Of a DNA stretch of 64,000 nt, positions 1 to 64,000 are shown one piece after another (positions within the stretch are counted from its first letter, which is position 1; each line of letters opens with the position of its first letter). A model generated the notes under the pieces. It did no database searches, was not told the DNA's origin, and saw nothing but the letters and a program-made list of their open reading frames with translations. A program made the position numbers and the translations under genes. Source of the stretch: Octopus vulgaris (Eukaryota); assembly GCA_951406725.2 (NCBI GenBank), contig OX597824.1:48360001-48424000 (forward strand), read 5' to 3'.

Positions 1-147
1 GGGTCTCCCAGAACGTTTGTCAATGTCGACATTTTTTCGGCTATCTTGGAAACGTCTGAACCACTCGTACACTTGTGTGCAGCTCATACACTCCTCTCCA
101 TACACTTTCTGCAACTTAGTGTAGGCCTCTGAGCAGGTATCACCATG
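1..147 (-). mobile_element. mariner transposase N-terminal HTH fragment (runs off window start)
   Basis: Minus strand translates to GDTCSEAYTKLQKVYGEECMSCTQVYEWFRRFQDSRKNVDIDKRSGRP, the Mos1-type HTH signature (YG..C.S...V.EW..RF...RSGRP). Confidence 0.85.
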
Positions 148-369
148 ACAACTTTCTCTGTTATGGTCAATGCAACGATCACACACTACCCTTCCAAGCA
201 ATACTGAAAATAGCGGAGGTAAGTTAGAACGTTAAAACTTAGGAAAGTTCAAGGTCAATCTGTGCCAAGCGGCTTTACTCTGTGTGCTTTAGCTTCCCAT
301 CCGACGCTCTAACAATTCTAACATTTGACCAACAACTACTGTCATACTTAATCTTTTTACTATAGCTAC

Positions 370-566
370 AGGGCCTGAAATTTTGTGGTAGGGTTTAGTC
401 AATTACATCGATCCCATTGCTCAACTGGCACGTGTTTTACCGACTCCGAAAGGATGAAAGGTAAAGTCACCTTTGGCGACATTTGAATACAGATCGTAAA
501 GATCTAGAAGTGCCGTTAAGCACTTTGTTCAACGTGCTAACTATTCTCTCAGCTCACACTGCCTTT
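370..566 (-). mobile_element. tRNA-derived SINE, family A (diverged copy)
   Basis: Reverse complement of the family core 'gactttgcctttcatcctttcggggtcgataaa..agtaccag' seen many times in the window. Confidence 0.75.
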
Positions 567-1051
567 ATCAGAATTGTACTATAATCTGGAATCATTGAAT
601 TGAGTAATATATTTTTTCGATCTTTGAACAGTCTATAAACAGCAGTTTTGGCAGAGTACTTTCCTGAAATATTACTAGGAAACTTGCTTGATATGCTTCG
701 TGGGGAAAAAAATTAAAGAGTTTATTTGCTTCTGGCTGATCTGCAGATGACAAATGAAAAGACACAGAAATATTTGCGCTGCATGAATCTATGTATGTGG
801 CTTGTCATTTGTAGTTTATCATATGTGACTCTCGAAGTATCGGCAGAGTGAAACCTTGCCTTTCATTCAGTAAACTAATACTGCAGTATGCATTGCATAG
901 TTTTTTACATTTGATACAGTCCAATGCCTAGAAATAAATAAGTGAACAAACAATAAATGAAAAACATGATGGATTATGTAAAAAAAGCTGAGTAACCCAG
1001 AACAGACAATATAAGAAAAAATACATTTTATATTTGCTTAATCACTCGTTG

Positions 1052-1123
1052 AGCGGAGTGCATAGTGGCAACATGCTGGGTCCCATAGCCCAAAGGTCTG
1101 TAGATCGAAATCAAGCTCTGCAA
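1052..1123 (+). pseudogene. initiator tRNA-Met(CAT) pseudogene
   Basis: agcggagtgcatagtggcaacatgctgggtcccatagcccaaaggtctgtagatcgaaatcaagctctgcaa aligns to eukaryotic tRNAiMet: CAT anticodon, GGG/CCC anticodon stem and ATCGAAA T-loop. D and T stems are broken. Confidence 0.8.
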
Positions 1124-1175
1124 AGAAACGGATACTAGTTTTGATAATTATATATCGCAACTGAAAATACCAACC

Positions 1176-1342
1176 ATGTATGTATGTATGTATGTATGTA
1201 TGTATGTATGTATGTATGTATGTATGTATGTATGTATGTATGTATGTATGTATGTATGTATGTATGTATGTATGTATGTATGTATGTATGTATGCATGCA
1301 TGTATGTATGTATGTATGTATGTATGTATGTATGTATGTATG
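1176..1342. repeat. (TATG)n microsatellite
   Basis: Long, nearly pure tetranucleotide run. Confidence 0.98.
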
Positions 1343-1344
1343 TG

Positions 1345-1545
1345 TGGGGGGATACACCATATGCAATTAAATGGAAGCTTCTTCAGCAACCGGGACGATA
1401 TCTCAACGGGACTAATCGATTAAAATTTGCTAGACCCAGAGACCAAGAATCCTTAAAAAAACCCGCTTGATACGGGAATCTTCTTAAACTTCAGAAAAAC
1501 GATGCTTAGTTGGTACTCTCATCAGAGAAAATTCGTGTTGTAAAC
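1345..1545 (+). mobile_element. Penelope-like element, C-terminal GIY-YIG region fragment
   Basis: PYAIKWKLLQQPGRYLNGTNR...MLSWYSHQRKFVL* resembles the PLE C-terminus (I.W.IL....Y.NG...C.H..KF.L*); frameshifted. Confidence 0.6.
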
Positions 1546-1635
1546 ATGGAATACACTGTTTTCCAACTAGGAAAAAGTAATCGCCCTTTCAGGTCCTTTC
1601 TCATTGACCCTTTCAGGTCCAACTGGAACCGATCT

Positions 1636-4440
1636 AAGGTGGGTAACTCCATCTCGACCAGAATCATTATCATAGAATTTCGGTATGGGATTATCCTTCC
1701 GACGGATTTCGTTGAAGAGTGTCCTAGCTACAACGTCGTGTCTCATCGGTAGATAATACCGTGATGACATTTTCGGAAAACTGCTTATGATATGGGTGAT
1801 ATCTTGGGTGTGAACTCTATAAAGTCAGTATCGGTTGTCACATTTTACTGCTTTTCCTGCATCTCTATCCCTTTTGTGCGTCAGGTATTTGGTTGATATT
1901 TCCTATCCCTGGATTGCAAACGCATACCCTTCGAAGTGGGAGGTAGTAATCCGGTTATTGGTCTATAATAGACTGCTTGGATGATCAGTGTTACTATCAT
2001 TTCGGAGCTTTCTACTAACATATTCATGCATAGTCTTCTGCTCATATATGCTTTTCCTTTCATCTGATGATGCGTTGCAGTATAGTCGTGCGACTTTTTG
2101 GGACATGTATTTAAGGTTATCAGATAAGGAATATTGCCTTCCAAGTCTTATGATGTTATCAGCCTCATGTATGCAAACTTGGTCAAGAGATGCACTTCAA
2201 CACTTGGTGATTAAAAGAGGTTACCAAAGGGATATGATACGACACTCCAAGGCATTTTAGATCGTGTTTAACCTCTGGCGCCTTGTTTTCGTTTTAGGTA
2301 GGGGCGGTCTACGTCACTGTTTATATGGAAATTATGTGTGCTTGTTAGTATTTTTCGGGTTTTCACATCAATGGTCCAGATCTCATCAAGCGTCCAATCA
2401 AGCAGCTCAAATGTTGGTATAAGTACTTGTACTGCAACCATATTGTGGGCTACTGTTTTATTGGATGTAGTGAGTTCTGAAGTCCAAATTTTCTTTATTC
2501 GGCTGTAATATTCTTTTGTGACACGTGTTTTGTTACAGGTGCCATTGTAGATACCTTTAAAATCCTCATCAGTTATAGGGGTAACAGTCAAGTCATTGAT
2601 GGAGATGTTGTTAGACTGTTGTTAGACAGTTTTCCCATTTTTCACAACATTTATCCTGACCAAAATCCATCCTTACATCCTTTGAGAAGGTTGTAACTAG
2701 GTCAAAGCTCTTTTCCATCTCGTGCATATTCTTTGCATAAAGTTTCAAGTCATCCACAAAGAAACGGTGTGTAATTTTGGTATTTCTGTTTCCTTGTAAA
2801 CCAGTGAGATATCCTTCAGACTTCCTTAACATGAATGACAAGGGCTTTACAGAAAGTACAAACAACATCGCAGTGAGGCTGTCTCCTTGGAATATACCTT
2901 TTTGCGATACTGTATTCTGTCAGTGATAATACAGTCCATTCTTTCTGTTTTATTTCAAGATTGTGGCTCACGATGAAGTCAGGTCAGCTATGACTTTAAC
3001 AGGTTAAAGGGCTTCTGGCATCAATGATTGGGGAACAGAGTCAAAGGCTTTCTTGTAGTCTAGCCACATTGATACTAAGCTCCCCCTATGCTCTCACACA
3101 TCTGACAGCACAGTTTTGTTGATTAACAATTGCTCGGCACATCCCAGACTCCCTTCTTCTCAGCTACTTGCTCCGCTGTAATGATGTTATAAGTTTCAGA
3201 ATGGTCCTGGAGGAAGAGGTTTAAGCATACAGTATATATCTTATACATTAAATTCTGGCATGGAATTCGCCGGTAGTTTTTTTGCCATGCTGGTTATTTT
3301 GCATTTGGGGATCAATTTTGTTTCTGGCATTGTTAATCAGTGTGGTATGCTACTGTTCCTATTAAGAACTTGCTGGTATAGATTGATAAGATATGGTCGG
3401 TAGAAGGTTAGCTTCTTGTGCCAATATCTAACAATCGAGTCTCTTCCAGGTTCTTCTCCATCCTGGAGTTTCTGGATCTTGCAACTCCATCCTGGAGTTA
3501 GTTGCAAGGATATCACCATCAATGCTGTATGACTTGGATGTAACACAGGAGCAATAACTTCTTCGGATTTCTTCCAGCCACAGAGCATCTTGGTTAAACT
3601 CCTTCTCTTCACTCCAATTTTTTCTCCAGAAGAAGTCTGTCTTCTTGTGAAGAAGATTCTATGATATTCACTGTCCATCCTCTCACGTTTCTGTATACTG
3701 CTGCCTGGTTCCGGTTAAGACTTTTGTTTATTGTTTTCCTGTTGGTTATTCTCTTCTGATGTCGGAGTTTTTCACTGACAGTTTTTAGCTCTTGCTTGAA
3801 GGTAATCAGTTTGCAAGTGAGTGTTCTCTTTTTGCTGTCTCCAGACATCATTTCTATCTCCTTCTTTACTTTCTGTTGGTGGGACGTATAGTGTTTTGCT
3901 TGTTTGCACGCAATAAGCATCATTACATGACTGGTGGTCTTCTGTAAACTAGTTATCCTTTTCTGTCTTCAAAACCCATGATGGTACTTTCTTTGTTGTT
4001 TCGGATTTGTTTACTTTTTCAATGTCACTCATGTACTGCTTTGCAGTAGCAGCCAGTGAATATAGACAGGCGTTAATCTGCCAGTATGTGGGTTCATCAC
4101 AATGCTGTATATACTCATCACCAATTTCGTTAACAGCTTTTAATACAGTATCTGGTGTTTTTTTTATTTACTTTGGTAGAGAACACTCTCTCCTCGAGAG
4201 AGTACTTCAAAGCCAAAGTTATTTTTTCTCGGAAAATTTCAGTAAGAGTACATTCCACCAAAAAATAATCCTGACTACAACTACTACTACAGTAATCGTT
4301 GTGGTTGTGCCTGCGATTTACCATAGTCGTAGTAGGTGACAGTGGTCAGTTACTTTAGCCAGTCACGTAGTTTGGCTGGCAGGCACTATGGAATCTATTG
4401 GAATGTCGCTAGCTGCGAAACCACGTAGTGGTCTTATATC
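1636..4440 (-). mobile_element. R4/Dong-clade (RLE-type) non-LTR retrotransposon, decayed, 3' end missing
   Basis: Frameshifted pieces: N-terminal TYWQINACLYSLAATA/PSWV, PGRDSIVRYWHKKL, WLDYKKAFDSVP, GIFQGDSLTAMLFVLSVKPLS, THRFFVDDLKLY (RT), IDVKTRKILT..HINSDVDRPYLKRKQGARG, and zinc-knuckle/RHDVVA region. Confidence 0.92.
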
Positions 4441-4723
4441 ATTCACGCTTTCGTTTTTGTTTATAGAGTTGGGAAGAAGGTTAATTTTCATTTTTAAATA
4501 AAGCCACAACCACACACACACACACACACAGACACACACACCTGTGTGCACGCACATGCCCACACATACACGCACACATACCTCCTTCTCTTGCACTCTC
4601 CTGTCTTTGAAAGAACTTTTTCTTCATCCATTCCCTTCCGGTTATTTCAATATGTGACCGCGTGTGTATCGTTGGCGATTTTCTTTCTCCGTCTTCCCTT
4701 CCTTGGACTTTTCCTGTTTCTAT

Positions 4724-4758
4724 GTTTCTGACAAAGAGCTCCGCTCGAAACGTTAAAT
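4724..4758 (+). ncRNA. minimal type I hammerhead motif, decayed (G8>A)
   Basis: GUUU-CUGACAA-A-GAG CUCCG CUC-GAAA-CG-UU-AAAU, within a pyrimidine-rich PLE pLTR-like segment (~4580-4835). Confidence 0.55.
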
Positions 4759-4848
4759 CCCCCTTCTTCCTTTAACACTATACTTGTTCCTGGTCCTCTC
4801 GTTGCTGTGTTTTCTCTTCATGTTTGGATTAACTATATATATATATAT

Positions 4849-5031
4849 ATACTTTATAATTAGGGTTCACCACATACCGAAGTTTAGAAATAGCAGTCAA
4901 AAATTCTTAGCTATTCCTTCTACTTTAAAAGGGACTCCCAGTAGAAGGAAAAGCTAAGATATTTTGACTGCTATTTCTAAATTCCGGTATGTGGTGAAGC
5001 AAATTTTTGCTGAACCCTAATTATAAAGTAT
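4849..5031. repeat. fold-back (inverted repeat) element
   Basis: atactttataattagggttcaccacataccg..ttccttctact is mirrored by agtagaaggaa..cggtatgtggtgaa..tgaaccctaattataaagtat; abuts (TA)n. Confidence 0.9.
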
Positions 5032-5119
5032 TACTTAAGCTTACCATGAAATGGTCTTTTTCATGCCGAATTCTACTTGGTGAAATTACTAATTACTTCT
5101 TAATTAATTTTACCCTTTG

Positions 5120-5120
<1 letters not shown>

Positions 5121-5203
<83 letters not shown>

Positions 5204-5238
5204 ATGGATGTATGTATATACATATGCATTCGTGTGTG

Positions 5239-5281
<43 letters not shown>

Positions 5282-5400
5282 AGATATGCATGTATGTATA
5301 TATATGTATATATGTATATGTATGTATGCACATATATATATATATATATATATAGACATACATACATATATATACACACATACACACACACATATAGATC
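5121..5400. repeat. compound (TA)n/(TATG)n/(TG)n microsatellite
   Basis: Direct inspection. Confidence 0.95.
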
Positions 5401-6149
5401 TTCTTATATAAGATAGACCTCTGTGTGTGTATTCGCTTTTCAGGCGAAAACAGCTGAGCAAATTGCTTTCATACTTGATATGCATGAATAATTTGACTTC
5501 GGATACACAATAGGGTTTTTAGCTTATTTTTTTTTCATTAAAAGTAAATAATATTGCTTTATATACATGAATCACTTCTTTAAAAAAGTTTTTCAACGTC
5601 AACTTCTGGTATTGACGTAGCAACGGCGAAATGTTTCGTTTTCATTTGCAAAGTCTCTAACTTTCTATCTTAATGTTTCCATTTCAAGTTTTAATTCGCT
5701 ATTTGCAAACAACTACGATAAATTACCGAAAGAGATAAAAACCTTGGGAGGGGTAAAAAAAAAAATTGTAAATATTTTCAGAGGAATAGGTGTACGATTC
5801 AAGAGAGATTTGGCTGTTGTTTCTAGCACATCCCAAACTACCCTCCCTTTTCACTTTCGCATCGTCGCATGTATTGGTGTTTTTTTTTAAATATTTTTCT
5901 TCCATTAAACACATTTTATGGAACGATGATGCCGAAGTAACTCACGTGTAGTTCATTGATAGGATACAAGCGACAAAAAAATATTGCTATCTAAATTTTT
6001 ACCTCCACTTCAATCACGCGAAGCCGTGTGTGTGTAAACATTGGTTAATGTTTACTTTAGTACCCGGTCACACAAAAAACTAGTACAACGGGTGCAAAAA
6101 AATGTGTATGAAACGAATATGAAAACAAAAATGCGCGCAATCCAACCGG

Positions 6150-6450
6150 GGAGAGAGGAGAGGACTTTCAGAAAATTCACAAGATCCGAGTTTTTCCCGC
6201 ATAACATTTAGGAAAATGGGCTTTTTTTAAATGAAATTTTATGTAAATACCTTTCAAACGGCATAGATTACGATTATAAAAAAATTGTGGGGAAAATCTT
6301 TTCCGAGGCTGTGGGGAGAGGACTTTCGGAAAATTCACAAGGTCTGATATTTTTCCCTCCATAACTTTGAGGAAAATGGACATCTTTTAATGAACTTTTA
6401 AATGAATACCCTTCAAACGACAAATTCATAAATATGGTATTGAATATGGT
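6150..6450. repeat. diverged tandem duplication, ~158 bp unit
   Basis: 'ggactttc.gaaaattcacaag..ataac.tt.aggaaaatgg..tacc.ttcaaacg' occurs twice (~6162 and ~6320). Confidence 0.8.
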
Positions 6451-6627
6451 TTCACTATAGAAAAAAGTTAAGGGCGATTTAGCTGTTGTTTTTAGCATAT
6501 CTCCCGACCGTCTGATACCTTCCTTATTTGTTTAATATTTTCGGTTATTTACAAGTTCTTTCAGTCACCAATAAGCAAGTTAACAAGCCTAATTGGTGTA
6601 GGAAGATCTGTATTGAATGTCTTAAAG

Positions 6628-6870
6628 CAAAGGTTTTCAACGGGGGCCAGATGGCCCCAGGAGCTATTTGGTACTTGAGGGAGGCGTTTTGGAGCAAAGG
6701 GGCACTAGGGGCGTTAAAATACTTGGGGCGTTAGAGGGGTACTGGAAGACACTCGTCTTTGGTAAGTTTAACTTGAAATTAACGAGCAGTAGCCATGTTT
6801 TCACATCTACGCGACAGTCAGTTTTAAAAAAAACTATGCCTTTTTGTTTCAAATTTTCAAAAATTTAAAA
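6628..6870 (+). mobile_element. hAT-type MITE fragment
   Basis: Begins caaaggttttcaacgggggccagatggcccc, similar to the MITE end at 17748. Confidence 0.4.
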
Positions 6871-7228
6871 ATCAATTTTCCACTTTGACAACACCAAGCA
6901 AATTCCTGGTATAATGTGTAACTGGTGTCGCTAAAGTGAAACCCCCCAAATAAAAACAAAAACTGAAAACAGATAAATAGTGACAGAAGATTAAAAGGAA
7001 AAAATGTAATGAATTAAAGCAAAAAGTTGAATGTATGTTTGTGTGAGTGTGTGTGTGCAAATATATGAAGAATGGTGATCAAACTGGCTTTTGGGAATGG
7101 CTGATAGCTATGTATTTGTGTATGTGTGTGTATGTATGGGTTATGTTTGTATATGATTGCGTGTGTTGCCGTTTTGAATTCCTTTCTGCGATTGAAATTA
7201 AATTGATCCCTGGCTATTCAAGACTGAA

Positions 7229-7283
<55 letters not shown>

Positions 7284-7593
7284 TTTTTGTACCCATTTGA
7301 ACTGCAGCTATATGCTAGATAACGTGGTAAGTCTTATGTTCTGAAATTTAAATTTTGAATTCGTTTTAATCATAAAATTACGCCTCAGCTAAAAACATGT
7401 CTTTAGACTTTGGAAAGCAGAACCTTTTTTTCTCTTAAATATTTTTGTCAAGTTAGAATTTCTCTGTTTTGGACAGGATTTTCCAATTTCCTGTATCAAG
7501 TAACAGACAGAAGCATTTAAAAACAAATTAAATTCGTAGAGCCGAACAAAATCATAGATATTAATTTTAATCGTAATGATGGAGAAGAGCATA

Positions 7594-7639
<46 letters not shown>

Positions 7640-8377
7640 ACTCATTCCTTGCCTTATGCTTGGAAACGTTAAAGGACAAATGTATTGTCATACCTTGTTT
7701 GTGCATTCAGTTTGGTCGCTGTCTTTACGTTAGAAACAATGTACCTTGGTTGTCATCAATATTAATAACAGAATATTGTAAGCTAATTGAAAATTAAAAC
7801 AAGTTATTGGTGAACCCACGTTGTTATTGCTCTTGTTTTTCTTTCCTATTTGTCAAAGAAGGTCCTTTGTAACGAGTAGATTATAGAGTAACGTGGAGGT
7901 TCAACTAAAGTAGGTTTGTGGCGGCTTAAATAACAATACGTTATGTAATTTTGCGCTAAAATATTCATCGTAAAAATACCTAAGCCAAAAATCTTTATGG
8001 TAAGTATTTACGTCGAAAACAAAAAAAGGCAAATATTCTTCAGCATATATTCCTCTCGACGCACAAGAATTCTGGACCCGAACACACGGCTATACTCAAC
8101 TTGACCTCATTACCTTCAATCTTCCCAAAGTCACTCAGTAATTATCTCCCAATTTCTAATAGTCCAAATAATACTGAGCCGGCCTTATTGTATGATATTA
8201 TAAATTAATCGATATTATCTGTTTTATTACAACTTAATAAAATATTCATGCATAATTATAATATGTAAATATGTAAGATTTTATTGATGAAAACTTAGCA
8301 AAGGGACATCTAATAATAAACATTTCCATTAGAAGACACCCAGCATACAGTCCAGGCCATAATTTCAGGCAATACAG

Positions 8378-8409
<32 letters not shown>

Positions 8410-8624
8410 ATATAACAGTTTTACTTCATTTTCCACACACCAAGAGAAGTTAGGTTTCTTTCAGCTTATCAGGTACTAGGATTTAGAATAGTCAAATAGT
8501 ATGTATTCTTCCAAGGGTTGGTGAAGCATGGAATTAAATTAGCTAAGCATGTAGAGAAACTGCAAATAGATGAAAGCAATGTTTATGTTATTGTAAATCT
8601 CTATAGATATTTTTTTGTTTTCTT

Positions 8625-8830
8625 CTTTTACTGGGCTCAGTCATTGAACTGCGGCCACATCAGAATACGACTTCGAAAGGTTTAATCGATCATCGATCAG
8701 AACGACCTTATTTCAAATTTTACAATGGCACATATTTTAACGATTTCTATTTGTCAAACCGTTACATTACGGGATATAAAGAGACATTGGCATACATTCC
8801 TCTGTTTTTTCACCATAATCCTAAACATAA
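8625..8830 (-). mobile_element. SINE family B, 3' part (diverged)
   Basis: Reverse complement of the 'tggccgcagtcaaatgactgaaacaagtaaaag' tail. Confidence 0.6.
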
Positions 8831-8847
8831 ATCACACACGCACACAC

Positions 8848-8884
<37 letters not shown>

Positions 8885-8991
8885 TATGCACACACACATA
8901 CTTATATTTTTGCCTGAATTCCTGAGAGGAATTTTCATTAATATATATTGACTTACTTGGATTAGTGTCCTTATCTTGGTTGTTATAATTT

Positions 8992-9027
8992 CAACGTTTC
9001 ACCTGCTGTATTTTCTAGCTCTTCAGG
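8992..9027 (-). ncRNA. decayed hammerhead-like motif
   Basis: CUGAAGA-GCUAGAAAAUACAGCAGGU-GAAA-CGUUG; core present, stems weak. Confidence 0.35.
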
Positions 9028-10749
9028 TGCCTGCTATATTCAGTATCATCCGTGGTATTTCGTGCCAAACCCATATTTATTAAATCTATGACAGTAGATT
9101 ATTCACATTCAGTTGTCATTACCAGAGACTTGTATTAGTTATTCCCCTTGTTGTAATGCTGCTCACTCATACGGCTTGAACCAAGGATTCACTAACCTAG
9201 GGACTGAATTCACATCCATCAGATAAACACTTAACACTTATACTCGCTATTCCATTGTCTTGTTGGTAAATTAGATATGGAAATTAACATTTTTTTAGGC
9301 TGTAGGTTTAATGTTCTTACTTTCTTAATTAAAGACATCTACATGGTGTTCATTACTATGCTAAACTGACTGAGAAGGTTATCATTTGTCCTGATTATTT
9401 CAGTCGTCCTAATTTGCAGTTGTTTCATATCTGTTATTTTTACTTCGTTCCCCAAAGATTAACGAGCCCTGCCTTTTCCTTTCACAACAATCATGCTATG
9501 TCTGACTTTTCTGTCTTCCCAACGGATTACATCTTTACTAAGTTCTTCTGGCTTTATTCTTGAAGATCTTTTTACATAGATAATGTCGGTGAAGTAAGCA
9601 TTAAAGAAAATAGCAAGTAGTACGCGAAACTGGCGGAAAAGGAGATATAGCGATTTGATTTATCGTTCAGTATAAATGTTTCTTGCTATTTAAGACTAGC
9701 TAAAATGAGAAATCAATGCAAATAAACAACGATTCTGTCGGTTCCTGTTGTGATGACATCTTCTGAGGAAAAGCGTAGTGATATATTGTTATCATCTGCT
9801 GCTACCGTGTCGAAGTGAAGGGAAAAGCCTTAAGAAAACGATTCATTTTAGTTCCATTTTATGTAGACAAAATGGCTATCTGAATACTGCTTTCACATTG
9901 ACTAATAAAAACGACGAAAAATAACGAGTGACTAAAGCGTTACATTTGCATGAAGGTCGCAATATGTTTTCAGATTGCCCGTGATACAAGCAAACAATCC
10001 ATTCATTATTTTACAGATTTACACTTACTCACCCGTAATAACTCTAGCACGTGTGTTAATATGCATTTGTGTGTGTGTATGTGTGTGAGTGAGTGTGTGA
10101 ATGGATGTACATGTGTGTGCGTGTTTGAGCAAATGTATGTTATTCATCTGATTCTATCGAGTTGTAAGTGTATGTATAATGTATCACGTCCGTGCGTTCC
10201 AGTAATCTTGATTTCTCTTGCTTCTATCATTCTTCTCCCTTCTCTTCTCCCTCGCTCTCACTCTTTAGGGAACTCCTACTCTCAAAAGATGCTTACGTTT
10301 CACACAAAGAGGAATGCTTATATCAGTAGATAAATTATCCACGGATTAACGATCTTATTAAGAAGAGTCAAACATTGTGCATAAGTATCTTCTTGTTTGC
10401 AGTCATAGTTAGCAAGAAAAAGAAGACAAAAAGAAAAACACCGAAAAACTCCTTATCTCTTTCTCTCTATGTGTGTGTTATATTGATAAAAGTATACGAA
10501 TACACACACACACACATGCAGGCATACATAAAACAAACACACACATATATGTATGTTTGCAAACACGCACACTAAGACACAAATACACACATGTATATAA
10601 ATACATACATATTGCATTATTTACACGTGTGTTTAATGAAACATATCTAAAAGAAAAGCTGTTCCTCAAATGGACAACCATACACACATAGGTATATATA
10701 TGTATGTGTGTGTATGTGCATATATGTATATATGTAATATGTAGCTATG

Positions 10750-10830
<81 letters not shown>

Positions 10831-11140
10831 ATGTGTATGTGTGCAAGTACGAACGGAGATGACTCTGCAGATGTAATAGGAGGCCACGTGATTGAAAGCA
10901 GGGAAAATTACCTCTCAAAGAGGTGATTAAATGATAGCAGAGAAATTAGGTTAGGCGCAAACATGCTAAAAATAGTTTTCAGAGAGAAAGATCTACAGCA
11001 ATCCTGAGATAATTAGTAGTACGCGTGTGTATGCGTATGTGCATATAAAAGCGCGCGGGAGCGTATACGCACACACACACACATATATATGGAGTGGGGT
11101 ATGTATGTATATATGTGTGTGTGTGTGTGTGTATATAAAC

Positions 11141-11244
<104 letters not shown>

Positions 11245-11496
11245 TACATATATGTACGTATATATCACATATATATTTATGTGTGTGAGCGTATGTATCT
11301 AGGATGTATCTGGGTACCGGCGTGACTTTGAGGTAGAGATTCTTCCTTTGCAGCCAGGTCGTTTCATTTTCGATTTGACTGCTTGGCACCTTGGCTACAT
11401 ATCTTCAACTATAGCCTCGGGTGGAGTAAATACTTCCTAAATGGAATTTGGTAAAAAGGAAACTGCGTGAAATACATACCTACATACATACATACA

Positions 11497-11530
<34 letters not shown>

Positions 11531-11539
11531 CATGCATAC

Positions 11540-11945
11540 AAGCGGTGTGGTAAGAAGCTTGATTCCCAACCACGCGGTTCCGGGTTCAGTCCCTCTGCGT
11601 GGCACCTTGGGCAAGTGCCTTCTACTATAGCCTCGGACTGACGAAAATTTGTGAGTAGATTTGGTGGACGGAAACTGAAGAAGCCCGCCGTACATGCGTG
11701 TGTGTGTGTGTCTGTGTGTGTGTGTCTGTGTTTGTTCTCCCACCATCGCTTGACAACCGATGCTGGTGTGTTTATGTCACTATAACCCAGCTGTTCGGCA
11801 AAAGCGACCAATAGAATAAGTACTAGGCGTACAAAAAATATGTCCTGGGGTAGATTTCTTCGACTAAAACCCTTTAAGGTGGTACTCCAGCATAGCCACA
11901 GTCAAATGATTGAAACAACTAAAAGAACAAAAGAATAAAAGAATA
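11540..11945 (+). mobile_element. SINE family B (tRNA head, CORE-like accttgggcaagt, internal (TG)n), full length
   Basis: A-box-like gtgtggtaag, B-box ggttcagtcc and tail gtcaaatgattgaaacaactaaaagaacaaaag; many copies in the window. Confidence 0.88.
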
Positions 11946-11964
11946 TGTATATACATATGTATAA

Positions 11965-12150
11965 CGGTTTCTGATTTAGGTACAAGGCCAGCAATTTTGC
12001 GGTGTACAGATTAGTTGATTCGATCGAACGCAATCTTTGACTGGTACATCATCTTATCGACCTCAGAAAGAATCGAAGGCAGAATTTGAACTCAGAATGT
12101 AAAGCGTCAGGTCAAATGCAGCAAAACATTTTTCAAACGATCCTGCCGTC
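11965..12150 (-). mobile_element. SINE family A, diverged
   Basis: tacaaggccagcaatttt..gaatttgaactcagaatgtaaag. Confidence 0.7.
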
Positions 12151-12239
12151 CCGCACCATTTATATTGTGCACACGCACACACACACATAAACTTCCCATC
12201 ACACATACACCCGTATATATATATATATATATATATATA

Positions 12240-12550
12240 TTCGAGCGTGATCGTTACCAGCGTCGCCCTACTGGCACTTGTGCCGGTGTGCCGGTGACAC
12301 GTAAAAAAAAAATAACACGATTTTTTCGTGGCCGTTGCCAGTACCGCCTGCCTGGCCCTCGTGCCAGTGGCACGTAAAAGCATCCACTACACTCTCGGTG
12401 TGGCTGGCATTAGAAAGACCATCCGGCTGTAGAAACTCTGCCAGATCAAGATTGGAGCCTGGTGCAGCCATCTGGTTCGCCAGTCCTCAGTCAAATCGTC
12501 CAACCCATGCTAGCATGGAAAGCAGACATTAAACGATGATGGTGATGATA
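12240..12550 (+). mobile_element. SINE/LINE 3' end with RTE-like tail ending in (GAT)n
   Basis: ggcattagaaagaccatccggctgtagaaac..aacccatgctagcatggaaagcagacattaaacgatgatggtgatg. Confidence 0.65.
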
Positions 12551-12679
12551 TATATATGTATACATACACACACACACATACACACACATATATATATATG
12601 CACTTGTACACACACACACGCATACATATGCTTAAAAGTGAAGTGTGTGTTCGTACCTGTATATGTTTGTACGTATATG

Positions 12680-12885
12680 TGTCTTTGCGTCTGTGTTTGC
12701 TTCCCTACCACCACTGAACAACCGGTGTCAGTTTCTTTACAGCCCCGTGAATTAGCGGTTCAGTAGAGGGACCAATACAATGAATACCAGACCTAAAAAT
12801 AAGTTCTGCAGATGATTTGATCGAGTAAAATCTTTCATGGCGGTGCTACAGCATGGCCACAGTCCAACGAATGAAGCAAATAAAA
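12680..12885 (+). mobile_element. SINE family B, 3' half
   Basis: acaaccggtgtc..ggcggtgctacagcatggccacagtc. Confidence 0.75.
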
Positions 12886-13511
12886 AACATGCAATTACAG
12901 TGCTAAAATCTCATTAGTCATTCAAAATTGCACTAAAACGTAATCATTTATTATTTGGTGTCAAAATTTTCATCATAGTATTTACCAGCTGTTTATCAGC
13001 ACATTTCCACTGCAAACGGAGCTATGCCGGTAACCGGGTCGCAGTTAGTGCAAACAGAATATTTACGCCAAATGATAAACGGTTAAGTGATTTTTGAACG
13101 GCCAATACGTGTTTTTGACACTGTAATTGTTTTACTTTCAACGCCCGGTCTCAGATCAAATCACATGTGAAACAAGTACACCTAGTGTGTGTGAATCATT
13201 TTAATTCGTCATGCCTCATAACTTCACTCTAGGAATTTTCCTTTTCTCTTTTCCGGCGAAACGACAATCTCTCTCTTTTTATCGAGCATCGAGCCAGTAC
13301 ATTCCTTGTTCACGTCCTCTTGTTGTCTTAAATGTTATTATTCATTTATTTGAATAATACACACACACACACAAACACACACATACACACATATACACAC
13401 ATACACACACAAACATCCACACGCACGCGCGCGCATATATATGTACAGGTATGTTCATGCAAAGAGGGGGAACTGAAATCAAAATAAGAATATATGTATA
13501 ATTTTGTTAAT

Positions 13512-13600
13512 ATTTAGCAGAAGTAACAGAGTGACTCAAGGTCCGAGAGTGCCAACACGCAAAACTATCGGACTTTGAGTCACTCTGTTACTTCTACTAA

Positions 13601-13602
<2 letters not shown>
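13512..13602. repeat. 39-bp-arm hairpin element
   Basis: Arms 13512-13550 and 13564-13602 are reverse complements with 3 mismatches; 13 nt loop. Confidence 0.92.
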
Positions 13603-13694
<92 letters not shown>

Positions 13695-13695
13695 A
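13602..13695. repeat. (TCTA)n microsatellite
   Basis: Direct inspection. Confidence 0.97.
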
Positions 13696-14057
13696 TATAT
13701 CTGTCTATATAATCTATATCTAGCTAGCTAGCTATATGCACATGCTTCGTCGGCGAAAGATAAGTTGTAAGACGTTTCGAATGTACTTCTTCATCTGAAG
13801 ACGGAAATGTAAGGTTAATGGCAAAGAGAAATGATGCAGATTTATAAAAGGAGGAGGGACACAGAAGTAAAGCACAAGCTTTAGGTCAATAGTAAAAAAG
13901 AAGGCGAGTAGAGATACGAAGGTTGGGGGTGATTAATGCAGTGTAAAAGGCAGATGGTACGTTAGATTAGGGAATCAGATGTTGGAACTCCAACATCTGA
14001 TACAGAGAAACTCTGTAAAGGTAGTATATTTGTGTGCATATATTATAGTCAAACACA

Positions 14058-14285
14058 GGGCGGCGAGCTGGCAGAATCGTTAGCACGCCGGGCGAAATGC
14101 TTAGCGGTACTTCGTCTGCCGTTACGTTCCGAGTTCAAATTCCGCCGAGGTCGACTTTGCCTTTCGTCCTTTCGAGGTCGATTAAATAAGTACCAGTTAT
14201 GCACTGGGATCGATGCAATCGACTTAATCCTTTTGTCTGTCCTTGTTTGTCCCCTCTATGCTTAGTCACCCTGTGGGCAATAAAG
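14058..14285 (+). mobile_element. SINE family A, young subfamily, full length
   Basis: ggcggcgagctggcagaatcgttagc (A box), gagttcaaattcc (B box), conserved central domain; closely matches the copies at 40311 and 40566. Confidence 0.9.
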
Positions 14286-14997
14286 ATACACATTTAATAT
14301 AACACACACACATCTATATATATATATGCGTATATCTACGTATATATGACAAAAACATATGTATATGTATGTGTATACAGAATTACATGTATAGATGCAT
14401 GCACACTATGCAAATGTATGATTTGTGTGTATATATGTATATATATATATATAGATAGATAGATAGAAAGAACGCTGAGAAACAGAAAGTGTGAATGGGG
14501 GAGAGGAAAGAAGGTGTCATAGACTTTCTTGAACTGAAATTTTTCATTAGAAGATTTAAACAATCGAATACATACCCAAAGTAATCTGAGACTTAAAAAT
14601 AAATTCTCTTATTCTTTTGATTCTTTAAGAAAAGCTCACAAAATTCCAGAATAGGTTTAGATTACTATAAATAGTATTTTAATGAAGCCGATCAATCTGA
14701 TATTTTGTCTTCTTTTTCTTTTTTATGGTTTGTTGCATATGTTATTCCTGTTTTTATTTATTCATTTATTTATTTGGTTTTCATATGTTTCATATTTTAA
14801 TCCAAAAATAATCAATATTTTGTTTGTATGCTCTGAACTTAGTAAAGGCATTTAATCCTTCTTTACTGATGTGTTAAAGGTGTGTCATTTTATTGCTATA
14901 ATGTACTATACAATATATGTATGGATTTATTAGTCAGCACTGTATGTTGTGAATAATATAAGCAATAGGCGCAGATCTGCCGGTGTGGAAGAGACAC

Positions 14998-15162
14998 AGG
15001 CGTGACTGAGTGGTAAGAAGTTTGCTTCCCAGTCACGTTCTTCCAAGTTCGGGCCCACCGAATGGCACCTTCGGCAAGTGTCTTCTACAATCACCCCGGG
15101 GCGTCCAAAGCTTTGTGAATGTATTTGGTAGACGGTAACTGGCGGTATTTGGTAGTCCGTCG
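14998..15162 (+). mobile_element. SINE family B, 5' half
   Basis: aggcgtgactgagtggtaagaagtttgcttccc..ggcaagtgtcttctac..tttggtagacgg. Confidence 0.8.
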
Positions 15163-15194
15163 TATGCATGTATGTATATAATATATAATATATA

Positions 15195-15234
<40 letters not shown>

Positions 15235-15239
<5 letters not shown>

Positions 15240-15340
15240 TAAAACTTACTTGGAAAAGGATGCGTGGCTGTCGATCATATAATAATATAAATAATATATA
15301 AATATATGCATATATACATACATATTTGTACATACCCCAC

Positions 15341-15418
<78 letters not shown>

Positions 15419-16262
15419 GCATATATGGGTACAGGACATCAGAAAAACGTTGAACACAATGAGAAACGAAAGCATAAAAACAAAATCATAGAAACGAGCT
15501 TTTTTTCAAACAACGAAAAAAACAGAGTACAAGACATACAACACAAGGGATATTCCCCTTCTTCAGTTATCCCCGTTTCATCTACTCCGCATTCGAAGGT
15601 AAAAGCAAGACGCGACTTCGTTGAAACTGTCCTTTCCACAAAGCAAATTAAATAAAATTTGAGATTTTTTGCGGAGGGTAAAAGTGGTAACAAGAACAGG
15701 ACAATAAGAACAAAATAAGAAGTAAAAACAATAAAAAAGTTAAAACAGTAAAAGACAGAACAATAAGAATAAAACAGCAAAAATAAACGATGAGGGTTGT
15801 TAAGCCAAGACGATGGAAAAATTATTCTGAACGCTTAAGGAGACAGCTTATAAAAGAGACAGGATAAGCGGGTCTGGTTTTGGTGAAGATAGCAGTCGGA
15901 AAGATGGCTTTCCTCTGATCACGTGTTAGTGATGAGAGAGTCGAGGAGGAGGGGAGTAAGAGAGAGAGAGAGAGAGAGAGGGAACGGTGAAGGGGGAGGA
16001 GAAGAATAGGGAAGGGTAGGAGAGAAAACCAGAAAGAATGAAGAACAAGAGGGGGAGAGAGATAGACAGAGAAGAAACAGTAAAGGGAAACGAGTGCGCA
16101 TCATAATTATTACGATAAAACTTACTTGGAAAAGGTTGCAATATATACATACATATATGTAATTACTTACATATATATGTATATATACATGCATATATGG
16201 GTACAGGACATAAAAAAAAAGTTGAACACAATGAGAAACGAAAACATAAAAACAAAACCATA
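15235..16262 (-). mobile_element. non-coding interspersed repeat with terminal direct repeat (PLE pLTR/retrozyme-like)
   Basis: 15238-15490 is repeated at 16116-16262; a second family member lies at 34075-34960. Confidence 0.7.
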
Positions 16263-16268
16263 TATACA

Positions 16269-16368
16269 TGAGGGGTGTATGAAAAGTCTTGAGCCTTCAA
16301 GGCCTTTGAGCCTTCAAGTCTTGTACCATTTTTGTTTTTTTGAGGCTCAATACTTTTCATACACCCTC

Positions 16369-16369
<1 letters not shown>
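16269..16369. mobile_element. mariner-derived MITE
   Basis: TIRs tgaggggtgtatgaaaagtcttgagcct / aggctcaatacttttcatacaccctcg, followed by TA. Confidence 0.8.
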
Positions 16370-16427
<58 letters not shown>

Positions 16428-16575
16428 TATAAAAGCAATTAAGATTCAAGTGAGTTCTGTTGAATTCACATGAATGCGGTACTTAACTTGGATGCACCAG
16501 AAATCTATATGGTGTTAACCATAAGATAATGCGGGGTGATTATAAATAAGAAAAAGCAACAAGAATGGATCAATA

Positions 16576-16664
16576 TTTCGGTACAATTGTTTCGTACGAA
16601 GACAGCTTTATTAAGGCTGCAGATATTGCAGTAAATATAAGTGACCCGTACTCATCAGCCGAAA
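16576..16664 (-). ncRNA. type I hammerhead ribozyme, intact core
   Basis: UUUCGG-CUGAUGA-GUACG..CGUAC-GAAA-C AAUU G-UA-CCGAAA on the minus strand. Confidence 0.85.
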
Positions 16665-17203
16665 AAACATCTGAGTTCTCCAAACATCTAAGGGGGTGAT
16701 GTTACACTCCTGAAACATAGAGTAGCCCCATAGTTCTATAAAAATAAGAATTAGGTAACAAATGGACTTCTGAAAGTTCTTTTAGTGTTGCACAGTCATA
16801 TAACGGGTTTTAAAAAAGTATTTTAAAAAACCTCTTAGTTTTGCAGAAAATGAAAATAAAATTGAAAATGTAAATCCATCCATATTGAAGAAAGTTTGAA
16901 TTCTGGAGATATGGACTAATTATGGATAAATGCATATTCTGTGAATATGATACCTCTCCTCATATCTCCAGAATTCAAGCTTTCTTCAATATGGATGGAT
17001 TTACATTTTCAATTTCATTTTCATTTTCTGGAAAACTAAGAGGTTTTTAAAAATATTTTTTAAAAACCCGTTATATGACTGTGCAACACTAAAAGAACTT
17101 TCAGAAGTCCATTTGTTACCTAATTCTTATTTTTATAGAACTATCACCAATGTTTCAGGAATGTAACATCACCCCCTTAGATGTTTGGAGAACTCAGATG
17201 TTT

Positions 17204-17292
17204 TTTCGGCTGATGAGTACGGGTCACTTATATTTACTGCAATATTTGCAGCCTTAATAAAGCTGTCTTCGTACGAAACAATTGTACCGAAA
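17204..17292 (+). ncRNA. type I hammerhead ribozyme, intact core
   Basis: Stem I UUUCGG/CCGAAA, CUGAUGA, stem II GUACG/CGUAC, GAAA, palindromic stem III CAAUUG; GUA cleavage triplet ends at 17286. Confidence 0.88.
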
Positions 17293-17625
17293 TATTGATC
17301 CATTCTTGTTGCTTTTTTCTTATGTATATATATATATATATATATATATTATGCAACGGGCTAAAGGTTATTACGGTTAAGCGGTAGATCCGCACCATCA
17401 GACATGACATTCGAGCATCAACTAGAAAGTGAACTGCAACTTTAGAGTAGCCCCATCGTCGACCTTGCTCATTGTACTTTTGTACACTATTTGGTATCTG
17501 GCGTTCTGTTCAGAGAAGTGCGAATCCCTGTGGCGATGTAGTGAATGTAGCAGTAGTAGGTGTAAGTAACAGAGAGTCAGAGGTGGGGAGAGAGCATATT
17601 TGTGGACATAAAAAGAGAGATAAGC

Positions 17626-17670
17626 TGTGGATGCGTATTTCGATTCGATTTGCAATCTTCGTCAGCAACC
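17626..17670 (-). ncRNA. minimal hammerhead motif, stem I decayed
   Basis: CUGACGA-A-GAUU GCAAAUCG AAUC-GAAA-U ACGC A-UC. Confidence 0.55.
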
Positions 17671-17747
17671 ATGCAGCCTTCTTAACCATCCACGAATGCA
17701 CTGCTTCTAAACAAACTAATATAGGAACATACGTATATTGGCAAAAC

Positions 17748-17990
17748 CAGTGGTTCTCACCCGGGGTCCATATGGTCCTTGGGGGTCCTTACAAGATCTT
17801 GTTAAAATTTATCTGCAATAAATTGGTTATACTTCTACAAATATTTTAACAATTTTGTTTATACCCTTCCCAATAATATCTAATTATAAAAAATATAATA
17901 GGACCTTTTAAACATCGAATGGCTATGAGAGTCTACCTGAGTAAAATAGGAATCGAAGGAGTCCAGAAGTAAAAAATAGTTGAGCCAAAT
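17748..17990 (+). mobile_element. hAT-type MITE
   Basis: Starts cagtggttctcaccggggtcc; ends with decayed ..ggagtccagaagtaaaaaatagttgagcc. Confidence 0.6.
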
Positions 17991-18899
17991 TTACACAGTT
18001 AACTCTCTCTTGGAGCTCAATCGAAAATTTAACATTACTTATGTATTAACTGTCTTTCATTTTATTGCTGTAACGTACCGTACAACATATGTATTGATTT
18101 ATTAGCTAATATTGTGTGTTTAAGATAATAACCGTATTGTGTACATTCTACACAATACGGTTATTAAAGTCTTTTTTGTTCTCTCTATAGCAGACATTTG
18201 TCACAAAACAACAGCAATGTACAATCGCCGAGTATTTTCTTTAGCTGGCACATTTAAACTCAAATCCACCGCTTAGTTCATCAAGCAAAATAAAGACTTC
18301 GTAAAGAATTAAAGACAACAAGAATTACTCTTATCTGTACGGAAGAAAACCTAAAACAGTGCAGATTTTTCTCCACGAGAATCACCGTTTTGTTTGAAGA
18401 AGAAAATCGTTACCTGAAAGTTAATAAAATTGCCATAAATCTATTTCCATACTTATAGATATCGGATGTTCATAAAATATATTGCCATTAATTAATTAAT
18501 TGATTAATTAATTAATTGAGGAGAAGTTTTCATTTCTTTTCCATTCATATGCCATCAACAAAATGTTCAAATTACAGACGTTGATCTTATTTCAGGAAAT
18601 CGATACCAATAAGTTAATTTACTCAAGAAAAGCTGACAAGGAAGTGTATAAACATTAATCAGTTAAGTTCCTGGTGTATACCAGACATATACTCGTATGT
18701 GTGTGTGTGTGTGTGTGTCCTGGCTATGACATTAAACTACATCCTGTGGCGAGGCTCCAGTTGGGTAGTTATGGAGTTGTGAGGAGTGTGGAGTCATTCT
18801 TTAATTACGATTGGTGGTATCTATCAAGTTTCCATCTATGGATTAAATAGATTTCCCAGGGGTAAAGGAGGCTCCCATAATTTTTAGAGGATGGCAGCT

Positions 18900-19090
18900 T
18901 GTCCCCTCAGCATCGCTTGACAACCGATGCTGGTGTGTTTACGTCCCCGTAACGTAGCGGTTCAGAAAAAGAGACCGATACAATAAGTACTAGGCTTACA
19001 AAGAATAAGTCCTGGGGTTGATTTGCTCGACTAAAGGCGGTGCTCCAGCATGGCCACAGTCAAATGACTGAAACAAGTAAAAGAGTAAAC
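18900..19090 (+). mobile_element. SINE family B, 3' half (young)
   Basis: catcgcttgacaaccgatgctgg..gtcaaatgactgaaacaagtaaaagagtaa. Confidence 0.88.
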
Positions 19091-20163
19091 TGTTTGTCTG
19101 TCTATCTGTCTGTCTGTCTCTCTTTCTCTTTCTCTATCTATCTGTCTATATATATATATCTCACTAAATTAACACTCTGCATCTGGTAACATTCTTTGGT
19201 GAGTAAAAATGATAGCTTACACCATATTTCCATTGCTGTTTCTAAAATAAATTTAAAACCAAGCTAATCTGTAAATCCTTAAACTCGGAATTAACCCTTT
19301 TTGTTGCTTCGTCTAATTTTAATTCCAATGAAACACTAGAGTAAAATCTATAGGCAATTTAGGAAATTGCTCTTCTAGTGTTGCGGAGTTGGATTTGCTG
19401 GAGGATAGGATAAATCTCTGAATGGTCAAGTGATCAATGAGTTTAATCACTTTTATAACTGGAGAGAGAGAAAGAGAGCGAGTGAAATCAAACGAGAGTG
19501 TGAGAAAAAGAAAGAAAATGGGAGAAAAAGAAAGATGGGGAGATGCAAGAAGGAGGAAGTAGAGGAAAAAATAGACTGACAAAAGAAAGTGTAGAGAGGG
19601 AGTAACGTTAACAAAAAGATCAAAGACAGGAAGAGAAACGAGAAACATAGAAACATAATAAATAAAGCAGACAGATATATAGAAGAAATCACGTTTATTT
19701 ATAACATTATATAACAATAACAGAAAACCTATGATCTGTTTTATTCTATTGTTATTTATTTCTGGATATGAAAGTTTGTATTATGTGAATCATTATATTG
19801 CGCACTCACATTCAGAGACACACGCACGCGCGCACTAGAGAATCACAGAGGGCATATTATATAGATCGAGCCAATGCGGTAATCCCACTACGTAAACGAT
19901 AGACCTGCTTGACATAGCAGCCAAATCACATTCAAATCATAGACCTTACCATCATAGGAATGAATTGGGACGAGTTATATGGTGCAATCCCGGAGGCATT
20001 ATATATGAATAAAAGACGGGATGTTCTCAGCCGGGGATCAAAAATCTAACGATCAATAAGTCTGGCAATCATAGATCTGAGGATCATAGATCTTGAGTGT
20101 ATAGATTGGAAATCATAAGCCAAGAAAATAAAAATCGACAACAACGACGACAGTGATGACGTC

Positions 20164-20262
20164 AAGAAGAAGAAGAAGAAGAAGAAGAAGAAGAAGAAGA
20201 AGAAGAAGAAGAAGAAGAAGAAAAAGAAGAAGAAGAAGAAGAAAAAGAAGAAGAAGAAGAAG
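20164..20262. repeat. (AAG)n microsatellite
   Basis: Direct inspection. Confidence 0.97.
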
Positions 20263-20820
20263 AGCAACAGCAACAACAACAACAATTTAATATAGAGAGG
20301 TTTGAAATAGCGTGCAGTGGACTCCAGAACTGCAGCTGGTCGAGTTGATAGGTATGTCATGTTTTTGCGCAAACGTCTTCACTTTTAATGCTTCAGTCTT
20401 AGCTATAAACAAGAAGTAGCGTTCACGGCTGTAAGTAAGTAATTAGCAAATTCTGCGTCGGTTTATAGTGCTGGGTATATTTTCTCCTACAAATTTAAAA
20501 AGGTAATAGAAAAAGCAAGTCTTTTTACCCTCCATTGAAATCACTGTCTGAAGACAAATTCTTTAGAGTTGCTTTCAACAGCCCAGTGGCTTACTACACT
20601 TATGTAGTGAGATGGTTTAGGTAGTGTGTAAGAGGTTGAGAGTGAGAGTAAAGCAATGAGTATTAACGGTGTGCTGAGAGCGTTAATAATTTCTAAATCA
20701 CGTTATGCTCTTCATAGTAGAAATAAAGAATCTTGTTTATCTTACAATGCATAACAAGAAATGCTTATCAGGTAATAAAGTGGAGATGTCATTGACTCAG
20801 ACTTTATGCAATATGACAGT

Positions 20821-20891
<71 letters not shown>

Positions 20892-20894
<3 letters not shown>

Positions 20895-21466
20895 GCCCTG
20901 ATGCAGTACCATAGCCCTGATGCAGTACCAGGCAGTGGCTCTCATGGCTTCTGATCTTAACTGATTGGAAGTGTTATCATGTACATTGTTTTGTCTTGGT
21001 ATAAAAGATGGGCTACAGCAAATATTCTGCTCAATACCACAGATTTGCTTGTCAGTTGTTTGACCTTAACCAGTTGAGCATGTCCCTTAGTGGCTGACGA
21101 TATGTGCATCTCTGATCACGAGCAGAAGTAGTGGGGGAGCATCATAGCCATGTGTTGAGAGGGATTCTTTGGGGTTTGAATAGTTCACCTCTGGAAACAT
21201 GGGTGGTTCTTTCAACATCCTTAAACAACCCTTATTCAGGGACCGTTTGAGCGGGATGGGCTACTCAACCTGAAGAAAATTCTAACTGGGCCCCACCTGC
21301 AAGGTCATGTGCTGTTTATCTTGATATGAGATCACCATGTCGCGCACATATGGTTGTGATGCATGTGCCTGGTGTACCTTTATCAGACGGGTAGTCATGA
21401 TGGGTATATTGGGCTTCGTATATTTTACCCAGTGTCACTTTGATGGCATGAACTGCTCTCTCACTC
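20892..21466 (+). mobile_element. ~575 bp non-coding element flanked on both sides by (TAA)n
   Basis: (TAA)n at 20823-20891 and 21467-21517; 19 bp tandem duplication at the left junction. Confidence 0.7.
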
Positions 21467-21518
<52 letters not shown>

Positions 21519-21524
21519 CTTTCT

Positions 21525-21712
21525 GCTGGAGGCACAAAGCTTGAAATTTTGGGGGAGAGAAGTAGCCGATTACATCGACTCCAGTGTTCCACTGGTACTT
21601 AATTTATCGAGCGGAAGGATGAAAAGCAAAATCGACCTCGGCTGAATTTGAACTCAGAACATAGCTAAGCATTTCGCCCGGCGTGCTAACGATTCTGCAA
21701 GCACGCTTAATA

Positions 21713-21768
<56 letters not shown>

Positions 21769-21966
21769 TATCCTTTCTACTAGAAGCACAAGATCACAAA
21801 TTTGTTGGATGGGACTAGTCGATTATATCGGACCCCAGTGTTTCATTGGTACTTAATTTATCGACCCCCGAAAGGATGAAAGGCGAAGTGGACCTCGGCG
21901 GAATTTCAACTCAGAACGTAGCGATGGGTGAAATACTGCAAAGCATTTTGTCCAACGCGCCGCCTT
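21525..21966 (-). mobile_element. two SINE family A copies separated by (TAA)n
   Basis: Both contain ggtacttaatttatcga..aaggatgaaa..gacctcggc..aactcagaac. Confidence 0.85.
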
Positions 21967-22171
21967 AATAATAATATATAATAACGAATAATAGAATTAA
22001 CATAAACAACGGTGTAAATGAGGACGTAACTACAAGTGACGGACTTTCACCCCGACAGTTGCCCTGTGGATGAGTAGAATAGACTCGGTCGTCATTATAC
22101 GGTTGCTAGAACAAAACTAAGATGATGAATGCAGCTATCATGGAATGGCATTTTTTGTGTAATAATAACCA

Positions 22172-22430
22172 AGTTCGAGAAATACGTTAGAGAAATCGGA
22201 ATTGACATGAGACCAGAGCAACCTCCCAAAAAACCGCACTGCTAGGGACAGCTAGGATTTTGAGATTCGTACTTGAATCTTGAATGTCTCCTACGATGAT
22301 TAACAACCAAGTTTCAAAGCTTATAATGTGCGGAAAGAGGTCCTGTGAGACCTCTGATAGCTGCTGTCCGCTCTCATAGAATCTACAAGAGCAAACAAGA
22401 CCGAGCGTCTGAAAAGTAAAACATAAATAA
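22172..22430 (+). mobile_element. R4/Dong-type 3' fragment (end of ORF plus 3' UTR)
   Basis: KYVREIGIDMRPE..QKTALLGTARILRFVLES* is the typical R4/Dong C-terminus; preceded by taataataa. Confidence 0.8.
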
Positions 22431-22820
22431 CAAAAGCACTCAGAGAGCAAAAACCTCCACTAAGGCAACATCAACGTCCTCTCAACGATTAGCCAGAGAT
22501 GATTTTTAAAATGAGAATATCTGAAATAAACTCGACCGCTCTCACAAACGAGAATACTAAAAATGAACCGGTCCGCTCTCAAAAAATTAAGTAAAAACAC
22601 CGGAAAAATAATCCAGAATCTTTGTCCGGTAGGGGATCAATCCCAAAATCTAATCAGTTCGTGTTAGTCACGAAGCCAAACATCCCTGAAAGTTTCATTC
22701 GAATCCATCAAGCGGTTCTTGAGATATCTTGTCCACGGACAAACAAACAAAAAAACAAAACAAAAAAAACAAACACGACTGAAAACAATACCTCCACCTT
22801 CGATAAGGCAGAGGTAATAA
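22428..22820 (-). mobile_element. Helentron-associated non-autonomous element (HINE/DINE-1-like)
   Basis: Minus strand starts attacctctgccttatcgaaggtggaggta (hairpin), has a (GTTT)n tract, and ends gccttagtggagg..gctctctgagtgcttttgtt (subterminal IR plus terminal stem-loop). Confidence 0.7.
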
Positions 22821-23631
22821 TGACAAAAACAATATCTGGCATTGGCACACAATAGCATATATTTTTTTAAGATTAAGTATAGTCGATCAAATCGATTAAA
22901 TACTAAATGGTATTTATTTTACCAGACTCAATAACAACCAATAACACTAATTCTAATTCGTACGCTTAAATTTTGCCGGCATTAAATAACATATGCACCT
23001 ATAGATAGCATTAAAACTTCATACATCCGGTTTACATACTCATTACACCTACATACAAGTGAATATTGGAGTCCCAGCGAACATTCCGCGAGCACAAAAA
23101 CTTTGCTCAAACCTTTATTACAGATGTTCTCTCCAGAATACTATGCACATACATGTACTCACTCACGCACACATGTGTGCGCGCAGATGTATAAATACAT
23201 TGTGTAAATAGGCGCGCGCGCGCGTGTAAGCGTTATCAGTAGGGGCATGCGTTGAATTTAACTCTTAAGATGTTCAAAGAACATTGTAATATTTATCTAT
23301 ATTTAATGTTTAGGCTTTTATCGAAATTATTGAACTTTCACCAAGGGCAAGATAGTTTTACATATCACTGATTTGGGTTAAACGATAGAGGAGACACAGT
23401 TGTGCTGTCAGCCGAGTCTTTCCAAGGTCTGCGCACAGTAAAAAAATTACGGGGTAACAGCCCTTAGCAGTGACGAGTATAAATAGAAGGTTTTTATCAG
23501 TTCCAGTATGCTTGGGGCAAATTCGAACCCTAGAGAAAGTCATTCACTATGTTTTGTCTAGGAGAATATTTCTCGCTGTAGACAAATAATATATATACAC
23601 TTGAATCAGCTTGCAGCTCTACCTGCCCAGA

Positions 23632-23679
23632 TTATGAGATGCAAGCATTTCGTAGTGATTATCTCCTCTTCAGCCGCAG
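23632..23679 (-). ncRNA. hammerhead motif, core intact, stem I decayed
   Basis: CUGAAGA-GGAG AUAAUCA CUAC-GAAA-UGC UU GCA-UC. Confidence 0.5.
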
Positions 23680-24309
23680 AAACCGGGCAGGGTGCGCTCG
23701 AGGTGATGAGTAATGAAATAGTTCTACACGCAACCTTTCAATATTCGGACGTTGCTGACTTGTGGAGCTATTTTGTGTGGTAGCAGACGGATATGACTAT
23801 CAGCCGAGTCTGTCGTGAATACAGCCCTACCCACCTCTTTTTTTTTTCTTTTTGGCTGACCAAGATAAGCAGTTTCCTTCTTTTTGATAACAATGAAATA
23901 AGAGACTGTATGATAGACAAAACTGAAAATATAAAAGACAAATACTTTCCGCTTTTGCCAAGCCCCGAAAAACTACTCCAAGTCCAACTTGGAGAGGGAG
24001 TTGAATGGGGAAATGGTGATGCTGAATTAAAGGAGGGTAATATCTGAATAGAATATCTAGATGTTCGGATTTTATTTGATAATTTCATAAGAATGTGTAG
24101 TGTACATGGCATTTTAAGCGACCATTATTGGGTCACACTGGTTGAAGTGTTTGTAGTTAAGTTTTAATAAAGATTTGTTACATTCATCGGAAAAGAGCCA
24201 ATGTTTCCAAAGTGATATACTCAATAAAATCGAAACACGATGAAATGTGAATCATAACGTTTCGGAGAATGTGTGCGTACGTTTGTATGCATGTGTGTGT
24301 GTGTGTGTG

Positions 24310-24392
<83 letters not shown>

Positions 24393-25225
24393 CTGCGTGC
24401 GTGGGTGCCCGCATGTATGTGTGAGGGTTTTGTTGAAAGAAATGTAGTTCAGAATAGGAAGGCTAGAACAATTTGTTTATTGCAAGTTTCGTATGGTAGA
24501 AACACCGCACGGTGTAGCAAAGTGAAGAGGTAAAGAGAAAAGTGTTACGCGGTTTTAGGTGAAAATTGTATATAGTTTGCAGGGATGGTCTTTCTAGATT
24601 TAGATCAGCATAAATAGTTTTAAGCTTTGTTGCTTTCACTTATCCTCAGATAAGCTCTGCTGGTACACACTTATGGCCGAAGGTATTACAGTCGCGGTAA
24701 TCTCTTCTTTTCGTATATCTAGGATAACATTAGCCAACGTGTTCTTCCTTTCTTTAAGATGGTAAGATATGATTGGAGGTAGTTTAACAGCTATTTCCAG
24801 CATATCGAGGAGGCACGTAGATGGTTCAGTATTAGCGATGGTGATGGTGATGATGGTGCTGGTGCTGGTGGTGGTGGTGGTGGTGGTGGGAGCGTGTTGT
24901 CAGCGAGACGTCTGTTGTTGGACTAAGTTCAGAGAATGAGCCTGTGAGACGTTGAACAGAGTCCTCGGTGATGTCTGCCACCCTGTTCACTGTAAGGTTG
25001 ATGTCATTTATGTTAACTATACCCGATTCTTTATTCCTTTTAAACACAAAATATTTGTTAGTTCTTTCTTGTTCATCAATTTTGATGTGTAATTTTCAAT
25101 ATTGATAGATGAAATGGAGGTCAACGCTTTTAAAATAGACAGCTACCTTTTTCCTATGTTGATCTCATACTCAATGTACATATTACTTAACTATAACTCT
25201 GCTGATTTGCAGATTTCGTTATGGC

Positions 25226-25380
25226 AGGAGCGGACTGAGCCGTCGGTCAATCGGACACTGCCCGAGGGGCCAGAGCTCTGAGGAGCCCGGACTCTACATG
25301 TTAACTCTACTAAAACACACATTCAAAGGGGCCCAATAAACAGTTATGCCCGAGAGCCCTTAATACTCTCAGTCTGCATG
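25226..25380. mobile_element. hAT-type MITE
   Basis: Ends caggagcggactgag / ctcagtctgc with internal ggggccc and gcccgag motifs. Confidence 0.55.
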
Positions 25381-25430
<50 letters not shown>

Positions 25431-25546
25431 AGTGTGTGTGTGTGTTTTAATATTTCGCTTAGGCATTGCGAGACTAATAACTTGATGTAGAACCCAATAT
25501 ACGTATGTTTCAGAAGGAAGTGTTAGACGAGTATACAGCGGTAATA

Positions 25547-25725
25547 AGAAAATAAAATGACAAAGGAATAAATGATTATCTCATGAACTTCATTAGCTTA
25601 CAGTTGTTTCTGCTTTAAGATATAGTGAACTCATAGTTCAGTGCCCGAATAACACCTCATAGTAGAAACAGCTGTACATTAATGAAGTTCAGAAGATAGT
25701 CATTTATTCATTTGGCATCTCATTT

Positions 25726-25728
<3 letters not shown>
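25547..25728. repeat. diverged fold-back carrying the hammerhead 3' half on both arms
   Basis: gaataaatgattatc..gaacttcatta..tacagttgtttc mirrored by gaaacagctgta..taatgaagttc..gatagtcatttattc. Confidence 0.75.
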
Positions 25729-25768
<40 letters not shown>

Positions 25769-25784
25769 TCTATTTCTTTATCTA

Positions 25785-26040
25785 TTTATTTGTTTCAATC
25801 ATTTTATTGCGGCCATGAGGGGGGAACCGCCTTCAAGAGTTTTTAGCCAAACAAATCGACGCCAGGGCTTATATTTCTTTAAAAGCTTGGTGTTTATTCA
25901 ATCGGTCTCTTTTGCCGAAATGCCAAGTTACGGAGACGTAAACACACCAACACTGGTTCTCAAGCGGTGGTGGGGGACAAACACAGACTCAAAGACACAT
26001 ATATATAGACACAAACACACACACTCACGCACACACACGC

Positions 26041-26076
<36 letters not shown>

Positions 26077-26230
26077 GCACACACACACGACAGGCTACTT
26101 TCAGTTTTCGTGTACCAAATCCGCTCGAAAAGTTTTGGTCGGCTCAACGCTGCAGTAGAAGTCACTTGCCCAAGGTGTCATGCAGACCATGTGGTTGGGA
26201 AGCAAGCTTCTTACAACACAGCCACGCCTG
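25785..26230 (-). mobile_element. SINE family B, full length
   Basis: Reverse complement of the 11540-11945 structure. Confidence 0.85.
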
Positions 26231-26321
26231 TTTATATATATTCTATCGTGTGCATGATGTGCGTGAAAGTTGTTTTCATTTGGAAAGAATAATTGTTCTC
26301 TTATAAGTATTATTTAATATC

Positions 26322-26610
26322 CCGTGATCACGTGACCGACCGATGTTGCTACACATCGCTGGTCACAATGCGCTTCGCATTGTTTAAGCCTTCAAATGAC
26401 GCCACCCCACTGGCTAAGCGAGCAGGCCAACAGAAGAAAGAGTGAGGGAAAGTTGCTGCGAAAGAGTACAGCAGAGACCACCACCACCCTCTGCCGGAGC
26501 CACGTGGAGCTTTAGGTGTTTTCGCTCAATAAGCACTTACAACGCCCGGTCTGGGAATCGAAACCGCGATCCTCCGACTGCGAGTCCGCTGCCCTAACCA
26601 CTGGGCCTCC
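26322..26610 (-). mobile_element. tRNA-derived SINE, third family
   Basis: Head ggcccagtggttagggcagcggactcgcagtcggaggatcgcggtttcgattccc (A and B boxes) followed by a ~220 bp non-tRNA body. Confidence 0.8.
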
Positions 26611-26826
26611 ACATTATTTAATATATTTATTGGATACTTGTATCCTTCCCATGACTGATTTGTGTTATTTGTTTCGACACTGCTGTAAAGGACTATGAAC
26701 AACGCAAAGAAAAATCACACTCCACCATCTTAAATACTGTGGCCCCTGGGTCACATACAAGAGGTAGCCTATTTAAGATTTGAACACCTCTGGCCATAGC
26801 TCAGCTGAATTTGGAGCGAAAACAAC

Positions 26827-26886
<60 letters not shown>

Positions 26887-27663
26887 TACACACACACGTA
26901 CGTACAAACACATATACTGTAATGACTTCAAGTATGACTAAACAGTTGCAATCCCCCACAAAAGAACCAAAGATAACATCAATCGTGAGATCGCAGAAAT
27001 CATCCCTAATTAATCCACGAATACTAGTCTGTCATTAAATATATTGTAGACACCCGACATAGTTCACAAGAACCCACTTTTGGTAATCACAAATGCAGAT
27101 GGCAGAAACGCCCTGACTCTTAAACGCATCATACAATGCATTATTCACAGTAACCTGTGGAAGCAGGGAAAACACATATGTATGCATGGTATATAACGCT
27201 CACGCACATTCACATAAAACAGAAATAATCATGTTCACAAGAATACAGCCATTACAAGTCTATACTCAGATAGGCGCACATAGAACACGTGAAAACACAT
27301 ACACATACCACACATATAAACGGAGACACACATTCATTAGAACAGACATTTACAAATATGCAAAAACAGAATACATTTCTAGTCGTTTGGTACTAAGCTA
27401 TAATATTTCCTAATTCGGAATAATTTTCTCGATAAGCTTTTGAAAATGAGCTGAAAGCACTAGAGGCTTTGTAATTAATACGTGTTTGAAAGTTATATTG
27501 TCGATATGCTATCCGAAGTTAAGATATATATCCGTAGTTTTGAAAAACAAAGATAAAATGCAATATTCTATTCACTTATGGAATGCATATATACACACAT
27601 ACATAGTGTGTGTGTGTTTTTGTGTGTTTGTGTGTGAGTGTGTGTGATGTGTGCGTATGTATT

Positions 27664-27720
<57 letters not shown>

Positions 27721-27823
27721 ATGTCTTGGGAGAGTCATTATGCCAATCTGCAAACCAGATACAAAAATGAAGCATATATATATATATATGTATGTATATA
27801 TAAAACAGCCAGGCGCAAATATA

Positions 27824-28155
27824 CAGTGCCGTGCAAAAGTTTTCAGCCACCTCACATAAACCAATCAAGATACAGTGTTTTAACAGAAAAATGTCTATAA
27901 TGAAAATTTATTACATAATGTTCCTTTCAATAAGATACTGTACATTGTTAATATTTTGTGTGCCTTCCCTTAGTTTGAATAATTGCTTCAATGCACCTGG
28001 GAAGAGATTCGTACAAATCCTTCACCATCTTCACAGGTAGGAAATGCCATACTCTGTGGCTGAGCTGCCACAACTCTTCAAAGTTGCGAGGATTCTTTGA
28101 CGAACTCTTCTCTAGTTCTGTCCACATTTGCTCGATGATATTTAAGTCAGGACGC
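27824..28155 (-). mobile_element. Tc1 (DD34E-type) transposon 3' fragment with TIR
   Basis: PDLNIIEQMW..LYESLPRCIEAIIQTKGRHTKY*; TIR ta|cagtgccgtgcaaaagttttcagccac. Confidence 0.9.
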
Positions 28156-28371
28156 ATACATATATACATATATAAACATACGCATATACTTACACATACA
28201 TGTATATACATGCATGCTCAAGCGCATCCGTAAATGTTTACATACACTCATATGGTATATTTATATATTTTATATTTTATTTCTTATTTCCCTCTATATT
28301 CCCTCCTCTTTTTCCATAATAATTCCTTATTTCGAACTCAAATATGTATCTCTATTTAACCATCTCACATT

Positions 28372-28419
28372 GTCTCTGATGAAGGGATATCAATAATATC
28401 CCAGAAACAGCTGTAAGAC
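28372..28419 (+). ncRNA. minimal type I hammerhead ribozyme, intact core
   Basis: GUCU-CUGAUGA-A GGGAUAU CAAUA AUAUCCC A-GAAA-C AGCU G-UA-AGAC; sits in a pLTR-like segment (~28270-28495). Confidence 0.85.
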
Positions 28420-28637
28420 TATATCTATATCTTTTTCCTTTTAAATGTCTTGAAAACTCCTCACAGCCTTGGCTTTGTTATCTCATTTTGCCTAATATAT
28501 ATATATGCATGCTAAAACCTACATTAGACTCCTCCCTCGTATCACTATCAAACCAAGAGTTTAACTACGCTCTGTCCATAGCACTTACTTAGCGTTACAT
28601 ACCACTCTTTGGGTCTTCTAGATACCAATACCACTCA

Positions 28638-28689
<52 letters not shown>

Positions 28690-28975
28690 TGACATATATT
28701 ATGTATATGATATATATAATATATAAAAATAAATTATATAATACATATACATATTATATATATTATACATACATACATACTTGTATATATATACATGGTA
28801 TATTTATATGTGTATGTATGTATGCATGCATGTAAGCATTCAGTTCATGCTGAAGCGATTTAACTCGCCATCGAAGACAAAGTGACCAATTATGCCAGGC
28901 AACGCGAAGATTACCATTCAATGAACGCTTTAACACATCTTATAACATGAATAATTTAAGGAAAAATAGTAAACG

Positions 28976-29340
<365 letters not shown>

Positions 29341-29597
29341 GATATAAACTGTACGAAAGTCCAACACATTTTATACACTAGTATTGAGAAATACCATTTC
29401 TTTCGTTAATTCAGCTTTATTCGGGCAATATTAACATTTGAAAAAAATATGACCTAATGTTATCTTGATTGAAATAAGTATACACAGAAAACGAAAGAGA
29501 ACCAACTTACTAAAATAGAATAGACAAAAAATAAGAATATATAAAAAAACACTAAAAAACAGAATTCATGAGGCCGCCCTTTTTATTTATTCTTCTT

Positions 29598-29706
29598 TCA
29601 TCATCATCATCATCATCATCATCATCTTCTTCTTCTTCTTCTTCTTCTTCTTCTTCTTCTTCTTCTTCTTCTTCTTCTTCTTCTTCTTCTTCTTCTTCTT
29701 CTTCTT
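29598..29706. repeat. (CAT)n(CTT)n microsatellite
   Basis: Direct inspection. Confidence 0.97.
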
Positions 29707-29872
29707 GTTATCCATGTCTGGACTGAAATTACATTCACGCATCCATGGCAAATAGATGCAGCTTCTAAGTTTTTTTCTTCCATTACTTTTTTTAACTTCA
29801 AGTCTTCACCTTCAAATATTCATACGTTGAAACCGACGGGAGTGACTCTCCTCCTCCTCCTCCTCCTCATCG

Positions 29873-29905
<33 letters not shown>

Positions 29906-29906
<1 letters not shown>

Positions 29907-30317
29907 ATGTTTTTATTGCACTACCGAGCGCAGCTCTGTGTACCTTGGGTATGTGCTGTGGTTTGTTGTGATGTTCTTAATGTACTGAAAGTGTTTTACG
30001 TAGTATATGTGCGGTGCCTAGTAGTGCTATTTTCTGTGTTTTATATACTTGTTAGCCCTGGTATTTTTTGTTATGTATTTGTCTGAATATTTTTCTTATC
30101 ATACCTAATGCACCCACTATGATAAGAATTGTTTCTGTTTTTAGACTCCACATTCAAGTTACCTCTATTTTCAGGTCTTTGTATTTTGAAAGCTTCTCCA
30201 TTTCTTTTAGAGAAACATTGTCATCTGTTGGTATTGATACAGGCGACTACAAAGCTTTTTTTTTCTTGATGATCTCTGACAACTATATCCGGCATATTAA
30301 TGTTGATTTCTCCGTGT

Positions 30318-30320
<3 letters not shown>
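29906..30320 (-). mobile_element. R4/Dong-type RLE endonuclease 3' fragment
   Basis: PDIVVRDHQEKK..VSIPTDDNVSLKEMEKLSKYKDLKIEV..IIVGALGMI..QKIALLGTAHILRKTLS. Confidence 0.9.
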
Positions 30321-30359
<39 letters not shown>

Positions 30360-30360
<1 letters not shown>

Positions 30361-30570
30361 TCAGTAGTCTTATTTTTACCGTATGATTTCACTGAACTGC
30401 TGAGCCCAGCTTTGAGTATGTGCTTTGATTTGTTTTAGTGCTGTTTATTTTTTTTGTATTGAAAGTGCTCTACGTAGGATTGTGTGGTGCCTAGCAGTAC
30501 TATTTTCTGTATATTACATGTATTCGTATGTCCTTGGATTTTGGCCACGTATTTGCCCATACATAAAACA
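30360..30570 (-). mobile_element. second, shorter R4/Dong 3' fragment with (TAA)n tail
   Basis: NIQKIVLLGT..ILRRALS plus a similar 3' UTR, ending at the (TAT)n tract 30320-30360. Confidence 0.8.
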
Positions 30571-30694
30571 CCCACCGTATCAACATTATTAACCATATCA
30601 AATGCATCCATCTCATCAAGCTACTCTGTCCCAGAACACGTGAAACTGTTAAGGATGATGGAAAATGCTACTAATCCCCAACATAATCTTTTAT

Positions 30695-30905
30695 CTTTTA
30701 TTCTTTTACTTGTTTCAGTCATCAGACTGCGACCATGCTGGGGCCTTGAAGCACTTTTGCTCAAATGAATTGTCCTTTTGTTAAGCCTGGTACTTATTCT
30801 ATCGGTCTTTTTTTTTTTTACCAAATTGCAAAGTTACGGGAACGTAAACACACTAACACAGGTTGTCAAGCGGTGGTGGAGAGGGGAACAAACACAGAAA
30901 CAAAG
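30695..30905 (-). mobile_element. SINE family B, 3' half
   Basis: cttttacttgtttcagtcat..ggttgtcaagcggtggtgg. Confidence 0.85.
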
Positions 30906-30933
30906 GCACACACACACACACACACACACACAG

Positions 30934-31016
<83 letters not shown>

Positions 31017-31966
31017 TTCAAATATGAATTAGAAGCATCTTGAGGGATATAAAGAATATGGAATACACAAACACAAGGTATGTGTTTTGCTTGTTCATAG
31101 GTAAGTTTCGTTTATAGTCGTAAGAGGATATATTCTCATGAATTCGCCTGGTGTTCAAACACCTGGAAGTGAACAGACAAGTCTCGTCTGGTCTCATTCA
31201 GGAGCGATTGACATCGATGTTTCGTAATTTGAGTGACTTGTCAATACCATGTACCCAAAACGAGGCCCGATGTAACCTAAATCGCTGTCGGTGGCTATAT
31301 GCAAAATGGTGTGGGAACCATCTGCTGGAATGCCTTAACGTTTCATTCCACAGAAAAGATTCAAATATGAATTAAAGGCAGTTTGAGGGGTATAAACAAT
31401 ATCGAACACATTTACACAAGCTATGTTTTAAAGGCACATAAATGACGAAACATCGATGTGTCTATCACTCCTGAATGATGCGACAAGATGCGAGTTATCT
31501 CACTTGTCTATAACTTCCAGGTGTTTTAACACCAGGCGAATTGATGAGAATATATTCTTTTACGCCTACAAGCGCAACCTTCCTCCGGACTAGCAAGATA
31601 CATACTTGTGCTTGTGTGGTCGATATTTTTCATATCCTTCGAGCCACTTCTAATTCATATTTGAATTTTTTTCCATGGTATGAAACGTTGGGACATACTA
31701 ACAGATAGCTTAAACACCATTTTGCATATAGTCATAGACAACAATTTAGCTTACATCTGGCCTCAGTTTGGGTATGCGGTATTGACAAGTCACACAAATG
31801 AATCGATGTTTATCTCGCTCCTAAATGGGACCAGATGAGAGCTACTCGCTTGTCTATGACTTCAGGTGTCTTAACACCAGTCGAATTGATGAGAATATAT
31901 TCTCTTACGCCTATAAGCGCGGCCTGCTCACGAACTAGCAAAACACAGACCATGTGTACGTGTATT

Positions 31967-31970
<4 letters not shown>
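31017..31970. repeat. ~345 bp unit arranged as partial tandems in both orientations
   Basis: ttcaaatatgaatt at 31017 and 31360; gaattgatgagaatatattc at 31538 and 31883; the right block is the reverse complement of the left. Confidence 0.85.
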
Positions 31971-32021
<51 letters not shown>

Positions 32022-32024
<3 letters not shown>

Positions 32025-32160
32025 GACGAGCTTCTTTCAGTTTTCCTCTACCAAATCCACTCGCACGACTTTGGTCGGCCCAAAGCTATATGGCAGAAGA
32101 AACTTGCCCAAGGTGACACTCAGTGCTACTAAACCCGGAACCATGTGACTAGGAAGAAAC
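32022..32160 (-). mobile_element. SINE family B, 5' half
   Basis: cttctttcagtttt..cttgcccaaggtg..aacccggaaccatgtg. Confidence 0.8.
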
Positions 32161-33381
32161 ATATGTCTCAATGTCCAAACCATTTCCATGTCTGAACTAT
32201 CTCCATTTATATGAACTCTATAAAATTCAAGTACCATTCTACCATTCTACTAGTTAACCGAACATTTAGAGAATACATTCTGCGTATCTTTAAAATGCTG
32301 GCTGTTTCAACTTGGAGGTATTCTAACAGCATCTAAAAAAGAAACAGCTTCAAAGCCTTGAAACGTTGCTATGATGACATTAGTTGTGTACTAAATTTTT
32401 ACATTCTCTCAATGTCTTGTAATTCAGACCGTCTCGTGGTCCCAGCAGACAAAATGGGTGAAAAAAGCGTTGCCACGGAGGAGATGCGCTGGAAAAATCA
32501 ATCTAACTTAACAGTGCTTGCACTTGCGGATAGCCATCTCCTCCCCGATAGCGATCAGCAGAAATATGATCCGGGGACGGAAAACGCCGAAGGTCTCCAC
32601 TTTTAAATTAAAAAAAAACACTCGACTGTTACACATCGTGCTGGTTTTCCTGTAACTTTGCCAGAGACCACTTTTGGTTCTATGGCACACACTTCCTGTT
32701 TTAAAGTGATTTAAATTAAAAACTTTCCATTAAAATTTTATGTTTATTCATGCTTCAAACATCAGCGTAGTAATGATAATTTTATTTTACTTATATTCTT
32801 CATTATTTTCGAAAAATAATCGAAAGAAAGGCATAGTATTTTAACAGATACAGAGTAACAAAAGAATTAATCACTTCCAGAAGTAAAACTTCCAATTGTT
32901 TTGTCACATAACAGTTATATTGGTAATGGAACACATTTCTTAATCATTTGTTTTCCTCGCTGATTGTTCGCAACCTTTCAGTTAATTAAGAGTAAAGCGT
33001 TACATCTAGAAGTATTTCTGCTATCCAAATGCTGCAGACGTTCCAAATAGCAAGCACTTAGCTGAGTTCTTTATATCATGGTATACAACATTTTATGGTT
33101 TTCAATGAGAAGCTTACCAATAAACTTTCGAATAGAAGCAAAAATCTTATTCTGTTGTCTATTTTTTATTATTTTATTTATTTATTTTTTCTTTTGGCAA
33201 ATACAATTCATCACTAAACCATTCTTTTAACATTTCTTTTGTTCCTATTCTTTTATTTCAGATTTTAGCAACCTCCGTTGTGCGGCAGGTCATAAGCACG
33301 TTGTGTCTATAGAGATTTAAGAACTTTATATTATTTCATCTTCATAGTCGTCATCATTATCGTCAACGTCGTCGTTAATGC

Positions 33382-33429
<48 letters not shown>

Positions 33430-33950
33430 TATCATCATCTTCATCATCATCATCATAGTTTTCATTGTGATCATCGTCATCACCATGCTTTCCCCCTTCC
33501 GAACTAGGGGCCTGAAAAGAACTACGTTCCACTTAACACAATTTCTCTACAGCAAATTACGTACAGTAATTTGCGGTAGATTCCAGACAAAGCTCGGTTG
33601 TACATCCAATCACCATTCCTGTAGAGAAAGATTCCCTATCATTTACGCCAGTCGATATTTCAGAATATCAAAATCGTCATAATGTTTCTGGATTTTCTAA
33701 AACCCAAAAAATATATGATATAATGCGTTCTTTCACACTTCATTGCTGGCTATATTCCTAATAGAAACATTGTTTGTGTGTGCTAGTGCGTGCGTATGCG
33801 CGCGCGAGCGTGTATGTTTGTGTGTGTCCATGCCTGTGTGTGTGTGTGTGTGTGTGTGTGTGGAGCGTGTGTGTATTATACACGCCACGCACACACCCAC
33901 TTTGTCGTACGTCCACACTGTCATTGCTCAGCGGATCATACTAGTTTATA

Positions 33951-34000
<50 letters not shown>

Positions 34001-34011
34001 CATGCATATAT

Positions 34012-34055
<44 letters not shown>

Positions 34056-34074
34056 CATATATATATATATATAT

Positions 34075-34960
34075 ATATGTACATACCTACATATATATGT
34101 ATATATACATGCATATATGGGTACAGCACATAAAAAAAACGTGAAGAATATGAGAAACGAGAACATAAAAAACAAAAACATAGAAAACGAACTTCTTTTC
34201 GAACAACGAAAAAAACAAAGAGAGAAACGAGACAGGCAAAATAAAGAACATTCCTTTCATCAGTTCTCCCTTGTTTTATCTATTCCACGTTTCGAAGGTA
34301 GGGACAAGACGCGACTTCGTTAAAACAGTTCTTCCCGCAAAGCAAGTTATATAAAATTTGGGATTTTATGCGAAGGGTGAAAGTGGTAACGAAAACAGGA
34401 CAGTGAGAACGAAACAGTAAAAACAAATGGTGAGGTGTTAAGCCAAGCCGATGTGAAGTGGTGAACGCTGGAAAAACGAGCTTTGAGAGGAGACAGGTAA
34501 AAGCACGTCTTGTCTTTAGGAAGGAAGTGGAAGGCAGAGAGATGAATGGCCGTCGGTCACGTGTGAGCAACGAGAGAGTCAAGGAGGAAGAGTGAGTGAG
34601 AGCGAGAGAGAGAGAGAGAGAGAGGGAACGGTGAAGGGGAGAAGAGAAGAATAGGGAAAGGGTGGGAGAGAAAAACTGAAAGGAAGAAGAATGAGAGATT
34701 TGGATAGATAGAAAGAATAGAGATAGGATAAGAGTACGTATCTTAATTAGTAAGATAAAACTTACTTGGAAATGGATGCGTGACGTTCGATCACATAATA
34801 ATATAAATAATAATAATAATAGTAATATAAATAATATATAAATATATGCATATATATACATACATATAAGTACATATCTGCATATATATGTATATATACA
34901 TGCATATATGGGTACAGGGCATTAAAAAAAATGAGAAACGAGAACATAAAAAACAAAAAT
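34075..34960 (-). mobile_element. second copy of the 15.2-16.3 kb direct-repeat element
   Basis: Collinear with 15400-16262; tatatgggtacag..atgagaaacgagaacataaaaaacaaaa occurs at both ends. Confidence 0.75.
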
Positions 34961-35079
34961 ATACCGAGGAGAGAAATTAGCGGCTGGTATTTCCGTTCCT
35001 TCTCATGGGCTGCGTCGTACAGCGCTGTGCCATGCTCGTGACGAATAGTAACATCCACTACTACCACTTCGTCAGGTAC

Positions 35080-35080
<1 letters not shown>
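34960..35080 (-). mobile_element. R2-type restriction-like endonuclease fragment
   Basis: PDEVVVVDVTIRHEHGTALYDAAHEKERKYQPL matches the RLE D-V-T...EK..KY motif. Confidence 0.7.
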
Positions 35081-35112
<32 letters not shown>

Positions 35113-35120
35113 TGTATATC

Positions 35121-35270
<150 letters not shown>

Positions 35271-35599
35271 CATACATTCACATACTCTCTCTATATATAT
35301 ATACATACATTCACACACACATATGTGTGTATATACATTTGTATGTACATATATCCACATGCACATATACACTCACACTCACATATACACGCATAGACAC
35401 CTACACATACATGTATGCATGCATACGTATGTTTGTGTGTGTCTGTATGTGAGTGTCTGTGTGTGCATTTTGTGTGTGTATGTACCTAGGTATTCGTGCG
35501 CACCTGTCTGTGCGTATGTTTGTATGTGCTGGAGCACCCACTTAATTTTTAGCCCTCGCATAGTCAATGCACAGTAAGCGATTACCAAATAATCGTAGA

Positions 35600-35660
<61 letters not shown>

Positions 35661-35715
35661 CTGCTCTATATCTTAGAGCGTGCTTCCTCCTTCGGATTTA
35701 TGTTTTACAGACTAT

Positions 35716-35766
<51 letters not shown>

Positions 35767-35879
35767 TATTCATTTTTCACACGCCCAGACAATACCATTT
35801 TAACTGAAACCCCAAACATATTATCTCCATTGTTATAAGTTCTGCTATTTCCTCCAAAATATACATTTAATTACCATAT

Positions 35880-36369
35880 ATAGTGTTCCTTATGAATTGA
35901 GTCGGAAATTCTGTAGTGCGCCGCCAAAAACTGTAATTTTTTCGGATCTACACGTTTTAAGCATTTTAGATTACGAACCTGCAAAATATATTATGAAATA
36001 AAATAGATATATGAAAAAAAAAATTAAAATAAGCAATAGAATTTTTAAAATTGGTGGGATTTTTTCCTCCCCGACCATCTTTGCATAACTGCTTCAGTTT
36101 TGACTTCTTTTGGAAATTTTTTTTATTCAGATTTATGTTTTAAACAGCTGAGATTATAAGTCTTCAAAAATATGTGCAACATAAATCCGAAGAAAAATTT
36201 TCCGAAATAAAATACAAATTGAAAAATTACGGGTGATGGAGATGGTCGTGGTGGGTGTATGTGTGCAAACCTCGCCTCAGATTTCCATTTTTTTCTTCAG
36301 ATTCGGGAGAAATTACAGTTCTTTGGTGTACTAGATAATTTCCGGCTCCATACTTTAGGAACACCACTA
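35880..36369. mobile_element. non-autonomous DNA transposon with ~70 bp imperfect TIRs
   Basis: gtgttcct..gagtcggaaatt..aaactgtaattt mirrored by aaattacagtt..aatttccggctc..aggaacac. Confidence 0.7.
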
Positions 36370-36447
36370 TTTACGATTTATTACGCATTCGTATATTCTT
36401 ATGAGTTAACAACGGAAAATTTCTTACTAATATTCCCAGAATAATTT

Positions 36448-36475
36448 AGGACAGCGAATTGGCAGAATCGTTAGC

Positions 36476-36509
<34 letters not shown>

Positions 36510-36830
36510 CGGCCAAAATGCTTATCGCTATTCCTTATGTCTGTACATTTTGAGTTCAAATTCCGCCGAGGTCGGCTTTTCTTTTGCCTTTTATCCTCTC
36601 GGGGGTCGATAAAATAAGTATCAGGCAAGAACTGGGGTCGATTCAATCGACTTGTTCCCTCTCCCGCGAAACTGCTGGCCTTGTGCTAAAATTCAAAACC
36701 AATATTTATTGAATAGCTAAGGCGACAAGTTGGCAGAAACGTTAGCAGGAATTTCGTGTCTTTACGTTTTGCATTCAAATTCCGCCGTAGTCGACTTTGC
36801 TTGTCATCCTTTTTGGGTCGGTAAGGTTGA
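36448..36830 (+). mobile_element. two SINE family A copies
   Basis: ggcagaatcgttagca..gagttcaaattccgccgaggtcg; first copy has an internal (CA)n. Confidence 0.8.
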
Positions 36831-37608
36831 GTAACTTCCCAGAGTAAACTCACAGAAATACATATTCTCTACAATTCCCAATAGGTTGCTTTCAGTTGGA
36901 TTTAAATAGTTTCAACTGAAGTATATATCTGTAGGTTTCAAACATTCTACAATCAGTCGCATGAAGATCGGAAATGGGAAACAGAATCAACTTTGAATAA
37001 ACTTTGTTCATCATAATCTAAAAAATCGAATACTTAATTCTATTTCTCATCCCTGTGATTTTACTCCTCATTAAACCCAGACACATATGGCTTGGACTTT
37101 CAACGCCACAATGGATTCGTGGAGGTGAAGTTGTGGCAATCGGCCTGTCTTAGGCATATTCATATCTAGCAGAGCCCATTCCTTACGAAGCTTAATCGCA
37201 GTTAGTGTCTTCCACTAAGAGAAACAAACAGATAGACAGAGATAAAGGAAGAGTGACACAGAGAGAAAATTTGTCCCTAGTACAGGACTGGTGCTTAATA
37301 AATCCTCGAAAGAAAAGTAAAATTAACCCCAACGAGACTTAAACTCAGAACACAGAAGGCCGGAACGAATGCCAAGAGGTAGTCTAGTTGATGCTCAAAC
37401 GTCTCAGCCATTTAACCGCCCAATGTGCGCATGTAAACACACACACACACATCCACGTGCACACAAACGCAAACACACATAATTTAAAACATTTCCAAGT
37501 CAAGTTAGCTATGGCAACAAGCATTTGAAATATTATCCAACGTTCAGATGTCGGCTGCGAGAAGTTAACATTTATAATTGCTTTGCCCTAAGTGAGTGTG
37601 TGTGTCTT

Positions 37609-37678
<70 letters not shown>

Positions 37679-37934
37679 TCTTATATATATATATATACAC
37701 ACACATACACAAGTGTTTGCTAGTTTGTTTATATGTGTGTGCGTGTGTCAGTATGTAGAGGTGGTGGAGGTATTGTGTTTGGAAGAACCCGGGGCAACGA
37801 GCAGAGCGAGATTACAGGCTGATTCACTACGAACCTGTGACGTCATTAACAACTTACTATTCCTTTTTTCTTTATCTGCTTTTCGCTTTCAGATACTGAC
37901 ACACTGCCACATATATTCACACACTGCCACATAT

Positions 37935-38020
<86 letters not shown>

Positions 38021-38059
38021 ACACACACACATCGTAATAAAAGTGTTGTAAAATATATC

Positions 38060-38710
38060 GGATTCTAATTTAGGCGCAAGGCCAGTGATTTTGAGAAGAG
38101 GGCGTTTAGTTAATGCCATCGTCCTCACTACTGACGTGGTACATAATTTTATCGACACCGAAAGCACGAAAGAGGAAGATTGACCCCAGCGAGATTTAAA
38201 CTCAGTGAACGGCCGGACGGAATAAACGCTTTAACAATTCTTCCAGTCCAGCGGTTTAAGAGTTATCTTTTACTTGTTTCAGTCATTAGACTGCGGACAT
38301 GCTGGGGCATCGCTTTGAAGAATTTTCTTGTCGAATGAATCAATGCCAGTACTTATTTGTTTTAAGCACAAGTACTTATTCTGTTGGTTTTTTTTTGCCG
38401 AACTGCTAAGTTACGGGGGTATAAACATACCAACACCGGTTCCCAAGTTAGGTGGTAGGTGTCAAACATAGACACAAAGAAACACACACACGCATACACA
38501 CGCATACACACACGCGCGCATACACACACATACGCACACAAGCACACATATATATGACGGGTTTCTTTCAGTTTCCATCTACCAAATCTAATCACAAGGC
38601 TTTCGTCGGCCCGCGTTGAAAGTAGAAGAACCTTGCCCAAGGTGTCACGCAGTGGACTTAACCCAGAACCACTTGGCTGGGAAGCAAGCTTCTTATCACA
38701 CAACCACGCC
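38060..38710 (-). mobile_element. SINE family A (38060-38255) next to full-length SINE family B (38265-38710)
   Basis: Family motifs as above, reverse complemented. Confidence 0.82.
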
Positions 38711-38879
38711 CATAACGCTATAAAGTTTATTAAAATATTATTTTACATAGAGTAAGTATTATCTGGAAAGAACTCAGTACGTTAGGTAGATATTTCATTT
38801 TCTCAAAAGAGGACTGTTTACTTTGGGTTTCGCTCAAGCTGGATTTTACACTAAACTGGTGTGAAACTAAGAGTAAACT

Positions 38880-39012
38880 GCCATCCAACCATCCATCCAT
38901 CCATCCATCCACCCATCCACCCATCCACCCACCCATCCCTCCCTCCCTCCCTCCATCCAGCCAGCCAGCCAGCCGGCCATCCATCCATCCATCCATCCAG
39001 CCAGCCAGCCAG
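38880..39012. repeat. (CCAT)/(CCAG)/(CCCT) compound microsatellite
   Basis: Direct inspection. Confidence 0.92.
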
Positions 39013-39274
39013 TCATTTGTGGAAGCAACGGCACGATTACGGAGTGGATAAGAGAACGGGATTACTTGCTTATAGGTCATGAGATCAAATCTGTTAGTTT
39101 CATTGCTTCTGGGCAAAGGTTGCTATTCTGCTAATACGAGATGCATTGTCTCTCATCTGCTTCACGATATCAATGGAAGAAACTAAACATCTTCTCTGCG
39201 GTGACCTCCACTCACAAGAAGACACTAATTCCACTAATTTCCCGAGGTTACCGAGTACATTGAGCCAAATGTTG

Positions 39275-39470
39275 GCTCAAGGCCAACAATTTTGGGAGAG
39301 GGATAAGTCGATTACATCGACTCCAGTGTTTGCCTAGGACTTAGTTTACCGACCCCGAAAGGATGAAAGGTAAACTAGACAACGGCGGATTTTGACCTCA
39401 AAACGTAAAGACGGACAAAATTCTGCTAAGTATTTTGCCCGGCGTGCTAACGATTCACCTAGCTTGCCGC
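39275..39470 (-). mobile_element. SINE family A
   Basis: cgaccccgaaaggatgaaagg..cccggcgtgctaacgattc. Confidence 0.8.
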
Positions 39471-39742
39471 CCTGCTTACCGTGTATAATAAACAGAACTT
39501 CATATTTGGTCCAGTTTGTCATATTTGTTTCAATAGATTTAACCAACCCCCATTGTATTGATTTCTCAATTTGATCCGCAAACTAAGAAGTATCCCCCAT
39601 TGAACATTACTGAAATTTTAAGAGATCACTCTTTATTAATTACAAAACACAGTTCGGATCCGTATAATTCTTTTTATTTCGCCATGGCGTTGGATAAGAT
39701 TAAAAAGCTTAAAAAAATTTTAATTTATTGTACGTGGCAATA

Positions 39743-40960
39743 AGGTGGCAAGCTGGCAGAAGCGTTAGCACAACATACACAATACTCAGCAAATTTCTTC
39801 AGGCAATTCTGCTTACAACAGAAAGGATTATCATTATTATTAAGACAGCGAACTAGTAGAATCGTTAGAAAACCGGACAAAATGCGGCATTTCGCCCGTC
39901 TTTACATTCTGAGTTCTGATTTCACCGAGGACGACTTTGGCTTTCATCCTTCCGGGGTCGATAAAATAAGTATCAGTTGAGCATTGGGGTTGACACACCT
40001 GAAATTGCTGGCCTTGTACCAAAATTTGAAACTAATTTTATTATACAGCAAGCTGGCAGAATCGTTAGCACACTGAACAAGATACTCAACGCCATTTCTT
40101 CAGGCTTTAATAATCAAGTTTGCCTTGCTGGGTTGACAAAATAAGCACCATTTCAGCACTGAGGCCGATGTGATCGACGTCTCCCCTGTCCCAAAATTTC
40201 AAGCCTTATGCGTATAGTAGAAAGGATAATATAATACATGACAGCAATATGGTGAGCTGGCAGACTCTTTGCCGCGCCAGACAAAATACTAAACGGTATT
40301 TCTTTTGGTTAAGGCGGCGAGCTGGCAGAAACGTTAGCACGCCGGGCGAAATGCGTAGCCGTATTTCGTCTGCCGTTGCGTTCTGAGTTCAAATTCCGCC
40401 GAGTCGACTTTGCCTTTCATCCTTTCGGGGTCGATAAATTAAGTACCAGTTACGCACTGGGGTCGATATAATCGACTTAATCCGTTTGTCTGACCTTGTT
40501 TACCCCTCTGTGTTTAGCCAGTTGAGTGTAGTAAAGAAATAGGTATTTCACCTGTCTTCACGTTTAAAGGCGGTGGGCTAGCAGAAACGTTAGCACGCCG
40601 TGCGAAATGCGTAGCCGTATTTCGTCTATCGCTACGTTCTGAGTTCAAATTCCGCCGAGGTTGACTTTGCCTTTCATCCTTTCGGGGTCGATTAAATAAG
40701 TACCAGTTACGCACTGGGGTCGATATAATCGACTTAATCCGTTTGTCTGTCCTTGTTTGTCCTCTCTGTGTTTAGCCCCTTGTGGGTAGTAAAAAAATAG
40801 GTATTTCTTTTGGTTTTACATTCTGAGCTCAAATGTCGCCGTGGTCGACTTTCAACTTTTCAGGGACGATGACACCAGATACCAGTTGAACACTGGCGAA
40901 CATGTAATTGATTAGTTCAATCCTTTAAAATTTTCAAATTTTGAGCCTATTGTGGAAAGA
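39743..40960 (+). mobile_element. head-to-tail and nested cluster of about six SINE family A copies
   Basis: Repeated heads (ctggcagaa.cgttagca-like) at ~39745, 39843, 40048, 40250, 40311 and 40566. Confidence 0.9.
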
Positions 40961-41789
40961 ATTGTACATGGCAATGTGTCCGCAACAAAGTTTTGAATCT
41001 TCACAGTCCCCATCTGCTTCTTATGAGAAACACAAAGTTAGAAAGTTCACTTTACGTAAAGCAATTACATTCAAATCAATGTTTTGACAGGTTATAGAAA
41101 GAAAATATGATTTTCATTTGAAAAAAAAAACAAAACAAAAACAAACGAAAATAAAAATACAAAACAGAAAAGGCTATACATTATGAGTTGCATGTTTGTG
41201 TGATAGTATGTCTGTGTGTTTGAACGTATGTTTTTGTATGTATATATTTGTGTGTTTGTATGTATGTGTTTGTGTGTTTGTATGTATGTGTTTGTGTGTT
41301 TGTATGTATGTGTTTCAAGTGTTAAACTAATAACCTCGTGATCTGAAAAATATAGACTTTATTCTTTACAAATGAGATTTTAAAGATAATCAGTGCAAAT
41401 TGGTTTAAGTAGTGAACATGTCTAATTAGCCAGCTCATTTTCCTTATTAGTTATTGTCAAACTCAATTCAATTACTTGTTAAAAAAAGAATCTTTAGGTC
41501 GGTCATAAAGCTGTATTCCCACCATATTCTCTCTCACTCGTATACACAGACGAACAAGGGCATTCATTACCATTCACAAATATACACATACACACTCTCC
41601 ACACGTATAAACACACACATAGTGATCTGAATGGAAAGGAGGAGGAGGGGAGAGTAGAGTTATTGAATGTATTCGGCTGATGCTATCTATTCCGTTTCTC
41701 ACTAGACATTATAAGTAGCAGTGGAGTCGGCATCAATCGAAAATTTTTTGCATACATACATATGTACACACAGACATACAGACAGACAG

Positions 41790-41843
<54 letters not shown>

Positions 41844-42182
41844 AGAGATACAAAGAATGAAAATGTATTATCAGCGATTTATCTTGTTTACACGCGTTTC
41901 AAATAGGTTAGCATATTGAGGTTTGCATATTTAATCGACTCATCCGTTGATCGATTAATTAACCAATGGTGGAAGCGATAAACAGAAGCACTCGTCTATT
42001 TTACAGGGCTGCTACATACAGAGACTGTACACAATATATAATTACGTTGGCCTATTAGCAGTTCGATGTCCACGGTAGGATATGAAACATCAACCTCCAC
42101 TCGGATGGTTATCTCCTGTTTTATACACTCAATTAACACTGTTTACTTTCAATGATATAATGTGTGTGTACATGTGTATGTA

Positions 42183-42225
<43 letters not shown>

Positions 42226-42309
42226 TATACACATATAGGTGTATGTATATTTTGGATATGTATGTACATATATATGTATGCGAATGTATGTATGTATGGT
42301 TTATGGTAT

Positions 42310-42540
42310 TTGCTACCAATCGGGTGGGACATCTCTACCAAATTCAAGAATGTTCTTGGCCATATTTGGTGTCACATCCAGGCTGTATGGAGGATTAAAC
42401 CAGCTGTTGAGACACATCCACATTTCTGTGGTTTCAGGTGGTATTATTCGATGGAATATACTATACTTTATTTTCGAGGCATCGTGACAAGAGGGTTCAG
42501 CTTTGCCTTACTATAATTAGGATATGGAAACGATTTATAT
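42310..42540 (-). mobile_element. Penelope-like RT C-terminal fragment
   Basis: SWFNPPYSLDVTPNMAKN matches the PLE motif WFNPPYS..V.TNI.K.FL. Confidence 0.75.
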
Positions 42541-42594
42541 ATATTAAGTTTTCTGGTCCTCCCTACGTGGCCTTGAAGAATCTAGTGAATAATA

Positions 42595-43010
42595 TTGGTT
42601 TTAAATTTTGGCACAAGGCCAGGAATTTCGGGGGAAGGAGATGATTAAATCGACCCAGTGCTCGACTGGTACTTATTTCATCAATCCCGAAAGGATGAAA
42701 GGTAAAGTCAACCTCTCTGAAATTTGAACTCAGAACGTAAAACCGTTCAAAATGTCGCTAAACATTTTGCCCGGCGTGTTAATGATTCAGCCTGCTCACT
42801 GCCTTAATCTGGTTTCAAATTTTGGCACAAGGCCAGGAATTTCGGCGTTGGAATAAGTACCAGTGTTTGCCTGGTACTTATTTTATCGACCTCGAAAGGA
42901 TGAAAGGAAAGTCGACCTCGGCAGAATTTGAACTCAGAACGTAAAGGCGGGCGAAATAACGCTAAGCAATTTTCCCAACGTGCTAAGAAGTCTGCCAGCT
43001 TGCCGTCTCA
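42595..43010 (-). mobile_element. two tandem SINE family A copies
   Basis: aaattttggcacaaggccaggaatttcgg occurs at ~42603 and ~42817. Confidence 0.87.
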
Positions 43011-43171
43011 ATCTAGTTAATGATATTAGCCCGGTATTTCTAATATAACGCCAAATGTCAACCGTTTTGACGCCTTGAAAGAGTACGGACTCCATGAAGA
43101 GATACAACATATACCGCCTTGTAACACCTTGCAGAACCACACACACACACACACACGCACACACACACACG

Positions 43172-43223
<52 letters not shown>

Positions 43224-43234
43224 AAAGTGCTGAT

Positions 43235-43470
43235 GCATAACGTCATCCGATTTAATCCCCTCTGTAGACTAGGTGTGGAATCAACATCGCCAGAATTATC
43301 TTGAACCTTATATAAAAGCTCTTTCCAATTGGCAAACTATTTGACAAGAACAATTTGAAAGTTAGCTGCAACTATATGAACAGCATCAAAAGTCAGATTT
43401 CTGGCACAGGCAGCAGAAATTCCAACGGAGCTCTATTATTTAACCAACCCCAATGTAATTGTGCCAACAT
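43235..43470 (+). mobile_element. Penelope-like RT/linker fragment
   Basis: NVIRFNPLC..NIARIILNLI..FP..KLFDKNNLKVSCNYMNSIKSQISG..CNC. Confidence 0.75.
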
Positions 43471-43822
43471 TATTATACTTAGATATATTCACACATACAT
43501 GTGCATAAACACCCATACACTCATCGTCATGGCTTTTATAAAATCAACTTGAATGCGCTTTTATTAAAACAGTAATACAAATACACATACATACATACAT
43601 ACACAAACACACACACAAGCATGTTCACTCATATATATGTGCACATATATATGTACGCATCTATGAGAATATAATTATGTATCCTTCTATCTATTGGTGT
43701 TTGTATATATATATTTTATTAATATTTATCAGAAGCAACACAGTGACTTAAGGGCCGAGAGCTTCGTGTATATATATATATACATACATACATACATACA
43801 TACATACATACATACATACATA

Positions 43823-45097
43823 GAGGGTGCCCCAAAATTAAGGCAACCAACTCTTTTCAATTTTGCCAAAGCAAAATATTGTTATATTCCAGGTCTTAAC
43901 GTTGCCATGCAATGGTAAGGGAATCACAATTATGACACTACCACATTTATTCGTTATTGCTACCTCTACTTCGAATCACAGCCTAAGGTCTAGGTGCGAA
44001 TGCTTCACACGCGGCATGCAGCCGTTCTTGCGGAATCGAAGACATTCCTGGCGCAGTTTTTGCCTTCAGAACGTCAACAGAAGCATGAGGAGTGCTGGAG
44101 ATCCTCGTCTCCAAAATGAACCAAAGAGAAAACTTCAACGGGCTTAGATCGGGGCTTTTTGAGGGCCATACATCCTTGCCTATGAACAACGGAATTTTTT
44201 TTTAGTCCAGTGCTGTGTCTGTTTGGAGCTGTGGTGCCGAGTCCTGTTGGAAGCTCCAAGATGCGCCTTGAAAGTGCTCGTTTGCCTATGAAAACAGTTC
44301 AGCATCCAAAATGTCGCTAATGTATCGCTGGATATTAACTTTAATACCCGAGGGCACAAAAACAAGGATAGACTTGCTAGTGGCTGCCACAGCCGCCCAA
44401 ACTAGCTGCAGATTTTGAGGTCGATTTACGAGTCTATCCTCGACGGAGGCAGGTACATCCCAAAGTCTGTCATTCTGGTGGTTTACTGTTTGTTCGATGC
44501 CAAATTTCTTTTCATCAGTGAACACCAGGTTCAGCAGCGTGCTTTCAGCAATCTGACGCAGGATAAGACGACTTCTATCTAGTTTCATGGTCTTATAAAC
44601 TTGCGTGAGCTCATGACGGTGGATCATCTTGAAGGGGTGGATCCTGAGATTCTCTTTCGTCACACAATACATCGATGTTCGGCTTATTTTGCTGTGACAG
44701 CCAGTTTTCTGACGGACTGACAAGGATTTCGCCGTATTTTTCTCAGGTACTTTTGATAAGCTAATGGGTCCGCACACTTCTTTTTCGGTCAAGTTCAGGT
44801 CGATCAGTGGTGGAACAAGTGTCTTGAAATTTCTTGACAATTTTCCAGACTGTTATTCGGTTAATATTAAGCTTTTTAGCTATAGTTTTATTTCTTTCGC
44901 CTCCTTTGTGGAGGGCTATGATTGTGTTTCAGTCTAAAGCCATTATCTAATTTATAAATCTAAATTTATTTAGTCTGAAACAAAGAGAAAACACACTAAA
45001 GCTTTTATAATGATGTATAAATTTCATATATGTTATTACATTTATTGATAGTTATTAAAACCCGAAACTTCGGTTGCCTTAATTCCAGGACATCCTA
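43823..45097 (-). mobile_element. Tc1/mariner-superfamily transposon, maT/DD37D-like, near full length, inactive
   Basis: 26 bp TIRs (gagggtgccccaaaattaaggcaacc / ggttgccttaattccaggacatccta) with TA flanks; VFTDEKKF, VWAAV, FQQDSAP, WPSKSPDLSPLK; stops and frameshifts present. Confidence 0.93.
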
Positions 45098-45104
45098 TAT
45101 ATAA

Positions 45105-45185
<81 letters not shown>

Positions 45186-45216
45186 TGTCTGTGTGTGTAT
45201 ACACACGTTTATATAC

Positions 45217-45250
<34 letters not shown>

Positions 45251-45405
45251 ATGTATGTTTACATCTGTCTATCAAGCTATCTATCAATCTACTTGTACGT
45301 ACGTACGTACATACACACACACATACATACATACATACATACATACATACATACATACATACATACATACATACATACATACATACATACATACATACAT
45401 ACATA

Positions 45406-45618
45406 CGAGGTGGTGCTGAAAAGCTCCTGGCTTTCAGTAAAAGAAAATACAGAAGAGTCAGTTAATTATGACTTTTTTCAACATATCCCCCTCTTAGATT
45501 CACACATTGTAGCGGTCCTTCGGTTTTTCTAAGCCCTGGAAAATGAACTCGGCTAGCTGGACCTCCAATCAGGCCTTTCGTGAAACCCTTAAAGCCCAGA
45601 ACTTTTCAACACTCCCTC

Positions 45619-45619
<1 letters not shown>
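45406..45619. mobile_element. mariner-derived MITE
   Basis: ta|cgaggtggtgctgaaaagctcctggcttt ... aaagcccagaacttttcaacactccctcg|ta. Confidence 0.85.
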
Positions 45620-45706
<87 letters not shown>

Positions 45707-46036
45707 TCAATTGGCAGAGTCACTCAGGCGCCTGCGTCACGTGTTCATGTTCCACCGAGGCGAACAATTCTCTTTCATTCGTCTGCAGTGGATACTTGAA
45801 ATACCAGGCTTACACTGCGTCGATTCATTTTTTTCTGTCTCTCTGCCCGTCTTTCTATCTTTCGAGAAGAAATCGTCTGTGGTCAAACTTGGAGAGCGAT
45901 GGACTCTGTCTGGTGTGAAACTAGTAAAATTACGCTGTACGTCACGACGACACTCGTACTACTCTTTCAAGGAGTTGAGGGTCAGATGCAAGACATATTC
46001 TTATGTGTGTTTATATGTGAGTGTGGATGTGTCTAC

Positions 46037-46093
<57 letters not shown>

Positions 46094-46166
46094 ATGTAGA
46101 CACACCCATATATATATATATGTATGTATGTATATATGTATGTATATATATATGTATGTATGTGTG

Positions 46167-46326
46167 TATATAAAATAGAAGCAGGAAAATGCACACAGTT
46201 TACATAGTTTTAATATATTTTTTAATATATTTTATAAGTGAATACAATACTCTTTCACTTATAAAATATATTAAAAAATATATTAAAACTGTGTAAACTG
46301 TGTGCATTCTCCTTTTATTTTATATA
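46167..46326. repeat. AT-rich fold-back element
   Basis: Core arms 46188-46242 and 46254-46308 are almost perfect reverse complements. Confidence 0.92.
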
Positions 46327-46465
46327 TGTATGTACTTTTTGCATTACAACTTACCACGTGGGGATAATCGAAATTCTCCTCGTCCCATTTCTTTACTATA
46401 CACCACACACACACACACATACATACACACACATACATACATACATACATACATACATACATACA

Positions 46466-46593
<128 letters not shown>

Positions 46594-46604
46594 CACACAC
46601 ATAT

Positions 46605-47235
46605 TACTTGTTTGAGTCAGTTAACTGCGGCCATGCTGGAGCACCGTATTGAAGGGGTTTTAATCAAACAAATCGACCTCAGGACTTATTTTTAAAGCCT
46701 AGGACTTATTCTGTCCGTCTCATTTGCTGAGCCGCTAAGTTACGGGGACGTAAACACACCAACACCGATGGTCCTGTGGTGGTGGAAGGAGAAATAAACA
46801 CACAGACACATACACACGCACATATATATACACATACGCACATATATATACAAATACGCACATATATATACACACACACACATACATATATTATGGGCTT
46901 CTTTCAGTTTCCTACTGCCAAATCCACTTAAAAAGCTTTGGTCGGCGCGTGGCTATAGTAGAAGATACTTGTTCAAGGTGCCATGCAGTTAGACTGAACC
47001 TGAAATCATACTGATGGGGAGAAACCTTCTTATCACACACCCACGTTGTACGTACATGCATACGTATTTACGAACGTACGAACGTATGTATGTATGTATC
47101 TTTACTTGTTTCAGTCATTGGACTGCGGCCATGCTGGGACACCACCTTCAAGGGCTTTGTCGAACAAATTGACTTCCGTACTTATATTTAAGCTTGGTAC
47201 TTATCGTATCAATTAAATTTGTCTTTTGCCGGACT
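46605..47235 (-). mobile_element. SINE family B, full length (46605-47045) plus 3' fragment (47098-47235)
   Basis: Family motifs reverse complemented. Confidence 0.85.
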
Positions 47236-48055
47236 GCAGAGTCCTGAAGAGGGACAAACAGAGCACAAACACAAAGACACATATACATCTAGGCTGGAGT
47301 AATGTCTTGATATGTGCGTGAAATGGATTAATGTAATCGGGGTTGCACAGTGTCACCTGCCTCACTCTCTCGTCCCTTTCTATCTAATTCCATTGGCAGG
47401 ACGAAGTCAAGACAGGTCGGGATGCAGTGGATGGCCGCAGTGTTCTTCATGTCTCACAGTGTCCTGTTCATGCTCCTCAACGCTTGGTGGTTCACTCTCT
47501 TGTTCGTTAAACCAATATGGTGGTTTCCTCCGCACAGTCCGCCGTGTCCAGTCTTCTCGCGCATAGGTTCGTGTCCACCGCTTCCTAGCCCCGTTGCTGA
47601 GACGTCGTCGGCGTCGGCGCCGTCTGCGCTTCGCTCTGGGCAGCCCTGATCGAAGGGACACCGAACCACGCTGGGCGAAAAGAGCTCGAGGATTTGAGAG
47701 ACGTCAGCTATCCTCACCATCGTTTAGCCGGCCTGGTGAAGCCGTTGCCCAGAGCGTGGCTGCAGTTGCATACAGACAGCTTCAAAGACCACATGTGAGA
47801 GCTGGATTTCAGGTGAAGCCCAAAGGGGGCGAAATGCCACATGTTCTCCCGTCAGATGTACTACCCCACTCCATGTATCTATGTGTTTGTGCAGACACCC
47901 CCATGCATATACACATAGATGCACACACATATTTGTATGTGTTTGTATGTGTGTGTATGCGTTCGTATGTATTTACTATAGACCCGGTTGACCGAAGCCT
48001 TGTCAGTTGATATGGTAGACGGGAAGTGAAATAGGCCCGTTCTATGCATATATAA

Positions 48056-48088
<33 letters not shown>

Positions 48089-48589
48089 TGTATGTATGTA
48101 TGTGTGTATGTATGTATGTATGTATTTATGTATGTAAGTACGTAAGTATGTATGTATGTATCTTTGTAGATACATATGCGACCAAGTAAACACACACACA
48201 CTCTCACTCACACACACAAAGGAAAAAATCGACGAACACACTCTAGCACACTTACAAACTCACATACTCATACCTATATCCTACTTATTCAATTCCAGAC
48301 GTATATTACAGAACTATTATAAAGCGACGAAGTACACAACCATATGTATATATATTAAGATATACATGTATGTAAGCGTGTACTTGAATATACATGCATA
48401 CATGCATACACACATACATACGTACATACATTCATACATGCATGCGTACGCCTGTACGTACGTACATACATATATACATAAACAGATAGATACATTGATA
48501 GATATACAGTTATACACACACACATAATTATATGCATATTTGCGTGCGTGTGAGTGTGAACCTGTGTCTAGGTATATGTGTGTGTGTGC

Positions 48590-48686
<97 letters not shown>

Positions 48687-49044
48687 AGTGAGTGTGTGTG
48701 TGCGCGTGTGGTTTCTCTATTCTGTATTTCCTTGAACATCTGCTGCAATCTAGTTAAGAATATTCGCCTAGCTATCAACATCTAGCAATAATCAAATCAG
48801 TCACTAAGCTTAATCATATTTTACAACAGCAAGTATATGTATGTATGTATGTATGTATGTTAGTATGTATGTATGTATGTATGCATATCTTCACCGGCAT
48901 GCGACTGCATGTGGCGGATCAGCAGGAAGTTGAATATATATGTGCACCTTCATACTTACATACTATTATGAATATATGGAATGCATACATACACAGACAT
49001 ACATTATTGCATACAAGCATACGTACATACAAACACGCACAGAC

Positions 49045-49093
<49 letters not shown>

Positions 49094-49209
49094 CAACATG
49101 TATACGTATTTATAAATATGTATACATGTAGGTATACATTAATTACATTTATATATTTATATATATTTATATCTTTGTGTGTATTTGTATATTACCATAT
49201 TTCTGTCAT

Positions 49210-49864
49210 TATATATATATATATAAAACTGAGAATGTGTGTCTGTCTGTCTGTCTGTCTGTGTGAATCCCTAAAACTTGAGAACTACACAACCATTTTC
49301 ATTCAAATTTTACACATGCCTTACTTAGGGTCCAGGATGGTGAGGGATCCTACATTGGGAGTGGTAACGACTAGGGTAGGGTAGCTGACTGCTTATTGTG
49401 ATCATTCGTCTTTTGGTTTCCTGTAGCTTTGCACTCTTTTACAAACCCAGTGAACATATATTTCCTATTTCAAAGAAATTCAAACAATAGATATAAGACC
49501 CAAGTTAAAAAGATTCTCAATAATTCAACTTCTCTGGTTGATATTAAGTTGCCCACCCCCAACAGGGGCCTTAACTTTCACATTTTGGAGCTCCATGACC
49601 TTCATTTTTCAAGAACAAAATCTTTTAAACAGGTTCAATAAGACTGGAATTTTGGAATATGCGCATAAAAATCAGTAGTATGGGATACATGTGGCACGAT
49701 TACAATTATTGGGGGGTGGGGGGGGGGGTAAAGAGAGAAATAACCCTCATCTGCAATTTTGATGAAATTCGAAACAGATATTCTAGTTCATTAGAGAAAA
49801 TATAACAGAAAAGTATAATTCTTCAATTGTATGTAACACGGGCAACGCCGGGTATCTCTGCTAG
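49210..49864 (+). mobile_element. non-autonomous Helitron
   Basis: 5' tatatatataaaactgagaatgtg(tctg)n; 3' GC hairpin cgggcaacgccggg followed by CTAG|T. Confidence 0.75.
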
Positions 49865-49936
49865 TATATATATATATATATATATATATAGATATATATA
49901 TATATATTTATATATATATATATATATAGGTATATA

Positions 49937-49972
<36 letters not shown>

Positions 49973-49974
49973 TA

Positions 49975-50380
49975 TCGAAGGCGGTTTTTGGTTCGTCTTT
50001 ACGTTCTGAGATCAAATACTGCCGAGGTCGACTTTGCCTTTCATCATTCCGGAGTATATATATTAAGTACCAGTGAAACACTGGGATCGATGTAATCGAT
50101 TAGTCTACTCTCCTCCATAATCAGGCCTTGTGCTTTTAGGAGAAAGAAACATGGTTCCGGAGTCAGTCCCATGCAATGGTACCTTGGGCAAGAGTCTTCT
50201 ACTATACCCGCAGGCTTACGTCCACTATAGCTTAACGATTCGGTAAAAAAAAACCCCACTGATAGAATAAGTACAAGGCTTACAAAGAATAAGTCATGGG
50301 GTCGATTCGTTGGACTAAAGGTGGTGCTCCAACATGGCCACAGTCAAATAACTGCAACAAGTAAAAGAGCAAAACAATAA
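49975..50380 (+). mobile_element. SINE family A fragment followed by internally deleted SINE family B
   Basis: Family motifs. Confidence 0.8.
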
Positions 50381-50524
50381 AATAATATATATATATACGT
50401 CTGTGTGTATGAATGTATGTATATATGTATACATATATACACTCACGCGTATTACATCATATACATACATATAAGGCATTATAATTTTATATTGGTGATA
50501 TGTATAAATCTATACACGCACACA

Positions 50525-50571
<47 letters not shown>

Positions 50572-51699
50572 TCTTTCTTTGTTTTTCTTACGAGCAGTTT
50601 CTATTTGTTTCGAATGAAATATTTTTTTATTCGGTTGTATTTTTTGCATACTTTATTTGTTATTGTTGTTGTTTCTGCTTTCCTTTATGCTGCTATCGCT
50701 TTTCCTCTTCTTGCTGCCGCTGTTGTCGTTGCTCGCTTTCCTCTCAATGCTAACGCTGTTTTATTCTGTATATCAACACGATGACATATTTTATCAATCA
50801 ATTCACTGAATTATCGAACAACTAAGTGATTGATTAACAAGCTTAGTCAGGAAATATTAAAATTAGGGATCGAGAGGATGTTGTTTTCGCAATAAATCAC
50901 ATCCCATCGCCAAAATATCTTGGATTGTTTCATATTTAGGAAAGGTTTTTCTCCGGTGTAAATATTTTCCAAACCTAACCTGAGTCTCTGTGAGTTCTGT
51001 ATTTGTCTGTGACCTACCTTCAGTATCGTTTCCTTCTAATGGAATGGAAATCCATTTCACGCGTGAGCGTCTCACTCTTCTCTCTCACTCTCTCTCACTC
51101 CCGATATCTCTCTATTTTCCTGCCCCTCTCGCTCATCTCTCTCTTTCTTTCTTTCTTTCTTTCGTTTTCTTTTTCTTCTCTTCCAAATGTGTGTGCGTAC
51201 GCACACGCGAATGTATGTATGTATGTATGTATATACATATATACATATACATATATATATACATAAATATATATATACATATAAACACACACGCAACTAT
51301 GTCTATGTAAACATCTATCTATGAATACATACGTTATATCATTCACCCACGCATACATATGGACAAACCTATATATATATATATGTTTGTGTGTGTGTGT
51401 GTGTGTATGCGTGTGTGTGCGTATAACTGAATCACGACATTCACCAGACTAACGGCTATTGTTATAAACCGTTTGTCACGGTGCATTTCGCTTCGTTTGA
51501 ACTTTCGAATCATATCACCACGCTTGATATGCTGACAAGCCAGCATTGCCCCAAAACTGAACGTCAGTCAGTCGCAGGATTTACCATTGACAGCTGACTG
51601 GATTGGTCCAACGTGAAATGCAGTGTTTTGCACAAGAACACAATGCACAGCCGATCTTATAATTAAAATGCCGCGATCGCGAGCGCAACCATCCGAACC

Positions 51700-51860
51700 A
51701 TTGGGCAACAATCTTTCCCTACCCTTAAATCTCATACACATTTGCTCGGTTTCAAGAATCTGTCTTGCAATTATTTCCTGCGATACTCTAATCACATGTC
51801 CGTAGTACCGGAACTCTGTACTCTCAGTGCGGCTAGACTCTGATCTATGCTCCTTGTCGA
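51700..51860 (-). mobile_element. RTE-clade LINE C-terminal fragment
   Basis: FRYYGHVIRVSQEIIARQILE..RFKGR resembles the RTE LRW.GHV.RM...R..GRP tail. Confidence 0.65.
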
Positions 51861-52807
51861 AAAACAACAACAACTTTAGGGCCTAATATCTATTGTAGAA
51901 AGAATGATACGTATGTCAACGTTGCTATACCAAAGCGGTGCATAATCAGGGAGTAGATCTTCGCAGTTTCGAATTTCATTAGATTTTTATTCAGACCTAA
52001 CATTTACAAGAACCGATATTGCGATAGTTTAGTCTCTGATCACATGTTCTCATTAACGAAGCTATCAACCCCAACCGCAAACAAATCATCACAACAAGGC
52101 TAGATTATGTTCTCCTGCATATAATAATAGATTACGTCATATTCTACGTAGTGAAAGTATATTTAAAACAGAGATACGCATCGTTTCATAATGGCATTAT
52201 CAAAGAGTATCTACTTTCCCCCACCAATACCACCACCATAACGTTTATTGTTATTATCTCCTCTTCTTTCCTTTGTCATTTTCTGATCCCTTCTCATCAA
52301 TATTTGTTTTTACCAATCAGCCTATTCTAATCAAATTCCCAGCAGATTAATTTAGCTGCCGTATTTACCTTTTTTTGCCTTTTGATCACATTTTAGTTTA
52401 TTTTCTTTATGTATTTGTGTTTCGCTACTTCCATCGACCTTAATGATTGCATTTAATATTGGGTTCCTGATTTTTCTTGATAGTCATTGATTTATCGATG
52501 ACAGCTTCTATCTAGTCTTTGTTTAACGTGTGCATACGTGTGTTAAGGGCGGGGTGGGAGGCTCAAATACTCTTTTCCCAGTTTTACATTTAGGAATTGG
52601 ATAGCTCCTTAATAGACTTTCTTGCTTCAAAATCTTATCATTTCCATGCGGCCCTAATAGCATTTTAGATTTAAAACAAAATCCACGCATTGACGTATTT
52701 GATTAGAATTAATTTGGGAAGATATGCGTCACGAATAACAGCACGTGCTCCAATGAGACAGGTATTAACAATAATAGGACAAGTAGTAGTAGTAGTAGTA
52801 ATAGTAA

Positions 52808-52854
<47 letters not shown>

Positions 52855-53824
52855 AGCGGTAGAGTGGATATCAGACAAACTGGTGCATCGAACAAAATGC
52901 CTTGTGATATTTATGTGCGTTCTTTGTGATTTGGTTTCAAATCCTGTTCAGGTCAGTTTTGACATGTGCCCCTCTATGTGGGGTTGATAAAATATGCACC
53001 AGTGGTACAAATAATCACTTCCCACTGAGAAGACAGAAGTAGTTTTGGTGGTGGTAGTGGATGGGGATGATGAAATGGTCGAATCGGTAAAGGACTAAAC
53101 AGACCAGCAATTGTTAAGTTAGGAATTTTTTAAATTACGGGTTCACATCCCACAGCAGATAATTTTACATTTTTGTTCTCCAAGGGTCCACAAAATAAGT
53201 GCCAGTCAGGTAGTGGGGGTTAATTTAATCGACTATTCGCTCTTCTTTATGTTCTGAACAGCAGCAGCAGTAGTAGTAATAATAGCAGAAGCAGAAACAG
53301 CAGCAGCAGTAGTAGTATAAGACAGATAGAATGATATTTAAAAAAATGAGGTAGCGTGCTCGATAAAATGAATTGCAGTGTTTAGTTAGATCACTGTCTT
53401 ATATGTGTCGATGCTATTAAATTGGTTTATAACAATGTGAGAAAACAATATAACAAAAAGAAGAGATATCAAATTAATATTAAAATGGTCATCACAGACA
53501 TTTCGACGTTTTATGGTTGGTTTAGATTTAATATGCAAACGTATTAATAAATGAGGCGACTGGGATAGGTATTTCGGCGGTTAGAGAGGTAGTTAGATAG
53601 ACACCGTCAGAAGGATAGATCGTATAATTGATAAATAGTTAAATAGATGAACGAATACATTGATAAAGTACTGACAGAGAAATAGAGGGCAGGAGAGAGA
53701 GGTAGAAGGAAATGGTTGACTCACGGAAGTAGACAGATAAAGTAAGTTAAATGATAGAAGCATGGGTACATAGAGTTGCACAGTGCAATAATAAATAGAT
53801 TAAAATTATTTTTTTTTACAAATA

Positions 53825-55050
53825 TAGGCACAAAGACTAAAACTTTTGGGGAAGGGTCTAGTCGATTATATCGACTCCACTGATTACCTAGTACTTTTTT
53901 AATCGAGCCTGAAAGAATGAAAGGTAAAGTCGAACACGGTGAAATTCGAACTCAGAATCTAAAGCCGGAGGCAGTTTATTTAGCGTACTAACGATTTTGC
54001 CACCTCACCGTCTTCTTACATTGTGTTAAAGCAATAAATAACTGTAAACTAAGATTTAGCTACCGCTTTTTTTAACGGTTTGACTTAAAATTTTATGGGT
54101 TCAGCAGTGCCGTTTGCTCCCTTTGTTTTCGATGAAATAAATAGAGATTTAATAGAGTATACTTTAATTCCTTTGTTAATACAATATAGCTCCATGGTTA
54201 AAAAAATTCGCTTCGTACGCACGAGGAATCGGGTTCGAGCGCAGTGCATGGTATCTTGGACAAGTGTCTCTTTACTACAGTCTCTGATTGACCCAAATCT
54301 TGTGAATAAATTTGTGTGGAAGTCTTCTGATGCATTGTGCCTGTAATTTAGAGGGCATGCTCTACCACGCATCGTGTCACATTTGAGGAGTGCATTAAGG
54401 GTATACATATCTGTGGAATACTCAGGTAGCTCAATTGATTAAACAATCGAAAATTCATTGCCGCTAGTTCTGACGGATTTATTTTATTAATTTCTTATAT
54501 TTTGTGGTCATATGTTAGCCATTATTAATACTACGGGTTTCATCCATTTGGGGTCGATAATTTAAGCACTAGTGAAACACTGGGGCCAATGTAATCGACT
54601 AGTACCTTCCCCACAACTTTCAGGCCTTGTGTATGCGTTTGGTAGAAAGGATTATACATACTACGTTGAATGAGGCGAGCAAGCAGAACTTTTAAGCATT
54701 TTGTCTGTATATACGTTCAAAGTTCAAATCCTCCTGAAATCGTCTTTGTCTTTCATCTTTTCGGGGTCGATGAAATAACTCCCAGCTGAACAGCGTTGTC
54801 GATGTAATCGACTAGCTCCCTCCCACCAAAATTTCAGGTCTTGTGCCTATAGTTAAACTGCTACATGAAGGTCGGTGAATGGTTAGAATTCTTACGACGT
54901 CGCACAAAATGCCATGAGATATTTCTTCCGGATCTTTCAATTCTATGTTCAAAACCCACAAAAGTCAACATTTATTTTCATCTCTCCGGCAAAACAATGT
55001 GCAAATTAAGTGCAGGGTTCAATTTAATCAGTCTTCTCAAAATTTCGGAC
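53825..55050. mobile_element. cluster of diverged SINE copies (families A and B)
   Basis: Family A minus at 53825-54010, family B head at ~54195-54330, family A plus at ~54535, 54670 and 54870. Confidence 0.7.
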
Positions 55051-55294
55051 GTGATTTATTATTAATAATAGTATTTTTCTGTCTCTGCGTTTATCCCACT
55101 CTAGAGTAGGATCCGGTCGTTTTTTGCATTGATGTGACCGAGGCGTTGCTCCTGTCTATACGCCGCCCCTCAGTAGTGGTATTGTAGGTTGTTGCAATGG
55201 GTTTTCAGTCAATGTGATTCAAACATAACTTTCTGACAATGAATTCTCATAAATTTTGAACTAAACAAAAATCGTACTCAAACGGGTGATTCTA

Positions 55295-56066
55295 TTAGAT
55301 GTACCGAAAAGTAAGGTTATATTTTCAAGCAAATAGTCTGACGTTATGTCACTAGTAACTTACAAACCAATAAAAGATTTCCTTGCTATCAACTTATCAG
55401 CTCTAAAGTTAATGATATTAACTCTAAAGTTAATGACAAAACGTTAATGTGGACACATGCTGTATGTATATAAGCTCTATCCAACAATCCATGGAAAACA
55501 AGGAGATTAGTGAGCAACATGTTCGGCCTTGCATGCCTTACGAATTTCGTAACATATATGCTACATATCCTAATGATGTGTTCGAAATGCTAATGGTGGT
55601 TTAACAAATTCAAAAACGGTGATTTCGATTTTTTGAATAGGTACCGATCAGGAAGACCAACTGTTCTTAAGAACGACACAGTGAAAACACTACTTGAAGA
55701 GAATCTTGGGTCTTTTCCAGGAGGCATGGTCTACTGGACAAGGTCATCTCAGGTAAGTTAGGAAAGTGTATAGAGAAGTGAGGCGGATACCTCATGTCTC
55801 CGAGAATAAACAGTTCGTTCGACAAGATAACTCAACAAAAGATAAATTCTTTAGGCTGGGAAGCTCTCCCTCTTTCTCCCTACTCAGCAGAGCTAGCACC
55901 ATCAGGTTTTCATTCATCGCAGAACCAGAAAAAACTTTCAAGGTGGGGAAATGTTACTATTATTGATAGCAATTATATTTTGAATGAATGAATATACATT
56001 AATGACATGTTTTATGCTCATTTGAACTCATTATATGAATGCGACATTACTTTTCGGTAGTATTAA
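55295..56066 (+). mobile_element. internally deleted mariner element
   Basis: TIR core taccgaaaagtaa / ttacttttcggta; WFNKFKNGDF..RSGRP, IPH and LGWEALPLSPYSAELAPSGFH (YSPDLAPSD motif). Confidence 0.85.
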
Positions 56067-56264
56067 TTAATATTTTACACGTCAATCATTGTCCTGCAAA
56101 TTGCTTTTGGCGAGCGATTATAGAGACTCTCTATTTCTTACCTGATATAACAAATACTAGCACTATTGACACATTACTACAGCTGCCCGCCTTGTTTGGC
56201 CGAACTTTTCTCAGTCAACATAGTCAGCTTTCACCTCTCATTTTTCATGCACGCACAATTAATA

Positions 56265-56490
56265 TTGCTTCTAATCAAGGCACCAGACCAGTTATTTTGA
56301 TGGGAGGAGGTACGGCCAATACTATCGACTTTAGAACTTGACTGGTTCTCTGCCTAATCGACTTCCGAAAGGATGAAACGTAAATCAGTATCAGTGGTAT
56401 TTGAACTTAGAATGTAAAGAGCTGGAACGAATGCTGTAAAACATCTTTTTTTCCTCGACTTTTTAACGATTCTACCAGCTCGCCGTCTTA
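56265..56490 (-). mobile_element. SINE family A, diverged
   Basis: cgaaaggatgaaa..tttgaacttagaatgtaaag..aacgattctaccagctcgcc. Confidence 0.72.
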
Positions 56491-57052
56491 ATAACATTTC
56501 GTAACTATACTCGCACTACTAACATCAACAACAGCAATTGTAGTAGTAGTAGTAGCAGTAGCATCAGCATCATCACCACCACAAACAATAACAACAATAA
56601 CAACAACAGTAGCAGCACCGTTTTCAGTTGTGAATCCATACAATCTTTTACCATCAAGAATGTGCAAACTACATTAAATCCAAAAGTGCATAGGTTTATG
56701 CGACCATTATAGTTTTTTTTTTCAGTCTGGCTGGAAGTGTGATCAATTCACTAAAATGTTCAGAAAATCAAATATTGTTAGGTTAGTTTAAGTAACGTGA
56801 GATTAACAATACAAGAATAATTTGGCAGACATAAGAAATAAATCATGAAAAGAAACGAAGATAATGGTTTACAAGATGGCGGAAGTGAACTGACCAGTCA
56901 TTTAGGAAGGGTTCTTGAATTTTAAAGTCCGTCCTTTAGAGTATTCTATTTGACCTTTGACTCGAATGGTTACGTGAATACAGATTTACTGATAGTGGCG
57001 TTATTACTTGGAGCAAGTTATAATTTCGTGAGTGTGTGTGTGTGTGTGTGTG

Positions 57053-57111
<59 letters not shown>

Positions 57112-57399
57112 ATGATAGATGGACAGAGAGAGAAATGAAAGAAGAGGAAAAAGAGAAGGTAGGCTGGGGTGGGAAGAAAGAAAAGAAGACGTGGAGGGGA
57201 GGAAAGAGAAGAAAACGACGAGGAAGGGGTAGAGGAGAAGAGGGAAGAAGTTGAAGAAAAATAGGAGGAAAAGAAGCGAGCGAGTGACTTGGTGAGAAGT
57301 AGAAGGATTAACGATTTCGTGAGTTAAAATGAGGAGGAGACTAAAAGATATTTATTATAAGAGAAAGAAAGATATCCATCCAGCTGACATGAAAAATAG

Positions 57400-57477
<78 letters not shown>

Positions 57478-58151
57478 AAAAGAAAAAATGAGAGACAGAG
57501 AATAAGTAAGAAAAGATTAGGAAGGAAAATGCGAATAAAAAGGAAGTAAATGAAAAAAAAATTCATTCTTAACTATATACTTTGCAACCGCATGGTTTCG
57601 GAGGTGGGTGTTCAGTCTCACTGAACGGCACTTTGGGCAAATGTTTTCTACTATTGTCCCGAGCCAATCTGTGCCATATAATTTGAGCCGGAAATTTAGA
57701 GTTGTATATGACATGCACGTACAAACACATACATGCAAACGGAATTGAAGTCATTCACATCTATACAAGGAAACCACTCATTTGTCGCTAATGAATATCC
57801 CCGAGAACTTTCGCCACTTGATATAAGCCTGGTAAAAATTGATTATTTTCTTCAGATAAAAGCGAAGAAGCACCTATTTCATGGAAGGTTGTAGCAGTTA
57901 TCATGCGGTGAAAAATTCACTGAAATTCAGAACGTGGATAATTGTTACCACTACTACATAAAGCACAATTGGACGAGAGACCTAGGGTCAGCTATCACAG
58001 GTCGCGGAACTATCGAGAGAAAATTCAATGCACCGAATCTTGCCAGTTTGTTAGAGATAGTCTTGAATTCTGCGAAGGAAAAATACATAAATCTCAAAGA
58101 CATACATACATACATACATACATACATACATACATACATACATACATACAT

Positions 58152-58560
58152 ACATGGCGGATTAAATCGGAACTTACAACTCTTGTACTCTGACTATGAA
58201 TTCCCATTTGTACTTATCATCATAGGTGCATTAGGTTATGTACCAACAAATTTGCACAAAAACCTAAACATACTCGGGTTCACGGAGAAAGTGCAAAAGA
58301 AACTGATGCGGATTCTTCAAATCTAATCTAATAGTGGCACGGTGAAGTAAGACATTTTAAAAATCCTCCACCTGAGATTCTTATTTGAATAGATGCACAC
58401 ACTTGGACGAAAGCATTGACAGTTCATCCTACACAGCAACTCATCTACATATTCACAACTCTCTTAATTCAAAAAGTCTTGACACTTTCTTAGCGACCGG
58501 CTTGAACTTTCTTAAGAACTTACATAAAACTCAAAGAAAAATCATACGTACATTCATACA
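58152..58560 (+). mobile_element. R4-type RLE retrotransposon 3' fragment beside (TACA)n
   Basis: GLNRNLQLLYSDYEF..IIIGALGYVP..LNILGF..LMRILQI*SNSGTVK; long (TACA)n upstream and catacgtacattcataca downstream. Confidence 0.8.
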
Positions 58561-59375
58561 TGATAATTGCTTCATCTTGTCTTATGATAGCCATCTCACA
58601 TAGTGAAACATCTATACTCTATTGGATTTAAGTGACCCAGTTTGTACAACACTTTTTCCATTCTCTCTGACGCCATAGTAGGTTCCAGTGACAAGCATTG
58701 CAAAATGACAGGTACTATTTTGACTGCAAGTTTTATATCAGAGTATCTTTCTCTTAGAAGAGCTGCCTTCCCCACGGCTTGTGTCAAAAGATTATGGGAG
58801 CCTCCTCTACACTTGGGAAATCTGTTCAACCTATAGATGCGACTCTGACAAGTACTACCGCTCTGGGTCTGGACAGACCTGCGAGTAATTACAATTAAAA
58901 GGTGACTCTACGCTCCCCACATCTCCAGAACTACCCCCGGGTGTAATTAATGTCATTCAAAGGACGTACATAAATACATACATGCATTAATAAATGATGG
59001 TTGTCGACTCGTAGATAAGTATGACTATCATCTACAAAGTCAAGCCATCCAGAAACAAGCAAGAGCAAGTTCTCCGACTTCGCAATGAGATGAGTGTTAC
59101 TTCGGAATTTCCTTCTCCTAGAGAGATTCTAAACGAAGACTAAGAGTCTCTCATTTCCCAGCTGTTGGATGACCGTTGACTCTATTGAGTTCATCTGTCC
59201 TTGAAAAGGTTATCATTTTCATTCTGTTAGGTGTCCAACAAAAGCCACCCTCTTTTCCAAGGAGGCTTGGTGCGTTGCCGGTTTAGTCACCGACGACCCG
59301 GCCGTAAGACAAGCTAGATTAAATTCTACCAGTAGCACTACAAACATACAAACATCCATCTATCTATCCATCCAT

Positions 59376-59445
<70 letters not shown>

Positions 59446-59983
59446 GCACACATACGTACATCGTTCAAATTTATGGAAGACAACAGAAAGAATTGTAAGG
59501 TAGGAAATCGAAAAGACAAAATGTTAATGTAATTTTGAGATATAACGGAGTTTATTTAACTAATTAATTTATTTATTCACTTATTTAATCAATTTCATAA
59601 TATTTCGATGACGACAGAGATATTTTTTATTATTATGGAATAAGATTAAAGATGCCTGTTAAGGTAGAGTAAAATAAACCTGAATTCAACAAACGGAATT
59701 AGGAGGATTCCTGTTGGGCTGTGAGTCTGCAGACCAATACAGACAAACCATCAACAAAAGCGAAACTTGCCAATTCCCTGAAAAGTTTACGGTTTTGTCG
59801 AAGAAGTCGATATCACTTCAAAGATTTCTGTTGTTCGATAACATATCTTACAATCCTTCGAGTATATCTCTTACGTCAATCTAACTGGGTGAATTAATGA
59901 TGGATATGTGTGCACACTCGTGTATACACACACACAACATACGCACACACACATACACACACATGCACACACACGCACACACG

Positions 59984-60079
<96 letters not shown>

Positions 60080-60151
60080 TTCGACTAGTGAAACCGTTAA
60101 TCCAGACATGTTTTCTTTTGCTCTCTCGTTTTTTTTTTGTTTTTACCTCAT

Positions 60152-60190
60152 TCCATTCTGTCGAAGAGCGTGGGCTCGAAACGTCAAACA
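60152..60190 (+). ncRNA. minimal hammerhead motif, variant core (A6>U)
   Basis: CUGUCGA-A-GAGC GUGG GCUC-GAAA-CG-UC; context similar to 4724-4758. Confidence 0.5.
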
Positions 60191-60634
60191 CTTTTTTATT
60201 TTTCCTGAGCATCAAACTAATAAACCTTGTCTCTGTCTTTTGTTTTTTGGACACTTAAACCATACATATGTGTGTGTGTGTGCGTGCGTGTGCGTGTGCG
60301 TATGTGCTTATGTGTGTGCGTTCGTGCGTATAGCGTCGATTTTGCTTAATTACATACCTGGTAATTAAATAATTCGGTTAATTGCATAAGTATTGTTCAG
60401 ATAATTAGATAAAAGAAACAGCGAAATGTAGCATAAAATTGGATCTTTATTTGATTTGATATAAATAAAATCACTCTGGAAGCTTTCGTTTTCATGAGTT
60501 AAAATGATATTAGTATGTTCGTCATGTTTACAAATAACCGACGTCAATGGAATCAAACAAATTCAGGTTATTTCAATAAATTAAAGAAAGTCAGATTCTA
60601 CCGTAGTTTATCTTATCTATTTGCTATTGTAGGC

Positions 60635-61020
60635 GTAGGCGTGAATGTGTGGTTAAGAAACTAATTATGTGGTCTTGGGCTCAGTCCTACTGCGCGGCAC
60701 CATGCTCAAATGTCTTCTACTATAGCCTCGGGTCAACCAAAGCCTTGTGAGTGGATTTGGTAGACGGAAACTGAAAGAAGTCGAGTTCTCGCGTATACAC
60801 ACACATACACAAATGCACACACACACATAATGCATATTACTGTTTGTGTCTTTGAGTTTGTTTTGCTTTGTGTTTATCCCCCACTCTGTAACTTGGCGGT
60901 TCGGTCAAAGAACCGATACAATAAGTACCAGGCTTAAAAATAAATACTGGGGTCGATTGTACGACTAAATCTTTAAAGGCATCGCCCCCTCCAGTATGGC
61001 TGCTGTAAACAAGTAAACTA
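60635..61020 (+). mobile_element. SINE family B, full length
   Basis: aggcgtgaatgtgtggttaagaa..gatttggtagacggaaactgaaagaag..aaacaagtaaa. Confidence 0.85.
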
Positions 61021-61976
61021 TAAGAGGTTATATAAATCTTCATTGTAGATATAACTTGTAAATAGATCATTTAGAGCATTGAATGAATGTTATATATATG
61101 TCATACAGATTGCACTGATGGGCGCTACCTTTATCAGCTACCAACAGGGAATCATAACGATTTCGGTTCCTGCCAATTGTACTGCGACGTCCGAAGATAC
61201 TGTGCAGCATTGATCTTATTAGGGAAGTTCCATTTTTTGGGGAGAGGCGAGGGCTCATACTGTAGTAATCTGTTTCCTTCCATTATCCTAGCATCCATCA
61301 CATCCAACCAGGTGCAACGGTGATCACTCCAACCATATAGCAACTAATATGTTATTTGCACTAAAATTCTAAAATTTTTTTACATGCTTCAACTATATCT
61401 ACCATGAAAGCCTTTTCTCCTCGGCTCTCCAGCAATCGAGTCATTATTCATTTATCATCGCTCCCACACATACGCCACAATCATATACATACACACATAC
61501 ATATATGTGTCGGTGTATACATATATGCGGGGGGGTTTCCCAACGAACAATATATATTAAGATAGCGCATACTTTCCGTCTATTATATTGAGCGCTATGT
61601 GGTTTGGTATGTTCATTGACACACCTAAAATACCATAAGTTGATTTAGAATGTCAACGGTTTGCCCAAGTCAACTCTTAAGAACTATGTCAACGCTATAT
61701 CTTTCAGTGCTATGAATAACTGCATACAAAGTATTTAATCAAAGATGAAGAAAATCTGAAAAATGGATTGAATAGTCCTCTAATCCCCCGCCGACACATG
61801 CAAATACTAAAACAAATTTTGTAGAAATATGCTGGAGGTTTCATGAGGTCTAATGACGTAACTATGAATGAAAATAATGATTATAATGACTGTATTGTAA
61901 CTTACTCGTATCACTGTTAATATATACTGGGTGGAGCTGCCACCGTGCTTACATTAAATAATGAAAATTATTACGA

Positions 61977-62018
<42 letters not shown>

Positions 62019-62032
62019 AGTAGTATTAGTAT

Positions 62033-62073
<41 letters not shown>

Positions 62074-62074
62074 A

Positions 62075-62112
<38 letters not shown>
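61977..62112. repeat. (TAG)n microsatellite
   Basis: Direct inspection. Confidence 0.97.
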
Positions 62113-62295
62113 ACAGCAGCAGCACCAGCAGCAGTAACTTCTTTTGTTGCCTCAAAGGTGACATTTTCAGGGAAATCAAAACACATATAACAGTGGGGCG
62201 TTTCTGAATCGAAAGTGAAGGGAAATGAAGCAACAAATACAAACACAGATGCGCGCACACATACACATATGTATGTATATCTACCTATATATGTA

Positions 62296-62376
<81 letters not shown>

Positions 62377-62441
62377 GATAGATATATACATATATATACA
62401 CATTCATATATACATATAATATAATATGTATACATAATGTA

Positions 62442-62475
<34 letters not shown>

Positions 62476-62567
62476 CATTATGTATACATAATATATTATA
62501 CCAACAATGGCACCAGAATGAATATCTAGCAGTAATGCAGTTAAAACGCGCGTAGGTCCACGAACTA

Positions 62568-62634
62568 ATGTTTAATAAAATTAACTGTTTAATAAAATTA
62601 AATGTTTAATAAAATAACTGTTTAATAAAATTAT
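62568..62634. repeat. ~16-17 bp minisatellite (tgtttaataaaattaac), 4 copies
   Basis: Direct inspection. Confidence 0.85.
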
Positions 62635-62720
62635 AGATGTGGAAATTGCAAAAATATCACAAAAATACCACAAAACCCCGCTATTCAGAATTTGTGATGA
62701 TTCTACATATATGTATATAT

Positions 62721-63531
62721 CAGAGGCGACTCCAGGTCTCAGTGTCACTCGGGCTCATTACAGATTTCGTTACTTGGGCTCATCTCAGATTTCGCATAAG
62801 ACACATGCCTGCTCCAAGGGTTTTACGTTTTGCCGCAATATTTCTAGCCCCAAATGGCTTATTTTTTAATATCTAGCACTATGTCTTTCTCCATTTCTAA
62901 GTTAAGGGTAAACATAAAGCAACCTAGCAAAACACAACTGATCTTTACACACAGACGCATAGAATAAGAGCAATCAAATAACGACAGCGGAGTGCACAAC
63001 AACCATCAGCGATCTGACTGTCGCTTGTACTTCGACAAGAGACACCAATTAGACTTTTATATCTACCAGGCTCTTTCGTATTAGCCCGAGTTGTTGGATA
63101 ATTTTTCGTTTCTTTAAGAATATTGTAGAACAGAAACTTTTCATAGATTGGAATTTAAATCCTAATCTCTATAGAAATTTATTATTTCAAGAAAACATTG
63201 AATTTGAATTATTTTAAATTTTTATGATTACAGATAATAACTCGGGCTGTAACTTCTGAGCCCGAGTCAGGTGCGCGTGAACGATGTCAAGAGAATGTCT
63301 GCTACGAATGGTATTTTTTGACACAGGACACCTCTATGACGACCGCCAGACGCTGAACGAAAATAATAAACTGCAACCAGGCTCAATAAAAGGTGCCCGA
63401 GTTACTGACTGAAATTACATACTTAATGACAGTGTTGGCAGAAATTAAATCTGCTTCGTAAATACACATTCACTTTAGTAAATTTATACTCGGGCTAAGC
63501 CCGAATAGCCCGAGTGCTGGAGTCACCACTG
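62721..63531. mobile_element. non-autonomous hAT-type element
   Basis: TIRs cagaggcgactccag / ctggagtcaccactg; 8 bp flanks gtatatat / atatatat; repeated ctcgggct/agcccgag motifs. Confidence 0.8.
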
Positions 63532-64000
63532 ATATATATATATGCATGCATATGAGTGCGGTGTGTGTGTATACCTATATCTGCTGGTGTGGGGCACTAG
63601 CGATCATGGCTATCATCTAGATAATGTCAATGCTACCATCCAACCGTTCTCTTGATGGGTTATGGATATCTGTGATGGTAAGTATAGGTGTATATAATCA
63701 CTACAGTTTCTTGCAAGTGTTGTATTAAATTATATTTTACTTTATTTTAAGCGAATCGCAATTGCTTCTCGGCGGTAAGAGAAGATCAAAGTAATGTTAG
63801 CTGCAAACTATTAAGTGATTGAACTGTGAAATTCTGGTTTAAGCACTTCATATAACACCTCATAACTTTTTTAATTTTTGAAATTTTCAGATAAATTTTG
63901 TAATTTGTGTTCTTCACACGGGAGTTGACACGATTATGCAAAAAAAAAACAAAAACAAAAAGAAAATTGCATAACGCCACCCCTATAAATCCTAAAAGTT

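Follow-up and report, generated by a model that had tools for sequence, protein, structure and literature searches.

The window analysed here, 64,000 nucleotides of the Octopus vulgaris genome (GCA_951406725.2, contig OX597824.1, positions 48,360,001 to 48,424,000 of the forward strand), is AT-rich and crowded with microsatellites; it is part of contig C11 in the numbering used here, one of 227 contigs that total 2.8 Gb. It holds an inverted repeat whose arms, at 16546-16913 (minus strand) and 16961-17323 (plus strand), align over about 365 nt. The near-identity of the arms, already pointed out in the first-pass annotation, was borne out: 354 columns contain 9 substitutions (2.5%), and the only other differences are one base in a T run and an 11-for-5-nt replacement at 16719-16729. 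The interval given earlier, 16546-17323, had the arms right and was too small in extent, missing a tail of about 116 nt on the left arm. The features are as follows.

16370-16431: left half of the (TA)n target microsatellite (TRF, (TA)31; TA occurs on both sides in 31 of 33 head-to-head pairs)
16430-16545, minus strand: tail of the left arm, about 116 nt, ending in the long (L-type) 3′ end; present in many other copies
16546-16913, minus strand: left arm, a 5′-truncated pLTR copy starting about 355 nt before the short end (alignment to natural copies)
16576-16664, minus strand: type I hammerhead, left copy, with core start at 16658 and predicted cut after 16582 (hammerhead scan)
16719-16729: private 11-nt patch that replaces 5 nt of element sequence and matches 17444-17454 in the right flank
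16910-16913: head-to-head junction, a 4-nt overlap (TATG) common to the 5′ ends of both arms (mapping on natural copies)
16910-17323, plus strand: right arm, a 5′-truncated pLTR copy starting about 406 nt before the short end and having the short (S-type) 3′ end (mapping on natural copies)
16914-16960, plus strand: 47-nt apparent loop, which is extra 5′ pLTR sequence of the right arm only (mapping on natural copies)
17204-17292, plus strand: type I hammerhead, right copy, with predicted cut after 17286 (hammerhead scan, fold)
17321-17349: right half of the (TA)n target microsatellite (TRF)
17443-17456, plus strand: probable source of the templated patch, within single-copy sequence of the flank (sequence match; flat low depth in DNA runs)

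In the coordinates of natural copies, counted from the short end, the right arm covers everything from about -406 up to the short end itself, and the left arm extends from about -355 to the long end at +117. Both outer arm ends run into (TA)n, inside which a target duplication is unreadable at this locus. In full-length copies the tail is 5′ UTR, the ATG lying 172-174 nt past the short end in all four copies examined.

The patch at 16719-16729 is identical to 17444-17454, on the same strand and 725 nt downstream, within a 14-nt exact match that includes 1-2 nt at its borders. At the loci compared it is present only in the three that are the window's own site. Within 1 kb on either side, an 11-nt match would arise by chance with probability 2e-4 and a 14-nt match with probability 7e-6, and the patch is likely a templated repair insertion that arose after integration.

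Inspection by eye spotted no host exon near the insertion, and the window's open reading frames of at least 120 aa are mostly microsatellite read-throughs. Other features were seen in the window. Just right of the insertion, at 17743-17900, is a fragment of another high-copy repeat with very high contig depth in four runs. Copies of another dispersed repeat lie at 15369-15495 and 16141-16267, and 15.2-16.3 kb contains a short direct repeat (88%, spacing 772); dispersed-repeat copies also occupy 34150-34900, and 34.1-34.9 kb resembles 15.2-16.3 kb. The stretch 47400-47850 is GC-richer, has short open frames on both strands, and is possibly an exon or a fragment of another mobile element. A 188-codon frame at 44286-44852 (minus strand) has a sequence suggestive of a Tc1/mariner transposase fragment.

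The parent Penelope-like family

The arm is a high-copy repeat. It yielded 1983 first-look candidates and the tail query 2673, neither figure being a copy number; among the best 40 that were scored for the arm, full-length matches are 90-97% identical. Longer close copies extend 5′ into fragments of reverse transcriptase (RT) and GIY-YIG nuclease. Full-length members, found through a DNA search with the RT region and through wider stretches, have a tandem layout of pLTR, tail, RT/GIY-YIG ORF and second pLTR (L111, L112, L113, L116, L118). The origin from a Penelope-like element (PLE) with inverted pLTRs, as first suggested, is supported by these ORF-bearing members and by the pLTR mapping. L113 and L117 have reading frames that stay open for about 1090 codons and encode 1072 aa when read from the first Met. 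Both belong to a sister subfamily; its pLTR is about 83% identical to that of the window family, and the nuclease is 76% identical (L113 compared with the longer copy L046).

In the 1072-aa ORF of L113, YRDD is found at residue 355 and the nuclease at 950-1070. Section 11 of Craig et al. (2021, PMC8557442) gives as diagnostics of the Hydra clade an RWK motif, DKT, CxCx5C, the absence of CCHH, and CxxC and CxH around the conserved E and N; every motif of that section was found in relatives of the window family. The N-terminal motif is RWR at 37 in L113 and RWK in L111, L112, L118 and L123; the change from DKG to DKT is seen as ADKT at 123 in L113, whose linker has CxCx5C as CNCRIKSKC at 932. 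The L113 nuclease has no CCHH and a single Cys between GIY and YIG, with CQLC at 1029 and CIH at its end. As in other EN+ PLEs, the hammerhead sits in the pLTR. There is also an optional 3′ tail on one insertion end, of about 115 nt compared with the 30-40 bp published for it (PMC8557442), and insertion is into (TA)n, a Hydra trait, with TA runs flanking both sides in 31 of 33 pairs. On sequence grounds, namely this motif list and the (TA)n target, the window family is a Hydra-clade PLE.

Hydra elements as described in PMC8557442 are generally under 3 kb, whereas the ORF alone takes 3.2 kb here, owing to an Asn-rich stretch (27% N over residues 481-930) that lies between RT and nuclease and is partly internally repeated (L113:2000-5175, L117, L031, L046). 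Fragments gave weak Pfam matches to RVT_1 (E 0.011) and GIY-YIG (E 2e-4), and the Pfam search of two full-length ORFs returned no family at E ≤ 0.1. Homologues of the ORF comprise 27 mostly unnamed proteins at 35-42% identity and, as the only named one, an Octopus sinensis protein with 66% identity over 42% of the searched region.

Among the Hydra-clade C-terminal EN+ PLEs, the family resembles above all Penelope-13_HM, of which a 5′-truncated inverted copy with the same hammerhead on both strands is given in the supplement of PMC8557442; the likeness covers the RWK-type motif, DKT, CxCx5C, lack of CCHH, (TA)n target and a hammerhead near the 3′ end. Besides its longer tail, the window family has a 48-nt insert in ribozyme stem II that sets it apart from the Hydra elements in that account. 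Its ribozyme sequence is unlike the one listed there for Hydra-1_Obim of Octopus bimaculoides, and the window family is therefore another family, of a kind already known. The Adineta vaga Penelope described in PMC3846280 has, like the window family, an inverted pLTR overlapping a direct one, a tail on one inverted pLTR, and Asn-rich ORF inserts. Its tail measures 31 bp and extends over the beginning of the ORF, in contrast to the 5′ UTR tail found here, beyond which the ATG lies by about 55 nt.

Placement in the Neptune clade had been guessed from the linker cysteines and was rejected, CCHH being absent and DKT/RWK present. We also rejected an 806-codon frame in L040 as the ORF of the window family, since it belongs to another PLE family (45-50% identical in RT). 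This Hydra-like frame (L040:3987-6404) begins directly where the long end of one of the window family's head-to-head pairs stops, and no TA run separates them; the arrangement is either an insertion into another PLE or a chimera. A younger sister subfamily (L125-L154; 1042 first-look candidates) has copies 98-100% identical to each other, open full-length ORFs, and GAUC in place of AAUU as the loop of ribozyme helix III.

Head-to-head pairs across the genome

We collected 80 loci through the arm query, the tail query and one fetch, and these collapse to 55 distinct sites. The sites are best-scoring copies and not a census; 19 of the 55 come from the tail query only. They comprise 33 head-to-head pairs, 20 arms that are single within the DNA examined and may have partners farther out, one tail-to-tail pair, and one tandem. 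The pairs are nearly uniform in their 3′ ends: 31 of the 33 join a long-ended to a short-ended arm, one joins a short end to a near-long one (ending at +97), one has two long ends with a third piece between, and none has two short ends. At the 36 sites not selected by the tail, 17 of 19 pairs are long with short (p = 3.6e-4 against 50%), and the unpaired copies are 8 short and 7 long. The sister subfamily gave 30 loci at 27 sites, with 10 head-to-head joins; eight are long with short, and in the other two, partly seen, a short arm has a partner that passes the short end up to the locus edge. The layout in the window is the usual footprint of the family. At least 43 such pairs (33 and 10) were seen, and they probably number hundreds in all.

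Of 24 pairs with at least 100 shared columns, one tail-to-tail row having been left out, 23 have partner arms that diverge less from one another than from the remaining copies (median 2.3% against 5.0%). The description of the window's repeat as young holds in a relative sense only: its arms are just 2.5% apart, yet 13 of the 24 pairs measured, the window's counted among the 24, are closer, and pairs of the sister subfamily are 99-100% identical. Junctions vary from site to site; of 25 close ones, 17 overlap by 1-16 nt, one is blunt, and seven have 7-24 extra nt. Five of the 17 overlaps are of one base and may be due to chance. For the 32 pairs of the long-with-short type, the long arm reaches further 5′ in 20, the short arm in 9 (including the window's), and the two are equal in 3. 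The long arm of L036 consists of tail only and has nothing in common with its partner arm, and L009 has a 30-nt tail stub.

Two further arrangements were seen among these copies. The tail-to-tail pair (L032:1352-1702, G000:C11:58353351-58353701) is made of short-ended arms 0.9% apart, with about 20 nt of TA between them, and is the only case at the 55 sites. Seven arms (in L043, L074, L063, L070, L058, L059 and L031) start at -110 to -121, near the 5′ edge of stem I.

An assembly artefact, either a fold-back chimera or a collapsed repeat, is an extremely improbable source of the inversion in the window. Inverted structures of PLEs do trouble short-read assemblies, according to PMC8557442, and among the contigs listed none bridges the junction or either element boundary; however, short-read contigs break in such high-copy repeats anyway. 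The arms themselves argue against an artefact, differing by nine substitutions and the private patch and having unlike 3′ ends that match the two natural ends of the family. Thirty-two further sites show this layout with breakpoints of their own, and the 11 nt that the left arm took from the single-copy right flank tie arm and flank together in real DNA. When the single-copy flank was compared with a sequencing run that carries the label of another organism, 4 of about 1015 bases differed. Set against the 2.5% divergence of the arms, and provided that these were identical at first, this suggests an insertion several times as old as the split between the two genomes.

The ribozymes and the read-through hairpin

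A mechanical scan for type I hammerheads on both strands of the whole 64-kb window gave exactly two matches, one in each arm and pointing outward, in agreement with the first-pass annotation. The CUGAUGA core begins at 17210 (plus) and 16658 (minus), and the GUA cleavage triplet ends at 17286 (plus) and 16582 (minus). Both predicted ribozymes have the features of the type, namely the CUGANGA, GAAA and UH core elements, stems I and II, and helix III. In the right copy, stem I is formed by 17204-09 with 17287-92, CUGAUGA occupies 17210-16, and stem II (17217-21 with 17270-74) carries the 48-nt insert as a hairpin; GAAA follows at 17275-78, then helix III, a C17279-G17284 pair closing a palindromic AAUU loop, and then GUA, its position supporting the earlier prediction of a cut after 17286 on the plus strand. 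The two copies had been said to differ by one base, and this is T at 17246 against C at 16622 (sense strand), in the distal stem II hairpin and outside the core. The active fold when constrained has -17.7 kcal/mol, compared with -19.0 for the free minimum. Rfam over the window reported no hammerhead at the gathering score or at E ≤ 5, probably because of the 48-nt insert in stem II; it gave only below-threshold miRNA and snoRNA matches, which were rejected as caused by the hairpin.

Across 13 copies from several subfamilies the ribozyme stems are 96.9% paired, compared with 25-48% when slid. For these 13 related sequences, 2 of 500 shuffles reached the covariation score, and 30 of 500 had at least as many pairs with a change on each side. 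Of 183 motif matches, 135 have AATT as the helix III loop and 41 have GATC, each of them a palindrome; the loci overlap, so that the counts are not independent. A helix III with one pair and a palindrome is of the dimer-dependent type (PMC4209133, PMC7229834), and here the palindrome has been preserved although two of its bases changed, which is what cleavage as a dimer requires. The maintenance of this palindrome and of stem pairing across copies indicates that selection acted in source elements, where the ribozyme was probably kept functional as a dimer; this does not extend to the window locus. The ribozyme is fully intact in 51 of 73 arms that span it, and both are intact in 11 of 19 head-to-head pairs including the window's, near the 49% expected from 70% intactness per arm; these values are inflated by the sampling of top-scoring copies. 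Intactness at the window locus is the family background.

The layout of two hammerheads head to head is already known in print, from Penelope-13_HM (PMC8557442) and from PLE remnants of Schistosoma, in which two minimal hammerheads lie on opposite strands with 100-700 bp between them (Cervera and de la Pena 2014, PMC4209133). The window pair is like the latter in having its hammerheads on opposite strands, about 540 nt apart, and a weak palindromic helix III that suggests dimer cleavage. It differs in PLE clade and host, and in that its helix III keeps one C-G pair and a tetraloop, like the newt/axolotl type (PMC7229834). Non-LTR retrozymes share with the locus a type I hammerhead, a relationship to PLEs and a lack of coding capacity, and are described as head-to-tail tandem units with same-strand ribozymes that release circles (PMC7229834; bioRxiv 10.64898/2026.07.22.740005). 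This identity was rejected for the window locus, which is head to head with one ribozyme per strand. General context is given in PMC8969392 and the same preprint.

The first-pass annotation had proposed a self-masking bidirectional cassette in which cleavage could depend on folding or A-to-I editing; we weighed it as a cassette with a function for the host, unlocked by an alternative fold or by editing. Its structural premise is supported: RNA from either strand would contain one sense ribozyme and its antisense, and the read-through RNA is predicted to fold into a long hairpin of -584 kcal/mol. Both ribozymes are intact, and once transcribed the hairpin would suit ADAR ideally. PMC5625713 reports that octopus hyper-editing is very high and that loci prone to form long dsRNA are many, and transcription of the locus would likely lead to editing of the hairpin. 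RNA initiated inside an arm would have its ribozyme unmasked, as for any pLTR copy. None of 24 sequencing runs was listed as RNA; in one presumed RNA run, for which contigs only were used, short contigs match the repeat and the other repeat near 17800, and none falls on single-copy flank, a pattern that is neutral as to transcription, editing and cleavage.

The switching itself fared worse. Forcing the ribozyme fold costs 132 (plus) or 129 (minus) kcal/mol relative to the hairpin. When editing of the antisense arm was simulated with edited As as non-pairing, the gap was 115-124 kcal/mol at 10% editing, 97-116 at 25%, 75-87 at 50%, and still 44 at 100%; with inosine modelled as G it stays at 106 kcal/mol or more, both treatments being approximations. 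By geometry, the antisense arm is always transcribed first in read-through RNA, whichever the strand. Editing of the sense arm would hit As of the hammerhead core. Helix III of the dimer type also speaks against the switch, the second ribozyme of the pair lying on the opposite strand. A single minimal PLE ribozyme gave no cleavage in the experiments described in PMC4209133, and the one from anole needed protein to cleave in those of PMC11167929. Double intactness, moreover, is found in ten other sampled pairs. Genomic copies (90 arms) have no sense-strand A>G excess, with 89 A>G against 141 T>C (0.87% and 1.09% per base, p = 0.11), and the family therefore bears no trace of edited templates. 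On these fold energies, editing would not free a working ribozyme. A regulated RNA switch at the locus is not supported, and we consider it very improbable.

Formation of the pairs

The window locus is very probably a non-coding pair of 5′-truncated Hydra-clade PLE ends joined head to head in (TA)n, its hammerheads being passengers of the pLTRs that would be silenced by the hairpin in any read-through RNA. The pair was likely made in one integration event. In the mechanism that we propose, the nuclease of the element would cut both strands of a TA run, and each 3′ end would serve as a primer for copying the element RNA into cDNA, with one start at the short site and the other about 115 nt further 3′. 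Both cDNAs would stop early, anneal by their last 4 bases, and prime each other's second strand. After integration the arms would drift 2.5% apart, and one of them would take the templated repair patch. Within the debris reading, we give such two-ended priming, inferred from genomic footprints only, a little more than an even chance.

Two start sites about 115 nt apart would leave nearly every two-armed insertion with one tailed and one untailed end, as in 31 of the 33 pairs and all 10 of the sister subfamily (two partly seen). Neither arm has to be copied from the other, given that 9 of 32 pairs have a short arm extending further 5′ than its partner and that one long arm is tail only. In full-length copies both 3′ ends sit just 5′ of UA-rich stretches, whose sequence might allow them to base-pair with a TA primer. 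The in vitro experiments of PMC11167929 show a PLE protein that both cuts and extends the two strands and begins synthesis at two internal positions of the RNA, by which the tail is defined; a dimer is predicted for this protein. A stricter form of the model, obligate asymmetric twin priming, has a protein dimer with two RT sites that start at two fixed places of the RNA, about 115 nt apart. No strand difference in start site was seen in the in vitro work of PMC11167929, which counts against a strict coupling of long with short, and we hold the stricter form tentatively, as falling just short of an even call.

In twin priming of L1, both target ends prime reverse transcription and the cDNAs join by microhomology, which gives an inversion made mostly of non-overlapping pieces of one RNA. 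At the window, unlike in L1, both primings would lie near the 3′ end, and hundreds of bases are duplicated as an inverted repeat.

The same PLE debris could instead come from fold-back, through self-priming of the cDNA or an antisense template, the tail being left on one end by endonuclease resolution. Head-to-head junctions are read as self-priming in PMC3846280, and a one-sided tail is ascribed to EN-mediated resolution in PMC8557442. Fold-back fits the junction overlaps, the similarity of partner arms and the further 5′ reach of the long arm in 20 of 32 pairs; the arm similarity could also partly reflect gene conversion within inverted repeats. However, an arm made by plain fold-back would be wholly contained in the arm made before it, and in the window the right arm has 51 more 5′ bases while the left has about 116 more 3′ bases. 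Arms are likewise non-nested in the 9 of 32 pairs to which the window belongs, and the tail-only arm of L036, with nothing shared, and the 30-nt stub of L009 are also contrary to it. The differences of junctions between sites argue against the copying of one pre-existing palindrome. A variant of fold-back with extra template jumps is possible. Overall we regard fold-back as less likely than two-ended priming.

By itself the window locus matters little, being ordinary transposon debris. The origin of the inverted structures and one-sided tails of PLEs is called undefined in PMC8557442, and in the literature searched, a body with few of the subscription papers, we found neither a count of long-with-short pairing nor a twin-priming model for PLEs. 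The near-strict pairing of long with short ends, together with non-nested arms, can be counted and tells two-ended priming apart from fold-back; with its 115-nt spacing, twin priming would be easy to score genome-wide and in vitro. If obligate asymmetric twin priming is true, one mechanism would explain both the inverted pLTR and the one-sided tail of PLEs. A family that leaves near-perfect hairpins of 100-700 bp may also plausibly contribute to the dsRNA and editing load of the octopus transcriptome.
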